Shown piece after piece: positions 1-64,000 of a stretch of DNA of 64,000 bases. Under the pieces are notes generated by a model. It saw only the letters and a list, made by a program, of their open reading frames with translations, had not been told where the DNA came from and searched no databases. Numbering within the stretch: the stretch's first letter is position 1; every line of letters begins with the position of its first letter. The translations under genes were made by a program, and so were the position numbers. Origin of the DNA: Candidatus Cloacimonadales bacterium (lineage in GTDB: Bacteria; Cloacimonadota; Cloacimonadia; Cloacimonadales; JAFGVF01); NCBI GenBank assembly GCA_963678315.1, contig OY782781.1:1120001-1184000 (forward strand). Reading direction: 5' to 3'.

Positions 1-30
1 ACACACGAAAGAAAGTCTTAATTGCTTTTG

Positions 31-142
31 GCCACGGATAACACTGATAGTCACGGATAAATGAAAAGAAATGAAAAATGAAAAATGAACAATTAATAAT
101 TCTCAATTATCAATTATGAATTAGCTTTTCAGCCACGGATAA
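31..142. repeat. Short CAC(G/A/T)GATA-type repeats and AT-rich heptamer runs
   Basis: GCCACGGATAACACTGATAGTCACGGATAA at 31-60, GCCACGGATAA at ~132-142, AAATGAA and TCAATTA heptamer runs between them; related copies at 13061-13147. Confidence 0.55.
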
Positions 143-519
143 GCCCTAACGTTTAAACAACTAAACCTCTCAACTCTTACACATTTTCAACATTCTTAAA
201 TCTTCCTAATTAGTGTCATCTGTGTTCTATATTCACTATTTGTAAATAATTTAGTGATGTAAACATATAATATGAAACACTTTATAAAAGCTTGCTACAT
301 GTCAACTAAAATAAGCTATTGACAACTGTAATAGTTTATAAAATATAGCATTCTAATTTGTAAGGTTTTAGGTGCAGATATATAAGGAGATTGGTTTTTA
401 TTACTAATGTCGTAAACAAAGATTAGATTAATTAACATGTTGAGCATATTTTCGTAATCAATTAATTAAGTTTATTAACATTATTATGCTAGACTAGGGT
501 CTAGAAAGGTCTATAAAAT

Positions 520-1164
520 ATGGACAAAACAAGAAAAAGCAGTACAAAGAGTACAGACAAGAGGGGTGAATGTATGGGCAGAGAAGTGAAAGTAGGAATT
601 ATGGGCAACGATTGTTTAATAACAATTCAAGGGAATGACCAGTTAATCACAATTAAGGCAACATTAGGTGCAAAGTATCTAGAGTTTTTAGTAAAGAATA
701 GCAATAGGGCATTTTCTCCTATTAGATTACGTAATATTGTTCTTAATGGTATGGATTTAGGATTAGAGAGCCATGATTCAATAGATATTGGGCATAAGGA
801 TATTTCCTATAACTACCGTTGCTATGACTTCATTCCTTCTAGTGATTTCAAAACTATAAAGCAAGTAAGGGCTCAAATCAAAAAGATTAATCTTGAAATC
901 TTTGAAGCAACATGTAACAATGATTTAACTCGTGTTGAAGAACTTTATGATGAAGAGGAAAAACTAGAAAAATACCTTTCAGAGACTATTTCAATTAATG
1001 GGGTTATGAAGAATTTTGATAAGTCAAACCGTAAGGACTACTACTCAATCCATAGGGCATTGGAAAAGTCACTGCAAGATGTAGAAGCTGTTTCTGCTTA
1101 TGTTGCAAAACTACTGAGGGGATCACTGTCTTTTAAAATGAATGAGATAGTTTATAGGAAATAA
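520..1164 (+). CDS. Hypothetical protein resembling the C-terminal helical domain of large AAA/regulator proteins; start may be the later Met (MGREVKV)
   Basis: 214-aa ORF; pattern GAKYLEFLV...EATCNNDLTRVEEL..E...L..YL...HRALEKSL..V......L..SL; followed by hairpin ACAGGC-TGTGT-GCCTGT plus T run. Confidence 0.65.
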   Translation: MDKTRKSSTKSTDKRGECMGREVKVGIMGNDCLITIQGNDQLITIKATLGAKYLEFLVKNSNRAFSPIRLRNIVLNGMDLGLESHDSIDIGHKDISYNYRCYDFIPSSDFKTIKQVRAQIKKINLEIFEATCNNDLTRVEELYDEEEKLEKYLSETISINGVMKNFDKSNRKDYYSIHRALEKSLQDVEAVSAYVAKLLRGSLSFKMNEIVYRK

Positions 1165-1196
1165 TTTTTTATTACAGGCTGTGTGCCTGTTTTATT

Positions 1197-1470
1197 ACTG
1201 GATTGTAGCCATCCCTGGCTACGAAAAAATAAACTGGGATTGTAAGCTTCCTAGCTTACGAAAAAATAAACCTGGATTGTAGCCATCAGTTTTCCCTGAC
1301 ACAGTCCCTGGCTAAGAAAAATACCACACTTTGCGTAAGCATGAACTTTGTTCAGCCTATCGGCGGATGCTTACACTCCATCCCTGGCTAAGAAAAATAC
1401 CACACTTTGCGTAAGCATGAACTTTGTTCAGCCTATCGGCGGATGCTTACACTCCAAACCCAGCACGAAA
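1197..1470. repeat. REP/BIME-like cluster downstream of RAYT-1 (family A)
   Basis: GGATTGTAGCCATCCCTGGCTACG and GGATTGTAAGCTTCCTAGCTTACG hairpins; 47-nt GCGTAAGCATGAAC...GATGCTTACACTCC copies at 1333-1379 and 1409-1455 within a 76-nt tandem duplication. Confidence 0.9.
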
Positions 1471-1494
1471 AAATACTTTAATCTCTTTACGAAT

Positions 1495-2016
1495 TTAGTT
1501 GTTCCTAATGTAGTTAATAACATAATCAAGATGTTTTTCATTTCGTATAAACCTATCATAATAGTCTCTCATCCATACTTTACCTTTCCTATTTAATAGC
1601 TTATTGATTTTTGTTGAAGAATAGGATTTCCAAGTGTGAACAATGTTTGGAAGACTTACATTCTCATAAAGGCGGATAAGAACATGTACATGATTAGGCA
1701 TGATTTTATATTCAATTAGATCGTATTTTATATTTGCATAATATTTTAGAATAGTTTCCATTAGTTTTTGTATTTTATCTTGTTTTAACCAACAACAACC
1801 ATAACCTCTATCTTCAAAAGTAGCAATCTTGTTGTATAATATGCTTTTCTTCCAATTATCATCTTTATCTTTACCTAAGAATTCTATTTCTTCTTTCCAA
1901 ACAAAAATTATATCTTTAGGTACTGAATCGAATAGTCTAAATGTGATAAATTGACATAGACAATCTAAATCACAATGAGGTAAATAATTGTTATTATACC
2001 AACCCTTTGTTTCCAT
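1495..2016 (-). mobile_element. REP-associated tyrosine (Y1/HUH) transposase, RAYT-1
   Basis: Motifs YLPH, FITFRLFDS, MPNHVHVL (HUH), WKSYS, W.RDYYDRFIRN..HL..V.NYI (catalytic Tyr); REP clusters on both sides. Confidence 0.9.
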
Positions 2017-2089
2017 AGTATCTCCTTTATTAAATCAATATTGTACACTCAAATAGTTTTAGTCAAGATTTATTACTAGATTTTACTTT

Positions 2090-2402
2090 GCGTAAGCATG
2101 AACTTTGTTCAGCCTATCGGCGGATGCTTACACTCCAAGCCCAGCTTACGAAAAACACGAATCTGGATTGTAAGCTTCCTAGCTTACGAAAAATAAACCG
2201 GGATTGTAAGCTTCCCAGCTTACGAATCTATTTTGCGTAAGCATGAACGTTGTTCAGCCTGTCGGCGGATGCTTACACTCCAAAGCTAGCTTACGAAAAA
2301 ATAAACATGGATTGTAAGCTTCCCAGCTTACGAATCTATTTTGCGTAAGCATGAACTTAGTTCAGCCTATCGGCGGATGCTTACACTCCATCCCTGGCTA
2401 CG
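2090..2402. repeat. REP/BIME-like cluster upstream of RAYT-1 (family A)
   Basis: 47-nt copies at 2090-2136, 2235-2281 and 2343-2389 alternating with oppositely oriented GGATTGTAAGCTTCC(C/T)AGCTTACG hairpins. Confidence 0.9.
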
Positions 2403-2522
2403 AAAACCTACCTCATCGGCTACTATGAACTTTCTTTTTTGCATTTTAGCTTGCTTAATTCTTCCTTGGTTTCATAATTGCATTATTATATTTAGATTAA
2501 ATAATTTAAGGTAGGTGTATAT

Positions 2523-5219
2523 ATGAGACGACTTTTAATAGTATGTTTTCTTTTGTCCTTGACCATCTTGGTGGGGGAAAGTTTAAAAATAGAAGTGCCA
2601 AGTGAGTATTTTATTGATTCTATTGCTGAATTACAGAAGTTTAATCCTGATTTTGGTTCTACAACTTTACCAGGTTCTTACAAGCTTCCTGCTAAGCAAA
2701 TTAATATAGTTTTACCTCCAGCTGACCAAATAATAAACTATAATATTTTGGTCTCTAGCAAAAGTGATGTTAGTGACACTTTGCCTGAAATTAATTCTGC
2801 CTATAGTAATTCAGACACATTTCTTGATAATATAGCAAGTAGAGAAATAGATTCTCATTATCGCTTTAATGGTTTAAGGAAGTGGGGTAACTTAAGTTTT
2901 GCTTCCATTAATTGGATTCCTGTTCTCTATTCTGATGGCAAGTATGAGCTTGCAACCTCTTGTTCTATAGAAATTGAATATATTCCTGCTAGACAAGTGA
3001 ATAGAACAATTCTTAAAGAAGTTATTGATCCTGATTTCTTTGTGAATCCTAATGATATAGAAGAAAGCTATTACTTATCTAGAGATGTTTCTTACTTGAT
3101 TATAGGTCCTGAATCAACTCAATCTTCACTATCTGATTACCAAAGCTTTAGAGAGTCCCAAGGAATGACAACAGACTTTGTCTCTACTGAATACATTTAT
3201 GCTAATACAAGCTTTACTAATCCTGTTGAAGCAATTAGACATTTTTTGGTTAATCGTTATGGAGAAAATCCCTTTGCTTACCTGCTTTTAGTGGGAGATG
3301 TTGATGATGTGCCTGTAGCATATTTATCTGCTCAACCTGGGGCTTTTCAAGAGACTGCTAGTGATTTCTACTATTCTGATTTAACTTCTGAATTTGATTC
3401 TGATAACGATGGTATTTTGGGGGAATATTCAATAGATGGTGTTTCTCAAGATGCAGGAATGGACTTTACACCTGAAACATTTGTTGGAAGAATCCCTTAC
3501 ATTGAAGCAGATGCTTTATCTTCAATATTGAATAGAATCATTAATTTTGAATCTACTTCTGCATCATGGAAGGATGACGTGCTTATGCCTATGTCCTATC
3601 TAAATTATGCTAATGAAAACAATTCTCCTTATCCTATAAGTAACTACGCTGTGACAGGAGAATATCTTAAAGACACAAGTTTACGAAATCATACTGCTAT
3701 CGCTATGTACGAAGAAGAGGGGGTGGTTCCTTCTTCACCTCAATACCCTTCTGATATTCCTGTAACTTATGATAACATAGTTCAACAGCTAAATAATAAC
3801 AATTTTGGTTTTGTTTCTTGGGCAGGTCATGGTGCTCCAAGCTATTCAGTAAGAACTATTTGGTATGAAGATACTAACAATAATGGAATTCCGGATGGCT
3901 CAGAACTTGGAGGAGCTTATCTTGTTAATTCTGAAATGTGGAGTCAGCTCAATAATAACACGGGTTCTGTTTTCTTCTGTTCTTCCTGTAATAATGGTAT
4001 GTTAGACAATAATGAATCTTGCCTTGGAGAAGAATTAATTAGATATAAAGCTGTGGCTAATATTGCGGCTACAAGAACTTCTTGGTATAAGGTTGGTTGG
4101 CAAGATCCTGGTTATGGAGGCTTACAATCATATAATACCCATATCGTTGAATATATGTTTAATAATAACTACTCCTATGGTAAATCACAAGGCTTGGCAA
4201 ACTTCCTACATACAAACTTCTATCTCTTTGGTGATCCTATAGATTCGGATGGTATTATTCATCCAGAGTTGAAAAATATCTACACTCACCTTCTATTTGG
4301 CGATCCTGCTGTTAATTATCAAGCTGATGACCAAGCTTCTGATGGAGATATTCTTATTATGGATAGGTCTATTGATCAAAATGGGATTGCTTTAATTAAT
4401 GCCCTTAATGATAACTATAACTACAATATAATCTATTCTAACAAACTAATACCTGATTATGAGATGTATAATCGCTTTGAAGCTATCTTCGGACTTTCAT
4501 CCCATAGCGATGCTCTAAATGTTCCTCTTCTTAATTGGGAGGTTGATTTACTTAATGAATACTATAACAATGGTGGAAGAATCTACTTTGAAGATTTCTA
4601 TTATCTCCAAAACCAAATCTATAACGATTATGATATTTCTTCTTATGAAGTTTTGGTTGATATAAGTAATTCTCTCTCTCCTTTGAATGATTTACTGGGA
4701 AACTGGAATTATAATGGACTCTACAATCAAGTTACACCAATTTCTGCTAACGGAAGTCCTCTTCTAACTGATGGTACTCACAACTTTATGTATCTTCTAG
4801 AAAATGGTGATAGCAAGATAATAGTTTCTGCTGTCGATTTGATAGGTTTCTTGAATGAAGCAGATTATTCGAACTTTACATCCCTAATTGATCTTATGGA
4901 TATCCAGCAAACTGTTGCTAATGACAACTCAAATATAGAATCTGTAGATTTAGCTGTTTCTAACTACCCAAATCCTTTTAACCCTGAAACTACTATCTCA
5001 TTTAATGTTGAAAATCAGCAACATGCTAAACTAGAAATCTTTAATTTAAAAGGACAAAAGGTCTATTCTACAATTAAAGATAATTTAACTTCTGGAAGGA
5101 ATACTATTGTCTGGAAAGGAAACAATAGTGAAGGTAAAAAAGTGTCATCAGGCTTGTATTTCTATAGATTAAATGTAGGTGGAAAGAGTGTAAACGGCAA
5201 GATGATGATGGTGAAATAG
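2523..5219 (+). CDS. C25 (gingipain-like) cysteine peptidase with T9SS-type/FlgD-Ig C-terminal domain
   Basis: Signal peptide; YLLLVGD, SDFYY, VGRIP, WAGHG (His), SSCNNG (Cys), LLFGDP; C-terminal NYPNPFNPETTI...SSGLYFYRL...KMMMVK. Confidence 0.9.
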   Translation: MRRLLIVCFLLSLTILVGESLKIEVPSEYFIDSIAELQKFNPDFGSTTLPGSYKLPAKQINIVLPPADQIINYNILVSSKSDVSDTLPEINSAYSNSDTFLDNIASREIDSHYRFNGLRKWGNLSFASINWIPVLYSDGKYELATSCSIEIEYIPARQVNRTILKEVIDPDFFVNPNDIEESYYLSRDVSYLIIGPESTQSSLSDYQSFRESQGMTTDFVSTEYIYANTSFTNPVEAIRHFLVNRYGENPFAYLLLVGDVDDVPVAYLSAQPGAFQETASDFYYSDLTSEFDSDNDGILGEYSIDGVSQDAGMDFTPETFVGRIPYIEADALSSILNRIINFESTSASWKDDVLMPMSYLNYANENNSPYPISNYAVTGEYLKDTSLRNHTAIAMYEEEGVVPSSPQYPSDIPVTYDNIVQQLNNNNFGFVSWAGHGAPSYSVRTIWYEDTNNNGIPDGSELGGAYLVNSEMWSQLNNNTGSVFFCSSCNNGMLDNNESCLGEELIRYKAVANIAATRTSWYKVGWQDPGYGGLQSYNTHIVEYMFNNNYSYGKSQGLANFLHTNFYLFGDPIDSDGIIHPELKNIYTHLLFGDPAVNYQADDQASDGDILIMDRSIDQNGIALINALNDNYNYNIIYSNKLIPDYEMYNRFEAIFGLSSHSDALNVPLLNWEVDLLNEYYNNGGRIYFEDFYYLQNQIYNDYDISSYEVLVDISNSLSPLNDLLGNWNYNGLYNQVTPISANGSPLLTDGTHNFMYLLENGDSKIIVSAVDLIGFLNEADYSNFTSLIDLMDIQQTVANDNSNIESVDLAVSNYPNPFNPETTISFNVENQQHAKLEIFNLKGQKVYSTIKDNLTSGRNTIVWKGNNSEGKKVSSGLYFYRLNVGGKSVNGKMMMVK

Positions 5220-5258
5220 TGTCATAATTGATAATTGATAAGGCTGGCTGTGTGTCAG

Positions 5259-5683
5259 CCTTCTAGAAAAGTAAAATTACAGGTGATAGGAAGGCGAGCG
5301 CCTGGCTCGCATCATATCTTGCAAACTCGATGTTTGTGAGATATGAAGATATATTTACAAAAATATGTTAAAGAGTAATTTTATCCTTCCAGAAAAGCAA
5401 AATTACAGGTGATAGGAACGCGAGCGCCTGGCTCGCATCATATCTTGCAAACTCGATGTTTGTGAGATATGAAAATATATTTACAAAAATTTGTTAAAGA
5501 ATGAATAAAAAACTTCTGCATCTAGCAGAAGCTTTTTATAGCGCACCAGGCGTACGCGATCCATCCTTCTAGAAAAGTAAAATTACAGGTGATAGGAACG
5601 CGAGCGCCTGGCTCGCATCATATCTTGCAAACTCGATGTTTGTGAGATATGAAGATATATTTACAAAAATATGTTAAAGAGTA
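5259..5683. repeat. Family B direct-repeat/REP array upstream of RAYT-2
   Basis: Three ~120-nt units starting ~5259, 5385 and 5565 with core GGAA(C/G)GCGAGC-GCCTG-GCTCGC and hairpin TCTTGCAAAC-TCGAT-GTTTGTGAGA. Confidence 0.9.
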
Positions 5684-5717
5684 ATGTCGGTTTTAAAAGC
5701 TACAAAAGAGGCGAATT

Positions 5718-6245
5718 ATGGATGAATCCAATAAGGGGTGGACTTCTAGAGGGTATCTACCACACTATGATATGTACGATACAATACAATTTATTACATT
5801 TAGACTATATGATTCTCTTCCTTATCAACTAATTGCAAGTTGGAAAGAGATAATAAACTCAAATAATTATAAAGGTCTTAGCAGGCAAGAAATTCGTAAA
5901 AAGAAAATTCTAGTTGAAAAGTATGCTAGAAATGGCTATGGACAGTGCTTTCTAAGACATGAAAAGTGTGCTAATATCGTGAAAAGCCATATTCTTTTAG
6001 GTAATAAAAAAGATTATGAATTATTCGAATATGTCATCATGCCAAACCATGTTCACGTTTTAATCAGAACTCTTGATACAAGCAATTTATCAAATATTGT
6101 AAGAAGGTGGAAATCTAGAACAGCTCATGAAATAAATTATGTATTAAAGCGTAAAGGAAGTGTTTGGATGCATGGTTATTATGATACTTATATCCGTAAT
6201 AATGAACATTTAAACCATGTTGTTGAATATATTAGAAATAATTAG
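5718..6245 (+). mobile_element. REP-associated tyrosine (Y1/HUH) transposase, RAYT-2
   Basis: SRGYLPH, FITFRLYDSLP, MPNHVHVL, WKSRTA, W.HGYYDTYIRN..HL..VVEYI; clear paralog of 1495-2016. Confidence 0.9.
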
Positions 6246-6263
6246 AATTAGAAATTTAATGTT

Positions 6264-6566
6264 TGAATAAAAAGCTTCTGCATCTAACAGAAGCTTTTTA
6301 TAGCGCACCAGGCGTACGCGATCCATCCTTCCAGAAAAGTAAAATTACTGGTGATAGGAAGGCGAGCGCCTGGCTCGCATCATATCTTGCAAACTCGATG
6401 TTTGAGAGTTGTAGGATAGTTCTTTGCAATCTAATATTAAAGAGTAGTTTTTATCCTTCCAGAAAAGTAAAATAACTGGTGATAGGAACGCGAGCGCCTG
6501 GCTCGCATCATATCTTGCAAACTCGATGTTTGAGAGTTGTAGGATAGTTCTTTGCAATCTAATATT
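6264..6566. repeat. Family B direct-repeat/REP array downstream of RAYT-2
   Basis: Two units starting ~6327 and ~6455; 6264-6407 repeats 5502-5646 almost exactly. Confidence 0.9.
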
Positions 6567-6651
6567 GTTATTTTGCATTTGAAAAAGGGCTAATTGTAAT
6601 TTGTAAATATTAACGAAAAACAAATAAATTGTAAAAAAGATAAAAAACTCA

Positions 6652-6681
6652 TTGACAAAGAAAAATAAATACTACTATAAT
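6652..6681 (+). promoter_or_regulatory. Sigma70-type promoter for giant surface protein 1
   Basis: TTGACA (6652-6657), 18-nt spacer, TATAAT (6676-6681). Confidence 0.6.
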
Positions 6682-6707
6682 AGCACTAGAATAATAAGAG
6701 AAAAAGT

Positions 6708-7015
6708 ATCCTTGTTATGAAGTGTAGTTAGCTATAAGAGAAATTAGACACACCACACTACATACAAAAAGGCTGATAACAACGATTAACAGGATATGAA
6801 TGCTGATTGATTGAATGAATTTAGTGAGTTCCTTATGGATTACATCACCACAGTAATTCTAAGATGACAAAAGAGCTAATAACAATGATTTCAATCAAGA
6901 TGTTGAAAAATATTAACACTATAGTAGAGAGAGAAAATGGAAGACTAAATATAGTGTTCGATTACTTCACCACGGTAATCGTTCACTCTGTTTTTACAAT
7001 TCATTCTATACTATA
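6708..7015 (+). ncRNA. Candidate structured 5' leader: three long hairpins carrying CACCAC at the apex
   Basis: CACCAC at 6751, 6846 and 6968; GGATTAC-ATCACCACA-GTAATTC and CGATTAC-TTCACCACG-GTAATCG; outer stems TATCCTTGTTA/TAACAGGATA, TTGATTGAA/TTCAATCAA, TATAGTA/TACTATA. Confidence 0.5.
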
Positions 7016-7061
7016 TTTAAAAAACTTATATAACATTTAAGCATGTTATGGGAGAATTTAA

Positions 7062-10000
7062 ATGAAGAAAAATTATTTAATGGTTATTTTACTACTATTA
7101 TGTGTAGGCTTTATGTATGCAGACCAATTAGAATTAACAGGCTCTGCATATGGTGCGGATAGTAATCCCACTGAAGTAACAATTGATATTACTGGCCTTC
7201 CTGCTGGTGCCACAATTACTGATTTATTAGTTACTACAGTCTGGGGAAACTCAACATATATTGGTTCTTGGTATGATGTACATTTAGAAATAAACGAAAC
7301 TTCTTATCCTAGTGTTGGTTTATTAACCGACCAATCTTACTCTGATATAAATGGTACTGTTTTAACAGGCCATAGCGTTAGAGCTTATACTGAAGATCTT
7401 GATGATTATGCAGATTCAAGTACTTTATATTTAACTGTAAAAGTTGAATATACACCTGCAGCTGGAACACCTGAAGCTCCAATTTTAACATTACCTGCTG
7501 ATGGTGCTCTTAACCAAGAAATTACAGGTTCTCTTGAATGGACAATTGGTGCAGATACAGATACAGCAACTTTATATATTGCAGATAATGCTGATTTCAC
7601 AGATGCTGATATGTATGCTGCAGCTACATCTCCATATGCCTATAGTGGTCTTGACTTAAATACAATGTATTACTGGAAAGTTGTAGCTATAAACAATGGT
7701 TCTGGAATCGAATCTCAATCATCAGTTTATTCATTTGCAACAGAATATGGCACTGCAACAGTACCTTATACTGAAAACTTTGATTCTTATGATGATGGCG
7801 ATTTACCTGATGGATGGAGTATTTTTAATAATTCAGGTTCTGCTTATACTTATACTGAAGTTGAGACTGGATATAGCGTATCAGGTTCAAATTCTTTTAG
7901 AATGTATAATTCTTCTTATACATCTTCTGATATCATTGCTTCTACACCAAGAATGCAAACAAATGGTAACAGAGTAAAATTCAGTGCTAAGGGATCATCT
8001 GATGGTACTATTCTTTATGTTGGCACAATGACAGATCCTTTAGATAATACTACATTTACAAGATTAGATTCTATTAGTTTAACAACTACACATACAATTT
8101 ATACTGTAAATCTATCAGATGTAGATGCAGTTGATTATGTATCATTTAAACATGGTCATGGTTCAACTTACAGCTATATATATCTTGATGATGTTTTAGT
8201 TGAAGAAGCTCCTCAAGGAACTCAAATTACTATATCACCTGAAGAAGCAGATTGTGGACATTATTTGCAAGGTGCTACAATAGCTGATTCTGTAATGGTA
8301 ACAGTTTCAAACACTGGTGGAACAACTGCTACTATAACAGAAATTTCAGTAGCTGACTTAAATAATTTTGCAGTTTCTTATACCTTTGCTGTGCCTTATG
8401 AACTTGAGGCTGGATCTAGTTTTGACGTATACGTTAAAACTAAATCAGATTACGTTGGAACACATGAATCAAACTTAGTTATCAAAGAACAAGATCCTGC
8501 TAATCCAATTGTTCCGATAATTCATAATGCAACTATTTTAAGTCAAATTTTAGACTCAACAGGTAATGATCATAATGATCCGTTTGTGCTTACTATAGCT
8601 GATTCAATCTTTGCTGAAGGTAATTCATCTGCTTATGATGATAATTATGATTTTGATTCTTCAGCGTCTGTTGTTTATAAACTTACTTTAGCTCAAGATA
8701 AATTAATGATCATCTCTTTTGAAGGTTCTAGTTTTGATACTAAAATGTGGGTTTTCAATTCATTCGATCAAATTGATACTGCAACACAAAATTCTGATGC
8801 ATGGTACTACAATGATGATGAATCAGGTTCAGGTACTGGCGGAAGATTTGTTGAAGGTCCAAAAACCAGAGATAGAGCAACTTGGTCAAGAATGGACCAA
8901 ACTTTAGCTGGCGCAGGTGATTATTACATAGTTCTTGCTGGTTATGGTACTGCATCAGGTGATTATCAACTTCATGTAATGTTAGAAGATATTCCAGCTC
9001 CTATGCAAGCTACTAACCCTAGCCCAGAAGACGATGCTATTGACCAAGCTACTAGCCTTACTCTTGAATGGACTAATGCACAATGGACATCTATGAATGA
9101 TATCTATTTTGGTACTGTTGGTAATATGACACTACTTGACGAAAATATTGACGTAACTGAAGAGTACTTAGTTGAAAACTTAAGTCCAACTACTGAATAT
9201 GAATGGAAAGTTGTTTGTAAAAACCTTAATGGTCAAACTCCTGCTGATTCAGTAGCAACTTGGTCATTCACTACAGTTGGTCAAGCTCCTGAAGCTGCTC
9301 AATACTTATCTCCTGATAGTTTAGGAACTGATGTTTCTTTATCTGGATCTTTGACTTGGGAAGCAGCAACTGGTGCTGATGGATATTATGTATATCTTTC
9401 AACTGATGAATTCTTCTCAGGTGTAACTCCTGAAGATGTAAACACAAACTCTTATGCATACACTAATTTAGACTATGATACCAGATACTTCTGGAAAGTT
9501 GTTCCATACAATGTTGTTGGTTCTCCTACAGAAGGAATTGAAGTATGGCAATTCGAGACTATGGCATCTCCTTTCCCTGAAGCTGATATAGTTTTTGATG
9601 GTGAAAGATCAACCGGTCAAAGTATGCCTATAGAACCATATTTTGGTTATACAATGACTCAAAATATCTATGCTCAAGAAGAAATTAATGTATCTGATTC
9701 AGCTATTAACTCTATTAGCTATCTCTACAACAATAATTCTGCTTGGTCAGAAACAATAGAAATTTATGCAAAACACACAACAAAAGATACTTTTGCTGAT
9801 ACTTATGATTGGGACCTAAATGGCTTCACTCAAGTTTACAGTGGAACTATGACAGTTGATACAACTAACCCTATCGTTACAATCGACTTTGATACACCAT
9901 TTATCTATAATAATACAGATAATCTATTAATTATGTTCTTTGCTACTGAATCTGGATATAATTCAGGCTCAGATGAATTCTATAACTATTCTGTAGAAGG

Positions 10001-12998
10001 AAATAGATCTCTTAATATATATAGTGATGGTACAAACTATTCTACTACTTTCCCTACAACTGTTCCTGCTGGGACACTTAAATCATATATTCCAGTTACT
10101 GGTTTTAATATTCAAGAAGTTTCAGCAGAATCTGAATTTACAGCTTCAGCAGATACATTAACATTTGAAGATCAAGTAATGGGAACTGTAAGTGATTCTC
10201 AAACACTTACAATAAGTAATATTGGTCTTGGTGACTTAGTAATCTCTAGTGTTGAACTTGTTGGTTCTAATGCTGTTGAATACGATTTCACAGACTTAAA
10301 TACTTATCCTGATACATTATCAACATCAGAAGTATTAAACTTTGCTGTTGTATATAGTCCTGAAACTGAAGGTGATCACCTTGCTACTATCGAAATTACT
10401 GATTCAGAAGCAACTGTTTATACTGTTGAGATAGTTGGTAATTCAGTAGATACAAATATCTATGCTGAAGATTTACCTTTCTCAAATAGTGGAGAAGATG
10501 ATAATTCATTCTTAGGTTGGTACTCATCAGTTCAATCAACTAGTGAATATGCAGCAATATCTATAAATGGTACAGAAACTAATGCTCATACTGGAACTAA
10601 CTCAGTTAGGTTCTACAACTCTGGTGATACTGCAGCAGAAATGATGCTTACTTCTCCAGTAATTGTTCCTGACTTTACTGGTCATAGAGCTAAATTCTGG
10701 ATTAAAGGTGATACAGCTGGTCAATTAATATTTGCTCTTTATGATGCTGATATGCAAATATTAACAGCTATTGATACTGTTGATGTTCCTCTTACTTATA
10801 CTCAATTCATCTATGAATTTGATACTAGTATGGATAACAAACGCTTAGTATTCAAACCAATCTTTGGTGGAACATATGATAATGTATATCTTGATGATGT
10901 AGAATTCGAAGTTACTCCACAAGTACCAGTAGCTGATATTTCAGTAACTGAATTAGCTTTTGGTGAAATTGAAGTTGGTGAAACATCAGGTGCTCAAACA
11001 ATTACTGTTTCTAATGTTGGTATTGGTGAAATGATTGTTTCAAATATTGAAATTACTGGTACTGATGCTGCTCTATTCGCATTTGACAATGTAGTTCTAC
11101 CTGACACTCTTATGGATAATGAAATGTTAGATATTAATGTAACATTCTCTCCAGATGCAGTAGGACCAAAAACAGCAACTCTTGTTATTTCAGATAATCT
11201 TAACAGAGCTTCTTACAATGTTACTTTAACTGGTGACGGTTGGGTTCCTCCTACTGGTTCTACATGTGTAGATCCTTTAGCATTAACTCTTCCAGCTGTT
11301 GATGTAACTGGTACAACTGAAGGCTTTGTTGATGACTATAGTTCTGCTGGTTTAGATATGTATTCTTCATATCTTGATGGTGATGATATTGTATATCAAT
11401 TTACATTAGAACAAGGTGCTTTACTTAATGGTACTGCAACTACAAGTGATGTAGCATTGGGCCTTTTCATAGTACAAGATGAACCAAACACAACAACTCC
11501 AGTTGAAGTTTTTGTATATGAAAATGCAGGATATAATGGAACATCTGTTACATTAACAGATGAATACCTTGCTGCTGGTGATTACTATCTAATCATCTCT
11601 TCATACGGTTACTATGCACAATCAATAGATTTCACACTTAACTTAACAGCAGATGCAATACCTGCTCCTGAAGCTGCTACTAACCCAACACCTGCTGATG
11701 AAGCAATTGATCAACCAACTGCTCTTACATTAGAATGGACCAATGCAGAATATACTGAAACAGTAGACTTATACTTCGGAACATCTCGTGGAAGAAGCAT
11801 GTCATTAGTTCTTGATAATGTGGCTGCTGTTGAAGAATATGCAGTAACTGATTTAACTCCAAATACTGAATATTCATGGAAAGTTGTTAATCGTAACTAC
11901 ACTGGTGAAACTGTTGATACACTTGTAACAACATGGACATTTACTACTATTGGATCTGCTCCTGAAGCAGTTACCTATACTTCTCCAACAGACGAATCTA
12001 CAGATAAAGAACTTAATGGTACTTTATCCTGGCAAGCTGCTACTGGTGCAAATGGATACAATGTATATCTTGATACAGATTCAACATTTACATCTGTAAC
12101 TCCTATAGACCAAACAGCAACTTCATACGACTATAGTGGCCTAGACTATTCAACTACTTACTACTGGAAAGTTGTTCCTTATAACGTAGTAGGTACACCT
12201 ACTGAAGGTGTTGAAATTTGGTCATTTACTACTATGGAAGATCCAACTATAGCTATGCCTGTTACTATAGATTTCGAAGGTTCTACTACTAATCCAGTTG
12301 AAATTACTGAAGAGAACTTTGGTATAACTAATGGACATAACACTATAACTAATGCTATGTATAAAAACATTTATAGCTCAAGCACTAATGGTTATATCCA
12401 ATTCCAAGCAATGAATGGTATTACCTCTTCTTCTGTAATTGAATTTGATTATAGAGTTACATTGTGGTCAGCTGGTACTACTGGCGTTACTTTTGAAGAT
12501 GATCACGATTATATTGTTGTAAATGCTTCTACTGATGCTGGTGCAACATTTACTCCAATAGCTTCAATAAACAATACTAACCATACTAATACAGCAGACT
12601 TTACAAGATTATCTGTTGATATCAGTGCTTATGAAGGTCAATCTGTTGTCTTCAGACTTGAAATGTTTGATGACACTGTAAATGATATGTGGTTTGACTT
12701 TGATAACTTCTACTTCGGTGAACCGGTTATTACTCAACCAGATGCTCCTGTTGATTTTGCAATTGTTGAAATTGCAACTGGTCTTGAGTTAACATGGACT
12801 GCTGTTGAAGGTGCTACAACTTATAAAGTTTATGGTTGTGCTACTCCAGACGGTGAATATACAATGATGACTGAAGGTCAAGTTGTAGAAGCTTCTTATG
12901 TTTACACAGAAGATGCTCCAATGATGTTCTTCAAGGTTTATGCATCTCCAGATGCTATGCCTTTAGGTAAGACAATTAGAAGAGCTAGAAGAAACTAA
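7062..12998 (+). CDS. Giant acidic modular secreted/surface protein (Fn3-like, cleaved-adhesin/MAM-like and choice-of-anchor D/ASH-like Ig repeats)
   Basis: 1978 aa; signal peptide; repeated YYWKVV.N...WSFTT, PYTENF...YLDDV and T(I/V)SN.G...L.I motifs; SD GGGAG. Confidence 0.88.
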   Translation: MKKNYLMVILLLLCVGFMYADQLELTGSAYGADSNPTEVTIDITGLPAGATITDLLVTTVWGNSTYIGSWYDVHLEINETSYPSVGLLTDQSYSDINGTVLTGHSVRAYTEDLDDYADSSTLYLTVKVEYTPAAGTPEAPILTLPADGALNQEITGSLEWTIGADTDTATLYIADNADFTDADMYAAATSPYAYSGLDLNTMYYWKVVAINNGSGIESQSSVYSFATEYGTATVPYTENFDSYDDGDLPDGWSIFNNSGSAYTYTEVETGYSVSGSNSFRMYNSSYTSSDIIASTPRMQTNGNRVKFSAKGSSDGTILYVGTMTDPLDNTTFTRLDSISLTTTHTIYTVNLSDVDAVDYVSFKHGHGSTYSYIYLDDVLVEEAPQGTQITISPEEADCGHYLQGATIADSVMVTVSNTGGTTATITEISVADLNNFAVSYTFAVPYELEAGSSFDVYVKTKSDYVGTHESNLVIKEQDPANPIVPIIHNATILSQILDSTGNDHNDPFVLTIADSIFAEGNSSAYDDNYDFDSSASVVYKLTLAQDKLMIISFEGSSFDTKMWVFNSFDQIDTATQNSDAWYYNDDESGSGTGGRFVEGPKTRDRATWSRMDQTLAGAGDYYIVLAGYGTASGDYQLHVMLEDIPAPMQATNPSPEDDAIDQATSLTLEWTNAQWTSMNDIYFGTVGNMTLLDENIDVTEEYLVENLSPTTEYEWKVVCKNLNGQTPADSVATWSFTTVGQAPEAAQYLSPDSLGTDVSLSGSLTWEAATGADGYYVYLSTDEFFSGVTPEDVNTNSYAYTNLDYDTRYFWKVVPYNVVGSPTEGIEVWQFETMASPFPEADIVFDGERSTGQSMPIEPYFGYTMTQNIYAQEEINVSDSAINSISYLYNNNSAWSETIEIYAKHTTKDTFADTYDWDLNGFTQVYSGTMTVDTTNPIVTIDFDTPFIYNNTDNLLIMFFATESGYNSGSDEFYNYSVEGNRSLNIYSDGTNYSTTFPTTVPAGTLKSYIPVTGFNIQEVSAESEFTASADTLTFEDQVMGTVSDSQTLTISNIGLGDLVISSVELVGSNAVEYDFTDLNTYPDTLSTSEVLNFAVVYSPETEGDHLATIEITDSEATVYTVEIVGNSVDTNIYAEDLPFSNSGEDDNSFLGWYSSVQSTSEYAAISINGTETNAHTGTNSVRFYNSGDTAAEMMLTSPVIVPDFTGHRAKFWIKGDTAGQLIFALYDADMQILTAIDTVDVPLTYTQFIYEFDTSMDNKRLVFKPIFGGTYDNVYLDDVEFEVTPQVPVADISVTELAFGEIEVGETSGAQTITVSNVGIGEMIVSNIEITGTDAALFAFDNVVLPDTLMDNEMLDINVTFSPDAVGPKTATLVISDNLNRASYNVTLTGDGWVPPTGSTCVDPLALTLPAVDVTGTTEGFVDDYSSAGLDMYSSYLDGDDIVYQFTLEQGALLNGTATTSDVALGLFIVQDEPNTTTPVEVFVYENAGYNGTSVTLTDEYLAAGDYYLIISSYGYYAQSIDFTLNLTADAIPAPEAATNPTPADEAIDQPTALTLEWTNAEYTETVDLYFGTSRGRSMSLVLDNVAAVEEYAVTDLTPNTEYSWKVVNRNYTGETVDTLVTTWTFTTIGSAPEAVTYTSPTDESTDKELNGTLSWQAATGANGYNVYLDTDSTFTSVTPIDQTATSYDYSGLDYSTTYYWKVVPYNVVGTPTEGVEIWSFTTMEDPTIAMPVTIDFEGSTTNPVEITEENFGITNGHNTITNAMYKNIYSSSTNGYIQFQAMNGITSSSVIEFDYRVTLWSAGTTGVTFEDDHDYIVVNASTDAGATFTPIASINNTNHTNTADFTRLSVDISAYEGQSVVFRLEMFDDTVNDMWFDFDNFYFGEPVITQPDAPVDFAIVEIATGLELTWTAVEGATTYKVYGCATPDGEYTMMTEGQVVEASYVYTEDAPMMFFKVYASPDAMPLGKTIRRARRN

Positions 12999-13024
12999 AT
13001 AAATTAACCTAACAATATAAAAGA

Positions 13025-13054
13025 AAACGCAGGCCTTCGGGCTTGCGTTTTTTC
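13025..13054 (+). terminator. Intrinsic terminator
   Basis: AACGCAGGCC-TTCG-GGCTTGCGTT plus T run just after the stop codon. Confidence 0.85.
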
Positions 13055-13231
13055 TATTATAGCCACAGATAACACAGAAAAACACGGATAAGAAAAGAAC
13101 TATACAAAGATCTTAATTATCCACTAATTACACTAATATCACAAATTAGAAAAGAAAACCTCCCAACTCTCCTTCTCAACTCTCAACCCCTCAACATCAC
13201 AATTTTCAACAAGTGCAATAAAAAAAATAAT

Positions 13232-13261
13232 TTGACATGATTTAGCTATTGTAACTAATTT
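13232..13261 (+). promoter_or_regulatory. Possible sigma70 promoter for giant surface protein 2
   Basis: TTGACA at 13232-13237; weak -10 TAATTT at 13256-13261. Confidence 0.4.
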
Positions 13262-13276
13262 AACGCTGTTAAGGTA

Positions 13277-13376
13277 GGAAACTTAACTAGTATAACGTAT
13301 AACAAAGACTTTGAAGTATAGTAAAATGCCACACCACATACCATTACATCTTTGTTAAAAACAATAGTAAGTTTCC
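13277..13376 (+). ncRNA. Candidate structured 5' leader hairpin with CACCAC apex (fourth copy)
   Basis: GGAAACTTA/TAAGTTTCC and TAACAAAGA/TCTTTGTTA stems enclosing TGAAGTATAGT...CACACCACA, matching TGAAGTGTAGT...CACACCACA in leader 1. Confidence 0.5.
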
Positions 13377-13439
13377 ATTAGAATTGTTTTATTTACAAAA
13401 TAAAACCGCACATTTAATTATTATGGGAGAAATGTTTTT

Positions 13440-16400
13440 ATGAAAAAACACCTTTTTTTACTTATATTTGTTATTTTTTCAATAACTAGTATATTCTCAT
13501 TAACCTACACCTTAAGTTTAGCTGATAGCTACGGTGATGGTTGGAATGGTGGATCTATTGATGTCCTCGTTAATGATGTTGTCGTTATTGACGACGCGAC
13601 AATCTCTTCAGGTAACTCATATACAGAGACTTTTGAAGTTAATGGTCTGGATGTAATTACTACTGCATACACTGCTGGTAGTTGGGGTAGTGAAAACTCA
13701 TATCAAATTTTAAACGAAACAGGAACAGTTGTAGCCGAATCAGGACAATCTGGAATTCCTAGTGATGTTGAATACACTGTACCTGAAGTTATTGCTGGTA
13801 CACCTGATGTACCAACAGTTCTTGGTCCTTCTAACAACTCACAAAACCTAGCACTTGATACAACTATTGAGTGGACAACTGGTGAAAATACAGAGTTAGT
13901 AAAATTATACTTCTCTGAAAATGCTGATTTAACAGATGCGATTATTGTTAATCCAGCAACAACTCCTTATGTACCAACATTAGAAAACAATGTTACCTAT
14001 TACTGGAAACTTGTTGCTGTTGGTCCTACAAATATTGAAGTTGAAACACAAATTTATAACTTTACAACAGAATATGGAATGGTTGAGCTTCCTTATAGTG
14101 AAAACTTTGACGATATTTCATTTAATGAAACTCCAGCTGGCTGGTCTTTTATAAATACTTCTACATCTACATATGCTTGGATCAATGTTAAAGATATAGC
14201 TCCTTTTAATGGAAGTAATCATGTAAGAATGTATAATTCATATTACACAGATGTTGAGCTAGCTGCAGTAACTCCAAAAGTTGTTTTTGACGGTAATAGA
14301 GTTAGATTCCAAGCTCAAGCTGATGATACAGATGTTTCTGTTGTTGTCGGATATATGACTGATCCGTCAAACTTAGAAACATTTACAGAAATTACAACAT
14401 TCAATTTAACCGCTGAATATGCTTCATATAATGTAGCTTTACCTAGCAATGTAACTGATGGATATCTTGCTTTCAGACATGGTATGACTGCTAATTATCA
14501 AACTCTTGATATAGATGATGTTAATATTGAAGAAATTCCTTCTACTCCAATAGCACAAATAGCAACTGATGACTTAGATTTTGGATCTTCAGTTCTTAAT
14601 GAAACTTCAGAAGCTCAGGATGTAACTCTTACTAATATTGGTGGTGGAACACTTAATGTTTCTTCTGTAACAATTACAGGTACAAATGCAGACCAATTCT
14701 TAGTTTCAGACAATAGTGATTATGCACTAGAAGCTAATGAATCAATGGTTGCAAGTGTTAGCTATAATCCAACTCTAGCTGGTCAGCATACTGCTACTCT
14801 TGAAATTACAGATGATTTAGATACTTACCAAATAGCTTTAACAGGCCAAGGTGTTGATACAAATATCTATGAAATCAATATTCCTTATACACAAGATTTT
14901 GAAACTGAAGAGGGTTTCTTAGGTTGGACATCTAATATTAACTCTACAAGTGATTATGCTTCAGCAGAAAGATATAGTTCATCTTATTCTGCTAATAATG
15001 GAACTTATTCATTTAAATTCTATAATTCAAGTGATACAGATGCTGTATGTGACCTAGTTTCACCAGTAATAGTACCAGACATGGATGCTTATAGAGTGAA
15101 ATTCTTTGCTAAAGGTGATGGCTCAATTGTTGTAGGTAAATTAAATACTAGTGATGAATTTACCTTTGTTGATTCATTAGATTTAAACTCTACATACACT
15201 GAATATACCGTTAATATGGAAGTAAGCAGAGCTAATGAAAGATTAGTTTTCAGAACAACTTTTGATAGTTCATCAGATTATGTGTATCTTGATGATGTAT
15301 TATTCGAAGAAGCTCCAGAAGGTTCTTTAGTGACTATCAGCCCAGATTCACATGATTTTGAAAGTAAAATGATTAATAGTGAATCTGCTCCTATAACATT
15401 TACTATTTCTAATGATGGAGTTATTGCTTCAGAAATAACAGAAATTTCAATAAATGGTGAAGGATTTGTGCTTTCACATGAAATTGAAAGTTTTTCTTAT
15501 CTATTAGAACCAAACACATCTATTGATGTTCAAGTTGCGTTTGCTCCAGAAGCTATCATGAATTATAATGCTCAGCTTGTTGTAAAAGAAGCTACTTCAA
15601 ATCCGTTTGTTCCTAATGTATATACATCTGATTTAACTGGTCAAGGTCTTGATAATCAAGGTAACGACCATACAAATCCATTTGTTATGTCACTTGCTGA
15701 TACTATTGTTGTAACAGGCAATACAGAAGACTTTGAAAATACCTACAGCTGGGCTACATCTCCATCTGTTGTTTACTCAATTACTTTAGAAGAAACTCAA
15801 TTAATGAGTGTTTCTTTAGAAGGTACTTCTTGGGATACAAAACTTTGGATATTTAACTCTACAGAGCAAATAGAATCAGCTACAGTTGGTGCAGATGCTT
15901 GGTACTTCAATGATGATGAAGGTTCTGCTTCAACAGGTGGTAGAAAAGATAGAACAAGAGCTACTTGGTCTAAAATGAATGATACATTCACACCTGCTGG
16001 AACATATTATATTGTTGTTACAGGTTATAATTCAAATTCAGGTGAATATACTTGTACAGTTGTTACAAGTGAAGTCCCAGCACCTCAATATACTACTAAT
16101 CCAACACCTGCAGATTCATTAACAGGTGTTCCAACAGCTCAACTCCTTAGCTGGTCTAACCCTGAATATACAGAAACTATTGATTTATGGTTTGGTACTG
16201 AAGGTAACATGAACTTAGTTCTTGATAATGTTGATGCTGTTGAAGAATATCAACCTACAGAATTAACTTCTAATACAACTTACCAATGGAAAGTTATTGC
16301 ACGCAACTTTAATGGCCAAACACCTGCTGACTCAGTAGCAACCTGGTCATTTACTACAATCGGTCAAGCTCCAGACCCTGTAGCTTACACTTCACCTGCA

Positions 16401-19016
16401 GATGCTTCAGTAGATACTGATTTAACTGTTACATTAAATTGGAACAGCTCAGCTTCTGCTGATGAATACAAAGTTTACTTTGCTACAAGTGAAGATTTAT
16501 CTGCTGTTACTCCTGTTGTTCAAACAGAAACTTCTTATGAAGTTAGTGACTTAGACTACGCAACTACTTATTATTGGATGGTTGTTCCTTCTAATATTAT
16601 TGGTGATGCTGAAGGTGCTGAAACATGGTCTTTCACTACTATGGAATCTCCATTCCCAGCAGCTGACCTTGTTTTTGATGGTGAAAGATCTACTAATCAG
16701 AATATGCCAATAGAACCATTTTATGGTTATACATTAACACAAAATATCTACTTACAGTCAGAACTAAATATTGAAAATCATGCTATCTCAGAGATTTCTT
16801 ATTTATACAACAATAATAGTGCTTGGACTGATAATGTAATTATTTATATGGGTCATACTTCAAAAACTGAATTTGAAAGTACTACTGACTGGATAAATAC
16901 TGATTTAACTGAAGTGTTTAATGGTGATTTTACTACAACTACTGATAATCCAGTTGTTAACATTTCTTTAAGTACACCATTTGTCTATAATAACAGCGAT
17001 AATTTAATCGTTTGTGTATTTGAAAACTCTTCAGGTTATCATGCAAGCAATGATGAATTCTATAACTTCTCAGTATCTAGTAATAGATCACTAAACTACA
17101 AGAACGATTCAACTAATCCTTATACATTAGGTTTTGATGCTTTACCAACTGGTACTTTAAAACCTTATCTTCCTGTTACTGGTTTCAACTTCCAAGAAGT
17201 CTCTGCAGAGCCTCAATTTACAGCAAGTTCTGATACTTTATTCTTTGTTGACCAAATTATGAATACTGTAAGTGGTATCCAGAACCTAGTAATTAGTAAC
17301 TTAGGGCTTGGTGATTTAACTATTAACTCAGTAGCATTAGCTGGTGCAAATGCTGTAGAGTTTGATTTAACAGATGAAAATGCGTATCCTGCAACATTAG
17401 CTACTTCAGAAATATTGACAGTTTCTCTTGTTTATAGTCCAGAAACTGCTGGTGACCACCTTGCAACAATAGAAATTGTCGATGGTGATAATACAAGTCA
17501 TATAGTTGAATTAGTTGGTAATTCAATAGATACAAATATCTATGAAACTGATTTACCTTATTCTAATGGTTTTGAAGAAGAGACTAGTCTTCTAGGTTGG
17601 ACTTCTGTTGTTGAATCAACTTCAGATTATGCATCACTAGAACTTACAACTTCATCTTCTTATATCCATTCTGGTTCAAAAGCTATGAAACTATATAACT
17701 CTGGTGATATTGATGCTAACTTATCTCTTACATCTCCAATAATTGTTCCTGATTTTGATGGTTATAGATTAAAATTCTGGGCTAGAAGTAATTCAACTAG
17801 TAGATTAGTTATATCTACTATTGATCAAGCTATGGAAAATACAACATTAATAGATACTATTGATGTTACTTCTACATATACTGAATTCTTATATGATTTC
17901 CCTATAGTTAGAGCTAACACTAGATTAGTATTTACTCCAGTATTTACATCTACTTATAATAGTGTTTATCTTGATGATATCAGTTTTACAGCTACACCAT
18001 TAGTAGCTATCGCAGAAGTAAGTGAAAATCAACTTGCTTTTGGTGATGTTCCTGTTGAAGATACTTCATCATCTCAAACTGTTACTATTACTAATATTGG
18101 TGCAAGTATTCTTAATGTTAACAATATTGAAATTATTGGTGATGATGCAGAAATGTTCTCATTCTCTACAGAAGAAGAAGCTTCAACTGCTCTTGCTAGT
18201 CAAGAAAACTTAGAAATATCAGTTACTTTTATTCCTTCATCAGAAGGTGAAAAGACTGCAACATTAGTTATAACTGATGATTTAACTAGAACAGCTCATA
18301 ATGTTACTCTTACAGGTAATGGTTGGGTTATTCCTGCTGGTACAGATTGTTCTGATCCTTTAGCTTTAACACTTCCTGCTGTTGATGTTACTGGTAATAC
18401 AGGTGACTATGGTGATGATTATAGTTCAGCTATGGTTTCTCCTTCATCAAGTTACCTTAATGGTGACGATGTTGTTTACCAATTCACAGTTAATACAGAT
18501 GTAACTCTTGATGGTACAATTACAACCACTGGTTCTTGGATGGGTGCATTTATTCTTGCAGACGAACCAAATGCAACTACACCGGCTGCTGTTGAAATTC
18601 AAAAAACTACATCAGGAACTAGCTTAACATACTCAGCAGAAGCTTTACCGGCTGGTACTTATTTCTTGATCATATCAACTTACCCAACTCCTCAAGCAAT
18701 TGATTATACTATCAACTTAACTGCTACTCCAGTAGTAACCCAACCAGATACTCCTGTAGATTTCGTAATCGAAAGCTCAGAAGCTGGTATGGTTCTAACA
18801 TGGAATGAAGTTGAAGGTGCTACAACTTATAAAGTTTATGGATATGAAAGCCCTAGTGCTATTCCAGTTGACTTAACAAATGAAACACCTATAGCACAAG
18901 TTGAAACTGAAACTTACACATACACAGAAGATGCTCCTATGATGTTCTTCAAAGTTATTGCATCTACAGATGAAATGACTTCTGCAAAAACAATTAGAAG
19001 AGCTAGAAGAAACTAA
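13440..19016 (+). CDS. Giant acidic modular secreted/surface protein, paralog of 7062-12998
   Basis: 1858 aa; signal peptide; DSYGDGWNG N-terminal module; same module set; shared blocks such as NGQTPADSVATWSFTT and TIRRARRN. Confidence 0.88.
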   Translation: MKKHLFLLIFVIFSITSIFSLTYTLSLADSYGDGWNGGSIDVLVNDVVVIDDATISSGNSYTETFEVNGLDVITTAYTAGSWGSENSYQILNETGTVVAESGQSGIPSDVEYTVPEVIAGTPDVPTVLGPSNNSQNLALDTTIEWTTGENTELVKLYFSENADLTDAIIVNPATTPYVPTLENNVTYYWKLVAVGPTNIEVETQIYNFTTEYGMVELPYSENFDDISFNETPAGWSFINTSTSTYAWINVKDIAPFNGSNHVRMYNSYYTDVELAAVTPKVVFDGNRVRFQAQADDTDVSVVVGYMTDPSNLETFTEITTFNLTAEYASYNVALPSNVTDGYLAFRHGMTANYQTLDIDDVNIEEIPSTPIAQIATDDLDFGSSVLNETSEAQDVTLTNIGGGTLNVSSVTITGTNADQFLVSDNSDYALEANESMVASVSYNPTLAGQHTATLEITDDLDTYQIALTGQGVDTNIYEINIPYTQDFETEEGFLGWTSNINSTSDYASAERYSSSYSANNGTYSFKFYNSSDTDAVCDLVSPVIVPDMDAYRVKFFAKGDGSIVVGKLNTSDEFTFVDSLDLNSTYTEYTVNMEVSRANERLVFRTTFDSSSDYVYLDDVLFEEAPEGSLVTISPDSHDFESKMINSESAPITFTISNDGVIASEITEISINGEGFVLSHEIESFSYLLEPNTSIDVQVAFAPEAIMNYNAQLVVKEATSNPFVPNVYTSDLTGQGLDNQGNDHTNPFVMSLADTIVVTGNTEDFENTYSWATSPSVVYSITLEETQLMSVSLEGTSWDTKLWIFNSTEQIESATVGADAWYFNDDEGSASTGGRKDRTRATWSKMNDTFTPAGTYYIVVTGYNSNSGEYTCTVVTSEVPAPQYTTNPTPADSLTGVPTAQLLSWSNPEYTETIDLWFGTEGNMNLVLDNVDAVEEYQPTELTSNTTYQWKVIARNFNGQTPADSVATWSFTTIGQAPDPVAYTSPADASVDTDLTVTLNWNSSASADEYKVYFATSEDLSAVTPVVQTETSYEVSDLDYATTYYWMVVPSNIIGDAEGAETWSFTTMESPFPAADLVFDGERSTNQNMPIEPFYGYTLTQNIYLQSELNIENHAISEISYLYNNNSAWTDNVIIYMGHTSKTEFESTTDWINTDLTEVFNGDFTTTTDNPVVNISLSTPFVYNNSDNLIVCVFENSSGYHASNDEFYNFSVSSNRSLNYKNDSTNPYTLGFDALPTGTLKPYLPVTGFNFQEVSAEPQFTASSDTLFFVDQIMNTVSGIQNLVISNLGLGDLTINSVALAGANAVEFDLTDENAYPATLATSEILTVSLVYSPETAGDHLATIEIVDGDNTSHIVELVGNSIDTNIYETDLPYSNGFEEETSLLGWTSVVESTSDYASLELTTSSSYIHSGSKAMKLYNSGDIDANLSLTSPIIVPDFDGYRLKFWARSNSTSRLVISTIDQAMENTTLIDTIDVTSTYTEFLYDFPIVRANTRLVFTPVFTSTYNSVYLDDISFTATPLVAIAEVSENQLAFGDVPVEDTSSSQTVTITNIGASILNVNNIEIIGDDAEMFSFSTEEEASTALASQENLEISVTFIPSSEGEKTATLVITDDLTRTAHNVTLTGNGWVIPAGTDCSDPLALTLPAVDVTGNTGDYGDDYSSAMVSPSSSYLNGDDVVYQFTVNTDVTLDGTITTTGSWMGAFILADEPNATTPAAVEIQKTTSGTSLTYSAEALPAGTYFLIISTYPTPQAIDYTINLTATPVVTQPDTPVDFVIESSEAGMVLTWNEVEGATTYKVYGYESPSAIPVDLTNETPIAQVETETYTYTEDAPMMFFKVIASTDEMTSAKTIRRARRN

Positions 19017-19041
19017 ATAAATAAACTAACAATATAAAAGA

Positions 19042-19071
19042 AAGCGCAGACCTTGAGGTTTGCGCTTTTTT
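19042..19071 (+). terminator. Intrinsic terminator
   Basis: AGCGCAGACC-TTGA-GGTTTGCGCT plus T run; compensatory variant of the 13025 terminator. Confidence 0.85.
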
Positions 19072-19129
19072 GCTTCAACTACATTTTGCTCAGATATGTG
19101 TGCTTCTAGCCTTGAAACTGTCTGTTAAT

Positions 19130-19207
19130 CCTAACTCCACTCCTAACTGCCTATGTCCCCTTGCCCTACCTGCATAAAAAGGCAATTTAATGCAGGAGCC
19201 AGTAAGA
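19130..19207. repeat. Family D palindromic repeat
   Basis: CTCCTAACTGCC...CCTGCATAAAAAGGCAATTTAATGCAGGAG; related copies at ~36658-36723, ~46585-46650 and ~60733-60790. Confidence 0.6.
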
Positions 19208-19442
19208 TTAAAAGGCATATTCAGACGAAGTACATTGATTTTTTACTAAATATTTTACTTGAATTTTAATATAGGCCAGCCTTGTTTTGTTACTTGAAAA
19301 ACTAAAAAACAACTACAAAATGTTGAAATATAAAAATATTATCATATATTTTTAAAGTCTATAAATACATGATATTTATAGTGATAAATAAATATAAAGT
19401 CGGCATATCTAAAATAAAAACATAAAAAGATTAAAATAAGTA

Positions 19443-19533
19443 TTGACAAGAAAGCAGGCTCTTATAGTTTAACACAACCGATGCACGGGAGCTAAGGAAA
19501 CGAAGCGACAGAGCAGAGGTAATGATCTTTGAA
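19443..19533 (+). promoter_or_regulatory. rRNA operon promoter and boxA-like antitermination site
   Basis: TTGACA at 19443-19448 with AT-rich upstream element; TGATCTTTGAAA at 19522-19533. Confidence 0.6.
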
Positions 19534-19609
19534 AGTTAAATTAAAAGTTTTTATAGAGTGAGAGAATGAATGTGAACTTGCGAGAGACAGAGAAAAACGA
19601 TTTTTATTA

Positions 19610-21146
<1,537 letters not shown>

Positions 21147-21234
21147 AAAGGAGAAATGTTTCTCGACGAGTTCACTTTCATTCTTTCATGATTATAGGGA
21201 CTTTTTTAATCTATATAGTTTCTGATTAAAATAT

Positions 21235-21311
<77 letters not shown>

Positions 21312-21316
21312 GTTGT

Positions 21317-21392
21317 GGGGGATTAGCTCAGTTGGGAGAGCACCTGCTTTGCAAGCAGGGGGTCAACGGTTCGAGCCCGTTATTCTCCACCA
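21317..21392 (+). tRNA. tRNA-Ala (TGC)
   Basis: Cloverleaf, anticodon loop TTTGCAA, G3:U70 pair, encoded CCA. Confidence 0.97.
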
Positions 21393-22562
21393 TATTTTTT
21401 TATCAAAGGAAACTAAGATGTTTAAACAGTAAATAGAGTGTAATATAGAGTGTGTAAGATTTTTTTTTGTAAGAGCAAAAGAGCACATGGTGGATGCCTT
21501 GGCACCAAATGGCGATGAAGGACGTGGTTAACTGCGAAAATCTTCGGTGAGCTGTAAGCAAGCTTCGACCCGGAGGTATCCGAATGGGGCAACCCGGCAC
21601 AAGTAATGTTGTGTCATCCGGTTTACCGGAGGCGAACGAGGGGAACTGAAACATCTAAGTACCCTCAGGAAGAGAAAGTAAAAACGATTTCCTAAGTAGC
21701 GGCGAGCGAACGGGGAAGAGCCTAAACCAGTTGAATAACTGGGGTTGTGGGACTACAATGTAGAGAAGTAATTGATAGACGAATTGATCTGGGAAGTTCA
21801 ACCAGAGAAGGTGAAAGTCCTGTAGTTAAAATTGATTACCATCTTAGTAGCATCCCGAGTAGGTCGGAACACGAGAAATTCCGATTGAATCTGCGAGGAC
21901 CATCTCGTAAGGCTAAATACGTTTGGTGACCGATAGTGAAACAGTACCGTGAGGGAAAGGTGAAAAGGACCCCAGAAGGGGAGTGAAATAGAACCTGAAA
22001 CCGTGTGTTTACAAGCAGTCAGAGCTTAATAGCGATGGCGTGCCTTTTGCATAATGAGCCAACGAGTTAATCTATTCAGCGAGGTTAAGTTTTACAGAAA
22101 TGTAGCCGAAGCGAAAGCGAGTGTTAATAGCGCGTTAAGTTGATTGGATTAGACCCGAAACCGGGTGATCTACCCATGACCAGGTTGAAGGCAAGGTAAC
22201 ACTTGCTGAAGGACCGCACCAACTAATGTTAAAAAATTAGTGGATGAGTTGTGGGTAGGGGTGAAAGGCCAAACAAACCCGGAGATAGCTGGTTCTCTTC
22301 GAAACATATTTAGGTATGGCCTCAGGCAAAAGTTTATAGGAGGTAGAGCACTGAATGGGCTAGGGGACTCACCAGTTTACTGAACCCAATCAAACTCCGA
22401 ATGCCTATAAATGATACCTGGGAGACAGCCCGTGGGGGATAAGCTTCACGGACGAAAGGGAAAGAACCCAGACCACCGGCTAAGGTCCCCAATTTTATGC
22501 TAAGTGAGAAAGGATGTTTAATTGCATAGACAGCCAGGATGTTGGCTTAGAAGCAGCCACCA

Positions 22563-22596
<34 letters not shown>

Positions 22597-22645
22597 GTAA
22601 TGCACCGAAGATGATCGGGACTAAAGCATAGAACCGAAGCCGTGG

Positions 22646-22961
22646 CCCAGCACTTATTTATATTTTTTTTAGGAGTTCGTATGTACTATGTTTATGTGTT
22701 AATAAGTAGAAGTAAAGAGAAATTGTATATAGGATATACATCAAATTTACAACAGCGAGTTAAACAACATAATAGTAAACATAAAGGATATACTAATAAC
22801 GACATATGGGATTTAGTATATTATGAAGCATACTACTCAGAGAAAGATGCAAGACAACGTGAGCAAAAACTCAAACAACATGGAAACAGTAAGAGATTTT
22901 TGAAAGAACGTATAAGTAATAGTATTGAAACAATCTAAAAAAAATACAAATAAGTGCTGGG
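22646..22961 (+). mobile_element. 23S rRNA intervening sequence (IVS) at helix 45
   Basis: 27-nt inverted repeat CCCAGCACTTATTTATATTTTTTTTAG / CTAAAAAAAATACAAATAAGTGCTGGG (one mismatch) between the conserved CCGAAGCCGTGG and GGTAGAAGAGC. Confidence 0.9.
22681..22938 (+). CDS. Stand-alone GIY-YIG nuclease (85 aa) inside the 23S IVS
   Basis: SD AGGAG at 22671-22675, ATG at 22681; YYVYVL..S.....YIGYTSNL..R...HN...YYEAY....AR.RE..LK. Confidence 0.9.
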   Translation: MYYVYVLISRSKEKLYIGYTSNLQQRVKQHNSKHKGYTNNDIWDLVYYEAYYSEKDARQREQKLKQHGNSKRFLKERISNSIETI

Positions 22962-23669
22962 GGTAGAAGAGCATTCTGAACAGCGACGAAGATTAACTGT
23001 GAGGTTAGTTGGAGCGTTCGGAAGAGACGATGTTGGCATGAGTAACGATAATGTGAGTGAGAAACTCACACACCGCAAGTCCAAGGTTTCCTCAGTAAAG
23101 ATAATCTTCTGAGGGTAAGCCGGCCCCTAAGGCGATGCCGAACGGCGCAGCTGATGGGAACCAGGTTAATATTCCTGGGCCTGTTATAATGAGTGATGGA
23201 GTGACGCAGTAATGCTGCACAGACTACTGTTGGATTAGTAGTTGAATGTATGTAGGAGACTTTATAGGCAAATCCGTAGAGTCAATCCGAGGTACAGGAC
23301 GATAGCATAGCTAATAAAGTGTGTTTATAGGACTGCCGAGAAATAGCTTCTAAACGTTGAATTATAACAGACCGTACCCTAAACCGACACAGGTGGACGA
23401 GGAGAGTATCCTCAGGTGTTCGAGAGAATTCTGGTTAAGGAACTAGGCAAAATGACCCCGTAACTTCGGGAGAAGGGGTGCCACGTTAGTGTTAGTATGT
23501 ACAATACAAAGCATGAAGTGGCCGCAGTGAAGAGGCCCAAGCGACTGTTTATCAAAAACACAGGTCTGTGCGAAGAAGTAATTCGAAGTATACAGACTGA
23601 CACCTGCCCGGTGCTGGAAGGTTAAATGGAGAGGTTAGCTTAATTGCGAAGCTTTGAAATGAAGCCCCA

Positions 23670-23757
<88 letters not shown>

Positions 23758-23824
23758 GGGCACTGTCTCAACCAGGAACTCGGTGAAATTGTAATAGCGG
23801 TGAAGATACCGCTTACCCGCGAAC

Positions 23825-23855
<31 letters not shown>

Positions 23856-24194
23856 TCTTGGCATTGTACATTGGTTTAGTATGTGTAGGATAGGTGGGAG
23901 GCTATGACTCATGGTCGCTAGATTGTGATGAGCCGTTGTTGAAATACCACCCTTATTAAATTGATTTACTAACGATATGAAAACATATCGGACATTGCCA
24001 GGTGGGCGGTTTGACTGGGGCGGTCGCCTCCTAAAAAGTAACGGAGGCTTACCAAGGTTCCCTCAAGATGGTTGGTAATCATCTGCAGAGCATAAAGGTA
24101 TAAGGGAGCTTGACTGCGAGACTGACGGGTCGAGCAGGTAGGAAACTAGGTCTTAGTGATCCGGCGGTTCTGAATGGAAGGGCCGTTGCTCAAA

Positions 24195-24227
<33 letters not shown>

Positions 24228-24283
24228 ACCGCCCAAGAGTTCATATCGACGGCGGTGTTTGGCACCTCGATGTCGGCTCAACT

Positions 24284-24334
<51 letters not shown>

Positions 24335-24337
24335 AGT

Positions 24338-24384
<47 letters not shown>

Positions 24385-24502
24385 TTCGTGGGCGTAGGAG
24401 ATTTGAGAGGATCTTCATTTAGTACGAGAGGACCGGTGTGGACGAACCTCTGGTGTATCGGTTGTGGCGCCAGCTGCATTGCCGAGTAGCTAAGTTCGGA
24501 AC

Positions 24503-24535
<33 letters not shown>

Positions 24536-24695
24536 AACCTCAAGATTAGATCTCCCCTTAGAGTCATTGGAGACTACAATGTATATAGGTCACAGGTGTA
24601 CGCATAGCAATATGTTCAGCCGAGTGATACTAATAACTCGATCGTCTTACTTATTAAATTTTATACACTCTATAGCTTTATTTATTATGAATAAG

Positions 24696-24718
24696 GATTG
24701 TAAGCATCTTGCTTACGA
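24696..24718 (+). repeat. Single family A REP hairpin in the 23S-5S spacer
   Basis: GGATTGTAAGCATCTTGCTTACG. Confidence 0.7.
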
Positions 24719-24780
24719 ACTTACATATTAATAAATGAAGTAAAAAACACTAATATAAATCATTTTTGGCAAGGGTCAAA

Positions 24781-24896
<116 letters not shown>

Positions 24897-25035
24897 TTTG
24901 ACCCTTGCTTTTTTACGTAAGTAAAAACAAGGCAAAGAGCATAAATCATGTAATCTACTTCATGAGCTTTAGCTCATAAATAATATTAAGCTCTTTGACC
25001 CTTGCTTTTTTTACGTATATAAAATTGGTACATCT

Positions 25036-25295
25036 ATCTTTTACCCAGCACTGAAGTACTGGGCTTTGGAAAGAATAACCCTTTCAGGGTAGAAAGAACC
25101 TGGTGTTCGTCCCACAGGACAATTATTAATGTCTTTGATTTTATAAAAATTTTCATTCATACATTTGCATGTATTCATAATACACACGGTTGTGTGTATC
25201 TACAGAAGATTATAGTCTGGAAAAAGACAGTTCTGACATCTTTTACCCAGCACTGAAGTACTGGGCTTTGGAAAGATTAACCCTTTCAGGGTAGA
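25036..25295. repeat. Family C repeat: two 58-nt direct copies (25036-25093 and 25238-25295)
   Basis: CCCAGCACTGAAGTACTGGG plus ACCCTTTCAGGGT hairpins; related copies at 36511-36557, 46902-46948 and 61040-61088. Confidence 0.8.
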
Positions 25296-25323
25296 GAGAA
25301 AAAGAGAAAAAGCAAATAACAAA

Positions 25324-27591
25324 TTATGGTTTTAATTGTAATGCTCCATTACGTCCACTAATCCAGATGGCTGTATTAAGAGAATTGAAGTTAGAAATAA
25401 CATCAGGATCAGGTAAATTAAATTTATTTGGAATAGACGTTGGGATAAACACATTTGTAGGTCTTACTTCATTTAAGAAATTTTGTGAGCTACTGGTAAT
25501 GCTTCCGTGATGGGGACATTTAAGAAAGTCAGTTTTAAGATAATCGGCATAGTTATTAACAAGATAGTCTTCAGCATCTTTCTCAATATCTCCAGTAAAG
25601 AGAAAAGAAGTATCACCGATTGTAATTTTAGCAACAATGGACATATTATTTGGATTTGAGGAATGGTAATGTTTATCAGGATGTAGGATTTTAACTCTGT
25701 TATCCATTATAGATAAAGTGTCAGTGACTAAATGTATTTCAGTATCATGGCTGATTTTTGACAAAGCTTCTTTCAATTCTTTAGTATAAAAAGATTCATC
25801 TGTAAGATATATATTCTGAACTTGTAAGTTCTTAATAAGTTCAGGTAAACCTCCATAGTGATCTTCATGAGCATGGGTAATGATTATGTTATTAACTGTG
25901 TTTATATGCTTTCTGATTAAGTATGGTAACAAAGCAGATTTAACGACTTTATAACTTTGAACATTTGATCCTGTATCAATAATTAAGTTCTGTCCATCTG
26001 GGAATTTAATGAATGAACAGTCAGCTTTTCCTGAAGCAAAGAAGATAACTTGAGAAGTTTTATCAAAGAAATGCGACCAGAAGACCAGATAGAATAAAAC
26101 AATAAAACTAATGGATAAGAGTATTTTAAGCATAAATCTCTTTTTGAAAGTAAAGAAGATTAAGAAAAATGCTATTAGAGATGTTGTTAGTTCTATAGGG
26201 TTTATAGAAATATTGCTAAGAAATAATGGAAGATGTGCAAAGAATTCAAGAAGTTTGTTGAAACTTTCTACTAAAAAATCGAAAGCACTAGTTAGGTTAT
26301 GAGAAATAATCAAGTCTGAAGGTATCATTAGTTGAAGCAAAATAATGCTAATAATTAGTGTAATTAGTGGAGTTGCCAGGATATTAGTTATAATAGCATT
26401 AAATGATATCTGATTAAAGTAGAGAGCAGATAAGGGAGCAATTAAAATTATTACAGATAATGAGTAAATTAAGTATGAAATAATTGGGTTTAGGCAAGTT
26501 AGTCTTTTTTGTGTAATTGCAACTTTTGGTAATAAATATCTATCAGCTATCCATAATGAGATGAATGCAGTAAGAGATAAGTGAAGTCCAACAGAAAAGA
26601 TATTATTGGGGTTAACTATAGTTATGGTAAACAAGGTAATAGAAATAAGCTGAAGGAATGATATTTTTCTTTGCAGGATATGTGTTAGGTTGAAAATTAT
26701 TAGAATGATGACAGTTCTAGTTACAGAAGGTGACCAATTACAGAGATAGGAATATAATAAGAGAATGGGGATGGTAGATATTCTAACAATTTGACGCTTT
26801 AAGAAGATTCCTAGCAGTGTTGATAAGATAAGGTAAATTATTCCAACGTGGAGTCCTGATACTGCAAAAAGATGAAGAACACCAAGCTTTGATAAAGTAT
26901 CTGAATCTAAATCTAAGTAAGATTTCTCTCCAAGAAAGATAGCAAAAGCATAAGCGAAGTTATCAGGGTAAAGTTGTTTGATTTTAGTTATGGTTGTATA
27001 TTTAAATTTTTCTAAAGGGGAGGTTTGGCAAGACTTATAGCTTACTAATCCATAAGGATAGCCTGTGAAATCTATTCCTTGTCTGTGATAATACTGGTTG
27101 AAGTTAAATTCTCCAGGATTCTTTGGCCTGGAAATTAAAGACAAAGAGATGGGGGCTTTATATTTATGACCCAGTTTTAGTGTATCAGGTAACCGGTAAA
27201 TAAGAGCTTTAGCGTTTTTGATATTTGTATTGGCAACGTTATCAATATCCACTAGATAGTAAGTCTTCTTTTTTATAGAAGTTTGTTTCTTAGATAATAC
27301 CTTAAATTCTACTAATTGCTGAATACTTTTATTCTCTGATATATAATTTTGTAGTTCATTAGTTTTGTGGTGGTTGAAATAGTCAGTGTAGGACCAAGCT
27401 AATAGTAAAAATAGAAGAAATATGCAATAATGAGATATTCTCTTTACTAGGAATGAGGTAACTAGCAATAATGCTGTGAGGTAGTAAAGAAGATTAGGAA
27501 AACTAGAATAATCAGAGATAATGATGCCAACAATCCAACAAATTAAGGGTATTAAAAGATTATGTCTCTTAGTTTGAATTGATTTAAGCAC
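25324..27591 (-). CDS. comEC: DNA internalization competence protein ComEC/Rec2
   Basis: NPGEFNF, HLFAVSGLHVG, multiple TM helices, metallo-beta-lactamase THAHEDHYGG and PHHGS. Confidence 0.93.
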   Translation of the reverse strand: MLKSIQTKRHNLLIPLICWIVGIIISDYSSFPNLLYYLTALLLVTSFLVKRISHYCIFLLFLLLAWSYTDYFNHHKTNELQNYISENKSIQQLVEFKVLSKKQTSIKKKTYYLVDIDNVANTNIKNAKALIYRLPDTLKLGHKYKAPISLSLISRPKNPGEFNFNQYYHRQGIDFTGYPYGLVSYKSCQTSPLEKFKYTTITKIKQLYPDNFAYAFAIFLGEKSYLDLDSDTLSKLGVLHLFAVSGLHVGIIYLILSTLLGIFLKRQIVRISTIPILLLYSYLCNWSPSVTRTVIILIIFNLTHILQRKISFLQLISITLFTITIVNPNNIFSVGLHLSLTAFISLWIADRYLLPKVAITQKRLTCLNPIISYLIYSLSVIILIAPLSALYFNQISFNAIITNILATPLITLIISIILLQLMIPSDLIISHNLTSAFDFLVESFNKLLEFFAHLPLFLSNISINPIELTTSLIAFFLIFFTFKKRFMLKILLSISFIVLFYLVFWSHFFDKTSQVIFFASGKADCSFIKFPDGQNLIIDTGSNVQSYKVVKSALLPYLIRKHINTVNNIIITHAHEDHYGGLPELIKNLQVQNIYLTDESFYTKELKEALSKISHDTEIHLVTDTLSIMDNRVKILHPDKHYHSSNPNNMSIVAKITIGDTSFLFTGDIEKDAEDYLVNNYADYLKTDFLKCPHHGSITSSSQNFLNEVRPTNVFIPTSIPNKFNLPDPDVISNFNSLNTAIWISGRNGALQLKP

Positions 27592-27654
27592 TTATACCTC
27601 CAGACGCCTATTTCTTCATTAAACATGAAGAAGTCATATAAAAAAAGCTATTAC

Positions 27655-28746
27655 TTAATACCTTCCTACTATTTCTTTGAAAGTTGATTCATTAATATTA
27701 ATTATAGTTTCTAAGTTTGGATTGTTGATTTGATTGCTAGATAGAAGGTGTTCAGAAATGATAGCATAAAAATCTTTAAATCTAATCTTTTTGTCTAAGA
27801 ACAATGAAATACATGCTTCATTAGCTGAATTCATTATAGTTGGGAAAATTCCTCCTTCTAAACCAACTTCAAGAGCAAGAAAGAATAGGGGATATCTATC
27901 TTTATCGATAGCTCTAAAGGTTAGATCAGGCATGGTTAGTAAATCGGTTTTTACTTGTTGATAAGGAATATGTTGAGGATGCGATAGGGCATAGAGAATA
28001 GGTAATTGCATACTTGGTGAACTCATTTGCGCTATATGAGATCCATCGACAAACTTAACCATAGAATGAATAATTGATTGAGGGTGAATAATTGCTTGAA
28101 TTTGTTCAAATGGCATATTGAAGAGCCAATGTGCTTCAATAACTTCTAAACCTTTATTCATCATGGTTGCTGAATCAATAGTTACTTTAGCCCCCATATC
28201 CCAGTTAGGGTGTTTAAGAGTTTCTGCAATAGTGATATCCTTGAATGTATGGAGAGGTCTATCTCTAAAAGAACCACCTGAAGCAGTAATTATTAACTTA
28301 TCAACTTCATGCTTTTGATGACTACCTAGGCATTGGAAAATAGCAGAGTGTTCGCTATCAACAGGAAGAATAGGATTATTTAGGGTGTATTTCTGTAAAA
28401 TATGTCCTGCCATTACAAGAGATTCTTTATTAGCTAAGGCTAGTTTTTTCCCTCTTTTAAGAACAGTATAAGAAGATTTTAAGCCAGCAGAACCAGTAAT
28501 TGCATTTATCACTATATCATAGTCAAGATCTTCTAAGAGCTTGATAAGATTATCTTCATCATCTAGAGAAGTCAGTATTGTATTAGGAATAGAGAATTCT
28601 TGGGTTAGTTCTGTTAATTTAGATTGGTTTTTATGAGCAGATGCTAGAACTATATCAAATAAATCGGTATTTTCTCTGATAACATTACACGAAGATTCAC
28701 CGATAGATCCGGTTATTCCTAAAATTACTATTTTCTTCTTTCTCAT
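27655..28746 (-). CDS. dxr: 1-deoxy-D-xylulose 5-phosphate reductoisomerase
   Basis: LGITGSIG, LANKESLV, PVDSEHSAIFQ, HPNWDMGAKVTIDSATMMNKGLE. Confidence 0.97.
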   Translation of the reverse strand: MRKKKIVILGITGSIGESSCNVIRENTDLFDIVLASAHKNQSKLTELTQEFSIPNTILTSLDDEDNLIKLLEDLDYDIVINAITGSAGLKSSYTVLKRGKKLALANKESLVMAGHILQKYTLNNPILPVDSEHSAIFQCLGSHQKHEVDKLIITASGGSFRDRPLHTFKDITIAETLKHPNWDMGAKVTIDSATMMNKGLEVIEAHWLFNMPFEQIQAIIHPQSIIHSMVKFVDGSHIAQMSSPSMQLPILYALSHPQHIPYQQVKTDLLTMPDLTFRAIDKDRYPLFFLALEVGLEGGIFPTIMNSANEACISLFLDKKIRFKDFYAIISEHLLSSNQINNPNLETIININESTFKEIVGRY

Positions 28747-29702
28747 TAGAAGTTATATCCTATTGCCATTTTTTGAGAGTTTCCAAGATCAGAGTCTTCA
28801 TTAAATCTATAAGAATAGAAAAGTGAGAAGTTGCTAATTTTTAAATCTAAGCCTGTGGTTAAAGAGTCAACATCATATCCTGACAAGATAGTAATATTTT
28901 TATAAGGAGTTATAGAAAGTCCAAAGTGATTATTACTACTTGTGAAAGCTAAATCTGTATTTCCAATTTCTCCATCATCAAACATAAACATTTCACTTCT
29001 TGCAGATAATTCAACTGGAACAGTCTTTCCAAAAAGAGCAAACATATATCTTGCTTCAAAGTCTAATTTAGGAGATACAGATTCATATTCTCCATTTTCC
29101 CAAAGAACGTGAGTAGACACTATATTATGAACTTTTGATGCAAAGAGCCAGTTCTTATTTGGGTTGTATAATAATGATGCATCAGCACCTATAGCCCATG
29201 CATTTTCTTCTGCTAGCTTTCTATAGGCTAATTTAGGTGTTAATCCTAAATAAAGGTCTTTTGCAAGAGTTCTACTCAAACCAATTGATATAAGATAATC
29301 ATTATTATCTACATGCTTGTAGGCATAAGGTCGATTATCATTAGATATTTCTAAGGACTCATTTTCCAGCTTAGTCAAAGGAATATCATTGATAGAAATT
29401 CTAGTTAAGCTAAGAGAAATTGAGTTCTTTGAAGCCCAGAAGAAAGAGATATTATCATAAGAGAAGAGATCGTCGAATTCTGTAGCATGCATGACTTCTA
29501 CTCTTGACTGCTTAATTAATTGCATTAGAGCAGGATTCCAATAAGCAGGGGAGTAGCTATTTAGGTCTGTAAGCCCAGTGTTTCCCATTCCAATATTTCT
29601 AACCCCAGTTGGTAAATCATAGATTTCACCTGCATATTTATCAAATGCAATAAGAGTTACAGCGATATTTATTATTAGTATTACTATTATTGTCTTTTTC
29701 AT
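28746..29702 (-). CDS. PorV/PorQ-family (FadL-like) outer-membrane beta-barrel
   Basis: Signal peptide; G.R.IGMG....., YWNPA plug motif; amphipathic strands; C-terminal GYNF. Confidence 0.7.
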   Translation of the reverse strand: MKKTIIVILIINIAVTLIAFDKYAGEIYDLPTGVRNIGMGNTGLTDLNSYSPAYWNPALMQLIKQSRVEVMHATEFDDLFSYDNISFFWASKNSISLSLTRISINDIPLTKLENESLEISNDNRPYAYKHVDNNDYLISIGLSRTLAKDLYLGLTPKLAYRKLAEENAWAIGADASLLYNPNKNWLFASKVHNIVSTHVLWENGEYESVSPKLDFEARYMFALFGKTVPVELSARSEMFMFDDGEIGNTDLAFTSSNNHFGLSITPYKNITILSGYDVDSLTTGLDLKISNFSLFYSYRFNEDSDLGNSQKMAIGYNF

Positions 29703-29716
29703 TATATAGTCCTTAT

Positions 29717-31882
29717 TTATTTTGGTTGAACATATTTAACACTAATCTTTTTAAGAAAGCCTGAATTAAAGGAAATAGTTAATATTCTACTTTCCCCTTC
29801 ACCATTAGATGCAACAATCATGCCTTGTCCAAATCTTTCATGATGAATTATCTGTCCTGGTCGGTAATCAGTGTCAACTTTTTTCTTAGGGATAGATTTA
29901 CGCTTACTACGTTTAGGATTTCTGGGAGCAGATATATGTTGAGAATGGTGAGTTGTTTTTTCACTTACTTCTCTTAAAAATCTACTTGGAGGTGATGCTT
30001 CTGCAAAACCTCTTAATCTGCGATAGTTAGCGTTAGTTAAAAATAAAAACTCTTTGGCTCTGGTGATAGCAACATAGAATAATCTTCTCTCTTCTTCTAT
30101 ATCCTTTGGTTCGGCTAAAGAACGACTATGCGGTAACAATCCTTCTTCTATGCCAATAATCATAACAGCTCTAAATTCAAGCCCTTTGGCATTGTGGATT
30201 GTAAGAAGATTAATAGAATCTGAATTCCTATCAAATCTGTCCAAATCAGTTAGTAAAGATACTGAGTTTAAAAAGTTTTCTAAATAAGGTTCTTCTCCAT
30301 TGTCTTGTAAAAAGTCTTCTCTGAACTGAGAAGTAGAGCTGATGAATTCTTTAATATTCTCAGCTTGTGAATTAAGTTTAGGGTCTGAAGAGTTTTCTAG
30401 TTTTGGGAGAATATTAATATCTCCAATAACCTGAGTAACTATTTCAAAGCAATTTAATGTATTAATTTTTGATTGCCAATTGATTAGCATTGTAGCAAAC
30501 TTGCTGACTGCAGTAATTGCTCTTTTAGTGAGGGAGTCTATCTGGGCAACATTCTTAATAGCCTCTACAAAAGATATTCTATTTCTAATCGCATAGTTGG
30601 TTATAGTTGCAATAGTAGTTTTGCCAATACCACGTGTAGGAGAATTGATAATCCTATGAATACTTTCGTTATCGTTAGGATTGAATATCACTTTAAGATA
30701 AGCTAATACGTCTTTAATTTCTTTTCTTTGATAGAAGTTTGTTCCACCAACAACTTTATATGGTAAGTTATTACTTATTAATGCTGTTTCAATGAGCCTA
30801 GATTGAGAGTTGGTCCTGTAAAGAATTGCAATATCATTTAGACTCAAATTATGATTATGTTGCAGATTTAGAATATTCTCAACTACATACTGAGCTTCAT
30901 CAATATCAGCTTCTACTGTTTTTAACACAGGTTTATGAACAGAAAGAATTTCAGACCTAAGTTCTTTCTCATGGCGAGTGGAATTATTCTTAATCAACTC
31001 ATTTGCCAGGTTAAGGATATCGATTGAAGAACGATAGTTTTGTTCTAATTTTACAACTTTAGTTTGTTTATGAACTTTATCGAAGTTTAAGATGTTTTTA
31101 ATATCAGCCCCTCTCCAAGAGTAGATGGCTTGGTCATCATCTCCAACTACACAAATATTGTTTTCAGGTTGAGCTAGAAGTGATGTTAGCAAGTACTGAA
31201 TCTGATTAGTATCTTGATATTCGTCTATCATTACATACTTGAAAAGCTCTTGATATTTGGCTTTTATTTGCTCACTTTCTTTTAATAACTTTAGTGTGTA
31301 AACTAATATATCATCAAAATCTAAGCAGTTACTACTTATTAAAGCATTCTGATATTCTGTATATATTTGTAGAAATTTTCTATTCCTAAAACCATCATCT
31401 TTAAGGAATTGAAGGTCTTGTGGAAGCATTGCTTCATTCTTTCTTCTGCTAATGAGAGATTTTACTGTTTGAATTGGAAAGTTATCTTTCTCAATACCTA
31501 GTTTTTTATATACCTTTTTTAGTAGAGCTTTCTGGTCATCTGAATCATAAATACTGAAGTTAGAATTAAAAGGTGTAAATTGATATTCATTTCTTAGGAT
31601 CCGTAAGCAGATAGAGTGGAAAGTCCCTACCCATAGATTATATGGATTTATCCCAAAGTAAGATTGAAGTCTTTCCCTCAATTCAGCAGCAGCTTTATTG
31701 GTAAATGTTACTATAAGAATATTAGATGGGTCAATGTTCTTTTCTTTGATTAGATAAGCTGTTCTGAAGATAATTGTCCGTGTTTTTCCAGATCCAGCAC
31801 CTGCCAATACTAGAACAGGTCCCTCTGTATTCTCAACAACTTCTATTTGTTCACTATTAAGTTCGGTTAAGTCTATATTCAT
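29717..31882 (-). CDS. uvrD: ATP-dependent DNA helicase UvrD/PcrA
   Basis: AGAGSGKT, TFTNKAA, DEYQDTN, VGDDDQAIYSWRGA, TIHNAKGLEF, EERRLFYVAITRA. Confidence 0.95.
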   Translation of the reverse strand: MNIDLTELNSEQIEVVENTEGPVLVLAGAGSGKTRTIIFRTAYLIKEKNIDPSNILIVTFTNKAAAELRERLQSYFGINPYNLWVGTFHSICLRILRNEYQFTPFNSNFSIYDSDDQKALLKKVYKKLGIEKDNFPIQTVKSLISRRKNEAMLPQDLQFLKDDGFRNRKFLQIYTEYQNALISSNCLDFDDILVYTLKLLKESEQIKAKYQELFKYVMIDEYQDTNQIQYLLTSLLAQPENNICVVGDDDQAIYSWRGADIKNILNFDKVHKQTKVVKLEQNYRSSIDILNLANELIKNNSTRHEKELRSEILSVHKPVLKTVEADIDEAQYVVENILNLQHNHNLSLNDIAILYRTNSQSRLIETALISNNLPYKVVGGTNFYQRKEIKDVLAYLKVIFNPNDNESIHRIINSPTRGIGKTTIATITNYAIRNRISFVEAIKNVAQIDSLTKRAITAVSKFATMLINWQSKINTLNCFEIVTQVIGDINILPKLENSSDPKLNSQAENIKEFISSTSQFREDFLQDNGEEPYLENFLNSVSLLTDLDRFDRNSDSINLLTIHNAKGLEFRAVMIIGIEEGLLPHSRSLAEPKDIEEERRLFYVAITRAKEFLFLTNANYRRLRGFAEASPPSRFLREVSEKTTHHSQHISAPRNPKRSKRKSIPKKKVDTDYRPGQIIHHERFGQGMIVASNGEGESRILTISFNSGFLKKISVKYVQPK

Positions 31883-31885
31883 TGA

Positions 31886-32338
31886 TTAAAATGGTACATT
31901 GATAGGCACACCATATTCTTCAGGGTTAAGTGGACCTTCTAAGCGTTCATTGTCATTATGGTTAAGAGGATCTAAGTATTTGTAAGCAGATATTTTGTAA
32001 AAGTAAGCTCCAGCTGTTACATTTGTGTCTGTAAAAGAGTTTTCATTTACATCTAAAATAGTATTACCTGTAGTTATAAGTTGATAAGTACCGTCATAAG
32101 AACGTGATCTATATATAAAATATCCATCAGCTTCATTGTTTGTAAGCTCAACCCAACTCAATCTAACCCATTTCGTTATTGCATTATAGCCACTTGCAGA
32201 AGCTTCTAAATTTGTTACTAATGGAGGAGCGACTATGTTTCCATTTTCAGGATCAAGTGGATTGTCTCTATCTAAACCACAGCTGATAATTGATAAGACC
32301 AATGATATAAGCAAAAGTAATTTAAATATTATTTTCAT
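31886..32338 (-). CDS. Lipoprotein with Fn3-like domain
   Basis: Lipobox IISC, RDNPLDP, GYFIYRS...YFYKISA. Confidence 0.7.
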   Translation of the reverse strand: MKIIFKLLLLISLVLSIISCGLDRDNPLDPENGNIVAPPLVTNLEASASGYNAITKWVRLSWVELTNNEADGYFIYRSRSYDGTYQLITTGNTILDVNENSFTDTNVTAGAYFYKISAYKYLDPLNHNDNERLEGPLNPEEYGVPINVPF

Positions 32339-32955
32339 TAGAACCTCACTTCAATTCCATTAGGCTTAATTGACACATTATTAAAATGTTCTTGCATCAA
32401 TGAATCCCACAGATTAGCATTATAGTTTTCTGTACTTTCAGCTATATCATAAATACTATAAAGCCATACTAAAGCATAAGCAACAAAGAATATTGAAGCT
32501 GTAGTATAATGCTCAGATGCTTTATCATAATTGCTGTTAATTTCATTTATTTGAGTAGCATTTTTATACTTATCGTAGTAGTCGTTTGATCGTGTTATGA
32601 AATAGAAACCAGCTCCAGCAAGAATAAGCTCAGAAGTTAAGAATACATGTCCTTTATTATATGATTCAATAGAATAATGTCCCCAACCAGGAAATATAGC
32701 TGTTTTTGCTATATTTTCAGTAATAGACTTCTCTTTTAGTTCATATAATTGCAGCATATCTCTTCTTGCTTTTAATTCTTGTCTATAGAAGTTTCTTTCT
32801 TGGAAATCATCCCATTCGTACTTCTTAGGATTGGAAAATTGCTCAATATTAAATCCTTGGGCTGTTAGATGAAAGCAAAAAAGAAGTATCAGGAATGTAG
32901 AAATTATCTTTTTAATTATCATCTTTATCATCCTTTTTCTTACCTTCATTATCAT
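32338..32955 (-). CDS. Hypothetical membrane protein (DUF5683-like)
   Basis: AIFPGWGHY motif, two hydrophobic helices, C-terminal F; start codon uncertain. Confidence 0.65.
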   Translation of the reverse strand: MIMKVRKRMIKMIIKKIISTFLILLFCFHLTAQGFNIEQFSNPKKYEWDDFQERNFYRQELKARRDMLQLYELKEKSITENIAKTAIFPGWGHYSIESYNKGHVFLTSELILAGAGFYFITRSNDYYDKYKNATQINEINSNYDKASEHYTTASIFFVAYALVWLYSIYDIAESTENYNANLWDSLMQEHFNNVSIKPNGIEVRF

Positions 32956-34444
32956 CTTTTTCTATGAAGAGTTTTCCTTCAAGAGCATGTATTGATAGTT
33001 TATTCAATCCTTTTATTTCCTTATTTCTTAGGTTAACTAGCCATTTGAAGTAATATTTATCATTCTGGCTAGTAATGGTATATCTTGCTTCGAAATTATG
33101 TTTACCGAAAGAAAGCATAACTTCCCAACCATCATCGTTAATGTCATTACCTTCATTATTAGTTTTAGCAAGTTTCTTAGCCTCATTTATAGGCTTTTGT
33201 ACAATATTTGATTTATATGCTTTAATAATTTCTAAAGCGAATTTCTCTGGATCTTTATATCTTTGAATGAGGTTTTTAGCTTCCACAATTCTTTGTTGAT
33301 ATGTAGCTAGATTATCTAGATTATAAGCTTTTTGAAGTAACTCAAGAATTTGTTCATATTTTTTGACTTGGTATTTATTTTTTTCAGAAGGACTTATCTT
33401 CCTCTTCATACCTGGAAATATAGTTCTGAGACTTGTTTCTTCATACCTTGTTGCTTTTTGGGCTAATCTTTCAGCTTCTTCAATCTTTGCAATAAACTCA
33501 GTTGTTTGTTCTATTGCTTGGAGAGCTTTTTTATAACCTGGTATAACTGTAAAAGTTTTGTTGAATAACTTAAAAGCACTATCAAAGTCCCTATCTTCAA
33601 CGTATTCATAACCTTTGTCAATATACAAACTAGCAATTTCAACAAGTCTTTTCTCAACATAATCTTGTTGTTGAGGATTGTAATGAACAGCTAGCCTAAA
33701 GAAGTTATCTGCATTTAAGTAGTCGAAAGTAGTAATTAATTTCTCAGCTTTATTAATATATAAATCTGATATAGCATTAGCAATAGGTCGGGTCTTTCCC
33801 ACAGGATAGGAATACATTTCTAAGAGCTTATCAACCCCATCATTTAAATCAATATCATTACAATATTGAATATATGCAGGATGAATTGAATGGATAAGCT
33901 CACGTGATTTTATTTCATAGCTATCATCAGGATATTTTTCATAGAAATCTTTATATAAGTCCCAAGTATTAAGAATTGTTAGCGTATCTTGGCTAAGAGA
34001 CCAGTTAATACGTTCATAATAGATTTGTGGAATAAAGTGTGATGATGGAATCTCAACTAAAATCTTCTTGTAGAAGTTGAAAGCTTCACTTTCTTTATTC
34101 TCAAGAAAGTTTAACTGGGCAAAATCGTAATAGCATCTTGCGAGAAGAGTATCCGCTTGAGCATTATTTGCCAGTATTGAAAATCTAGTTGCTAGAGGTA
34201 AATTCTCTTTATTATATGCTTTGAGTGCTAGTTCATAGTATGATTCACCTCTAATTATCTCAGCTTTTGTTTTAAAAGCTCCATTTTTAGCCTCTTCAAG
34301 GTAAGAATCAATATCTTCTGCCGATATTGCATATTTTCCTCTATCATGACTAGAAATAGCATTGCTAAACCTGTAGGTTTCACATGCTTGTAAAAGTAAT
34401 ACCAGAGAAATTACTATTACTAACTTATAGTATAATTTCTTCAT
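32912..34444 (-). CDS. TPR-like helical lipoprotein
   Basis: Lipobox LLQAC; repeated helical A....Y patterns. Confidence 0.7.
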   Translation of the reverse strand: MKKLYYKLVIVISLVLLLQACETYRFSNAISSHDRGKYAISAEDIDSYLEEAKNGAFKTKAEIIRGESYYELALKAYNKENLPLATRFSILANNAQADTLLARCYYDFAQLNFLENKESEAFNFYKKILVEIPSSHFIPQIYYERINWSLSQDTLTILNTWDLYKDFYEKYPDDSYEIKSRELIHSIHPAYIQYCNDIDLNDGVDKLLEMYSYPVGKTRPIANAISDLYINKAEKLITTFDYLNADNFFRLAVHYNPQQQDYVEKRLVEIASLYIDKGYEYVEDRDFDSAFKLFNKTFTVIPGYKKALQAIEQTTEFIAKIEEAERLAQKATRYEETSLRTIFPGMKRKISPSEKNKYQVKKYEQILELLQKAYNLDNLATYQQRIVEAKNLIQRYKDPEKFALEIIKAYKSNIVQKPINEAKKLAKTNNEGNDINDDGWEVMLSFGKHNFEARYTITSQNDKYYFKWLVNLRNKEIKGLNKLSIHALEGKLFIEKDDNEGKKKDDKDDN

Positions 34445-35162
34445 TCTCTTTAACCAACCTTGTATTTATACTTAAAATATCTTTAAACTTATTCATAAAT
34501 TCATCATAATCCCCATGTGTAATATAGATAGAATACTTACCTTCATTTGCAAGATTGATTATAGATTCTCTTGAAGGGTGAATCCCGTCAAGAATAATAA
34601 CATCACAAGTAGGAATTAACATTTCAATATCCTTCATTGAGTTAATATCGCAAGAGAGCAACATTTTTCTATTCTTTTGTTTTATGATGAAAGAATAAGC
34701 TTTCATTGAATTCGTATATTTATGACTATCAATAATATTCCTATATCCAACTAAATGATTATTAAGACTTGGATAAATCCCAAATTCTTCAAATGAGCTC
34801 CTATCGTATTCTTGAATAATTAATTTAAATTTATATCTTTCTTGAAACATATATAGAGTTGAAAAGAAATTTTTAATTGATTCTGAACTCTCAGGCAAGT
34901 ATAAATAGAGATCTTTTGTTCTTTTATAAAGGTATAATGATTGTATTAAATTAAAGATTCCTGAGAAATGGTCAGGATGTAAATGGGAAATAATGATGGC
35001 ATCAATTTGATTTTCCATTAAACCAAGTTTTAAAAGTTTTTGAGTAGTACCCTCTCCGCAATCAATTAAAAATAAAGCTTTATCTAACTCAAGTAGATAT
35101 GAGGTATGAGATTTGTCTAAAAGAGATTTTCCCGGGGCAGTACCTAATATCTTTAATTTCAT
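34425..35162 (-). CDS. Metallo-beta-lactamase fold hydrolase, RNase Z-like
   Basis: MKLKILGT, LIDCGEG, SHLHPDHFSG; start moved to the ATG at 35162. Confidence 0.8.
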   Translation of the reverse strand: MKLKILGTAPGKSLLDKSHTSYLLELDKALFLIDCGEGTTQKLLKLGLMENQIDAIIISHLHPDHFSGIFNLIQSLYLYKRTKDLYLYLPESSESIKNFFSTLYMFQERYKFKLIIQEYDRSSFEEFGIYPSLNNHLVGYRNIIDSHKYTNSMKAYSFIIKQKNRKMLLSCDINSMKDIEMLIPTCDVIILDGIHPSRESIINLANEGKYSIYITHGDYDEFMNKFKDILSINTRLVKENEEIIL

Positions 35163-35163
35163 G

Positions 35164-36318
35164 TTATTTCTTTTTGATTTGGTTAGCAGGTATTTCAACT
35201 TCCACAGAGTACAGTTTTACTGCGAATATTATATAGGATATTAAGCAGATTCCAAAAGTGAAGAGTAGGACTTGTGTCTTGCCAGAAATAGTAATTAATA
35301 TAGTAAGAATCACAGCTATTAGATTAATTATATATGCCATACAAGCTGTTATCTTTACTGATTGAAGAACATTTTTCATTCTGTGGGTTGTATGATCTTT
35401 TCCACCTTGTAGAATGTATCTTCCATCCTTCTTTCTTGTAATACTAACAAAGCATATATCAAAGATTGCATAAGAAATCAGTACAACAGGAAGCAAGTAA
35501 AACCATTTACTATTAAATTCTATAGAAGCAAAGTTTGCCATTAGAATACCCATACTTGAAAGAAAATACCCTATAAACATAGAACCGGCATCGCCTAGGA
35601 ATATCTTGGCAGGATTGAAGTTATGGAATAAAAATCCTAATAATGATCCTGAATAAGATAAAGAGATAAGCCCCATTAGTCCTAACCACATTGCTGAATT
35701 AGCATTTGATGGACTAATAATAATGGAAAAAGCAAAGAATCCTAAACCCAGAATAGCAGATATACCAGATATCATTCCATCCATATTATCAAGGAAATTT
35801 GTAGCGTTCATGAGCCCTATCATCCAAATAAATAAGATAGGTATAGAAAAGTAATTATTGAACATTATCTCAGTAGGAAATGTAACTATAGGAATCTCCA
35901 TACCATTAAGAAAAGCTGGTGCTATCCACTTTATTACTCCAAAATTCGAGGCAATAAATAGTCCACAAGCTACGAATTGTCCTAGCATTTTTGTTTTAGG
36001 TTTCATCCCAAACTTGTCATCAATCAAACCAACGATTACTATAACTAAAGCACCTAAAAGATAGCCTGTTAGCCGAACATCAAAGAGCCTATTTGCTACA
36101 ATAATCACATCATAGATAAGTAAAATTGAGAATCCTGTAAAAACACTTAATCCACCCATTAAAGGAATAGCTTTTTTGTGGATTTTTCTAGCATTAGGGT
36201 TATCCACAAAATTGATTTTAAGAGCTAACTTAATAATCAAAGGGGTAAGTGCATAGACAAACAGAAATGAAAAAACAAAAACACCGATATATTCTAAAAT
36301 TATATTATAATTACTCAT
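35164..36318 (-). CDS. wecA: Undecaprenyl-phosphate GlcNAc-1-phosphate transferase (WecA/TagO, MraY family)
   Basis: RKIH...PLMGG, GLIDD, NATNFLDNMDG, NFNPAKIFLGDAGS, DHTTHR. Confidence 0.85.
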   Translation of the reverse strand: MSNYNIILEYIGVFVFSFLFVYALTPLIIKLALKINFVDNPNARKIHKKAIPLMGGLSVFTGFSILLIYDVIIVANRLFDVRLTGYLLGALVIVIVGLIDDKFGMKPKTKMLGQFVACGLFIASNFGVIKWIAPAFLNGMEIPIVTFPTEIMFNNYFSIPILFIWMIGLMNATNFLDNMDGMISGISAILGLGFFAFSIIISPSNANSAMWLGLMGLISLSYSGSLLGFLFHNFNPAKIFLGDAGSMFIGYFLSSMGILMANFASIEFNSKWFYLLPVVLISYAIFDICFVSITRKKDGRYILQGGKDHTTHRMKNVLQSVKITACMAYIINLIAVILTILITISGKTQVLLFTFGICLISYIIFAVKLYSVEVEIPANQIKKK

Positions 36319-36510
36319 GACAAACCTTTTACTTAATTTGTACTAAATTATCTTATTAATCCTTTTTGTCAAAGTTAAAATTACTATATGATATAATATA
36401 CTGTCTGAACTGCAATTAATACTTTAGCTTGAAGAGTTAAGGTATCTAGGAAATAGTGAAGTTTGCTCATGCTTAGGCAAAAGTTAAACCGAGATATTGA
36501 TTATCCAAAT

Positions 36511-36723
36511 CCCATGATTTCAATCATGGGATTTGGATAATTTACCCTTTCAGGGCTATTCAATTTGTGAACTATTACATGGAGGACAAGCCTCCATGCT
36601 TAGTATATGCCACCCCTTCGGGGTTAATTCCTCAATCCCTGCCTGTCGGTAGACAGGTAACTCCTAACTGCCATATTGCCCATGCACCTCTTGCATAAAA
36701 AGCAGATTTAATGCAGGAGGCCC
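36511..36723. repeat. Mixed palindromic repeat cluster (families C and D)
   Basis: CCCATGATTTCAATCATGGG, ACCCTTTCAGGG, ACCCCTTCGGGGT, CCTGCCTGTCGGTAGACAGG, TTGCATAAAAAGCAGATTTAATGCAG. Confidence 0.7.
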
Positions 36724-36760
36724 AAGAGGAAGCAGTAGAGTTTAAGTCAACAAATAAGGA

Positions 36761-37765
36761 TTAAACCTCAACCTTTAAGTCTCTAAGCATGAGATTTGTA
36801 ATGACTTCTTTAGGACTGGAGTCTTCTGTAAGCAATCTATATACGCTTTCTACTATTGGCATTTCTACATTATGTTTTCGGGCTAACATGAAGGTAGTAT
36901 AGGTTGCTGGAACACCTTCTGCTACCATTGGCATACTAGCAATAATGTCCTCAAGTTTTTTACCTAAACCAAGTTGTTCTCCTACATATCTATTTCTACT
37001 ATGTCTAGAAATAGCGGTAGTAATCAAATCACCCATCCCAGCCAATCCATCTAATGTCTCTGATTTAGCTCCCATAGCAAGGGCTAATCTTTTGATTTCT
37101 ACGTTACCTCTAGTAAGCAAAGCACCTAAAGTGTTATCTCCAAAGCCTAGACCATAAATGATACCTGCAGCTAAAGCAATAACATTCTTGATTGCTCCTC
37201 CAAGTTCAACTCCAATAAGATCTTGAGTAATATATACTCTGAAATAATGGTTGCTAAACACTTGTTGGAAAAGCTTTAATAATTCTAGGTTCTCTCCAGC
37301 AATGGTTACTGTAGTTGGTAAACCTGAAGCTACTTCTTCAGCATGGCTAGGTCCTGATAAGGCACATATTTTATTATTAAATCTTGCTGGAAGTTCTTTC
37401 TTAATCATATCAGAAAGAATTTCTCCAGTATTATGATTGTAGCCTTTGGCAAGGTTTATGATTCCTTCAAGACATGTTAGTTGTTCAACAAAAGGAAAAA
37501 TCTTCTTTAACGTCTCTTCTAAGAATGAAGAAGGGGTTGCTAAAATAATTGCTTGCGTATCAAGAGTTATTACCTCTGAAATGTTATTAGAAACAAGAGC
37601 TTCTATTTTTACTCCAGGAAGATATTTACTATTCTCTTTGGTATTTCTAATTTCCTCTACGTCTTGAAGGCTGTATTCCCAAATTCTTACATTGTTATTA
37701 TTATCATGGAGCAGCTTTGAGATTGCTAATCCCCAGCTTCCTCCACCAATTATTGCTATATTCAT
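36761..37765 (-). CDS. gpsA: NAD(P)H-dependent glycerol-3-phosphate dehydrogenase
   Basis: IIGGGSWG, LSGPSHAEEV, GGAIKNVIA, GDLITT..S.HSRN, AEGV. Confidence 0.95.
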   Translation of the reverse strand: MNIAIIGGGSWGLAISKLLHDNNNNVRIWEYSLQDVEEIRNTKENSKYLPGVKIEALVSNNISEVITLDTQAIILATPSSFLEETLKKIFPFVEQLTCLEGIINLAKGYNHNTGEILSDMIKKELPARFNNKICALSGPSHAEEVASGLPTTVTIAGENLELLKLFQQVFSNHYFRVYITQDLIGVELGGAIKNVIALAAGIIYGLGFGDNTLGALLTRGNVEIKRLALAMGAKSETLDGLAGMGDLITTAISRHSRNRYVGEQLGLGKKLEDIIASMPMVAEGVPATYTTFMLARKHNVEMPIVESVYRLLTEDSSPKEVITNLMLRDLKVEV

Positions 37766-37831
37766 AATTAAATTCCTTTCACAGTAAATAATGTTTAATT
37801 GGATTATCCTAGAATTTCAATCATATAATAC

Positions 37832-37866
37832 AAAAATCGAGATTGTAAGTATATTACAATCTCAAT
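37832..37866 (-). terminator. Intrinsic terminator after the pgs cluster
   Basis: GAGATTGTAA/TTACAATCTC stem followed by a T run on the minus strand. Confidence 0.6.
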
Positions 37867-37896
37867 AAAATTATATCTTGATTATCTGAAAAATGA

Positions 37897-38175
37897 TTAG
37901 ATTATATCATCATCGTCATCATCAAAATCAAGGTCATCATCGTCAAGAATCCAGTCAGGAGCGAAGCTTACATCTTCTTCATAGTCCCAACCATCAACAT
38001 TCTCAAGTCCGAATCTATTTAGTAAGTCTTCTTCCCAGATAGTATATCCAACTTTGGTGTTTTTAATAGTCCAAACTAAGACTGGATGTGTGAACCTTCT
38101 TAAGTCCACTTTTTCATTCTCAATTAAATATAGAAACTCTTTTATCTTTTCTTTTCTAGCTTCTTTCTTAAACAT
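37897..38175 (-). CDS. Small hypothetical protein with acidic tail
   Basis: 92-aa ORF with SD-like GGTAGG; Asp-rich C-terminus. Confidence 0.65.
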   Translation of the reverse strand: MFKKEARKEKIKEFLYLIENEKVDLRRFTHPVLVWTIKNTKVGYTIWEEDLLNRFGLENVDGWDYEEDVSFAPDWILDDDDLDFDDDDDDII

Positions 38176-38193
38176 TATAATTACCTACCATCA

Positions 38194-39192
38194 TTAAAAT
38201 TTTATTGGAAGTTCAAAGTTTAACGATATTTGATTTTCAGTATAAGTTTTATCGTCTTCTACACTTTGTGTTTCGGAGGTCACATTTCTAGATTTATAAG
38301 TATAGTCAAGTGTAATATTGAAAAGGTTTCTTAAGTAAAATTTAACACTAGGACTTACAGATGTTATATAATCTTCTCTACCACTATGGAACTTGTCATA
38401 ACCATCATAGAATCTAGATTCATAACTAAAATCTAGAACAGGTCTATAACTGAACAAAGAAGTCTTAATCTTTTTAAATCTGAGTTGTCCCTTGTAAATA
38501 TTAGATTCATAAGATGCATCTGAGACTGCATCTTCTTCTGTAATATCTTCATCTGTTTCGAAAGAACGGTAATAGTACCAGCCGATTAAATACAATTCTG
38601 ACATTGAGTATTTCAAACCTATACCAGGAGTTAAAGCTTTACCATCATACTCAGTGAAGAATTCATTATGATAGTATTCATCATATTTTAAATATCCAAG
38701 AAGGTATAACTTTCTGCTAAGACGATACTGTGCATCAAGCTTGTATAGGTTCTTATCATATTCAAACATTTCATACTCTTCAGTGCCATCTTTATCTTGA
38801 TATTGTCTTACATAGTTATCAGGGTAATAGCCATAAAAGAAATCTAAGTCTAAGTTCTTATATCCAAAGCCTAGACCTGCTCCAAGCATGTACTTGGATT
38901 TATCTGTGTTTTTAAGATAAGCTTGATAATTACCTTTTACTGTGAAATGATAACCAAATTTTCCTATATTATCTCTATAGAAAACTGATGCTTCAGTCTG
39001 GTTTATCAAATCATCTCTTGTTTCAATATAAGAGAACTTATCATGACCATCTTCGTGACTATCAATGTCATCTTCTGATAGTTGGAAGACGTTGTCAGTA
39101 TATGTTGAATGGTTTTTAAGTGTGAGAGAGAAATTTCCATACAACAATAAACTAGAAAGTACTAAGATTAATATTAACGTAACTTTCTTCAT
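38194..39192 (-). CDS. Putative outer-membrane beta-barrel protein
   Basis: Signal peptide; Tyr-rich alternating strands; YTDNVF start and C-terminal F as in polysaccharide-associated barrels. Confidence 0.7.
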   Translation of the reverse strand: MKKVTLILILVLSSLLLYGNFSLTLKNHSTYTDNVFQLSEDDIDSHEDGHDKFSYIETRDDLINQTEASVFYRDNIGKFGYHFTVKGNYQAYLKNTDKSKYMLGAGLGFGYKNLDLDFFYGYYPDNYVRQYQDKDGTEEYEMFEYDKNLYKLDAQYRLSRKLYLLGYLKYDEYYHNEFFTEYDGKALTPGIGLKYSMSELYLIGWYYYRSFETDEDITEEDAVSDASYESNIYKGQLRFKKIKTSLFSYRPVLDFSYESRFYDGYDKFHSGREDYITSVSPSVKFYLRNLFNITLDYTYKSRNVTSETQSVEDDKTYTENQISLNFELPIKF

Positions 39193-39701
39193 GATTTAAG
39201 TTCCTCTTGTTTGAGAATTATTCTATTAGTATTTTCAGGAGCAATTTTCTTAATATACATTCTAACTAAAACAGGGTTTTTATGGTTGGTTATCAATTCA
39301 ATCTTAGTTTTTGTTAAACTAGGAGTAATGTATATTTTCTTTGCTCTAGAAAGATCAACATACTTTTCAGAAGTAAATTTAATTGATTTAGAAGTGTCGA
39401 CACTGAGAATCATACTTAATGTTCCATTAAGTTTAACATTAAGATCAGGCTCGATAGATTCATCAGCAATTGTTCTTACAAAACCATAAGCCTCATAGCC
39501 TTCAGGAACCTCGTACTCCAATGTTGTTCCTTCTGATAGTACAAAATAATCTCTACCAGTATCAGTCTTGGTGTTTATTACATTGACTGATTCACATTGA
39601 TTAATTGGTTTGAGATGCTTAGATTTAATCTTCTTATTGTTATTCGCTAGCAAAGAACTTGCTAATACTAATAATATTAATAAAAACGATAACTTTTTCA
39701 T
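39189..39701 (-). CDS. Hypothetical exported protein
   Basis: Signal peptide MKKLSFLL...LLA; overlaps the next gene (ATGA). Confidence 0.7.
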   Translation of the reverse strand: MKKLSFLLILLVLASSLLANNNKKIKSKHLKPINQCESVNVINTKTDTGRDYFVLSEGTTLEYEVPEGYEAYGFVRTIADESIEPDLNVKLNGTLSMILSVDTSKSIKFTSEKYVDLSRAKKIYITPSLTKTKIELITNHKNPVLVRMYIKKIAPENTNRIILKQEELKS

Positions 39702-39702
39702 G

Positions 39703-40782
39703 TTAGTCCTCGTTATGTCCTACTAAATTAGCCATGAAATGTCTATCTGAACGGTCAAATCTAACTACAACAGCAATCGCAATTAATAATATAATTAGAC
39801 CGATAATTGCAAAAGTAAGACTGTATCCGTAAATAATACCTTTACCAAGCTCATCCATATCTTCACCATCATTGGCAAAGTAATATTTCTCGAATGTATC
39901 ATTACCCTTGAACATGTGAATTACAGGTACTTCCTTTTCAGAGAAATAATTTAACACACCTGATCTTTCAAGTTCAGGAAGCTTATTATTTACACCTTCT
40001 TTAAGTAGATTAGCAGAAACCACTGAACCTACGTTAGCTACTGCACCACCGATATTAATGAATGCTTTGTATTCTTTTCCTTTCGGAAGAGCTTGTTCAT
40101 ACATTTTAATTCTTGAAGAATTACCTTCAACTAATTGCAGACCTTTGTTTGAAATAATGTCAACAAGAAGTTCTTTTCCTTCGCTGTTCAAACCAGCAGC
40201 CACGTCACGATTACCACCTCTAGAAGCACAGTAAGATTTAATACCAGTTTCTGGGTAGATTGCTTCTTCCATGTCAAGCCAAGTAAGGTTAATATTACTT
40301 GCACCAAATCTTGAAGAACTTAATGCTGTGATAACCACAGGATTTAAACCATATTCTTTAATAGCTGAATATAAAGCAATGTTAATTGCTGGACTAGCAC
40401 CAGAAACACCAACAGCTACATAATCACCAGCTTGAAGATTTGCTTCGTCAAACCATTTGATAAATACAGCTGGTAAGTTAGGATTTAGTGCTCTTCTTTT
40501 TTCTGATAAGACACCTCTAGATGTAACGATAGGACTTGTTTCAGGTCCAATAATACCTTCTTTATCTGGGTCAATCTTCTTATCCCATACTGCTTTATCT
40601 GCTTTTAATAATTTATTGAATTCTGCTGTTACTTTGTTTACAGAACGTTGCATTCTTTCACCAGCAGCTTTTTGTTGGTCAAATAAGTTACCATTACTTA
40701 AACTAATAATAAATAATATTAGAATTGATAGAATTGACAGTGCAATTAATGAAAAGTTTGTTCTTAATGATGGTCTAAACAT
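39703..40782 (-). CDS. pgsW: Poly-gamma-glutamate system protein PgsW
   Basis: GIIGPE.SPIVTS.G.L..KR..LNP, GD.VAVG.SG..P.IN, SSRFGA, FINIGG; directly after pgsC. Confidence 0.8.
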   Translation of the reverse strand: MFRPSLRTNFSLIALSILSILILFIISLSNGNLFDQQKAAGERMQRSVNKVTAEFNKLLKADKAVWDKKIDPDKEGIIGPETSPIVTSRGVLSEKRRALNPNLPAVFIKWFDEANLQAGDYVAVGVSGASPAINIALYSAIKEYGLNPVVITALSSSRFGASNINLTWLDMEEAIYPETGIKSYCASRGGNRDVAAGLNSEGKELLVDIISNKGLQLVEGNSSRIKMYEQALPKGKEYKAFINIGGAVANVGSVVSANLLKEGVNNKLPELERSGVLNYFSEKEVPVIHMFKGNDTFEKYYFANDGEDMDELGKGIIYGYSLTFAIIGLIILLIAIAVVVRFDRSDRHFMANLVGHNED

Positions 40783-41233
40783 GGAAACTTACCTCCCCAC
40801 CTGTTAATCCAGAAATCACCATTAAGGTAATTCTAACTAATACAGCAGCAATAATCATAGTCGCAAATGTTTTAACAACACCTTGACGCTCTAACCAGTT
40901 TGCTATTAGACCTGGGATGATGTAACCAATTGATTCTACATTGAAACTTGAGAATGAAAGTTCCATACCTGAAACTGACCATCCTAAGATGAAACCTATT
41001 AATATACTCAATGCCATTCTTCTTTTTCCGTAAAGGATAGTAAATGAAGAAATTATTCTGATCACAAACCAAGTAGCTAAAGCCACTAAAAGAGTTGTGA
41101 TTATTTGTACAGGACGATCTAAATACAGAGCAATATAGCCAGGTACAACAATACCACCAGCTGAAGCTCCTAATAATTCTGTGAAAATTAAACTAACTAT
41201 TACACCTAAACCAACGGCAGCTTCGACCATCAA
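40775..41233 (-). CDS. pgsC: Poly-gamma-glutamate biosynthesis protein PgsC/CapC
   Basis: AGGIVVPGYIAL, ILYGKRR, IGYIIPGLIANW.ERQG; start uncertain by one codon. Confidence 0.93.
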   Translation of the reverse strand: MMVEAAVGLGVIVSLIFTELLGASAGGIVVPGYIALYLDRPVQIITTLLVALATWFVIRIISSFTILYGKRRMALSILIGFILGWSVSGMELSFSSFNVESIGYIIPGLIANWLERQGVVKTFATMIIAAVLVRITLMVISGLTGGEVSFHV

Positions 41234-41240
41234 TTTCTCC

Positions 41241-42434
41241 TTATTTTATGTTACTTTTTTGTTTTTTTTCAATATGTTTAAAGTGGTTAACGATTTGGGC
41301 ACCGTACTTAACTTTACCCGCTATGTTACCGATTCCAACAATGTGAGCTTCTTTATCAGTAAGCTCAACTATTTTCTCATGTATAACTCTGGTTAAAACT
41401 TCACCAATTTTAATAACTTTTTTCTTATCAATCTTCAAATGAATAGCATGATCATAAGTCTTTTGTGGTGATTCTCCAGTTAGGAGGAGGTAATCAAAAT
41501 TAAGCTTTGTACATACTTCTAATAATTGTTCGGTTCTAAAGAATCTATCAGATCTGGTATTTAGAATAATAAATTTGGTTCCATTTGTTAGATGATCTGT
41601 TATTCTGTGGTATAAGAACTCAGTAGATGCAGGATCATTAGCTGCAAAAACATTGTAGAACATTAATGATTTGTTACCTTCAGTAATCTTATGTTGAGTA
41701 AGAGCACCAGGATCAGGTGTTGCCATCTGCATACCTTTAAGAGCAATGTCTCTAGGAACGCCTACTTGTTCACATACTTTTAAAGCTAGTTGAATATTAT
41801 CTTCATGTTCAATATAAGAGAAGCCCATAAGTTCTTCTTTGCTTATATCTTTAGGTAGAATTTGAGCTAAATCTGTTCCCATTTTGTTAGCTCTTTTCTT
41901 TAACACTTGGAATATTTTTTTGTCATTCTCAGCTGTGTAGCATGTTTTATTTGGAGGGAAGAAGTTAGCTAGGCTATTTGCCACAGATTCAACAGTTTCT
42001 CCCATTTGATCGGTATGATCTAAACGTGCATTAGTAAGAACACCAATAGTTGCTTTGACTAATCTTCTTTCACAAACCCATTGATAAACTGGGTTAACAG
42101 CCATACATTCAATAACAATGGCTTCTGGGTTCATCTTAGCAGTATGTCTAAAAATATATTTCTGCTCAATAATGTTTGCGCCCATAAGTCTAACTATAGC
42201 ACTTTCACGCCCATCTGGATGTATTATTCTAGGTAATGTTCCAGTAGTCTTGGCTACAGTCTTGATATCCCCTGCGCGTAATCCAGCTGCTATCAATCTG
42301 GTTACACTTGATTTACCTCGAGTTCCATTAACATGGATTCTTATTGGTACCTTATTGACATTTTTAAGGTGTCTCGTGTATTCAATAATCCAATAAATAA
42401 CTAAAGAAATAGTTGCTAATATTAAAAATATCAT
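41241..42434 (-). CDS. pgsB: Poly-gamma-glutamate synthase PgsB/CapB
   Basis: RIHVNGTRGKSSVTRL, AKTTGT, ECMAVNP, DHTDQMG, FAANDP. Confidence 0.95.
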   Translation of the reverse strand: MIFLILATISLVIYWIIEYTRHLKNVNKVPIRIHVNGTRGKSSVTRLIAAGLRAGDIKTVAKTTGTLPRIIHPDGRESAIVRLMGANIIEQKYIFRHTAKMNPEAIVIECMAVNPVYQWVCERRLVKATIGVLTNARLDHTDQMGETVESVANSLANFFPPNKTCYTAENDKKIFQVLKKRANKMGTDLAQILPKDISKEELMGFSYIEHEDNIQLALKVCEQVGVPRDIALKGMQMATPDPGALTQHKITEGNKSLMFYNVFAANDPASTEFLYHRITDHLTNGTKFIILNTRSDRFFRTEQLLEVCTKLNFDYLLLTGESPQKTYDHAIHLKIDKKKVIKIGEVLTRVIHEKIVELTDKEAHIVGIGNIAGKVKYGAQIVNHFKHIEKKQKSNIK

Positions 42435-42606
42435 TGAAATCCCTTAATTTAATAATTTTCAATTATATTAATGCAAGTTGTATTCCTTAATTGTTATTAT
42501 AGCACTTATAAAGTAAAATTATCTCAAGTTTTGCCTGAATATAACTTGAATGTTTACTTACTTCTGTAGCAATTAACTTCTGACTATGCTTCAAATAAGC
42601 TTATAT

Positions 42607-43020
42607 TTACCAGAGAACCTTTCTAACTAGCACAGTAATTTTAGCATTTAGTTGTCTAGAATCAATATCTGAAACTCTATTACTAAATTTTATCCTTTCC
42701 TTGAATATATTTCTTCCTGGTTTGTAGTCGTAGTATTTAATAGTAGAGGTAATTAGATTCTTATCTTGGTCAAAGATTTCAATTCTAGTCTTTTGAGTAA
42801 TCTCCCTGTTTGATTGGTTTTCTATGCTAAAGTTAACTACCGCAGACTGCATATTTATCTCATCAAACATTATTGTTTGTTCATCTACTTTTAGAGAATT
42901 GACTGTTTTATTGCTACAATAAGAGTGGAGTAGTACTCCTATGATACATACTAAAAGAAAAAGTATCTTGTATTTAGATGAAATGTCTCTTTTTCTTCTG
43001 AAATCCGGTGCTTCAAACAT
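42607..43020 (-). CDS. Hypothetical membrane-anchored protein
   Basis: 137 aa; SD AGGAG; single TM followed by an Ig-like beta-rich region. Confidence 0.7.
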   Translation of the reverse strand: MFEAPDFRRKRDISSKYKILFLLVCIIGVLLHSYCSNKTVNSLKVDEQTIMFDEINMQSAVVNFSIENQSNREITQKTRIEIFDQDKNLITSTIKYYDYKPGRNIFKERIKFSNRVSDIDSRQLNAKITVLVRKVLW

Positions 43021-43278
43021 TTTTACTCCTAATTAAATCTTTTATATATTAAGATAAAAAAACATGACAAAGATGTCAATATTAATCATAATTAGCCTAT
43101 AATATTTTGCTATGAAAGTAAAGAATAAATAAAATTAACTTGTCTATTAGTTTGTTTCTAATAAAATAAACACACAGACAAGGCACTGAAATTGCATATT
43201 TTAAATCTATATGTAAAAAAGAAGTATATTATTATACTAGGTTCACTTAGCTGTATTGTAGATAATAAGGGGAAATTA

Positions 43279-46200
43279 ATGAAGAAGTTATTCTTTTGTA
43301 TGTTTTGGATACTAATCTTAATAAGAGGGTTAAATTCAGAAATTGTTTCTATAGGATCTTTTGAGAATAGTGTTGATTTGTTGGAGGATACATCTGAATC
43401 AATCTCTTTAGAGATGAAGTTGGGTAGTTATAGCAGAGATAAGCTTTTAATTGCTGGTAAAGAATATTACAGTTTAGCATTGGAAGGTGAAGGACTTATC
43501 CTAGATAAGGGTGCTCCTCAGTTGCCAACATTAGCAAGAAGTTTAATTATAGATGATTATTCTTCATATACTTTAGATCTTGTAGCAAGTGAATTTATTG
43601 ATGTTAATCTTGCAATAGCTCCCTCAAAGGGTGTTTTAACAAGAGATATTGACCCAAATTCTATTCCTTTTGAATTTGGACAAGCTTACAAGAATGATAA
43701 GTTTTATCCTGACTCTATTACCAATCTATCTTCTCCATACATAATGAGGAATCTCAGAGGGCTTACAGTCAAATTTAATCCTATACAATATAATCCAGTT
43801 AGCGGAATAACAAGAATTTACACTTCTATCAAAGTAAAACTTATGAAGTCTAAATCGCAAGGAATTAATATTCTCACTAGAAAGGCTCAAAGAAATAGCT
43901 CATTTGACTTTATTCAAAGAAATCATTTCTTGAACTATAGTGAAGATAGATATGAATCTCTTAGTGAAGTCGGTTCTATGATGATAATTGCACCAGCTAA
44001 CTACTTCAATACTTTACAGCCTTTTGTTAATTGGAAAAGGGATAAAGGAATCAGGGTCAGTTTAATTGATGTTGCAACTATTGGGAATGACAGCAATCTA
44101 ATAAAGACTAGTATTCAAAATTACTACAACAACGATAACAACTTGACTTATGTCTTATTAGTTGGTGATGCAAACCAGCTAGCAAGTCCAAGTGTTAGCG
44201 GTGGGGGATCAGATCCTTCTTATTCATTAGTAGCAGGTGACGACTCTTATCCTGATATTTTGATTGGTAGGTTTTCAGCAGAGAATACTTCTCAATTAGC
44301 TACTCAAGTGGAAAGAACAATTGCCTATGAGAGAGATATAAATAGCACTGTTACTCATCTAAACAAAGCTATAGGTATTGCTTCTTCTCAAGGAGGTGTA
44401 ACTAATGGCGATATGGGCGAATCTGATATTGAACACATGAACTTAATTAGAGAAGATTTGTTAGCCTATAACTATACTAGTGTAGATCGAATTTATGACC
44501 CAAGTGCTAGTGCTTCTAATGTAGCTTCTGCCTTAGAAGAAGGTAGAGCTTTTGTTAATTATGTTGGTCATGGTTCAACTACATCATGGGGGACTACTGG
44601 CTTTTCTAACAGTCATATCAATAATCTCTCTAATGTTGAAAAGCTTCCTTTCATTGTTTCAGTAGCATGTGTAAACGGTAATTTTGTTTCTAACACTTGT
44701 TTTGCAGAAGCATGGCTTAGGGCAACTAACAATGGTGACCCAAGTGGAGCTATAGCTATTTATGCATCATCAATTAATCAAAGCTGGAATTCTCCTATGA
44801 GAGCTCAAGATGAAATAACTGATTTACTGGTTTCAGAACAGCTAACAACTATTGGAGGTCTCTTTTATAGTGGCTCTTGTCAAATGATTGATACTTATGG
44901 AACAGATGGAATTGAGATGTTTAAAACATGGAATATTTTTGGTGACCCTTCATTGCAGGTAAGGACTAATACTCCACAAGAAATTATAGTAGAACATTCA
45001 GGATCAATTAACTCAAATTCTTTAGAATATACTGTAAATACAAATACGGAAAATGCTCTTGTTAGTTTGACTTATGACCATGAAATACTTGGAACAGGCT
45101 ATACAAGTAGCACAGGGTCAATTACTTTGCAGTTAGAAGAACTACCTGTAAACATAGTTGACTTGACACTTACAGTGACTGCTTTTAACAAAAGTTCTTA
45201 TCAAGCACCAGTGACTATGCTTGCATCTGATGGGGCATTTGTTACTATAGAGTCTACTCCTTCAAGTATTCTTTTCAACCATAATGGCGATTTCTCCTTA
45301 TCAATACAAAATTCAGGTAGTCAATCGGCATCAGAACTTACCCTTTCATTAACTTCTTCTAGTCCTTATGTTATCATCAATGATGCTGTTGAAAGAGTAA
45401 TGTCATTGGAAGTTGGAGAAATTATCTCACTTTCACAAGATGCTTTTGATATAAGGATAATCAATAATCCTCCAAATGATGAGATAATAAATTTTAATTT
45501 ATATATTGCGAATAATAATAATAGTTGGGATGATTCATTTAATCTACAAACAATTGCCCCAGACTTTGAAATTGGGACAGTTGATTATTCTGAACTAGTT
45601 GGTAATAGTGATAATATGATACAATCGGGGGAATCTATTAAGTTAGAAGTTCCAGTGCTAAATCATTCAAATTTAACTTTATCTAATATCCCTGTAACAA
45701 TAAATATTAACAGTCTCAATGCTCAAGTATCAGAGAGAACTTTTATTATTGAATCATTGCCCGCTAACAGTAGCCAACAATGTGAGTATTTTCTTTCTAT
45801 AGCAGATTATGTAACAAATAATGCAGAACTAAATGTATCAATCAATGTTGATTATCGTGATTATAGTGAAAGTGATTATTGGACTGCTTATATTAACCTT
45901 AATGCTGAAGATTTCGAGAGTCTAGATTTAGCCTTCTTTAATTGGCAAACAACAGGTGGGGATTATATATTTACTTCTGATGCTTATGATGGTTCTTATT
46001 CTCTGCAATCTCCTGATATTAATAACGATGATGTAACATCAATCAGCACAGAGTATGCATCTACACAAGATGGAAATATTAGTTTCTTTTTAAAAACATC
46101 AACTGAAAGCAATTATGATTTTGTTAGATTTTACATAGATAATGTAGAATATTTAGAAACAAGTGGAAATAGTAACTGGCAAGAATACTCATACCCTGTT

Positions 46201-46533
46201 AGTGAAGGTAATCATGTTTATAAATGGGAGTATGTAAAAGATTATATAGTTAGTAGTTATAATGATTGCTTTTACTTGGATAATATTTCTTTTCCTGGAA
46301 ATAATCTTGATTCGCATATTACTCCAACAACACCAAATAATATAAGTATACAAGTTTCTGAGAATACTACAAGATTAACTTGGGAAGCTTCTGAATATGC
46401 TACATATTATCGCATTCTTGCTAGTGATAATATCAATGGTGATTATGTTATTTTACAGGAAGTGAGCGAAACAAGCTGCACTTTTTCTAATGATAGTAGA
46501 TATAAATTCTTTAAGATTATTGCATCAAATTAA
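43279..46533 (+). CDS. C25 gingipain-like cysteine peptidase with Fn3-like C-terminal tail
   Basis: Start MKKLFFC at 43279 after AAGGGG; propeptide GAPQLP, EDR/YES maturation-like site, YVLLVGD, YVGHGS, VACVNG, IFGDPS; ends RYKFFKIIASN. Confidence 0.9.
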   Translation: MKKLFFCMFWILILIRGLNSEIVSIGSFENSVDLLEDTSESISLEMKLGSYSRDKLLIAGKEYYSLALEGEGLILDKGAPQLPTLARSLIIDDYSSYTLDLVASEFIDVNLAIAPSKGVLTRDIDPNSIPFEFGQAYKNDKFYPDSITNLSSPYIMRNLRGLTVKFNPIQYNPVSGITRIYTSIKVKLMKSKSQGINILTRKAQRNSSFDFIQRNHFLNYSEDRYESLSEVGSMMIIAPANYFNTLQPFVNWKRDKGIRVSLIDVATIGNDSNLIKTSIQNYYNNDNNLTYVLLVGDANQLASPSVSGGGSDPSYSLVAGDDSYPDILIGRFSAENTSQLATQVERTIAYERDINSTVTHLNKAIGIASSQGGVTNGDMGESDIEHMNLIREDLLAYNYTSVDRIYDPSASASNVASALEEGRAFVNYVGHGSTTSWGTTGFSNSHINNLSNVEKLPFIVSVACVNGNFVSNTCFAEAWLRATNNGDPSGAIAIYASSINQSWNSPMRAQDEITDLLVSEQLTTIGGLFYSGSCQMIDTYGTDGIEMFKTWNIFGDPSLQVRTNTPQEIIVEHSGSINSNSLEYTVNTNTENALVSLTYDHEILGTGYTSSTGSITLQLEELPVNIVDLTLTVTAFNKSSYQAPVTMLASDGAFVTIESTPSSILFNHNGDFSLSIQNSGSQSASELTLSLTSSSPYVIINDAVERVMSLEVGEIISLSQDAFDIRIINNPPNDEIINFNLYIANNNNSWDDSFNLQTIAPDFEIGTVDYSELVGNSDNMIQSGESIKLEVPVLNHSNLTLSNIPVTININSLNAQVSERTFIIESLPANSSQQCEYFLSIADYVTNNAELNVSINVDYRDYSESDYWTAYINLNAEDFESLDLAFFNWQTTGGDYIFTSDAYDGSYSLQSPDINNDDVTSISTEYASTQDGNISFFLKTSTESNYDFVRFYIDNVEYLETSGNSNWQEYSYPVSEGNHVYKWEYVKDYIVSSYNDCFYLDNISFPGNNLDSHITPTTPNNISIQVSENTTRLTWEASEYATYYRILASDNINGDYVILQEVSETSCTFSNDSRYKFFKIIASN

Positions 46534-46584
46534 CTAATGATTTAATATATATTTTTTATCGTTTATCAATTGACTTTAAGGTCG

Positions 46585-47270
46585 TCCTTACTTGCCACCT
46601 TGAAAAAAAGCCGATTTTTCAAGGAGACCAGTAAGGATGGAGTTAGAAGTGGGGAGTGAGGAGTTGGGACAGGACAAACTGGGAACGCTTTGCCTTTAGT
46701 CCGGCTACTGCCGGATAGCCGGCTAAACACTGGGAACGCCAGCCTCGGTGCTGGCAAAAAGGAATTAGGAGTGTAAGCATCCACCGATAGGTTGAACAGA
46801 GTTCATGCTTACGCAAAGTAAAGTGTTTTTTCGTAGCCAAGGATGGCTACAATCCCAGAGTAGAGGCGTTTAGCATAACGTCTCAAACACTTCTATTATC
46901 ACCCAGGGTTGAAACCCAGGGCTCTTTGTTGATTAACCCTTACAGGGTATCAAAGGATTTGAGATTTAAGCCATCAATCTAGCCTGTCACCGTCGTTGCT
47001 TACGAAGTGGTTTTTTGGGTTGCAAACAACAGTCTTCGCCTGTCACGGTCCCTGCTTGCGAAACATCATTCAAAATGAATGATGTAAGGTATTTCTCTTT
47101 AAACATGCAAGCATGTTTAAAGATGCGCATTCAGGGATGAATGCACCCCAGAAGATAAAGATGCGCATTCAGAAGTGACCGTAATCGGCGAAGACGATTG
47201 AATGCACCCCATAAGAAAGGGAGTGTTAGCATCCAAAAATCCTATGGCAAGCAAGATGCTTGCGCACCAG
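46585..47270. repeat. Composite intergenic cluster of many REP-like families
   Basis: Family D (46585), ACTGGGAACGC family (46678-46755), family A (46768-46855), GTAG-type GTAGAGGCGTT...AACGTCTC (46860), family C (46902), insert-bearing REPs (47017, 47161), GATGCGCATTCA..TGAATGCACCCC doublet. Confidence 0.85.
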
Positions 47271-47489
47271 ATAATGATGACGTTCTGACTAACTTAAAGG
47301 TTGAGCAGGATATTAATTGAATATTGAATTGTAATTAAATATATATAATAAATAATTTTAGCTCTTGAATATTGCATTTCAGTGGTTATTTAGTTTGACA
47401 TAAAATTACTAAATCAATATTGGTATCTATCTTGCATATATAAATGTAATAGAAATTAAATAAAATAATATAAACTTAGGAGGAAGCTG

Positions 47490-50400
47490 ATGAAAAGAAG
47501 CTTAGTGATGATCTTAGTACTCATGGTTGCTTTAGTATCTTTGAATTCTGAAGTAGTAAGAGTTGGTACTACAGACAATGACGTGAAATTGATTGAATCT
47601 AATAGTAACCAAACTATTTTGGAGATGGAGCTTGGTTATTTTAACAAGAACCATGTAATTATTAACGGACAAGAATTTAACACATTAGACCTTGCTAAAG
47701 AAGGTAAAACTTATGAAACTGGAGCTCCTGAAGTTCCAACAATGACAAGATCTATTATAATTGATAATTCTTCTAAACCAGAAATGAGAATTATTGAATC
47801 TGAATACACAGAAATCGAATTAGCTGTTGCACCATCAAAAGGTGTGATTACTAGAGATATCGATCCTGCAACAGTTCCTTATACTTTTGGAACAGAATAT
47901 AATAATGATGAATTTTATCCATCAAATATAGCTACTTTGGGCGATGCTTATATTATGAGATCTGTTCGTGGTGTAGCTGTAAGATTCAACCCAATTCAAT
48001 ACAATCCAGCTAGTGGCGTGTTAAGAGTTTACACTTCAATCAAAGTTGCGGTTGCAAATTCTAATGTTACTGGTGAAAATGTTTTAACCAGAGCAGCAAA
48101 GAATGTTGAATCATTCGATTTTATTTATAAAAATCATTTCTTAAACTATGATGAAAACAGATATGCTCCACTTAATGAAATTGGTTCTATCTTAGTTATT
48201 GCTCCTGCTAACTACCATGCAACAATGCAAGATTATGTAGATTGGAAAATCCAAAAAGGTATTCCAACTGAAATGGTTGATGTTGCTACAATAGGTAATA
48301 ACACAACTAATATCAAAAACTATATCCAAGACTACTATGATAATCATGATGATTTTGCTTTTGTACAAATCGCTGGTGATGCTAGCCAAGTTGCTACTTT
48401 AAGTGTTTCTGGTGGTGGTTCTGACCCTTCATACTCATTAGTTGCTGGTAATGACTCTTACCCTGATATCTTCATCGGAAGATTCTCAGCTGAAACAACA
48501 GCTCAATTAGCTACTCAAGTTGAAAGAACAATCGCTTATGAAAGAGATATTAATACAACAGCTACTTATTTGAATAAAGCTACTGGTATTGCTTCATCTC
48601 AAGGTGGTGGTTCACAAGGTGATATGGGCGAATCTGATATTACTCACATGAACTTAATCAGAGATGACTTATTAGGCTATAACTATGTATCAGTTGACCA
48701 AATATATGATCCTTCTGCTTCAGCATCTCAAGTTGCTACTGTTGTTAATCAAGGTAGAGGTTTCATGAATTATGTTGGTCATGGTTCTGATGACTCATGG
48801 GTTACTTCAGGTTTCTCATCTAGTCATGTTAATAACTTAACTAATGTAGATATGCTTCCATTTATCGTTTCTGTTGCTTGTGTGAATGGTAACTTTGTAT
48901 CACAAACTTGTTTTGGTGAAGCTTGGTTAAGAGCTACTCATAATGGCGATCCTACTGGTGCTATGGCTATTTATGCTTCTACTATCAACCAATCATGGGA
49001 TTCTCCTATGAGAGGTGAAGATGAAATCACTGACCTATTGGTATCAGAAGAATTATCTTCTATCGGTGGTTTATATTATAGTGGTTCATGTGAAATGATT
49101 GATGCTTATAATGCAGATGGTATTGAAATGTTTAAAACATGGCATATCTTTGGTGATGCATCTCTTCAAGTAAGAACTGATGTACCTACTGAAATGACTG
49201 TTTCCCATACTGGTATCTTATTTGTTGGTATGAATGAATATTCAATCAATGCTGGTGTAGCTAATGCTTTAGTTTCTGTTACATATAACAATGAAATTTT
49301 AGGTTCAGGATACACAGATGCTTCTGGTAACATTGATCTTTTACTTGAAAACCTTCCTGCAAATGTAGTAGACTTAAATCTTACAATTACAGCTTTAAAT
49401 AAAGTTACATACAATGGTATCATATCTATCACAGCAGCAGAAGGTGCTTATGTAGTTGTTGATGAATATAATCCAGAAATTATGTATAATCATGATGGTA
49501 GCTATACACTTAACATAAAGAATGTTGGTGTTGAAACATCTTCAAACTTAACTGCAACTTTAACTACAGATGATGCTAATGTAACTATCATTGACGGTTC
49601 TGAAGATATCGCTTCTGTTAATGCTGATGAAATAGTGTCTTTACCTGCTGATGCATTTAACTTTACTTTAGCTAATTATCCAGAAAATGGACAAACAATA
49701 GAATTTAATGTGAACATTTCTAATGCAAGCGATGAATGGAACTATCCTGTAAACTTAACAGTTCAAGCTCCTCAATTATCAATTGAAGAAATTACTGCTG
49801 AAGAAGTAGACGGTAATGGTAATGGTAGAATGGATGCTGGTGAAACTTTCGAAATCACTGTTCCTGTACAAAACTATGCTAATGTTCCTGCTGGTGAAAC
49901 TCAAGTTGAATTAACATTCCCACTTGGTTCTGTTGCTGTTGCTGAAAACATTATTACTGAAACTGAAATTCTTCAAAATAACTATAACTTAGTTACTTTC
50001 ACTGCTGTTCTTAGCTCACAAATTCCTGCTGGTACTCAAGTAGACTTCTCTGCTCAAGCTACATTTGAAGGCTATACAGCTACTGGTGAATATACAGACT
50101 TTGTTGGTCTATCTGTTGAAGGCTTCGAAACACAATCTCTTGATGGTTTTGGTTGGGAAACTACAGGTGGAACTTATTCATTCTCAACAGACGCTTATGA
50201 AGGAACATATTCTTTACAGTCTGCTGAAATAGCTAATTCTGCTACAACAACTCTTAGTGTTGATTACGAATCATCTATTGATGGTGAAATTTCCTTCTTT
50301 ATGAAAGTTTCTACAGAAGCAAATTATGATTATGTGAAGTTCTATATTGATAATGTACAAAAAGTTGAACTTTCTGGCGCTGTAAATTGGGCTGAATACA

Positions 50401-51179
50401 GCTACAATGTAGCTGCTGGTGAACATACTTATAAATGGGAATATAGTAAAGACTACATGGTTGCTTCAAACGATGATTGCTTCTATCTAGACCTTGTTAC
50501 TTTCCCTGCTTCAGGTGGTGGTGCGACAGGTAATCCAGAAATTGCTATTGATGTTACTGATTACGATTTCGGAATGATTCAAGTTATTCCTGAAGAAGAC
50601 ACTTCAGTTTCTTTAGATTTAGTAATTGAAAATACTGGTGATGGAATGTCTTTGGGTACTATTGAAATTCCAGCTCCTTTCTATGCAAGAAATGACAATG
50701 AAGAATTAGTTAACTCTAAATCATTTACAGTTGATGCTGGCTCAACTACAACTATCGAGCTTGTATTTGCTCCAACTACAGCTGATGTATTTAATGAAGT
50801 TGCTACAGTTACAACTGATGATGTTGATAACCCTACATTCGAACTAGCTCTTGCTGGTGAATCTATTGGAACTCCTAATGCTGGTAATGATTTAGTTCCT
50901 GCTGTTACTTCTTTAGAAGGTAACTATCCTAACCCATTCAACCCTGAAACTACTATTAAATATGGTTTAAATAAGGGTGGAAAAGTTAGAATCGATATCT
51001 ATAACCTTCTTGGTCAAAAAGTGAAAACTCTTGTTAATGAAGACCAGTCTGCTGGTTATCATTCTGTTGTATGGAACGGTAAAGATAACAACAATAGAAA
51101 TGTTGCTTCAGGCGTATATTTCTACAAAATGAAATCTGTTGGCTATAATAAAACAGCTAAAATGATTCTTATGAAATAG
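47490..51179 (+). CDS. C25 gingipain-like cysteine peptidase with T9SS-type/FlgD-Ig C-terminal domain
   Basis: SD AGGAGG; signal peptide; ENR/YAP site, YVGHGS, VACVNG; C-terminal NYPNPFNPETTI...ASGVYFYKM...KMILMK; close paralog of 43279-46533. Confidence 0.92.
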   Translation: MKRSLVMILVLMVALVSLNSEVVRVGTTDNDVKLIESNSNQTILEMELGYFNKNHVIINGQEFNTLDLAKEGKTYETGAPEVPTMTRSIIIDNSSKPEMRIIESEYTEIELAVAPSKGVITRDIDPATVPYTFGTEYNNDEFYPSNIATLGDAYIMRSVRGVAVRFNPIQYNPASGVLRVYTSIKVAVANSNVTGENVLTRAAKNVESFDFIYKNHFLNYDENRYAPLNEIGSILVIAPANYHATMQDYVDWKIQKGIPTEMVDVATIGNNTTNIKNYIQDYYDNHDDFAFVQIAGDASQVATLSVSGGGSDPSYSLVAGNDSYPDIFIGRFSAETTAQLATQVERTIAYERDINTTATYLNKATGIASSQGGGSQGDMGESDITHMNLIRDDLLGYNYVSVDQIYDPSASASQVATVVNQGRGFMNYVGHGSDDSWVTSGFSSSHVNNLTNVDMLPFIVSVACVNGNFVSQTCFGEAWLRATHNGDPTGAMAIYASTINQSWDSPMRGEDEITDLLVSEELSSIGGLYYSGSCEMIDAYNADGIEMFKTWHIFGDASLQVRTDVPTEMTVSHTGILFVGMNEYSINAGVANALVSVTYNNEILGSGYTDASGNIDLLLENLPANVVDLNLTITALNKVTYNGIISITAAEGAYVVVDEYNPEIMYNHDGSYTLNIKNVGVETSSNLTATLTTDDANVTIIDGSEDIASVNADEIVSLPADAFNFTLANYPENGQTIEFNVNISNASDEWNYPVNLTVQAPQLSIEEITAEEVDGNGNGRMDAGETFEITVPVQNYANVPAGETQVELTFPLGSVAVAENIITETEILQNNYNLVTFTAVLSSQIPAGTQVDFSAQATFEGYTATGEYTDFVGLSVEGFETQSLDGFGWETTGGTYSFSTDAYEGTYSLQSAEIANSATTTLSVDYESSIDGEISFFMKVSTEANYDYVKFYIDNVQKVELSGAVNWAEYSYNVAAGEHTYKWEYSKDYMVASNDDCFYLDLVTFPASGGGATGNPEIAIDVTDYDFGMIQVIPEEDTSVSLDLVIENTGDGMSLGTIEIPAPFYARNDNEELVNSKSFTVDAGSTTTIELVFAPTTADVFNEVATVTTDDVDNPTFELALAGESIGTPNAGNDLVPAVTSLEGNYPNPFNPETTIKYGLNKGGKVRIDIYNLLGQKVKTLVNEDQSAGYHSVVWNGKDNNNRNVASGVYFYKMKSVGYNKTAKMILMK

Positions 51180-51204
51180 TATCATTTGAACTATAGATAA
51201 ATTA

Positions 51205-51240
51205 AAGCCTACAACTCTCGAGTTGTAGGCTTTTCCTTTT
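51205..51240 (+). terminator. Intrinsic terminator
   Basis: AAGCCTACAACT/AGTTGTAGGCTT stem plus T run. Confidence 0.85.
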
Positions 51241-51255
51241 GGTAAAAGCAAACTG

Positions 51256-51403
51256 GGATTGTAAGCTTCCCAGCTTACGAAAGTGTTTAGGATTGTAAGC
51301 TACAGTCTTCGCCTGTCACAGTCCCAGCTTACGAATCTATATAGCGTAAGCATGAACTTTGTTCAGCCTATCGGCGGATGCTTACACTCCATCTCTGGCA
51401 ACG
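51256..51403. repeat. Family A REP cluster far from RAYT-1
   Basis: Empty REP at 51256-51279, insert-bearing REP at 51290-51333, 47-nt branched REP at 51344-51390. Confidence 0.9.
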
Positions 51404-51479
51404 AAAAGGGTTTGAATTAATTAATTTGACATATATTGGGAGATAATTATAATATGATAAACTTCTAAATGGAGGAAAT

Positions 51480-52877
51480 ATGGCAACTAAAAAAGTAATT
51501 AAAGAAACAAAAACCAGAAACTTCATAGGTTATAAAAGAGAACACGCAGAGTTCCACAATGCTTATACTATATCTTCAGTTGAGAAAGATATCAAATTCT
51601 TAAAAGTTGTTTATGGAGATGATTTCCCATTATCAGAAGAAAATGTAGATGCTATCTTGATTGAGAAATTAAGGAAATTAGGTAAAGAAATTTATTTCTT
51701 TATTTCATCATTAACATTCGGGACTACTCCCCAGATTTATATAAAACGTAAATATGAATTTATCAAAAATACAATTCCTGTGAATGAAAGATACCTTTTC
51801 TTTTTAGCATGGAATGGCTTAACTAATAATGATTCCTTCAAAAAGCTATTAAGACAAAAGTTTGGTTTAGAACAGTTCTATTCTGATGTATGTCCGCAAA
51901 ATATACCAAGTATAGGATCAGTCCTCACTCGCTATAGATCTAAGTTTGTTTTGGCTATGGATATGGCTCAAAACCCAGATGGGACTAAGAGAACTCAAGG
52001 ACGCCAACTTGACGATGGTTCAGGATTGACCATGAGAGAGAAGATAGTCTGGTTACCGAATGGTAAATCAATTCCTCTTTATCCAAATGCCTATGTACCA
52101 CTTAATCAAACTCAGGTTATATTGGTTAGGCATGGCAAGTCTATTCATGAATCTGGTGGTGATAACCCTGAATTTGTTGGTTCTGGCTATTGGGATTCTT
52201 GGAAAGAGAATCGAAGAGTATCTAAGTCTATTGGGAATTCATTGAAAGAAGATGGAATTCAAACAGCAAAGAATTTAGGTCAAGATTTCAAGGTTGCAGT
52301 AGACACACTTCAAAAAGAAGGATATTTATTCTGGCCTTACGCTAAAGAAAACCCTATAACTGTCTATGGAAGTGAATCAGAGAATACAGAGCAAACTTCT
52401 CGTTACTTTTTGGCAGGAGCAAACTATACAAATATAAATTTCCAAGCAATATATGGATTAAACTCACAGAAATACGGAGCTCTTACTCATAAATACAAAA
52501 ATGAAGTATTTGAGAAAGTTGTAGAAATCTATGGTGAAACATGGGCAGGTACAAAAGAAAGTAAGTTAGCAAAAGCAAAGAAGATGTTCAAAAATAGATT
52601 TTATCATTTCCCAGAAGGGGAGACCTTGATAGAAGCTGATTGGCGCATTGCTCATAGCTTCGTTCAATTGCTCAAAGAAAACCAAGGTAAAAGAGTGCTT
52701 TTATGCGACCATTCTGGTGCTATAAGAGTGTTCGAAGCTATCATAAGGACATTAGATTTTGCTGATTATAGTTCATTGAAGGAAGGACAAGATTCTATCA
52801 TTGCTCTTATCTATCAACCAGGACTGAATGTTCGTTACGATTACTTACAACGTAAAGATTTTAAACTTAGAAAATAA
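51480..52877 (+). CDS. Histidine phosphatase superfamily protein with a long unknown N-terminal region
   Basis: ILVRHGKS, FPEGETL, VLLCDHSGAIR; SD GGAGG. Confidence 0.75.
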   Translation: MATKKVIKETKTRNFIGYKREHAEFHNAYTISSVEKDIKFLKVVYGDDFPLSEENVDAILIEKLRKLGKEIYFFISSLTFGTTPQIYIKRKYEFIKNTIPVNERYLFFLAWNGLTNNDSFKKLLRQKFGLEQFYSDVCPQNIPSIGSVLTRYRSKFVLAMDMAQNPDGTKRTQGRQLDDGSGLTMREKIVWLPNGKSIPLYPNAYVPLNQTQVILVRHGKSIHESGGDNPEFVGSGYWDSWKENRRVSKSIGNSLKEDGIQTAKNLGQDFKVAVDTLQKEGYLFWPYAKENPITVYGSESENTEQTSRYFLAGANYTNINFQAIYGLNSQKYGALTHKYKNEVFEKVVEIYGETWAGTKESKLAKAKKMFKNRFYHFPEGETLIEADWRIAHSFVQLLKENQGKRVLLCDHSGAIRVFEAIIRTLDFADYSSLKEGQDSIIALIYQPGLNVRYDYLQRKDFKLRK

Positions 52878-52885
52878 GGATATAA

Positions 52886-53845
52886 ATGCTTAAAACACAT
52901 TACTATCGTGAAGATAATGATTTCCAAGAGAAGATTAGTGAACTTCTCGGAAAACAACATAGAATAACTATAAGTAAAGACATACCTCAAGATACAGAAG
53001 TTCTTATCTTGGGGTATCCTTCTAAAGATAAACTAGATTCACTTCCTAAGCTAAAAGCTCTTGTCATTCCCTTTGCAGGAATACCTGCTTCTACCAAAGA
53101 ATTAATGAAGCAGTATCCAGATTTAAAAGTCTATAATATCCATCATAATCATAGAGTCGCTGCTGAAATGGTTATAGCTATGCTTCTAACAGGTGTTAAG
53201 CATATAATACCTGCTGATAAAGACTTTAGAAAGCATGATTGGAGTATTCGTTATGGAGAGAACCCTTCTCTGCTTTTATATCAAAAGAAAGCTCTAATTT
53301 GTGGTTATGGGCATATCGGTAAATTAGTTGCTGAATTCTTGAAGGTCTTCGGTGTGAAAGTTGATTATATTCGAAGGAATGAAAGAGACCCTAGCATTGG
53401 CTGTTACAAGCTAATAGATTTACCTGTGATAGTTGAAGAATATGATTTTGTAATTAATGTTCTTCCTGCTACTAGTGAAACTGAGAGTGTTTTCAATAAA
53501 CAAGTCTTCTCTAAAATGAAGAAATCTAGCTTCTTTGTTAATATTGGTCGAGCTTCTACTGTTGATGAACAAGCATTATATGATGTTCTCAAGAATAAGA
53601 AAATACTTGGGGCTGCTCTTGATGTATGGTATAATTACCCTAAAACAATAGAAGAGAGAAGCAATACCAAACCGACTAACCTTCCTTTTCATGAACTAGA
53701 TAATTTGATTATGAGTCCACACCGAGGAGGAGGACTTGGTATGCAGGAAAACGAAACATTTAGATTGCAAGAATTGGCAGACTTGCTTCAGAAGATAGAA
53801 AAAGGTGATCAGGTAAGAGCAATAAACTTAGAGCTTGGATATTAA
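52886..53845 (+). CDS. D-isomer-specific 2-hydroxyacid dehydrogenase family protein
   Basis: ICGYGHIG, FVNIGRA..VDE, GAALDVW, MSPHRGG. Confidence 0.88.
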   Translation: MLKTHYYREDNDFQEKISELLGKQHRITISKDIPQDTEVLILGYPSKDKLDSLPKLKALVIPFAGIPASTKELMKQYPDLKVYNIHHNHRVAAEMVIAMLLTGVKHIIPADKDFRKHDWSIRYGENPSLLLYQKKALICGYGHIGKLVAEFLKVFGVKVDYIRRNERDPSIGCYKLIDLPVIVEEYDFVINVLPATSETESVFNKQVFSKMKKSSFFVNIGRASTVDEQALYDVLKNKKILGAALDVWYNYPKTIEERSNTKPTNLPFHELDNLIMSPHRGGGLGMQENETFRLQELADLLQKIEKGDQVRAINLELGY

Positions 53846-54016
53846 ATAATCAAGTTTATAAAAAAATATATTTACACAATTAATTAAAGTATCACAATTT
53901 ACATGATTTAGAATTATCTCTAATTCAAAAAAGGAACATTTGCAAGTAATGTTGATATTATTCAACTATAACTTCCATATTGTTAATGAGCTTATAATGG
54001 CAGAGGTTAGAACATT

Positions 54017-56155
54017 ATGGTTAGAAAAACTTTAAAGAGATTTTATATTTATATCATTTCATGGATATTGCTAAGTATTATTCTAATAGTTGTAAATCAA
54101 TCTTCCTTTATAAAAGAGGTTGAGAATAGGACTCTAGATTATAGATTTAGTAATTATTCCTTAGCTGAACAAGCTGATACAAATATTGTCTTGATTTCTA
54201 TAGACGATCAAAGCTTGAGGTATGCTAATGAAAAGGGCGTATTTTGGCCTTGGCCTAGAGAGTTTTATGCTTTAGCAACTAACTACTTAAGTAATTGTGG
54301 TGCAGAACAAGTTATATTTGATATTCAGTTTAATGAGCCGGATTATAATAGGGGAGATATTGATTCTGAAGCTAGTGATAACTATTTTGCCAACGTAATA
54401 AAGAACAGTGGAAATGTTATATTATCTAGTCAAGCTCTATTAGGAGAAAGTAAGATAGATGTTGAAACAGGAATTAATACCCTCAATATTGAAGGTATTA
54501 ATATTCCTTTAACAGATAACTTTAACCAGTTGAGCCTTCCTATAAAGAAATTCAGAGAGAATTCTTTGGGGGTTGGAATTATTAACATTTCACCAGATGA
54601 TGATGGTGTTGTGAGAAGAGTTCCTTTATTCTACAAAATTAATGGCCAATATTACCCGCAGTTAGCTTTTCTATCATTTCTAAAATCTTCACAGAATAAT
54701 ACATTGCAATACAAACATCAAAGCATTGCTACTGACAAAATAGATATACCAATTCTGCATGAACAAGATTATCTGATTAATTGGTATGGAAATGGTGGAG
54801 TAGAAGGTGTTTTTAAATATATCCCATATAGCAATCTTATTCAGTCTGCTGTTGCAACTTCAAGCGATAAGGAAGCTGTTCTTAATCCTGAATTGTTTAA
54901 AGGTAAGACAGTAATTATTGGAGCAACAGCTCCAGGACTCTTTGACTTGAAGACCTCACCAGTTACAAAGGTCTTGCCTGGTATGGAGATTTGGGCAACA
55001 ATCATAAGTAACTTGCGCAATGGTCATTTCATTAAAACGGTTCCAGGTCATCTTGTTAATATCTCAATAATATTATTAGTTGCACTCACTATAATTTCTT
55101 TATTGCATCAAAGAGCTGTAATTTCTCACTTATTCTTGTTGATTGAGATTGTTGTTGTAAATATGCTTATAATTGGTTTGTGGACCCATTATAGGTATTT
55201 ATTGCCATGGGTAATCTATATTATTACAATTGTTTTAACTTATCTGACTGTCTTATTAGTAAAATACCTAGCTGAAGGTAGAGACAAGCAGAAACTGAAA
55301 AAGATATTTACAAGATATATTCACCCTGACCTGGTTAACATTCTCATTAATAATTCAAAAGACTTCGAGTTAGGTGGTAAGGAAGTAGAAGCGACTATTC
55401 TCTTTACGGATATTTATGATTTTACTACTTATTCAGAAAATAAAACTCCTAAAGAACTTGTTACTGAGCTTAACAAATATTTCGAAACTATTACAGATAT
55501 TATCTTGAAGAATCAAGGTATGTTAGATAAGTTTACTGGTGATGGACTAATGGCTCTTTTTGGCTCTCCTTTAATAAGCCTTGATCATGCTTATCTGGCA
55601 TGTAAAGTTGCTTTAGAACACCGTTCTTATACAGAGAGTTTGAGCCCTGATGATGATGGCTATTATTTCAATAAAATGACAAGGATTGGTATTAATAGTG
55701 GTCTTGTTGTGGTAGGGAACATTGGTTCTTCAAAGCGAACAGATTACACTGCTATTGGCGATGCAGTAAACTTATCAGCAAGAATAGAAGGCGTTAACAA
55801 GCTATTTAAAACTTCTATCATTATTGGAGAATCCACTCAGAAGCTGATAAAAGATAGGTTTATATGTCGTGAATTAGATGTTCTGAAAGTTAAAGGTAAG
55901 AATGAGCCTACAAAGATATTTGAACTTATTGACGAGCTTGGTAAGAAAGATAAAGATGAACTTATTGCAAGCTATGAAGAAGCTTTAATGTTGTATAAGC
56001 AAGGACATTTCTTGCAGGCTAAGAATAAATTTGAAGATTTATATAATAGTAAATATAGTGATTATCCTTCACAGGTAATGGCAAGTAGATGCCAGTTTTT
56101 AATAGATAATCCTCCTAAAAATTGGGAAGGAATATTCACTCTAAAAGTTAAATAG
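54017..56155 (+). CDS. CHASE2-domain class III adenylate/guanylate cyclase
   Basis: WPWPR, D.DGVVRRVP (CHASE2); three TM helices; LFTDIYDFT, DKFTGDGLMALFG, YTAIGDAVNLSARIE. Confidence 0.93.
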   Translation: MVRKTLKRFYIYIISWILLSIILIVVNQSSFIKEVENRTLDYRFSNYSLAEQADTNIVLISIDDQSLRYANEKGVFWPWPREFYALATNYLSNCGAEQVIFDIQFNEPDYNRGDIDSEASDNYFANVIKNSGNVILSSQALLGESKIDVETGINTLNIEGINIPLTDNFNQLSLPIKKFRENSLGVGIINISPDDDGVVRRVPLFYKINGQYYPQLAFLSFLKSSQNNTLQYKHQSIATDKIDIPILHEQDYLINWYGNGGVEGVFKYIPYSNLIQSAVATSSDKEAVLNPELFKGKTVIIGATAPGLFDLKTSPVTKVLPGMEIWATIISNLRNGHFIKTVPGHLVNISIILLVALTIISLLHQRAVISHLFLLIEIVVVNMLIIGLWTHYRYLLPWVIYIITIVLTYLTVLLVKYLAEGRDKQKLKKIFTRYIHPDLVNILINNSKDFELGGKEVEATILFTDIYDFTTYSENKTPKELVTELNKYFETITDIILKNQGMLDKFTGDGLMALFGSPLISLDHAYLACKVALEHRSYTESLSPDDDGYYFNKMTRIGINSGLVVVGNIGSSKRTDYTAIGDAVNLSARIEGVNKLFKTSIIIGESTQKLIKDRFICRELDVLKVKGKNEPTKIFELIDELGKKDKDELIASYEEALMLYKQGHFLQAKNKFEDLYNSKYSDYPSQVMASRCQFLIDNPPKNWEGIFTLKVK

Positions 56156-56163
56156 GAGTAATT

Positions 56164-57405
56164 ATGAGGTTCTTGTTATTGTTGTTTTGTTTGTTATGTT
56201 TTGTATTGGTTTCTGCAGAAACATTAGATATAAAAAGGGATAAAACCCCTCTACGAGAAGGAGCTGGATCTTGGTATGAAGTAATCGAGTTAATTCAGAA
56301 AGGTGAGCGAGTTGAAACTGTTGCTTACTCAGATGATAATCAGATTACTAATCAGTGGTTAAAAGTTAAGTACAATTCTAAAGTTGGTTTTATTTCTGTT
56401 ATATCAACCAAAGAACTTAAGCCTAAAAAAGACATTTTTTCTAATTTTGCTGAGGGTAAGCCATCTACTATTGCGACTAAGCATGGTGTTTCAGCTGGTG
56501 TAAAAGGATTTGGAGAAAGATTCTGTTCTACATTTAAAGTTAGCCCAAAATTCATTGAGTATGCTCAAAGCTATAATATAAATCCTAGAGACTATAAAAA
56601 GTTTAAACTAGACACTTACAAAGGCTTTTGGATACGTAAGAATAGGAAGAAAGTTGATTTAGGTGATAAATTTCATGAAGAATATTTCACAGAGTCAGAA
56701 CGAGGATTAGGTTTAGGTATTGCATCTGTTATATCTCAGCAAGGATTAGTTAAAAACAAAAAGCTTCAAGATTACGTTAATTTTGTGGGATTACAGCTTG
56801 TCGAAGCTTTTGATTTAAGTGAGATAGAATTCAAGTTCTTTATATTGGATATTGATAATCCTAACGCTTATGCAACTACAGGAGGAGTAGTCTTTATTAC
56901 TAAAGGAATGCTTAACTTATGCCAAAATGAAGCAGAATTATCTCTGATTCTCGCTCATGAAATAGCACATGTTGCCTATAATCATGGTATGCAAGAAACT
57001 CTAGCAAGAAAAACAGATATATTAGCTGATTCTAGCTTTGATGAATTAGACAAGGAATTTGGGAACTCAACTAGTCGTTATAAAGACCTAGAAGCAGAAC
57101 TTGAAGAAGATGCCTTTAAAATATATGAAACCTTGATTCATGGTAGATTAGATGCCTATGAGTTAGAAGCTGATCAGATGGCGATATTAGTTACTGCTCG
57201 TGCTGGATATAATGCTAATTTAATGCCGAAAGTTCTTGACAGACTAATCAATAATAGCGTAAAATCAAATAATGAGCACTACCGACCTGATATTCTTGTT
57301 ACACGCAAAAAGCAAGTAGAAAAGTTCTTGAAAAGTAGACCTTTACCTAGTAACCTAATGATTCATCAAGAAAGATTTGATAAATTTATACAATTACTAG
57401 ACTAA
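56164..57405 (+). CDS. SH3-like plus M48 family zinc metallopeptidase
   Basis: Signal peptide; LREGAG...WLKV...GFI (SH3b); NAYA..GG..FIT.G, LAHEIAH, E.EAD. Confidence 0.85.
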   Translation: MRFLLLLFCLLCFVLVSAETLDIKRDKTPLREGAGSWYEVIELIQKGERVETVAYSDDNQITNQWLKVKYNSKVGFISVISTKELKPKKDIFSNFAEGKPSTIATKHGVSAGVKGFGERFCSTFKVSPKFIEYAQSYNINPRDYKKFKLDTYKGFWIRKNRKKVDLGDKFHEEYFTESERGLGLGIASVISQQGLVKNKKLQDYVNFVGLQLVEAFDLSEIEFKFFILDIDNPNAYATTGGVVFITKGMLNLCQNEAELSLILAHEIAHVAYNHGMQETLARKTDILADSSFDELDKEFGNSTSRYKDLEAELEEDAFKIYETLIHGRLDAYELEADQMAILVTARAGYNANLMPKVLDRLINNSVKSNNEHYRPDILVTRKKQVEKFLKSRPLPSNLMIHQERFDKFIQLLD

Positions 57406-57471
57406 TGGTTATATAAAGAATGGATTCATTATTAGGAGGAAGTGATATAGATTAATTAAAAAAGGACTCTT

Positions 57472-58662
57472 ATGAATAGAATAATGATATTTATCGCTTT
57501 GTTAAGTTTGTGTGCAATCTTACAATCACAAAGCCTCGCTGATATGAACTTTGGAGATTCAGCTTCTTTGGATATAATGACATGGAATATAGAATGGTTT
57601 CCTAAAAATGGTCAGACTACAGTTGATTCCGTAGCAACAGTCTTAGAAGCTCTAGATATGGATATTTATGCTATTCAGGAAGTGGATGATACACTCGCAT
57701 TTAGGGAAATGGTTAATGAGCTAGATGATTATTCTTGCTTCTTTGAATCAAGTTATTTTGCAGGTCTTGCTTATATCTATAAGACAGATGAAATACAGAT
57801 TCATTATATTGAAGAAATATATACTTCTTACCCTTATTGGAGACCTTTCCCACGTTCTCCAGTAGTAATGAAATTTCTCTACAATGGTCAGATTTTCTAT
57901 GTGATGAACAATCATTTCAAGGCAATGGGGGATGGACATTTAAACCTAAGTGATGAATGGGATGAAGAGACCAGGCGTTATGATGCTAGTCTTCTTATCA
58001 AAGAGTATATAGATGATGATTTACCTAATGCTAATGTGATAGTATTAGGTGATTTAAATGATATTCTTACTGATGAAGAAGATGATAATGTTTTCCAATG
58101 TTTTTTGGATGATGAAGAGAATTACCTCTTTGCAGATTACGAAATAGCTACTAGCTCTAGTTCAGAATGGTCCTATCCAGGTTGGCCTTCTCATCTGGAC
58201 CATATACTTGTAACTAACGAGGTTTTTACTCCCAACAGTAATGTAATTACTCAAACCCAAACATTGAAGATTTATGAGTATATGCAAAGCTTTTCTCAAT
58301 ATGACTCCTACATTTCAGATCATTTACCTGTAGCAATTAAGATAATTGCTGCTACAGATAACGATGATTCTCAAGTTTGTACTAACGCTTCTTTCAATCT
58401 AACAAACTATCCAAATCCATTCAATCCTGAAACTACAATATCCTTTAATAATCCTAGTTCTGGTCATGTTAAGTTGACTATTTTCAACATTAAGGGGCAA
58501 GTTCTTGCAACAATTATCAATAGCAAGCTAGCTAAGGGACAACATAATTTTGTTTGGAATGGAAAGGATAGCAATGGGAATCAAGTTTCATCAAATATCT
58601 ACTTTGCAAAAGTTGAAAGTAAGGACGCTTCAGAGATTCATAAAATAATATTATTAAAATAA
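57472..58662 (+). CDS. Secreted endonuclease/exonuclease/phosphatase-family protein with T9SS-type C-terminal domain
   Basis: TWNIE, AIQEV, GDLND, LDHI, SDHLPV; C-terminal NYPNPFNPETTI...KIILLK. Confidence 0.9.
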   Translation: MNRIMIFIALLSLCAILQSQSLADMNFGDSASLDIMTWNIEWFPKNGQTTVDSVATVLEALDMDIYAIQEVDDTLAFREMVNELDDYSCFFESSYFAGLAYIYKTDEIQIHYIEEIYTSYPYWRPFPRSPVVMKFLYNGQIFYVMNNHFKAMGDGHLNLSDEWDEETRRYDASLLIKEYIDDDLPNANVIVLGDLNDILTDEEDDNVFQCFLDDEENYLFADYEIATSSSSEWSYPGWPSHLDHILVTNEVFTPNSNVITQTQTLKIYEYMQSFSQYDSYISDHLPVAIKIIAATDNDDSQVCTNASFNLTNYPNPFNPETTISFNNPSSGHVKLTIFNIKGQVLATIINSKLAKGQHNFVWNGKDSNGNQVSSNIYFAKVESKDASEIHKIILLK

Positions 58663-58895
58663 GATTACTTAAGAATATTTGCTTTTGAGAGGATATATTA
58701 TAAAGACATTCTTATTTGCTAAAGCATATATTTATAAATGATTATTCTCAACGGGGAATGTTGAGTAATTTAGCTTTGTAATCAATGAAATTTATTTAAG
58801 AAGAACTTAAATTCAGTCTTAATTGAGTTTTTTATTGACAATAAGCAAAATTAACTTTATATTATTTATATAAAAAAACTAATTAGGAGGAAATT

Positions 58896-59276
58896 ATGAC
58901 AAAATTAAGAGAAATATACCATTGCCCTAAATGTGGTAACGTGGTTGAATTAGTATATCCTGGTGCTCCAGCACTTGTTTGCTGTGGAGAACCAATGAAT
59001 TTATTAGAAGGTAAAACAGCAGATTCTGCAACTGAAAAGCATGTTCCTGTTGTTGAAGAAAAAGACGGCGGTGTATTAGTAACAGTTGGTTCAACTCTTC
59101 ACCCTATGACTGAAGAACATCACATAGCTTTTATTGAAGTATTAACAAAAGATATGGTTTATAGAGCTGAATTAGATAAAACTGGTGAACCAAAGGCATT
59201 CTTCAATGTTAAGAAAGCTGACGTAATTGAAGTAAGAGAATACTGTAACCTTCATGGTTTATGGAAAAAACTATAA
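58896..59276 (+). CDS. dfx: Desulfoferrodoxin (superoxide reductase)
   Basis: CPKCGN...CCG, EKHVP, HPM..EHHI, YCNLHGLW. Confidence 0.95.
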   Translation: MTKLREIYHCPKCGNVVELVYPGAPALVCCGEPMNLLEGKTADSATEKHVPVVEEKDGGVLVTVGSTLHPMTEEHHIAFIEVLTKDMVYRAELDKTGEPKAFFNVKKADVIEVREYCNLHGLWKKL

Positions 59277-59291
59277 AAAAGAGGTAAAATA

Positions 59292-59882
59292 ATGAGTTTA
59301 AAAGGTACAAAAACTGCAGAAAATTTGATGAAAGCATTTGCTGGTGAATCACAAGCTAAAAATAGATACACTTATGCTGCTAAAACAGCTAAAAAAGAAG
59401 GTTTTGAACAAATTTCAGCTCTCTTTATGGAAACAGCATTAAATGAAGAAGAACATGCTAAATTATTTATGAAACACATGGTTAATAATGGTCTTGAAGG
59501 TCAAGCAATTGAAATCACTGCTGCTTACCCTGCAGCTTGGGCTCAAAAAGATACATTACAAAATTTACAATACGCTGCTGATGGCGAACATGAAGAATGG
59601 GATGAATTATATCCTGAATTCGCTAAAGTTGCTGATGAAGAAGGTTTCTCAGCTATTGCAGCAACTTTCAGACTTATTGCAAAGATTGAAAAACATCATG
59701 AAGAAAGATACAGAAAACTATTCAATGCTGTTAAAGCTCATGAAATGTTTAAAAAAGATGGTAAAGTATTCTGGAAATGCAGAAAATGTGGACATATTCA
59801 TGAAGGTCTTGAAGCTCCTGAAAAATGCCCTACATGTGCACATCCACAAGGATACTTTGAAGTTTTGTGTGAAAACTATTAA
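59292..59882 (+). CDS. rbr: Rubrerythrin
   Basis: [30 protein letters not shown]...CPTC. Confidence 0.95.
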
Positions 59883-59903
59883 TTGATAACTGAGGAGTTA
59901 TTT

Positions 59904-60044
59904 ATGAGTAAGTATCAATGTTTAGCTTGTGGATATATATACGACCCAGCAGAACACAATAATGTTGCTTTCGAAGACTTACCTGAAGACTACATCTGTC
60001 CAGAATGTGGTGTTGGTAAGGATATGTTCGAAGTAGTTGATTAA
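59904..60044 (+). CDS. Rubredoxin (46 aa; absent from the ORF track)
   Basis: SD GAGGAG; translation [46 protein letters not shown]. Confidence 0.93.
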
Positions 60045-60049
60045 TATTA

Positions 60050-60076
60050 AAAAAGGAGCGCTTAGCTCCTTTTTTT
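60050..60076 (+). terminator. Intrinsic terminator
   Basis: AAAAGGAGC-GCTTA-GCTCCTTTT plus T run. Confidence 0.8.
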
Positions 60077-60173
60077 CCTTTTTTAAGAATTTGATATAAG
60101 CCTATAAAATATATTATACTTCTTAAAAAAATATAAATGAGTATTGTCTTACTCATTCTTTAATGGAGTTAAA

Positions 60174-60626
60174 ATGACAAAAGAAGAATTTAATAAAATT
60201 ATTGATTTCGCTATCTTAAGAGAACAAGAAGCAGTGGACTTTTATGTAGAATTACAAAATCATGCTAAGTTCAAAGACCAAGCACAGATGATGAAAGACT
60301 TTGAGAACATGGAAAGAGGACATATTATTGTACTTAAAAATCTTAAAGAAAAGGGTAAAGTGTTCGTTGATGAAAGTAAAGCAACGTCTATGAAAATTAG
60401 CAATTATGTTATAGCTGATTATGATAAAGATGATTTAACTTATGAGAATATCATTCTAATTGGCATCAAGAGAGAAGAAAGAGCATATAAACTCTACAAA
60501 GATCTAGCCAATAACTTCGATGATGAAGATGTGAAAAAAGCATTTAATCACCTTGCAAGCCAAGAAATTGGCCATAGAAATTTATTCTCTGATTTATATG
60601 ATAAGCATGTTTTAAAAGATAACTAA
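60174..60626 (+). CDS. Ferritin-like/rubrerythrin-family diiron protein
   Basis: Start MTKEEF after GGAG; E..A..FY...E..H twice. Confidence 0.85.
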   Translation: MTKEEFNKIIDFAILREQEAVDFYVELQNHAKFKDQAQMMKDFENMERGHIIVLKNLKEKGKVFVDESKATSMKISNYVIADYDKDDLTYENIILIGIKREERAYKLYKDLANNFDDEDVKKAFNHLASQEIGHRNLFSDLYDKHVLKDN

Positions 60627-60656
60627 ATTCTGCTATAAAACTAAAGATATACTTTT

Positions 60657-60687
60657 GGGCTACTTTTTTTGAGGTAGCCTTTTTTTT
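60657..60687 (+). terminator. Intrinsic terminator
   Basis: GGCTACTTT/GAGGTAGCC plus T run. Confidence 0.7.
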
Positions 60688-60732
60688 GTTGTAATTAAAG
60701 GAATTATTGTCTTACTTAACTTCTGCATTAAG

Positions 60733-61088
60733 GGCCTCCTTGAAAAACTGGCCTTTTTTCAAGGTGGCAAGTAAGGATGGAGTTAGGAGTGAGTTACTGG
60801 GAACACTCGGCTGCTAGCCGGCTGGCACTGGGATAGCCAGCCTACACTGGGAACGCTGGCTGCTAGCCGGCTGGCACTGGGATCGCCAGCCTACACTGGG
60901 AACGCTGGCTGCTAGCCGGCTTCACTTAGAACGTAGTGATAAGTGAATTTGTAGAGACGTTTTGAAAACATCTCAGAAAAGGGAGTGTAAGCATCCACCG
61001 AAGGTTGAACGAAGTTCATGCTTACGCAAAAACTTTCATTGTCCTGAAAGGACATATCAGCTCAGAGCCCATGATTTCAATCGTGGGT
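60733..61088. repeat. Composite REP-like cluster
   Basis: Family D, ~49-nt tandem ACTGGGAACGCTGGCTGCTAGCCGGCTGGCACTGGGAT(A/C)GCCAGCCTAC (60797-60921), GTAG-type (60951), family A (60982-61027), family C (61040-61088). Confidence 0.85.
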
Positions 61089-61488
61089 CAATAAAATATG
61101 ACAATTAGCTAGAAACTTGCTCCCCAGAAGAATCTTGAAAAAGCAAGATTTCTTTAACCTAAAAGCGTCATCTGAGATAATAAGGGTTTTTTATTAGAAA
61201 TTGCAGGGAAAAATAAATTTTATTGAATATGTTAGACTGTTCTTATATTGGTAAGCACTAGTAAGAATAGCACGAAATTTAGCCATAATATAATAAGAAC
61301 CGAAGCTGTAACTAGTTACAGACATGTTTATGGTCTGATAGAATAATTCTATGAAGAGAAGAATATTATTCTTTCAGGATAAAGTTAGTAAAATCTATTT
61401 TACATATTTTGCAAATAACACTTGACTAATAAGAATTATTAATTATTATATGAGAAATTATTAAATATGTATCAGAATTGGAGGAAAA

Positions 61489-62841
61489 ATGTTAAAAACT
61501 GATGTATTAGTATTAGGAAGTAGTGCAGGTGGAATGGTTGCAGCTCTCACAGGAAAGAAAATGAATCCAGATAAAAAATTCACAGTAGTAACAATTAATG
61601 AGAAGACACTTGTTCCTTGTGGTATCCCTTATGTCTTTGGTTCAGTAGGAACAACAGACAAAAATCTTATCCCAATTGACCAAAAGTTTGCTGGGGCAGG
61701 GGTTGAATTATTATATGATGAAGCTCTTGATATTATTAAAGAAAAGAAAGAAGTCACTTTAAGAAAAGGTGGAACTATTTCTTATGATAAACTAGTAATA
61801 GCCACTGGTTCTTACCCATACAAACCATTATGGTTAAAAGGTTCTGATTTTGACAATGTCTATGCAGTTCCAAAGAATAAAATATATGTTGATGCTATGC
61901 AAAAGAAACTAGCTGATGCTAAGAAAGTAATTGTTATTGGTGCTGGTTTTATCGGTGTTGAAGTTTCTGATGAGTTAAAGAAAGCAGGGAAAGACGTTCT
62001 TTTACTTGAAAGACTTCCAAATATATTAGCCTTAGCATTTGATGAAGATGTTTCAGTTAGAGCAAAAGAAATTCTTTTAAATAATGGCGTGAAAGTCCAA
62101 ACAAGTACAACAGTTAAAGAAATTATTGGTGATGATAAGGCTAGTGGTGTTTTATTAGATACAGGTGAAACAATTGAAGCGGATGCAATAATTCTTTCAA
62201 TGGGATATAAGCCTAACTCTCAACTTGCTAATAGAGCAGGTTTGAAGCTTAATGATGCAGGTTTTATTCAAGTTGATGAATACATGAGAACAAGTTATAA
62301 TGACATCTTTGCAGTAGGCGATTGTGCTTCAAAGGTACACTTTGTATCAGGTAAACCAGCCCCAATTATGTTAGCATCGGTTGCATGTGCTGAAGCAAGA
62401 ATAGCTGGACTTAATCTTTTCGGTATTGCAGCTGTAAAGACTTTCAGTGGAACTATATCAATCTTCGCTACTGCTCTAGCAGGTACAGGATTTGGAGTGG
62501 CTGGTCTTACAGAAAACGAAGCAAAAGAGATTGGTATAAATTATGTAACAGGATCTTTTGAAGGATTAGATAGACATCCTGGTGCATTACCTGATTCACA
62601 TAAGCAGTTTGTAAAATTTATTGTAGCAAAAGAATCAGGTGTGATACTTGGTGGTGAAGTAATTGGTGGTTTATCAACAGGTGAACTTATCAATACTATT
62701 GGTATCATGATTCAAAATAGAATGAATATTAATAGCTTGTTGACAGCACAAATTGGTTCACACCCTTTATTAACAGCATCTCCAGCTGGTTTCCCTATGA
62801 TAAAAGCTGCTGAAGAAGCAGTTTTCAATATGAGAAAATAG
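61489..62841 (+). CDS. FAD-dependent pyridine nucleotide-disulfide oxidoreductase (NADH oxidase/CoA-disulfide reductase family)
   Basis: CGIPY redox Cys, IATGS, VIGAGFIG.E, FAVGDC, C-terminal dimerisation domain. Confidence 0.9.
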   Translation: MLKTDVLVLGSSAGGMVAALTGKKMNPDKKFTVVTINEKTLVPCGIPYVFGSVGTTDKNLIPIDQKFAGAGVELLYDEALDIIKEKKEVTLRKGGTISYDKLVIATGSYPYKPLWLKGSDFDNVYAVPKNKIYVDAMQKKLADAKKVIVIGAGFIGVEVSDELKKAGKDVLLLERLPNILALAFDEDVSVRAKEILLNNGVKVQTSTTVKEIIGDDKASGVLLDTGETIEADAIILSMGYKPNSQLANRAGLKLNDAGFIQVDEYMRTSYNDIFAVGDCASKVHFVSGKPAPIMLASVACAEARIAGLNLFGIAAVKTFSGTISIFATALAGTGFGVAGLTENEAKEIGINYVTGSFEGLDRHPGALPDSHKQFVKFIVAKESGVILGGEVIGGLSTGELINTIGIMIQNRMNINSLLTAQIGSHPLLTASPAGFPMIKAAEEAVFNMRK

Positions 62842-62867
62842 CAGTTGATTTAGAGTGAAAATATACA

Positions 62868-62910
62868 AAAGCCGAAAGTAAAGTTTAAACTATACTCTCG
62901 GCTTATTTAT
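62868..62910. terminator. Probable bidirectional terminator between convergent genes
   Basis: AAGCCGA...TCGGCTT imperfect stem. Confidence 0.5.
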
Positions 62911-62927
62911 TTGTGTTAAGTTATTGT

Positions 62928-64000
62928 CTATTTCAGCAATAAACACTTTTTAGTTAATGTTTTAGAGTCAGTTTTTAGCCTATAGAAATAGACACCAGAA
63001 GCAACCTTCTGGTTATTATTATTTCTTCCGTGCCAAGTTATGTTATGATTACCAGCTTCAGTATGTTCGTTTAGAAGAGTTTTAACAAGTTGTCCTCTTA
63101 CATTATATACTTTTAGTTTAACATCACAATCTTTATTGTTATAAAAACTTATCGTTGTACTTGGATTGAATGGGTTAGGGTAGTTGTTGTATAGCATAGT
63201 AGGTTTTTCTGCATGAGAATAATCTTCAAAAAGTATTGGTTCATTGTTGTATATTGATTCTAGTAGTTTATTGCTAATAGCTATATGAGATTGCAGACTC
63301 TCAGGATTAAGTCTAGGATATTTACTCCTGGCCCTACTAGATGATTCCAGAATAGTGAAGCCAATATCAATAACAGCGTAACAAGAATCAATATAAGTAA
63401 GAGGGTCATCTACTACACTTTCGTAATAATCTATAGCTTCTTGGGCATAACCTAAGTCTCTATTTGTCATTGCTAAATTTCTTTGTAATGAGAGCTCTAA
63501 AGCAATGTCAGATGTATAATCTATTTCATTTATAAGCCAGCTCTTATAGATGTTTAATTGGTTTGTTGCTTTATAACATTTATAAAGACCTGTTATGGCA
63601 AGATATTTATAGCATGTACCAAGGGTATCACCATAGACATTAAAGTAACTGGTGATTGCTTGAAGATAATTACCGTTTCTACGATGTTCTTCAGCAACAT
63701 CAAACTCATTTTCTGAGTAATTTGAGTTCCTTGTTATCTCATTTAGTAACCAGTTAGTAAAATCAATAGTTTGCGAATCATTGAACTTGGAAATGAATAC
63801 AGATGGAGAACTGTTTCCCCACCAGTTTTCAGTGGCAGAAATTATACCGTTAGGTTTAAATGTTTTAATATTATAGGTCTCATTGGCAAAGTTACAATTT
63901 CCTTGTGCAAAGGTTACAGCAGACTCATATAAATCAACTCCGATATTATATTCAATAAAATCGTTATCAGATGTAGATGCCAAAAGTTCTGAATCATCGT
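62928..64000 (-). CDS. Secreted protein (TPR-like region plus T9SS-type C-terminal domain), 5' end beyond the window
   Basis: Frame stays open to the window edge; ENWWG, helical repeats, NYPNPFNPSTTI...ASGVYFYRL...KCLLLK. Confidence 0.85.
   Translation of the reverse strand, partial: DDSELLASTSDNDFIEYNIGVDLYESAVTFAQGNCNFANETYNIKTFKPNGIISATENWWGNSSPSVFISKFNDSQTIDFTNWLLNEITRNSNYSENEFDVAEEHRRNGNYLQAITSYFNVYGDTLGTCYKYLAITGLYKCYKATNQLNIYKSWLINEIDYTSDIALELSLQRNLAMTNRDLGYAQEAIDYYESVVDDPLTYIDSCYAVIDIGFTILESSSRARSKYPRLNPESLQSHIAISNKLLESIYNNEPILFEDYSHAEKPTMLYNNYPNPFNPSTTISFYNNKDCDVKLKVYNVRGQLVKTLLNEHTEAGNHNITWHGRNNNNQKVASGVYFYRLKTDSKTLTKKCLLLK

Follow-up and report, generated by a model that had tools for sequence, protein, structure and literature searches.

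In the OxyS-fhlA, ColE1 RNA I/RNA II and CopA/CopT systems, recognition proceeds via 7-9 complementary nucleotides in the apical loops of both partners. RNAIII acts on the rot and spa mRNAs in addition to coa, and one of the loops it uses sits on its terminator hairpin. Sigma-54-dependent small RNAs (sRNAs) include Qrr, CrcZ and NrsZ. The rpoS leader is held in an inhibitory pairing, and DsrA, RprA and ArcZ pair with a linear stretch of it in an Hfq-dependent manner. The closest parallel to the locus described here is the action of Staphylococcus aureus RNAIII on the coa mRNA, for which an SD-masking duplex combined with a distant loop-loop contact has been described (PMC2837412).

Here we describe a ~375-nt 5' leader RNA of a giant gene (gene A) in a Cloacimonadales bacterium of the uncultured phylum Cloacimonadota, together with two candidate partners, the sRNA-like gene Y and the mRNA 5' end X. 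Like RNAIII, Y as proposed would mask the SD with a C-rich hairpin loop and make a separate loop-loop contact with a hairpin of its target, and in both cases the targets encode surface or secreted proteins. Y and RNAIII have no sequence or Rfam relationship. The leader presents up to three identical loops ahead of the coding sequence, whereas the RNAIII-type target lies in the coding region, and the loop motif is GUGUGGUGG with CCACCACAC where RNAIII has UCCC with GGGA. Unlike RNAIII, Y has a sigma-54-type promoter, and it is known from sequence alone.

The OxyS-fhlA and plasmid antisense systems resemble this locus in their loop-loop recognition but use one or two loop pairs, whereas the leader repeats the same loop three times. 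The plasmid antisense RNAs are cis-encoded on the opposite strand, whereas Y is encoded 830 kb away. Qrr, CrcZ and NrsZ share with Y a -24/-12 promoter and the presence of rpoN, the sigma-54 dependence of Y being read from its promoter sequence; Y differs from them in phylum and in having no Rfam match. The rpoS and gene A leaders are both long, and in each the ribosome-binding site is paired with an element upstream of it, but the sRNA contact is linear in the rpoS leader, whereas the contacts proposed for the gene A leader are hairpin loops.

We found no regulatory RNA for Cloacimonadota in open-access full text or in Rfam, and the leader and Y would, as far as we found, be the first in this phylum. 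New are the leader family, Y, the X element, the threefold kissing loop in a leader and a possible mRNA partner; the type of mechanism is known. The RNA pair or trio may govern the surface proteins that are most conspicuous in these organisms. This is testable in vitro or in a heterologous host without culture, because the RNAs are short and the proposed contacts are defined to the nucleotide.

Structure of the gene A leader

The source genome is 2.99 Mb with 32.8% G+C. Positions below refer to the window, i.e. the whole stretch of 64,000 nt that was analysed (G000:C1:1120001-1184000), and all features of the leader are on the + strand. Gene A (7062..12998, + strand) encodes a secreted repeat protein of 1978 aa, which has a signal peptide along with Ig-like, FN3 and choice-of-anchor D domains and whose C-terminus ends in ...RRARRN. 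A first-pass annotation had placed a TTGACA/TATAAT promoter upstream of this 5.9-kb gene, and it is indeed found as a sigma-70-type promoter at 6652..6681, with TTGACA at 6652-6657, an 18-nt spacer and TATAAT at 6676-6681 (12/12 consensus matches). Upstream of it lies an A-rich stretch, and the SD of gene A is strong. Transcription of gene A probably starts near 6688, which gives a 5' leader RNA of ~375 nt (6688..7061) recognised by alignment, covariation and two covariance models, R1 and R2, and without match in Rfam. The sole short ORF in the leader, MKCS, is not conserved, and a leader peptide was rejected.

In brief, the leader is predicted to fold into three long irregular hairpins, followed by a small hairpin; the latter and a CCCA or UUUA element upstream of it jointly pair with part of the SD, GGGAG. 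Hairpin 1 (6706..6797) bears the family-invariant motif CACACCACACUACAUAC (6749-6765) in its apical region. Hairpin 2 (6807..6898) is closed by the basal pairs UUGAUUGAA (6807-6815) and UUCAAUCAA (6890-6898); its apex consists of a stem (6837-6843 / 6853-6859) with a G.U pair and the 9-nt loop AUCACCACA at 6844-6852. The hairpin 3 domain (6918..7016) has an apical stem at 6959-6965 / 6975-6981 and the 9-nt loop UUCACCACG at 6966-6974, and one of its base pairs is C-G in the window genome and U-A in the sister genus. A run of five U follows hairpin 3 in the source genome and is not kept in the sister genus.

The first-pass annotation had described three hairpins with CACCAC near the apex. All three copies are present where they were placed (6751-6756, 6846-6851 and 6968-6973), and the two tight stem-loops, GGATTAC[ATCACCACA]GTAATTC at 6837-6859 and CGATTAC[TTCACCACG]GTAATCG at 6959-6981, are exact; unit 1, however, is not tight, its CACCAC lying in a large apical region. 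A 22-mer said to be shared by units 1 and 2 does occur at 6766-6787 and 6869-6890 with 18/22 identical positions, but it is not conserved in the sister genus. The stems of hairpins 2 and 3 are near-identical, so these two hairpins may be duplicates of each other.

The predicted hairpin that occludes the ribosome-binding site (7016..7054) pairs UUUA (7016-7019) with UGGG and AUAACA (7030-7035) with UGUUAU (7044-7049), directly before the SD GGGAG at 7050-7054. In each of the 12 leaders known to us, the minimum-energy fold pairs the initial Gs of the SD. The pairing element is CCCA:UGGG in the sister genus and UUUA:UGGG, with three G.U pairs, in the source genome; in a contig of a close relative from another study, CCC replaces UUU at 7016-7018 as in the sister genus. 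One paralogue alters both sides, with CCUCC facing the SD GAGGAG.

Folding of the region 6685-7075 gave -75 kcal/mol against -60.8 ± 4.4 kcal/mol for shuffled sequences (z -3.19; 1/100 as good). RNAalifold on the alignment of the 12 leaders predicted the apical stems of units 2 and 3, hairpin 3 in an extended form and, enclosing it, the long-range helix GUAACA:UGUUAC, as well as the AUAACA:UGUUAU hairpin adjoining the SD. In this alignment 92.3% of the structure cells are paired and 14 pairs are changed on both sides, six of them in hairpin 3 alone; shuffled alignments gave 4.9 ± 1.6 such pairs (0/500 reached 14) and slid partners 3-7. For hairpin 1 our reading of the alignment favours the long form, GGCUAU/GUAGCC, over a local CUACU:AGUAG helix, because two paralogues change C-G to U-A there and break the local alternative. 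Within unit 1, the 14 nt ACCAC(A/G)CU(A/G)CUAUA are unpaired and invariant in 12/12 leaders.

A scan of the window with the 4227 models of Rfam 15 at gathering thresholds matched only rRNA and tRNA, in line with the expectation of the first-pass annotation that no Rfam family would match. With E up to 10, the best match in 6200-7200 was RefA1 (E 0.16; score 19 bits, threshold 94), located upstream of the leader, and the best inside the leader was mir-34 (E 1.8). The T-box model had no match even at E up to 10, the leader has no terminator and the downstream gene encodes a surface repeat protein. The apical loops of hairpins 2 and 3 contain none of the GGA motifs that would mark a CsrA/RsmA leader. 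Nor did we find in 6200-7200 any terminator-like site of the kind that an attenuator or riboswitch with an intrinsic terminator would have. Since the leader is kept ahead of orthologous genes and its helices are backed by compensatory changes, the earlier proposal of a new cis-acting RNA holds: the leader is, with high confidence, a new, conserved, structured cis-acting RNA that partly occludes its own ribosome-binding site.

Antitermination, which had been suggested as a function, is unsupported because the leader holds no terminator. More broadly, the leader could control transcription elongation, through Rho-dependent attenuation with the C-rich, G-poor loops as loading site or through processive antitermination. 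The genome encodes Rho and a second NusG paralogue, the genes concerned are 5.6-5.9 kb long, and the last ~100 nt of the leader have a C:G ratio of 2.1-3.2. A ratio this high is confined to 6945-7040, a stretch with predicted structure, and the ratio stays at or below 1 in the greater part of the leader. A rut site would be expected to span ~80 nt that are C-rich, G-poor and little structured. No intrinsic terminator is present, the NusG paralogue is encoded 870 kb away, and a weak resemblance to boxA does not extend to the sister genus. We consider control of elongation highly improbable. Regarding boxA, the rRNA leader has GAUCUUUGAAAGU, and the similar GAUCUUU of sister-genus leaders is predicted to be paired; this candidate was rejected.

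Distribution of the leader family and the giant genes

We located the orthologues of gene A via their proteins and then retrieved the upstream DNA. All six sister-genus leaders examined are ~400 nt long and have a promoter with TTGACA and TATAAA hexamers, CACCAC in units 1 and 3, the SD-adjacent hairpin, and AUAACA...UGUUAUGGGAGAA ahead of the start codon. The unit 2 loop is CACCAC in five of these orthologues and CGCCAC in one. A BLAST search of the leader against 41 related genomes gave zero homologues, although six carriers were among them, and covariance models were needed to detect the family.

Model R1 covers hairpin 3 to the start codon and model R2 hairpin 1. Across 151 genomes of the order, R1 detected the leader family in eight, namely 1/1 of its own genus and 7/7 of the sister genus, with 0/4 in the third genus of the family and 0/139 in other families. 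There is one copy in the source genome, where blastn found no second, one in each of six sister-genus species and five in the seventh (G011). R2 recovered exactly these 12 known copies at E <=1.4e-8, the next best match having E 0.11. None of the five paralogous leaders of G011 has CACCAC in the loop of unit 2 or 3, yet the stems are retained, so multivalency is not needed for the fold.

Pattern searches extended beyond the order. A scan of a genome collection with the unit 3 pattern gave 10 stretches, six of them in MAGs of Cloacimonadales or Cloacimonadota that belong to the sister genus; the other four are unrelated single matches, about as many as chance would give. In metagenomes the pattern ATTACNTCACCACNGTAAT matched once in each of 85 stretches, and none of the 80 loci fetched is a leader, since the leader nhmmer profile matched just the pattern in them. 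An order-wide search with a pattern of 14 specified bases gave three single matches outside both genera, in coding or unrelated sequence.

The + strand of the source genome carries 389 copies of the hexamer CACCAC. By simple arithmetic from this count, ~0.05 copies are expected in 375 nt and three copies have a probability of roughly 2e-5. Of its 67 intergenic sites six are flanked by a stem of at least 6 bp, and units 2 and 3 are two of these six. The first-pass annotation had proposed enrichment upstream of large secreted-protein genes. This was not borne out, as only 5/112 ORFs of at least 1000 aa have CACCAC within 500 nt upstream, and only the gene A leader has more than one copy. The sequence UGGGAGAA is found ahead of only six ORFs, four of which are of at least 1000 aa and include genes A and B.

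Gene B (13440..19016, + strand) encodes a paralogous secreted repeat protein of 1858 aa that ends in ...RARRN. Its leader (13232..13439, + strand) has the same UAUGGGAGAA ribosome-binding site and, at 13330-13338, one CACACCACA in the apical part of a hairpin; this is the fourth copy that had been noticed from the sequence earlier. Gene B leaders are shorter than and unrelated to the gene A leader family, and models R1 and R2 did not detect the one in the window. They nevertheless present CACCAC in apical loops, as UGC[AUCACCAC]GCA in the three sister-genus gene B leaders examined, and CACCAC apical loops are also found in the leaders of two other giant genes of the sister genus.

In the sister genus a conserved leader and signal peptide stand ahead of differing mature N-termini. 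The contig from the other study's runs matches 6560-7071 with 16-17 differences and carries a sequence unlike gene A directly past the start codon. The occurrence of the promoter, leader and signal peptide as one unit ahead of different coding sequences suggests that these are surface-protein expression modules exchanged as units.

The mRNAs of very abundant surface-layer proteins are reported to have stabilising, expression-boosting 5' UTRs. The leader might be mainly a 5' UTR of this kind, with no specific trans partner and with loops that reflect descent or tertiary contacts. Reuse of the promoter-leader-signal-peptide unit fits this, as do the consensus promoter with A-rich sequence upstream, the strong SD, the long, stably folded leader and the near-identical, perhaps duplicated stems of hairpins 2 and 3. 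A role of this kind leaves unexplained why 14 unpaired nucleotides of unit 1 are invariant in all leaders amid surroundings with an average column identity of 71%. The SD is also partly paired instead of exposed, and three CACCAC are kept across two genera, with none of the up to 17 differences in the close relative falling in their loops. A purely stabilising role is in our view unlikely.

The sRNA-like gene Y and the reading of the loops

We searched the 12 genomes of the family for the complement of unit 1. The reversed control pattern gave at least as many matches, but two of those to the complement, X and Y, recur at conserved non-coding places. The octamer GUGUGGUG occurs 14 times in the source genome, four times intergenically: on the antisense strand of the leader itself, in X, in Y and at one other site. 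About three intergenic occurrences are expected from composition, and three that are not the leader itself were seen. As their number is at chance level, the case for the partners rests on the location and conservation of the matches, and the argument is post hoc.

Y (G000:C1:294537-294675, - strand) is a predicted sRNA-like gene of ~135 nt with a sigma-54-type promoter and a terminator hairpin. The promoter, TGGAAC-N5-TTGCA, is present in 8/8 genomes. In the source genome, which encodes rpoN, there are 14 such sites against three expected, and five of these are intergenic (Y and four others). The features of a sigma-54-dependent sRNA gene, i.e. the promoter, rpoN and the terminator, are thus all found for Y as far as its DNA can tell. 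Y occurs once each in the same eight of 151 genomes as the leader. Because these eight genomes are close kin, this co-occurrence amounts to one or two events and is weak evidence. The loci of X and Y had no match in Rfam at E below 0.19.

Y is predicted to begin with a hairpin, followed by a second one whose loop is UCCCC; a linker of 22 nt then leads to a long terminator hairpin and a U-run (z -3.61; 0/200 shuffles as good). The terminator hairpin is GC-based, and its 9-nt apical loop, GUGUGGUGG, the complement of CCACCACAC in the leader, is the same in all eight genomes. In the second hairpin UCCCC is the loop proper and the flanking UUC bases lie within the stem; UUCUCCC is complementary to GGGAGAA. 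In the alignment of Y, 98.4% of the structure cells are paired and five pairs have two-sided changes, against 2.5 ± 0.9 in shuffled alignments and 0-1 with slid partners. Three of the five are in the stem that bears the invariant loop. The mean column identity is 91%, and columns 33-87 (55 nt) are, like the 9-nt loop, invariant in the eight genomes.

Both contacts known from RNAIII have a counterpart here. The exposed loop of Y is complementary to the leader loops, with 7-8 pairs predicted from the sequences for loops 2 and 3. For unit 1 there are 10 pairs in the source genome and up to 15 with one mismatch in the sister genus, a difference that is not compensated; neither the Y loop nor the leader motif varies, which leaves no room for covariation in trans. 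The best duplex of the Y loop with the leader (-17.9 kcal/mol) ties for first among 1107 upstream regions; this rank is soft, as a region of no relation scores equally and the scores as a whole differ little. The second counterpart is the complementarity of UUCUCCC in Y to the SD sequence GGGAGAA, although a 7-nt SD match is not specific.

Other candidate contacts were set aside. The 17-nt complement of unit 1 of the source genome, with up to two mismatches, was found only at the leader itself. The start of a zinc-ribbon gene at 1786515 (666515 in window numbering, outside the window) has 20/21 complementarity; it is coding and its blastn E of 0.027 points to chance. Duplex predictions for full-length Y and leader gave unrealistic whole-molecule duplexes. 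An 8-nt match between the Y linker and AGCACAUU of the sister-genus leaders is at about chance level (estimate 0.09) and is absent in the source genome. Regarding rRNA, the first-pass annotation had noted a resemblance of the loop to the 16S 3' end. AUCACC is indeed common to the loop and to the 16S 3' end GGAUCACCUCCUUU, but we found no use for it, and GUGGUG is absent from 16S, 23S and 5S rRNA, which were rejected as partners.

We suggest that the exposed YCACCAC(A) loops, chiefly the invariant motif of unit 1, may be docking sites for trans-encoded complementary RNAs. Kissing loop-loop pairing would anchor Y on the leader; access to the ribosome-binding site would then depend on the C-rich loop of Y or on a rearrangement of the leader. 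Synthesis of the giant protein would respond to the signal, whatever it may be, that turns on the sigma-54 activator. The computations show the structures and their conservation, the complementarity and the distribution that Y and the leader have in common, whereas we infer that both RNAs are transcribed in the form proposed and bind each other. We give an even chance to the view that Y, and perhaps X, docks on these loops by kissing pairing and that translation is controlled in this way. For the direction of the effect of Y we favour repression. A kissing loop repeated three times in a 5' leader would permit cooperative or titrating behaviour.

The first-pass annotation had proposed multivalent sites for an RNA-binding protein instead. 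On that account the loops would govern translation or stability through a protein, and the complementarity of X and Y would be coincidental or serve another factor. Identical hexamers in 9-nt apical loops on differing or covarying stems are what such a protein would be expected to read, the motif recurs in the leaders of gene B and of the two other giant genes, and the intergenic complementary octamers are no commoner than chance. We found no candidate protein, however, and none is encoded beside the locus. What conserved features we could connect with the motif are all complementary RNA sequences, one in an exposed loop and one at the 5' end of an mRNA, and loops 2 and 3, which vary in the five paralogues, are dispensable there. 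Complementary RNAs are accordingly favoured as readers of the loops, and protein sites appear rather unlikely.

The mRNA element X

X is the mRNA 5' end of a 215-aa secreted protein and lies at 1118722 of the contig on the - strand, 1.3 kb before the window; GUAGUGGUGUGGUGACC in it is invariant. The 26 nt GUAGUGGUGUGGUGACCAAAACAAAA directly after its TTGACA-17 promoter are invariant in 8/8 genomes. X has an A after GUGGUG, and its best fit is UCACCACA. In the sister genus the leader follows X on the same strand at a distance of 3-7 kb.

The position of the X motif raises a different explanation, in which CACCAC(AC) and its complement GTGTGGTG are DNA operators bound by a transcription factor at the start of X and within the transcribed leader. 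The X motif stands directly after the -10 element, a classical operator position, and the unit 2 and 3 sites lie inside 7-bp inverted repeats 9 bp apart. Yet every site in the leaders is on the sense strand, and the stems contain G.U pairs and compensatory changes that are relevant only in RNA. Units 2 and 3 are spaced 122 to 135 bp apart, depending on the leader, and the motif of Y is at the tip of a covarying terminator hairpin. Operators of this kind are very unlikely.

An X orthologue is also present in the third genus of the family, but its 5' UTR there, GUGGGAAUGUGU, is different, and we found no complementary leader loop in that genus. A search for the complement of this 5' UTR gave 36 matches against 17 in controls. 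Among the 16 of these that we examined, 13 are in ORFs of at least 100 codons and none is an evident leader loop, so that this comparison, the only one at hand for change in trans, lent the pairing no support.

If X does take part, a three-RNA circuit can be drawn in which the abundant leader is the hub, is regulated by Y and also titrates Y or pairs with the X mRNA, coupling the synthesis of the giant and the small protein by mRNA-mRNA contact. We regard this circuit as speculative and rather unlikely. The protein encoded downstream of X has a basic C-terminal tail, which it has in common with the giant proteins.

5' ends of the surface-protein genes and the DNA upstream

The promoter, the leader (the structured 5' leader RNA of gene A) and the start of the signal peptide form a conserved unit (window 7062-7075; loci L038-L043 and L156-L161 in the compared genomes), whereas the mature N-terminus behind it varies among genomes (the same loci). 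In addition, the contig of a relative departs from the window sequence immediately past the start codon. These observations suggest that the genes for these surface proteins have recombined at their 5' ends.

Two IS200-like Y1-transposase ORFs (window 1495-2016, negative strand; 5718-6245, positive strand) are flanked by tandem 128-nt repeats (5256-5683 and 6325-6566). The leader promoter is located approximately 90 nt beyond the end of these repeats. In the sister genus, the equivalent position upstream of the leader promoter is occupied by 29-30-nt tandem repeat arrays.

C-terminal tails of the secreted proteins

Gene A and its paralogue, gene B, both encode proteins ending in RARRN (window 12981-12998 and 18999-19016, respectively). 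The small secreted protein X (G000:C1:1118026-1118670) ends in RRSARARK, and its sister-genus counterpart in KRA.ARK. The tails of A, B and X may represent a common C-terminal sorting or anchoring signal. Neither A nor B matched Por_Secre_tail, in contrast to the adjoining C25 peptidases, which do.

Gene Y, sigma-54-type sites and further motif copies

The sRNA-like gene Y, the proposed partner of the leader, is located outside the window (G000:C1:294537-294675, negative strand). A further pair of giant-protein genes (1430 and 1671 aa) begins approximately 350 nt downstream, and Y could instead be the terminated leader of an operon comprising these genes.

Besides the site at the sRNA-like gene Y, four intergenic TGGAAC-N5-TTGC(A/T) sites were found upstream of genes outside the window (G000:C1:1018957, 1037360, 1346693 and 2839874), thus suggesting a small sigma-54 regulon in this genome. 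Downstream of one of the four, a 1192-aa secreted protein is encoded.

In genome G001, an unrelated small gene (L222) carries an exact CACCACACUACUAUA approximately 30 nt ahead of the SD, and in G003 (L220) the loop of a second hairpin reads UAUAGUAGUGUGGUA. The former may be an additional target and the latter hairpin an additional partner.

Other features of the window and genome

A second NusG-like gene, a 202-aa open frame, is found outside the window (G000:C1:1995152-1995340), with two more giant-protein genes approximately 8 kb away (2003736 and 2009187).

The approximately 35-nt element CCACAGATAACACAG... (window 13058-13092) occurs in many arrays genome-wide. The copies are spaced 171-260 nt apart, which is not typical of CRISPR arrays.

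A complete rRNA operon (16S, tRNA-Ile, tRNA-Ala, 23S and 5S; window 19610-24897) starts 594 nt downstream of gene B, and its leader contains a boxA-like GAUCUUUGAAAGU.

Follow-up and report, generated by a model that had tools for sequence, protein, structure and literature searches.

A probable 23S rRNA intervening sequence with a minimal GIY-YIG nuclease gene, and its hairpin-bracketed relatives in stable RNA genes of many phyla

The window (the whole 64,000-nt stretch of a Cloacimonadales genome that was analysed) contains a 23S rRNA gene in which helix 45 is interrupted by a short hairpin enclosing an intact gene for an 85-aa GIY-YIG protein, here called P0001. As judged from sequence comparison, this insert is one member of a phylum-spanning family of hairpin-bracketed GIY-YIG cassettes, and not a one-off. 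The family is widespread yet barely described, and sits in exposed hairpins of ribosomal and other stable RNA genes. We propose that the insert is a selfish cassette of the intervening sequence (IVS) type, whose unit consists of the conserved hairpin arms together with the minimal nuclease gene, and we put the probability of this reading at about 0.6. The window adds to the family a helix-45 case from a complete genome outside the CPR, in which the gene is intact and an ORF-less sibling insert is also present.

Anatomy of the helix-45 insert

The insert lies in a complete rrn operon, in which Rfam places the 16S rRNA gene at 19610-21145, two tRNA genes, the 23S rRNA gene at 21467-24654 and a 5S rRNA gene. 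With the insert, the 23S gene (plus strand; RF02541, 2779.9 bits, model positions 1-2925) is 3188 nt long, about 300 nt over its normal length. The Rfam alignment of 22300-23300 assigns the extra sequence to the terminal loop of a hairpin at model positions ~1204-1226, and BLAST against E. coli rrlH puts the insertion point at E. coli 1164/1185, in helix 45. Together with the hairpins of relatives, these alignments delimit a cassette of 316 nt (22646-22961, plus strand) in place of the native helix-45 hairpin, bordered by ...CCGAAGCCGTGG on the 5' side and GGTAGAAGAGC... on the 3' side. Its GC content is 28.5%, compared with 47.6% in the rest of the 23S gene and 32.8% in the genome.

The cassette begins with the 5' arm of a stem (22646-22672) and ends with the 3' arm (22935-22961), both given on the plus strand. 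The arms are 27 nt each and 96% complementary, the sole mismatch being A22660 opposite C22947. The first 8 nt of the 5' arm, CCCAGCAC, are the conserved core of the family and stand in for the helix-45 stem, while the 3' arm ends in GTGCTGGG. The MFE and centroid folds each contain the 27-bp stem (z = -7.3; 0/100 shuffles fold as well), and its GC-rich base is aligned by Rfam to the consensus helix, in the place of native helix 45. Between the arms lies the stand-alone nuclease gene (22681-22938, plus strand), which is read in the same sense as the rRNA, starts 8 nt after the 5' arm and has its stop codon (22936-22938) inside the 3' arm. A putative Shine-Dalgarno-like AGGAG, read from the sequence at 22671-22675 (plus strand), is located 5 nt upstream of the ATG and shares its first two bases with the end of the 5' arm. 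No promoter-like site was detected upstream of the ORF; one was found inside it, against 1.9 expected by chance.

The non-coding parts of the insert amount to 35 and 23 nt, and a search of 22640-22967 at E <= 10 gives no Rfam intron family, its single hit being a chance CRISPR-DR match (E 1.2). The first-pass annotation had described an AT-rich insert of 316 nt at helix 45, framed by a 27-bp inverted repeat with one A/C mismatch and leaving no room for a ribozyme, and each of these points is borne out by the alignments, folds and model searches above. The cassette combines the features of a classical IVS (position at the helix-45 tip, long stem, sporadic presence, no self-splicing ribozyme) with those of the mini-cassettes discussed below, namely an ORF of 75-100 aa, arms with a CCNNGCAC core, a length of ~260-350 bp and sense orientation in a transcribed RNA gene.

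The insert is not a product of misassembly, because two DNA runs, each from a different study, yield 348-nt contigs that span 22630-22977, both junctions included, with 0-1 differences; one of these two runs may be the source sample. In run X2, the depths of 57.9 over the cassette, 61 over a shorter insert and ~122 over the flanks fit two copies of each insert. Two cassette copies of equal length are also present in the one-contig genome, so that an assembly artefact or chimeric contig has a practically negligible probability. The metatranscriptome runs X3 and X4 (one study, contigs only) have no cover over 22664-22929, and one contig in each begins at 22962 or 22963. Since this branch point also interrupts a contig of a DNA run, the gap is silent on excision and expression. 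A 17-nt 'empty' hairpin with flanks identical over 24-30 nt turns up in contigs of three runs, one of DNA and two of wastewater RNA. Because the matching flanks are so short, an origin from the same species is not shown.

The nuclease and its cassette family

P0001 matches the GIY-YIG family PF01541 over residues 1-70 of its 85 residues (E 9.4e-17; 61.5 bits, cut-off 22.6). This is its only Pfam domain and there is no DNA-binding domain, which confirms the earlier view of an 85-aa GIY-YIG protein reduced to the catalytic domain. No NCBIfam model scores above its cut-off, and the group I intron endonuclease model TIGR01453 reaches 16.6 bits against a cut-off of 56.05. The AF2 model (pLDDT 90.6) has strands at 2-9, 15-20 and 43-51 and helices at 23-30 and 54-66, a predicted beta-beta-alpha-beta-alpha GIY-YIG fold. 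Sequence and fold both point to UPF0213 protein BH0048 (PDB 1zg2) as the best match (phmmer E 0.0028, Foldseek E 3.2e-3). SLX1 chains follow with TMq 0.58-0.65 and 27-34% identity in Foldseek, HIGLE is also among the best PDB neighbours, and I-TevI comes at rank 15 by fold, with a probability of 0.47 and TMq 0.45. With UPF0213, SLX1 and HIGLE as its best PDB neighbours, P0001 is, by sequence and predicted structure, a minimal enzyme of the SLX1/UPF0213 branch and not a truncated homing endonuclease. The comparison with GIY-YIG homing endonucleases made in the first-pass annotation needs correcting to that extent.

A search of 5.8 billion proteins, limited to lengths of 46-149 aa, returned 1043 relatives of P0001. 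The best are only 61-64% identical, and many lie on contigs of ~0.5-3 kb. An alignment of 44 sequences has 15 invariant and 15 nearly invariant columns, and P0001 carries the consensus residue at all 30. Y5, Y16, R26 and E61 are invariant and H30 is nearly so; we take these five to be the catalytic-type residues of the GIY-YIG family. Mean column identity across phyla is ~54%, which indicates selection on the protein.

To place these genes, we used two independent samples: 79 loci from species-representative genomes and 75 loci from metagenome contigs, 68 of them full length. The ORF lies inside rRNA at 35/79 genome loci and 18/68 full-length metagenome loci, always in sense; at one further genome locus it adjoins an antisense 16S gene. 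At least six sites in 23S and two in 16S are used. In E. coli numbering, the genome loci fall at 23S ~533-540/550-560 in helix 25 (20 of the 79), ~1866 (four), 1164/1185 in helix 45 (two), 1703/1770 (two), 2789/2797-2809 (two) and 275/285 (one), and at the two 16S sites (four). The metagenome sample shows the same rRNA sites, with helix 45 in 0/68. The exact helix-45 point 1164/1185 is common to the window's own genome, a Marispirochaeta MAG and a Cloacimonadota MAG. Among these loci, the closest named rRNA belongs to a Cloacimonadales MAG (16S 87.7% identical over 1337 nt).

Hosts include Pseudomonadota (methanotrophs, Arenicellales, Chromatiaceae), Planctomycetota, Cloacimonadota, Spirochaetota, Bacillota, Deferribacterota, Thermodesulfobacteriota, Synergistota, Cyanobacteriota and many CPR lineages. 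These names are taken from record titles, and MAGs may be mis-binned, as in a 'Desulfurococcales archaeon' contig with a bacterial-type 23S. One Methylomicrobium genome carries two family genes per 23S in 3/3 rrn operons. Gammaproteobacterial inserts at helix 25 can be composite, with ORF-less hairpins flanking the ORF stem on both sides.

The family also extends beyond rRNA. The P3 hairpin of RNase P RNA is replaced by a cassette in a Gracilimonas MAG and a Peribacteria MAG (L063, L067), where the cassette is preceded by the P1 and P2 strands and its 3' arm is directly followed by the universal GAGGAAAGUCCGG; L076 is probably a third such case, as judged from its flank alone. At four CPR loci, the cassette lies 5' of a tRNA gene between two copies of the tRNA's first 10 nt, and at two other tRNA loci the ORF is found between a 5' partial tRNA copy and the full gene. 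In operon gaps of Omnitrophota, the cassette sits mid-way in a larger palindromic repeat, directly upstream of unrelated genes. A plasmid collection gave three weak tblastn matches (36-43% identity, 75% cover). The first-pass annotation's notion of a minimal 23S IVS stands as far as anatomy goes, but the insert is no one-off, since relatives occupy many rRNA helices, RNase P RNA, tRNA contexts and operon gaps.

What most of these loci have in common is their ends. Cassettes measure ~257-350 bp, mostly 290-316, with a few composite exceptions. Whatever the host RNA, the outer ends consist of a core of about (A/T)CCNNGCAC followed by an A/T-rich run. A pair of core motifs flanks the ORF at 35/79 genome and 13/63 metagenome loci, compared with 3/286 and 0/159 shifted controls. 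Flanking inverted repeats score at least 13 at 56/79 genome loci, with a shuffle maximum of 14. Across 45 distinct stems anchored on CAC, an anchor that makes the statistics circular for three positions, C:G is found at -4 in 41/42 and G:C at -1 in 35/43; the other positions vary with 97-100% of pairs kept. Since the core recurs with any host RNA, CCCAGCAC...GTGCTGGG belongs to the cassette and not to the host helix, and simply takes the place of helix 45 in the Rfam alignment. The first 11 arm bases of the window insert are those of a Bacillota cassette at 23S ~2789 (L043), whose ORF is among the nearest protein neighbours of P0001 in the tree. This coincidence of arm identity and protein nearness suggests, at the level of sequence, that arms and ORF travel together.

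Mismatches in the stems are G.U in 12 cases and A.C in 4 (p = 0.077). Such a lean to G.U fits selection at the RNA level, with no need for DNA recognition, and to that extent counts against the explanation we prefer.

A quick tree of 131 ORFs, built from 88 columns, weakly resolved and with 17 rows dropped (10 duplicates and 7 of aberrant length), clusters by insertion site more than shuffled labels do. Site labels require 37 changes against 60.1 when shuffled, and 0/200 shuffles are as low. Strictly site-specific lineages can nevertheless be rejected: helix 25 needs 12 changes, and helix 45, whose three genes lie apart in the tree, needs three for its three rows. In methanotrophs, the genes at the ~1866 site branch from within the helix-25 clade of that host group.

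Copies in the genome, proposed mechanism and alternatives

The genome is a single contig of 2.99 Mb with four rrn copies. Two of the four carry the cassette, differing from each other by a single synonymous GAG/GAA change. The other two carry a 110-nt ORF-less insert that has the first 14 nt of each arm in common with the cassette. The four copies include no empty helix-45 allele; empty sites occur in relatives. The ORF-bearing and ORF-less operons are distinguished by linked substitutions that flank helix 45 on either side and span more than 2 kb, and by a 215-nt spacer segment (window ~21191-21405) that includes both tRNAs. Because the two-plus-two pattern follows operon type, it is not evidence of homing, and the cassette looks resident in its own genome, with no sign of homing going on. 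Likewise, neither the 14-nt arm nor a hairpin with the core motif was found outside the four rrn sites in the 2.99-Mb genome, and hence there is no sign of dispersal. A copy pattern set by operon type and an arm motif confined to four rrn sites both count against our best explanation.

The flanks find a match in 16 of 40 relatives searched. A native hairpin of 12-28 nt, variable in sequence, occupies the site in ten genomes from the same family or order. Five sister-genus genomes have ORF-less inserts of 211-256 nt with similar arms (ACCGCCACTCATTTATAAATT...), in three of the five mixed with empty copies; copy counts for the sister genus are four empty (G007), two plus two (G001), three plus one (G003), two plus two (G009) and four filled (G005). 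A six-frame hmmsearch with the family profile found no nuclease-gene remnant in the five sister-genus inserts or in the genome's own 110-nt insert (best E 0.26), and we reject the idea that these are decayed GIY-YIG genes. The usual IVS cargo does not take its place: PF05635 (S23p/IVP) genes are common in 15 of 21 genomes searched, all of them outside rRNA and none at the helix-45 position of an rrn operon.

With the family profile, the 40 relatives score at most 73 bits, compared with 130 bits for the window's two copies, and so the cassette ORF looks horizontally acquired, to judge from these scores. The genome that holds the window also has three genes of the lower-scoring type, located next to tRNA genes and close to the tmRNA gene. 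The suggestion of a selfish element, made in the first-pass annotation, is strengthened by the conserved hairpin ends, the many sites, the patchy presence and the lack of such a gene in the 40 relatives; a sign of ongoing homing in its own genome was not seen.

If the insert is a selfish IVS-type cassette, its life cycle might run as follows. The cassette would be transcribed with the pre-23S, and host RNase III would probably cut the 27-bp stem. By analogy with known IVSs, this would free the ORF-bearing RNA and leave 23S pieces of ~1.18 and ~1.69 kb, joined by the remaining base of the stem. The host genome does encode RNase III (246.9 bits, cut-off 166.25). Either the precursor or the freed RNA could then act as mRNA through the AGGAG site, for which we see even odds. 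More tentatively, and at somewhat less than even odds, P0001 would recognise the conserved arm as single-stranded DNA or as an extruded hairpin or cruciform; models for such a step would be the Ssn nucleases at their own flanking hairpin repeats, or SLX1 at branched DNA. Nicking at the arm could lead to recombination-dependent copying into homologous copies and, rarely, into other exposed hairpins, and selection would leave surviving cassettes only at tolerated helix tips. It is the presence of conserved ends around a nuclease so poor in domains that calls for end recognition by that nuclease.

The facts from the genome itself could also be read as those of a resident neutral IVS, in which the ORF rides along untranslated or inactive, the hairpin is an expansion that the host tolerates and RNase III removes, and the nuclease has no present role. 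The dependence of the copy pattern on operon type and the absence of copies outside rrn in the genome agree with this, as does the Coxiella IVS ORF, which is not synthesised in vivo according to the available text of PMC4990558. A mere passenger would not be expected to keep all 30 invariant or nearly invariant residues in an intact ORF, to differ between its two copies by a synonymous change only, to retain AGGAG at 5 nt from its ATG, or to belong to a family under selection for its protein across phyla, and we consider this reading unlikely. We find it harder still to credit a classical homing endonuclease gene without an intron, whose target would be the empty helix-45 DNA and whose spread would rely on double-strand-break repair. 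The insertion point shared by the own genome and the Marispirochaeta and Cloacimonadota MAGs would suit such an element, and so would the empty alleles of relatives and environmental runs. Against it stand the size of the protein with no domain for binding DNA, its poor TIGR01453 score (16.6 against 56) and distant I-TevI match, the presence of relatives at eight or more rRNA sites and in RNase P RNA, tRNA leaders and operon gaps, the ungrouped helix-45 ORFs, and a native hairpin whose sequence varies among relatives.

A last alternative would have the protein act on RNA, recognising its own stem in the precursor and helping to excise or stabilise the insert, with the arm as an RNA signal instead of a DNA target. 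In its favour, ORFs inside transcribed RNA genes are always read in sense, mismatches lean to G.U, and the base of the stem mimics the native helix. This bias is not significant, however, and the host has an RNase III, which is enough in known IVSs. To our knowledge, moreover, no GIY-YIG enzyme is known as a ribonuclease. We regard an RNA-acting protein as very improbable and retain the selfish cassette as the preferred explanation.

A bolder version of the selfish cassette can be formulated, which we hold to be doubtful. Here, the family would comprise the smallest autonomous mobile elements of bacteria: units of ~300 bp in which an enzyme of 75-90 aa reads its own hairpin end as single-stranded or extruded DNA, in an Ssn-like manner, and inserts copies of the unit where heavily transcribed genes for stable RNAs expose a hairpin, as in rRNA helices, RNase P P3 and tRNA leaders. 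ORF-less 'classical' IVSs with the same arms, among them the inserts of 110 nt and 211-256 nt, would then be non-autonomous derivatives. If true, this would provide a mechanism, long missing, by which rRNA intervening sequences originate and spread horizontally.

Relation to known systems

Ever since rRNA IVSs were discovered, it has been a puzzle how they come about and how they pass from one helix, operon or species to another, and we know of no mechanism for spread offered by their usual ORF (S23p/IVP). A nuclease cargo, together with ends conserved across phyla and host RNAs, leads to the concrete hypothesis of an enzyme that recognises its own hairpin. There is also a practical side, as such inserts make rRNA genes longer, fragment 23S, break assemblies and mislead binning that relies on rRNA. 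Already in print are helix-45 IVSs, Ssn cassettes and, for the CPR, GIY-YIG ORFs in non-intron rRNA insertions. Among open-access papers and bioRxiv, taken without the supplements of the key papers, we met with no account of GIY-YIG ORFs enclosed by conserved hairpin ends; nor, in open-access papers and bioRxiv, of non-CPR hosts at many rRNA helices or of RNase P and tRNA contexts.

The closest structural counterpart is the helix-45 IVS of Coxiella burnetii. Its terminal repeats form a stem of 28 bp, which RNase III cuts mid-stem to leave the 23S in two pieces, and its S23p ORF is not translated and decaying, as far as the available text of PMC4990558 describes it. The stems are much alike, with 28 bp, one mismatch and a bulge in Coxiella and 27 bp and one mismatch in the window insert. 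So far as that text allows a comparison, both inserts replace the terminal hairpin of the same helix, enclose a small ORF, have no ribozyme, exceed the rRNA in AT content and are distributed sporadically over copies and relatives. RNase III excision is established for the Coxiella IVS (PMC4990558, available text); for the window insert it is presumed from this likeness. The cargo is different, a GIY-YIG nuclease in place of the four-helix-bundle S23p/IVP protein, and the arm sequence of the window insert is common to cassettes at other helices and in other RNAs.

GIY-YIG cargo has a precedent in the CPR. Brown et al. in 2015 reportedly noted non-intron rRNA insertion sequences encoding GIY-YIG proteins in CPR/Patescibacteria. 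The main text of PMC11270868 treats GIY-YIG ORFs in non-intron rRNA insertions of CPR bacteria and judges them not to have spread by homing. As described there, these insertions share with the window insert the GIY-YIG ORF, the lack of similarity to group I or II introns and the position at stem-loop tips in less conserved regions; the term 'inverted repeat' has 0 mentions in that main text. The host of the window insert is not a CPR bacterium and has a 2.99-Mb genome with four rrn operons.

The I-TevI type has the GIY-YIG catalytic fold and the placement of a selfish gene in an essential gene in common with the window insert, which differs in having no intron, linker or DNA-binding domain and in its weak fold match. 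UPF0213 (BH0048, 1zg2) and the nuclease domain of SLX1 are closer, as the best sequence and fold matches of P0001. The SLX1 and HIGLE neighbours act on branched DNA, according to their entry titles. SLX1, unlike P0001, has extra domains and a partner, SLX4, and we know of no hairpin-bracketed gene arrangement for UPF0213 proteins.

In its manner of working, the cassette may resemble Ssn. The available text of PMC11893778 describes small GIY-YIG proteins that cleave ssDNA specifically next to hairpin repeats flanking their own gene. As there described, SsnA with its NTS/SRM repeats (cd10448) resembles P0001 in size, as a very small GIY-YIG protein of one domain, and in having hairpin-forming repeats on either side of its gene. 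The SRM regular expression matched within 200 nt of the ORF at 0/147 loci, at no place in window 22446-23161 and three times in the whole genome. Membership by motif is therefore rejected and Ssn serves as a 'works like' analogy, drawn from the published description. The window arms, unlike the Ssn repeats, pair with each other across the gene, and the cassette lies inside stable RNA genes; rRNA and tRNA have 0 mentions in the main text of PMC11893778. What Ssn does provide, on the same account, is a precedent for sequence-specific recognition by an enzyme that has no DNA-binding domain. Should P0001 likewise prove to cut ssDNA or hairpins in a sequence- or structure-specific way, the Ssn-type toolbox would gain a very small enzyme.

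Operon types and helix-45 alleles

The rrn operons of the Cloacimonadales genome (C1) are of two types, which can be told apart by their spacer and by the insert in helix 45 of the 23S rRNA gene. A spacer segment of 215 nt (window 21191-21405), which encloses two tRNAs (21235-21308 and 21317-21389), is present in both operons that carry the nuclease cassette and missing from both operons that bear the 110-nt ORF-less insert. Additional linked positions also differ between the two types.

Helix-45 inserts of 211-256 nt that lack an ORF are found in genomes of the sister genus (G001, G003, G005, G009 and G010; loci L014-L018 and L030-L033). These inserts form a family of their own, with a conserved internal core of ~90 nt in which nested palindromes abound. 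Their arms (ACCGCCACTCATTTATAAATT...) are similar to those of CPR nuclease cassettes. A search of the sister-genus inserts for a remnant of the nuclease gene found none.

An allele with neither kind of insert is represented in sequencing runs X1 (DNA), X3 and X4 (both wastewater metatranscriptomes). Here, contigs link the flanks of the window joint 22645/22962 through a 17-nt hairpin of native type (ACAGTTCT[A/T]GTAACTGT), with a flank match of 24-30 nt. The joint is an empty helix-45 allele, which belongs to the organism itself or to a close relative.

Small GIY-YIG genes elsewhere in the genome

The genome encodes further small GIY-YIG proteins outside the window. Two paralogues, L011 (C1:11365-11589) and L012 (C1:14193-14438), lie 3 kb apart within a tRNA array and share 47-48% identity with P0001, the protein of the cassette. 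Both are without the CCNNGCAC arms, and each is directly preceded by a terminator-like hairpin. The same array also contains tRNA-like fragments, which are broken up by a CCGGCAGCTGCCGG palindrome. A third paralogue, L013 (C1:2929077-2929280, minus strand), is more distant (41% identity) and is located ~560 nt from the tmRNA gene.

Cassettes in RNase P RNA and at tRNA genes

RNase P RNA has a cassette of the same kind in place of its P3 hairpin in two MAGs, one from Gracilimonas and one from Peribacteria (L063 2458-2770 and L067 2470-2775). The flank AGGAAAGTCCG, taken alone, indicates that P3 is probably replaced likewise in a Saccharibacteria MAG (L076). The ORF of the Peribacteria cassette (L067 2501-2764) contains two in-frame TGA codons, which point either to a TGA-reassigned code or to a decaying gene.

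At four CPR loci (L073, L096, L098 and L109), cassettes with arms GCCCCTCAC... are positioned directly 5' of a tRNA gene and are bracketed by two copies of the first 10 nt of that tRNA (0-2 mismatches). This pattern suggests either that a 10-bp target was duplicated or that the 5' end of the tRNA was carried along. At L116 and L120, a partial 5' tRNA copy (23 to ~38 nt) is followed by the ORF and then by a complete tRNA gene, an arrangement that fits past integration into the tRNA gene.

Nested and composite insertions

In Omnitrophota and similar genomes (L053, L061, L072, L078, L079 and L152), the cassette is embedded in a larger conserved palindromic repeat, with CTTACGGAACGAAGTGACGTAAG... 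flanking it on both sides. It terminates in ...CTCATTAAAGGAG, immediately upstream of the start codons of unrelated genes. In gammaproteobacteria, helix 25 can hold inserts that are composite and 520-580 nt long (L058 2348-2869, L066 and L095). Here, an ORF-less hairpin with the arms of the family is followed by the ORF in a short GC stem of its own, and then by a second ORF-less hairpin.
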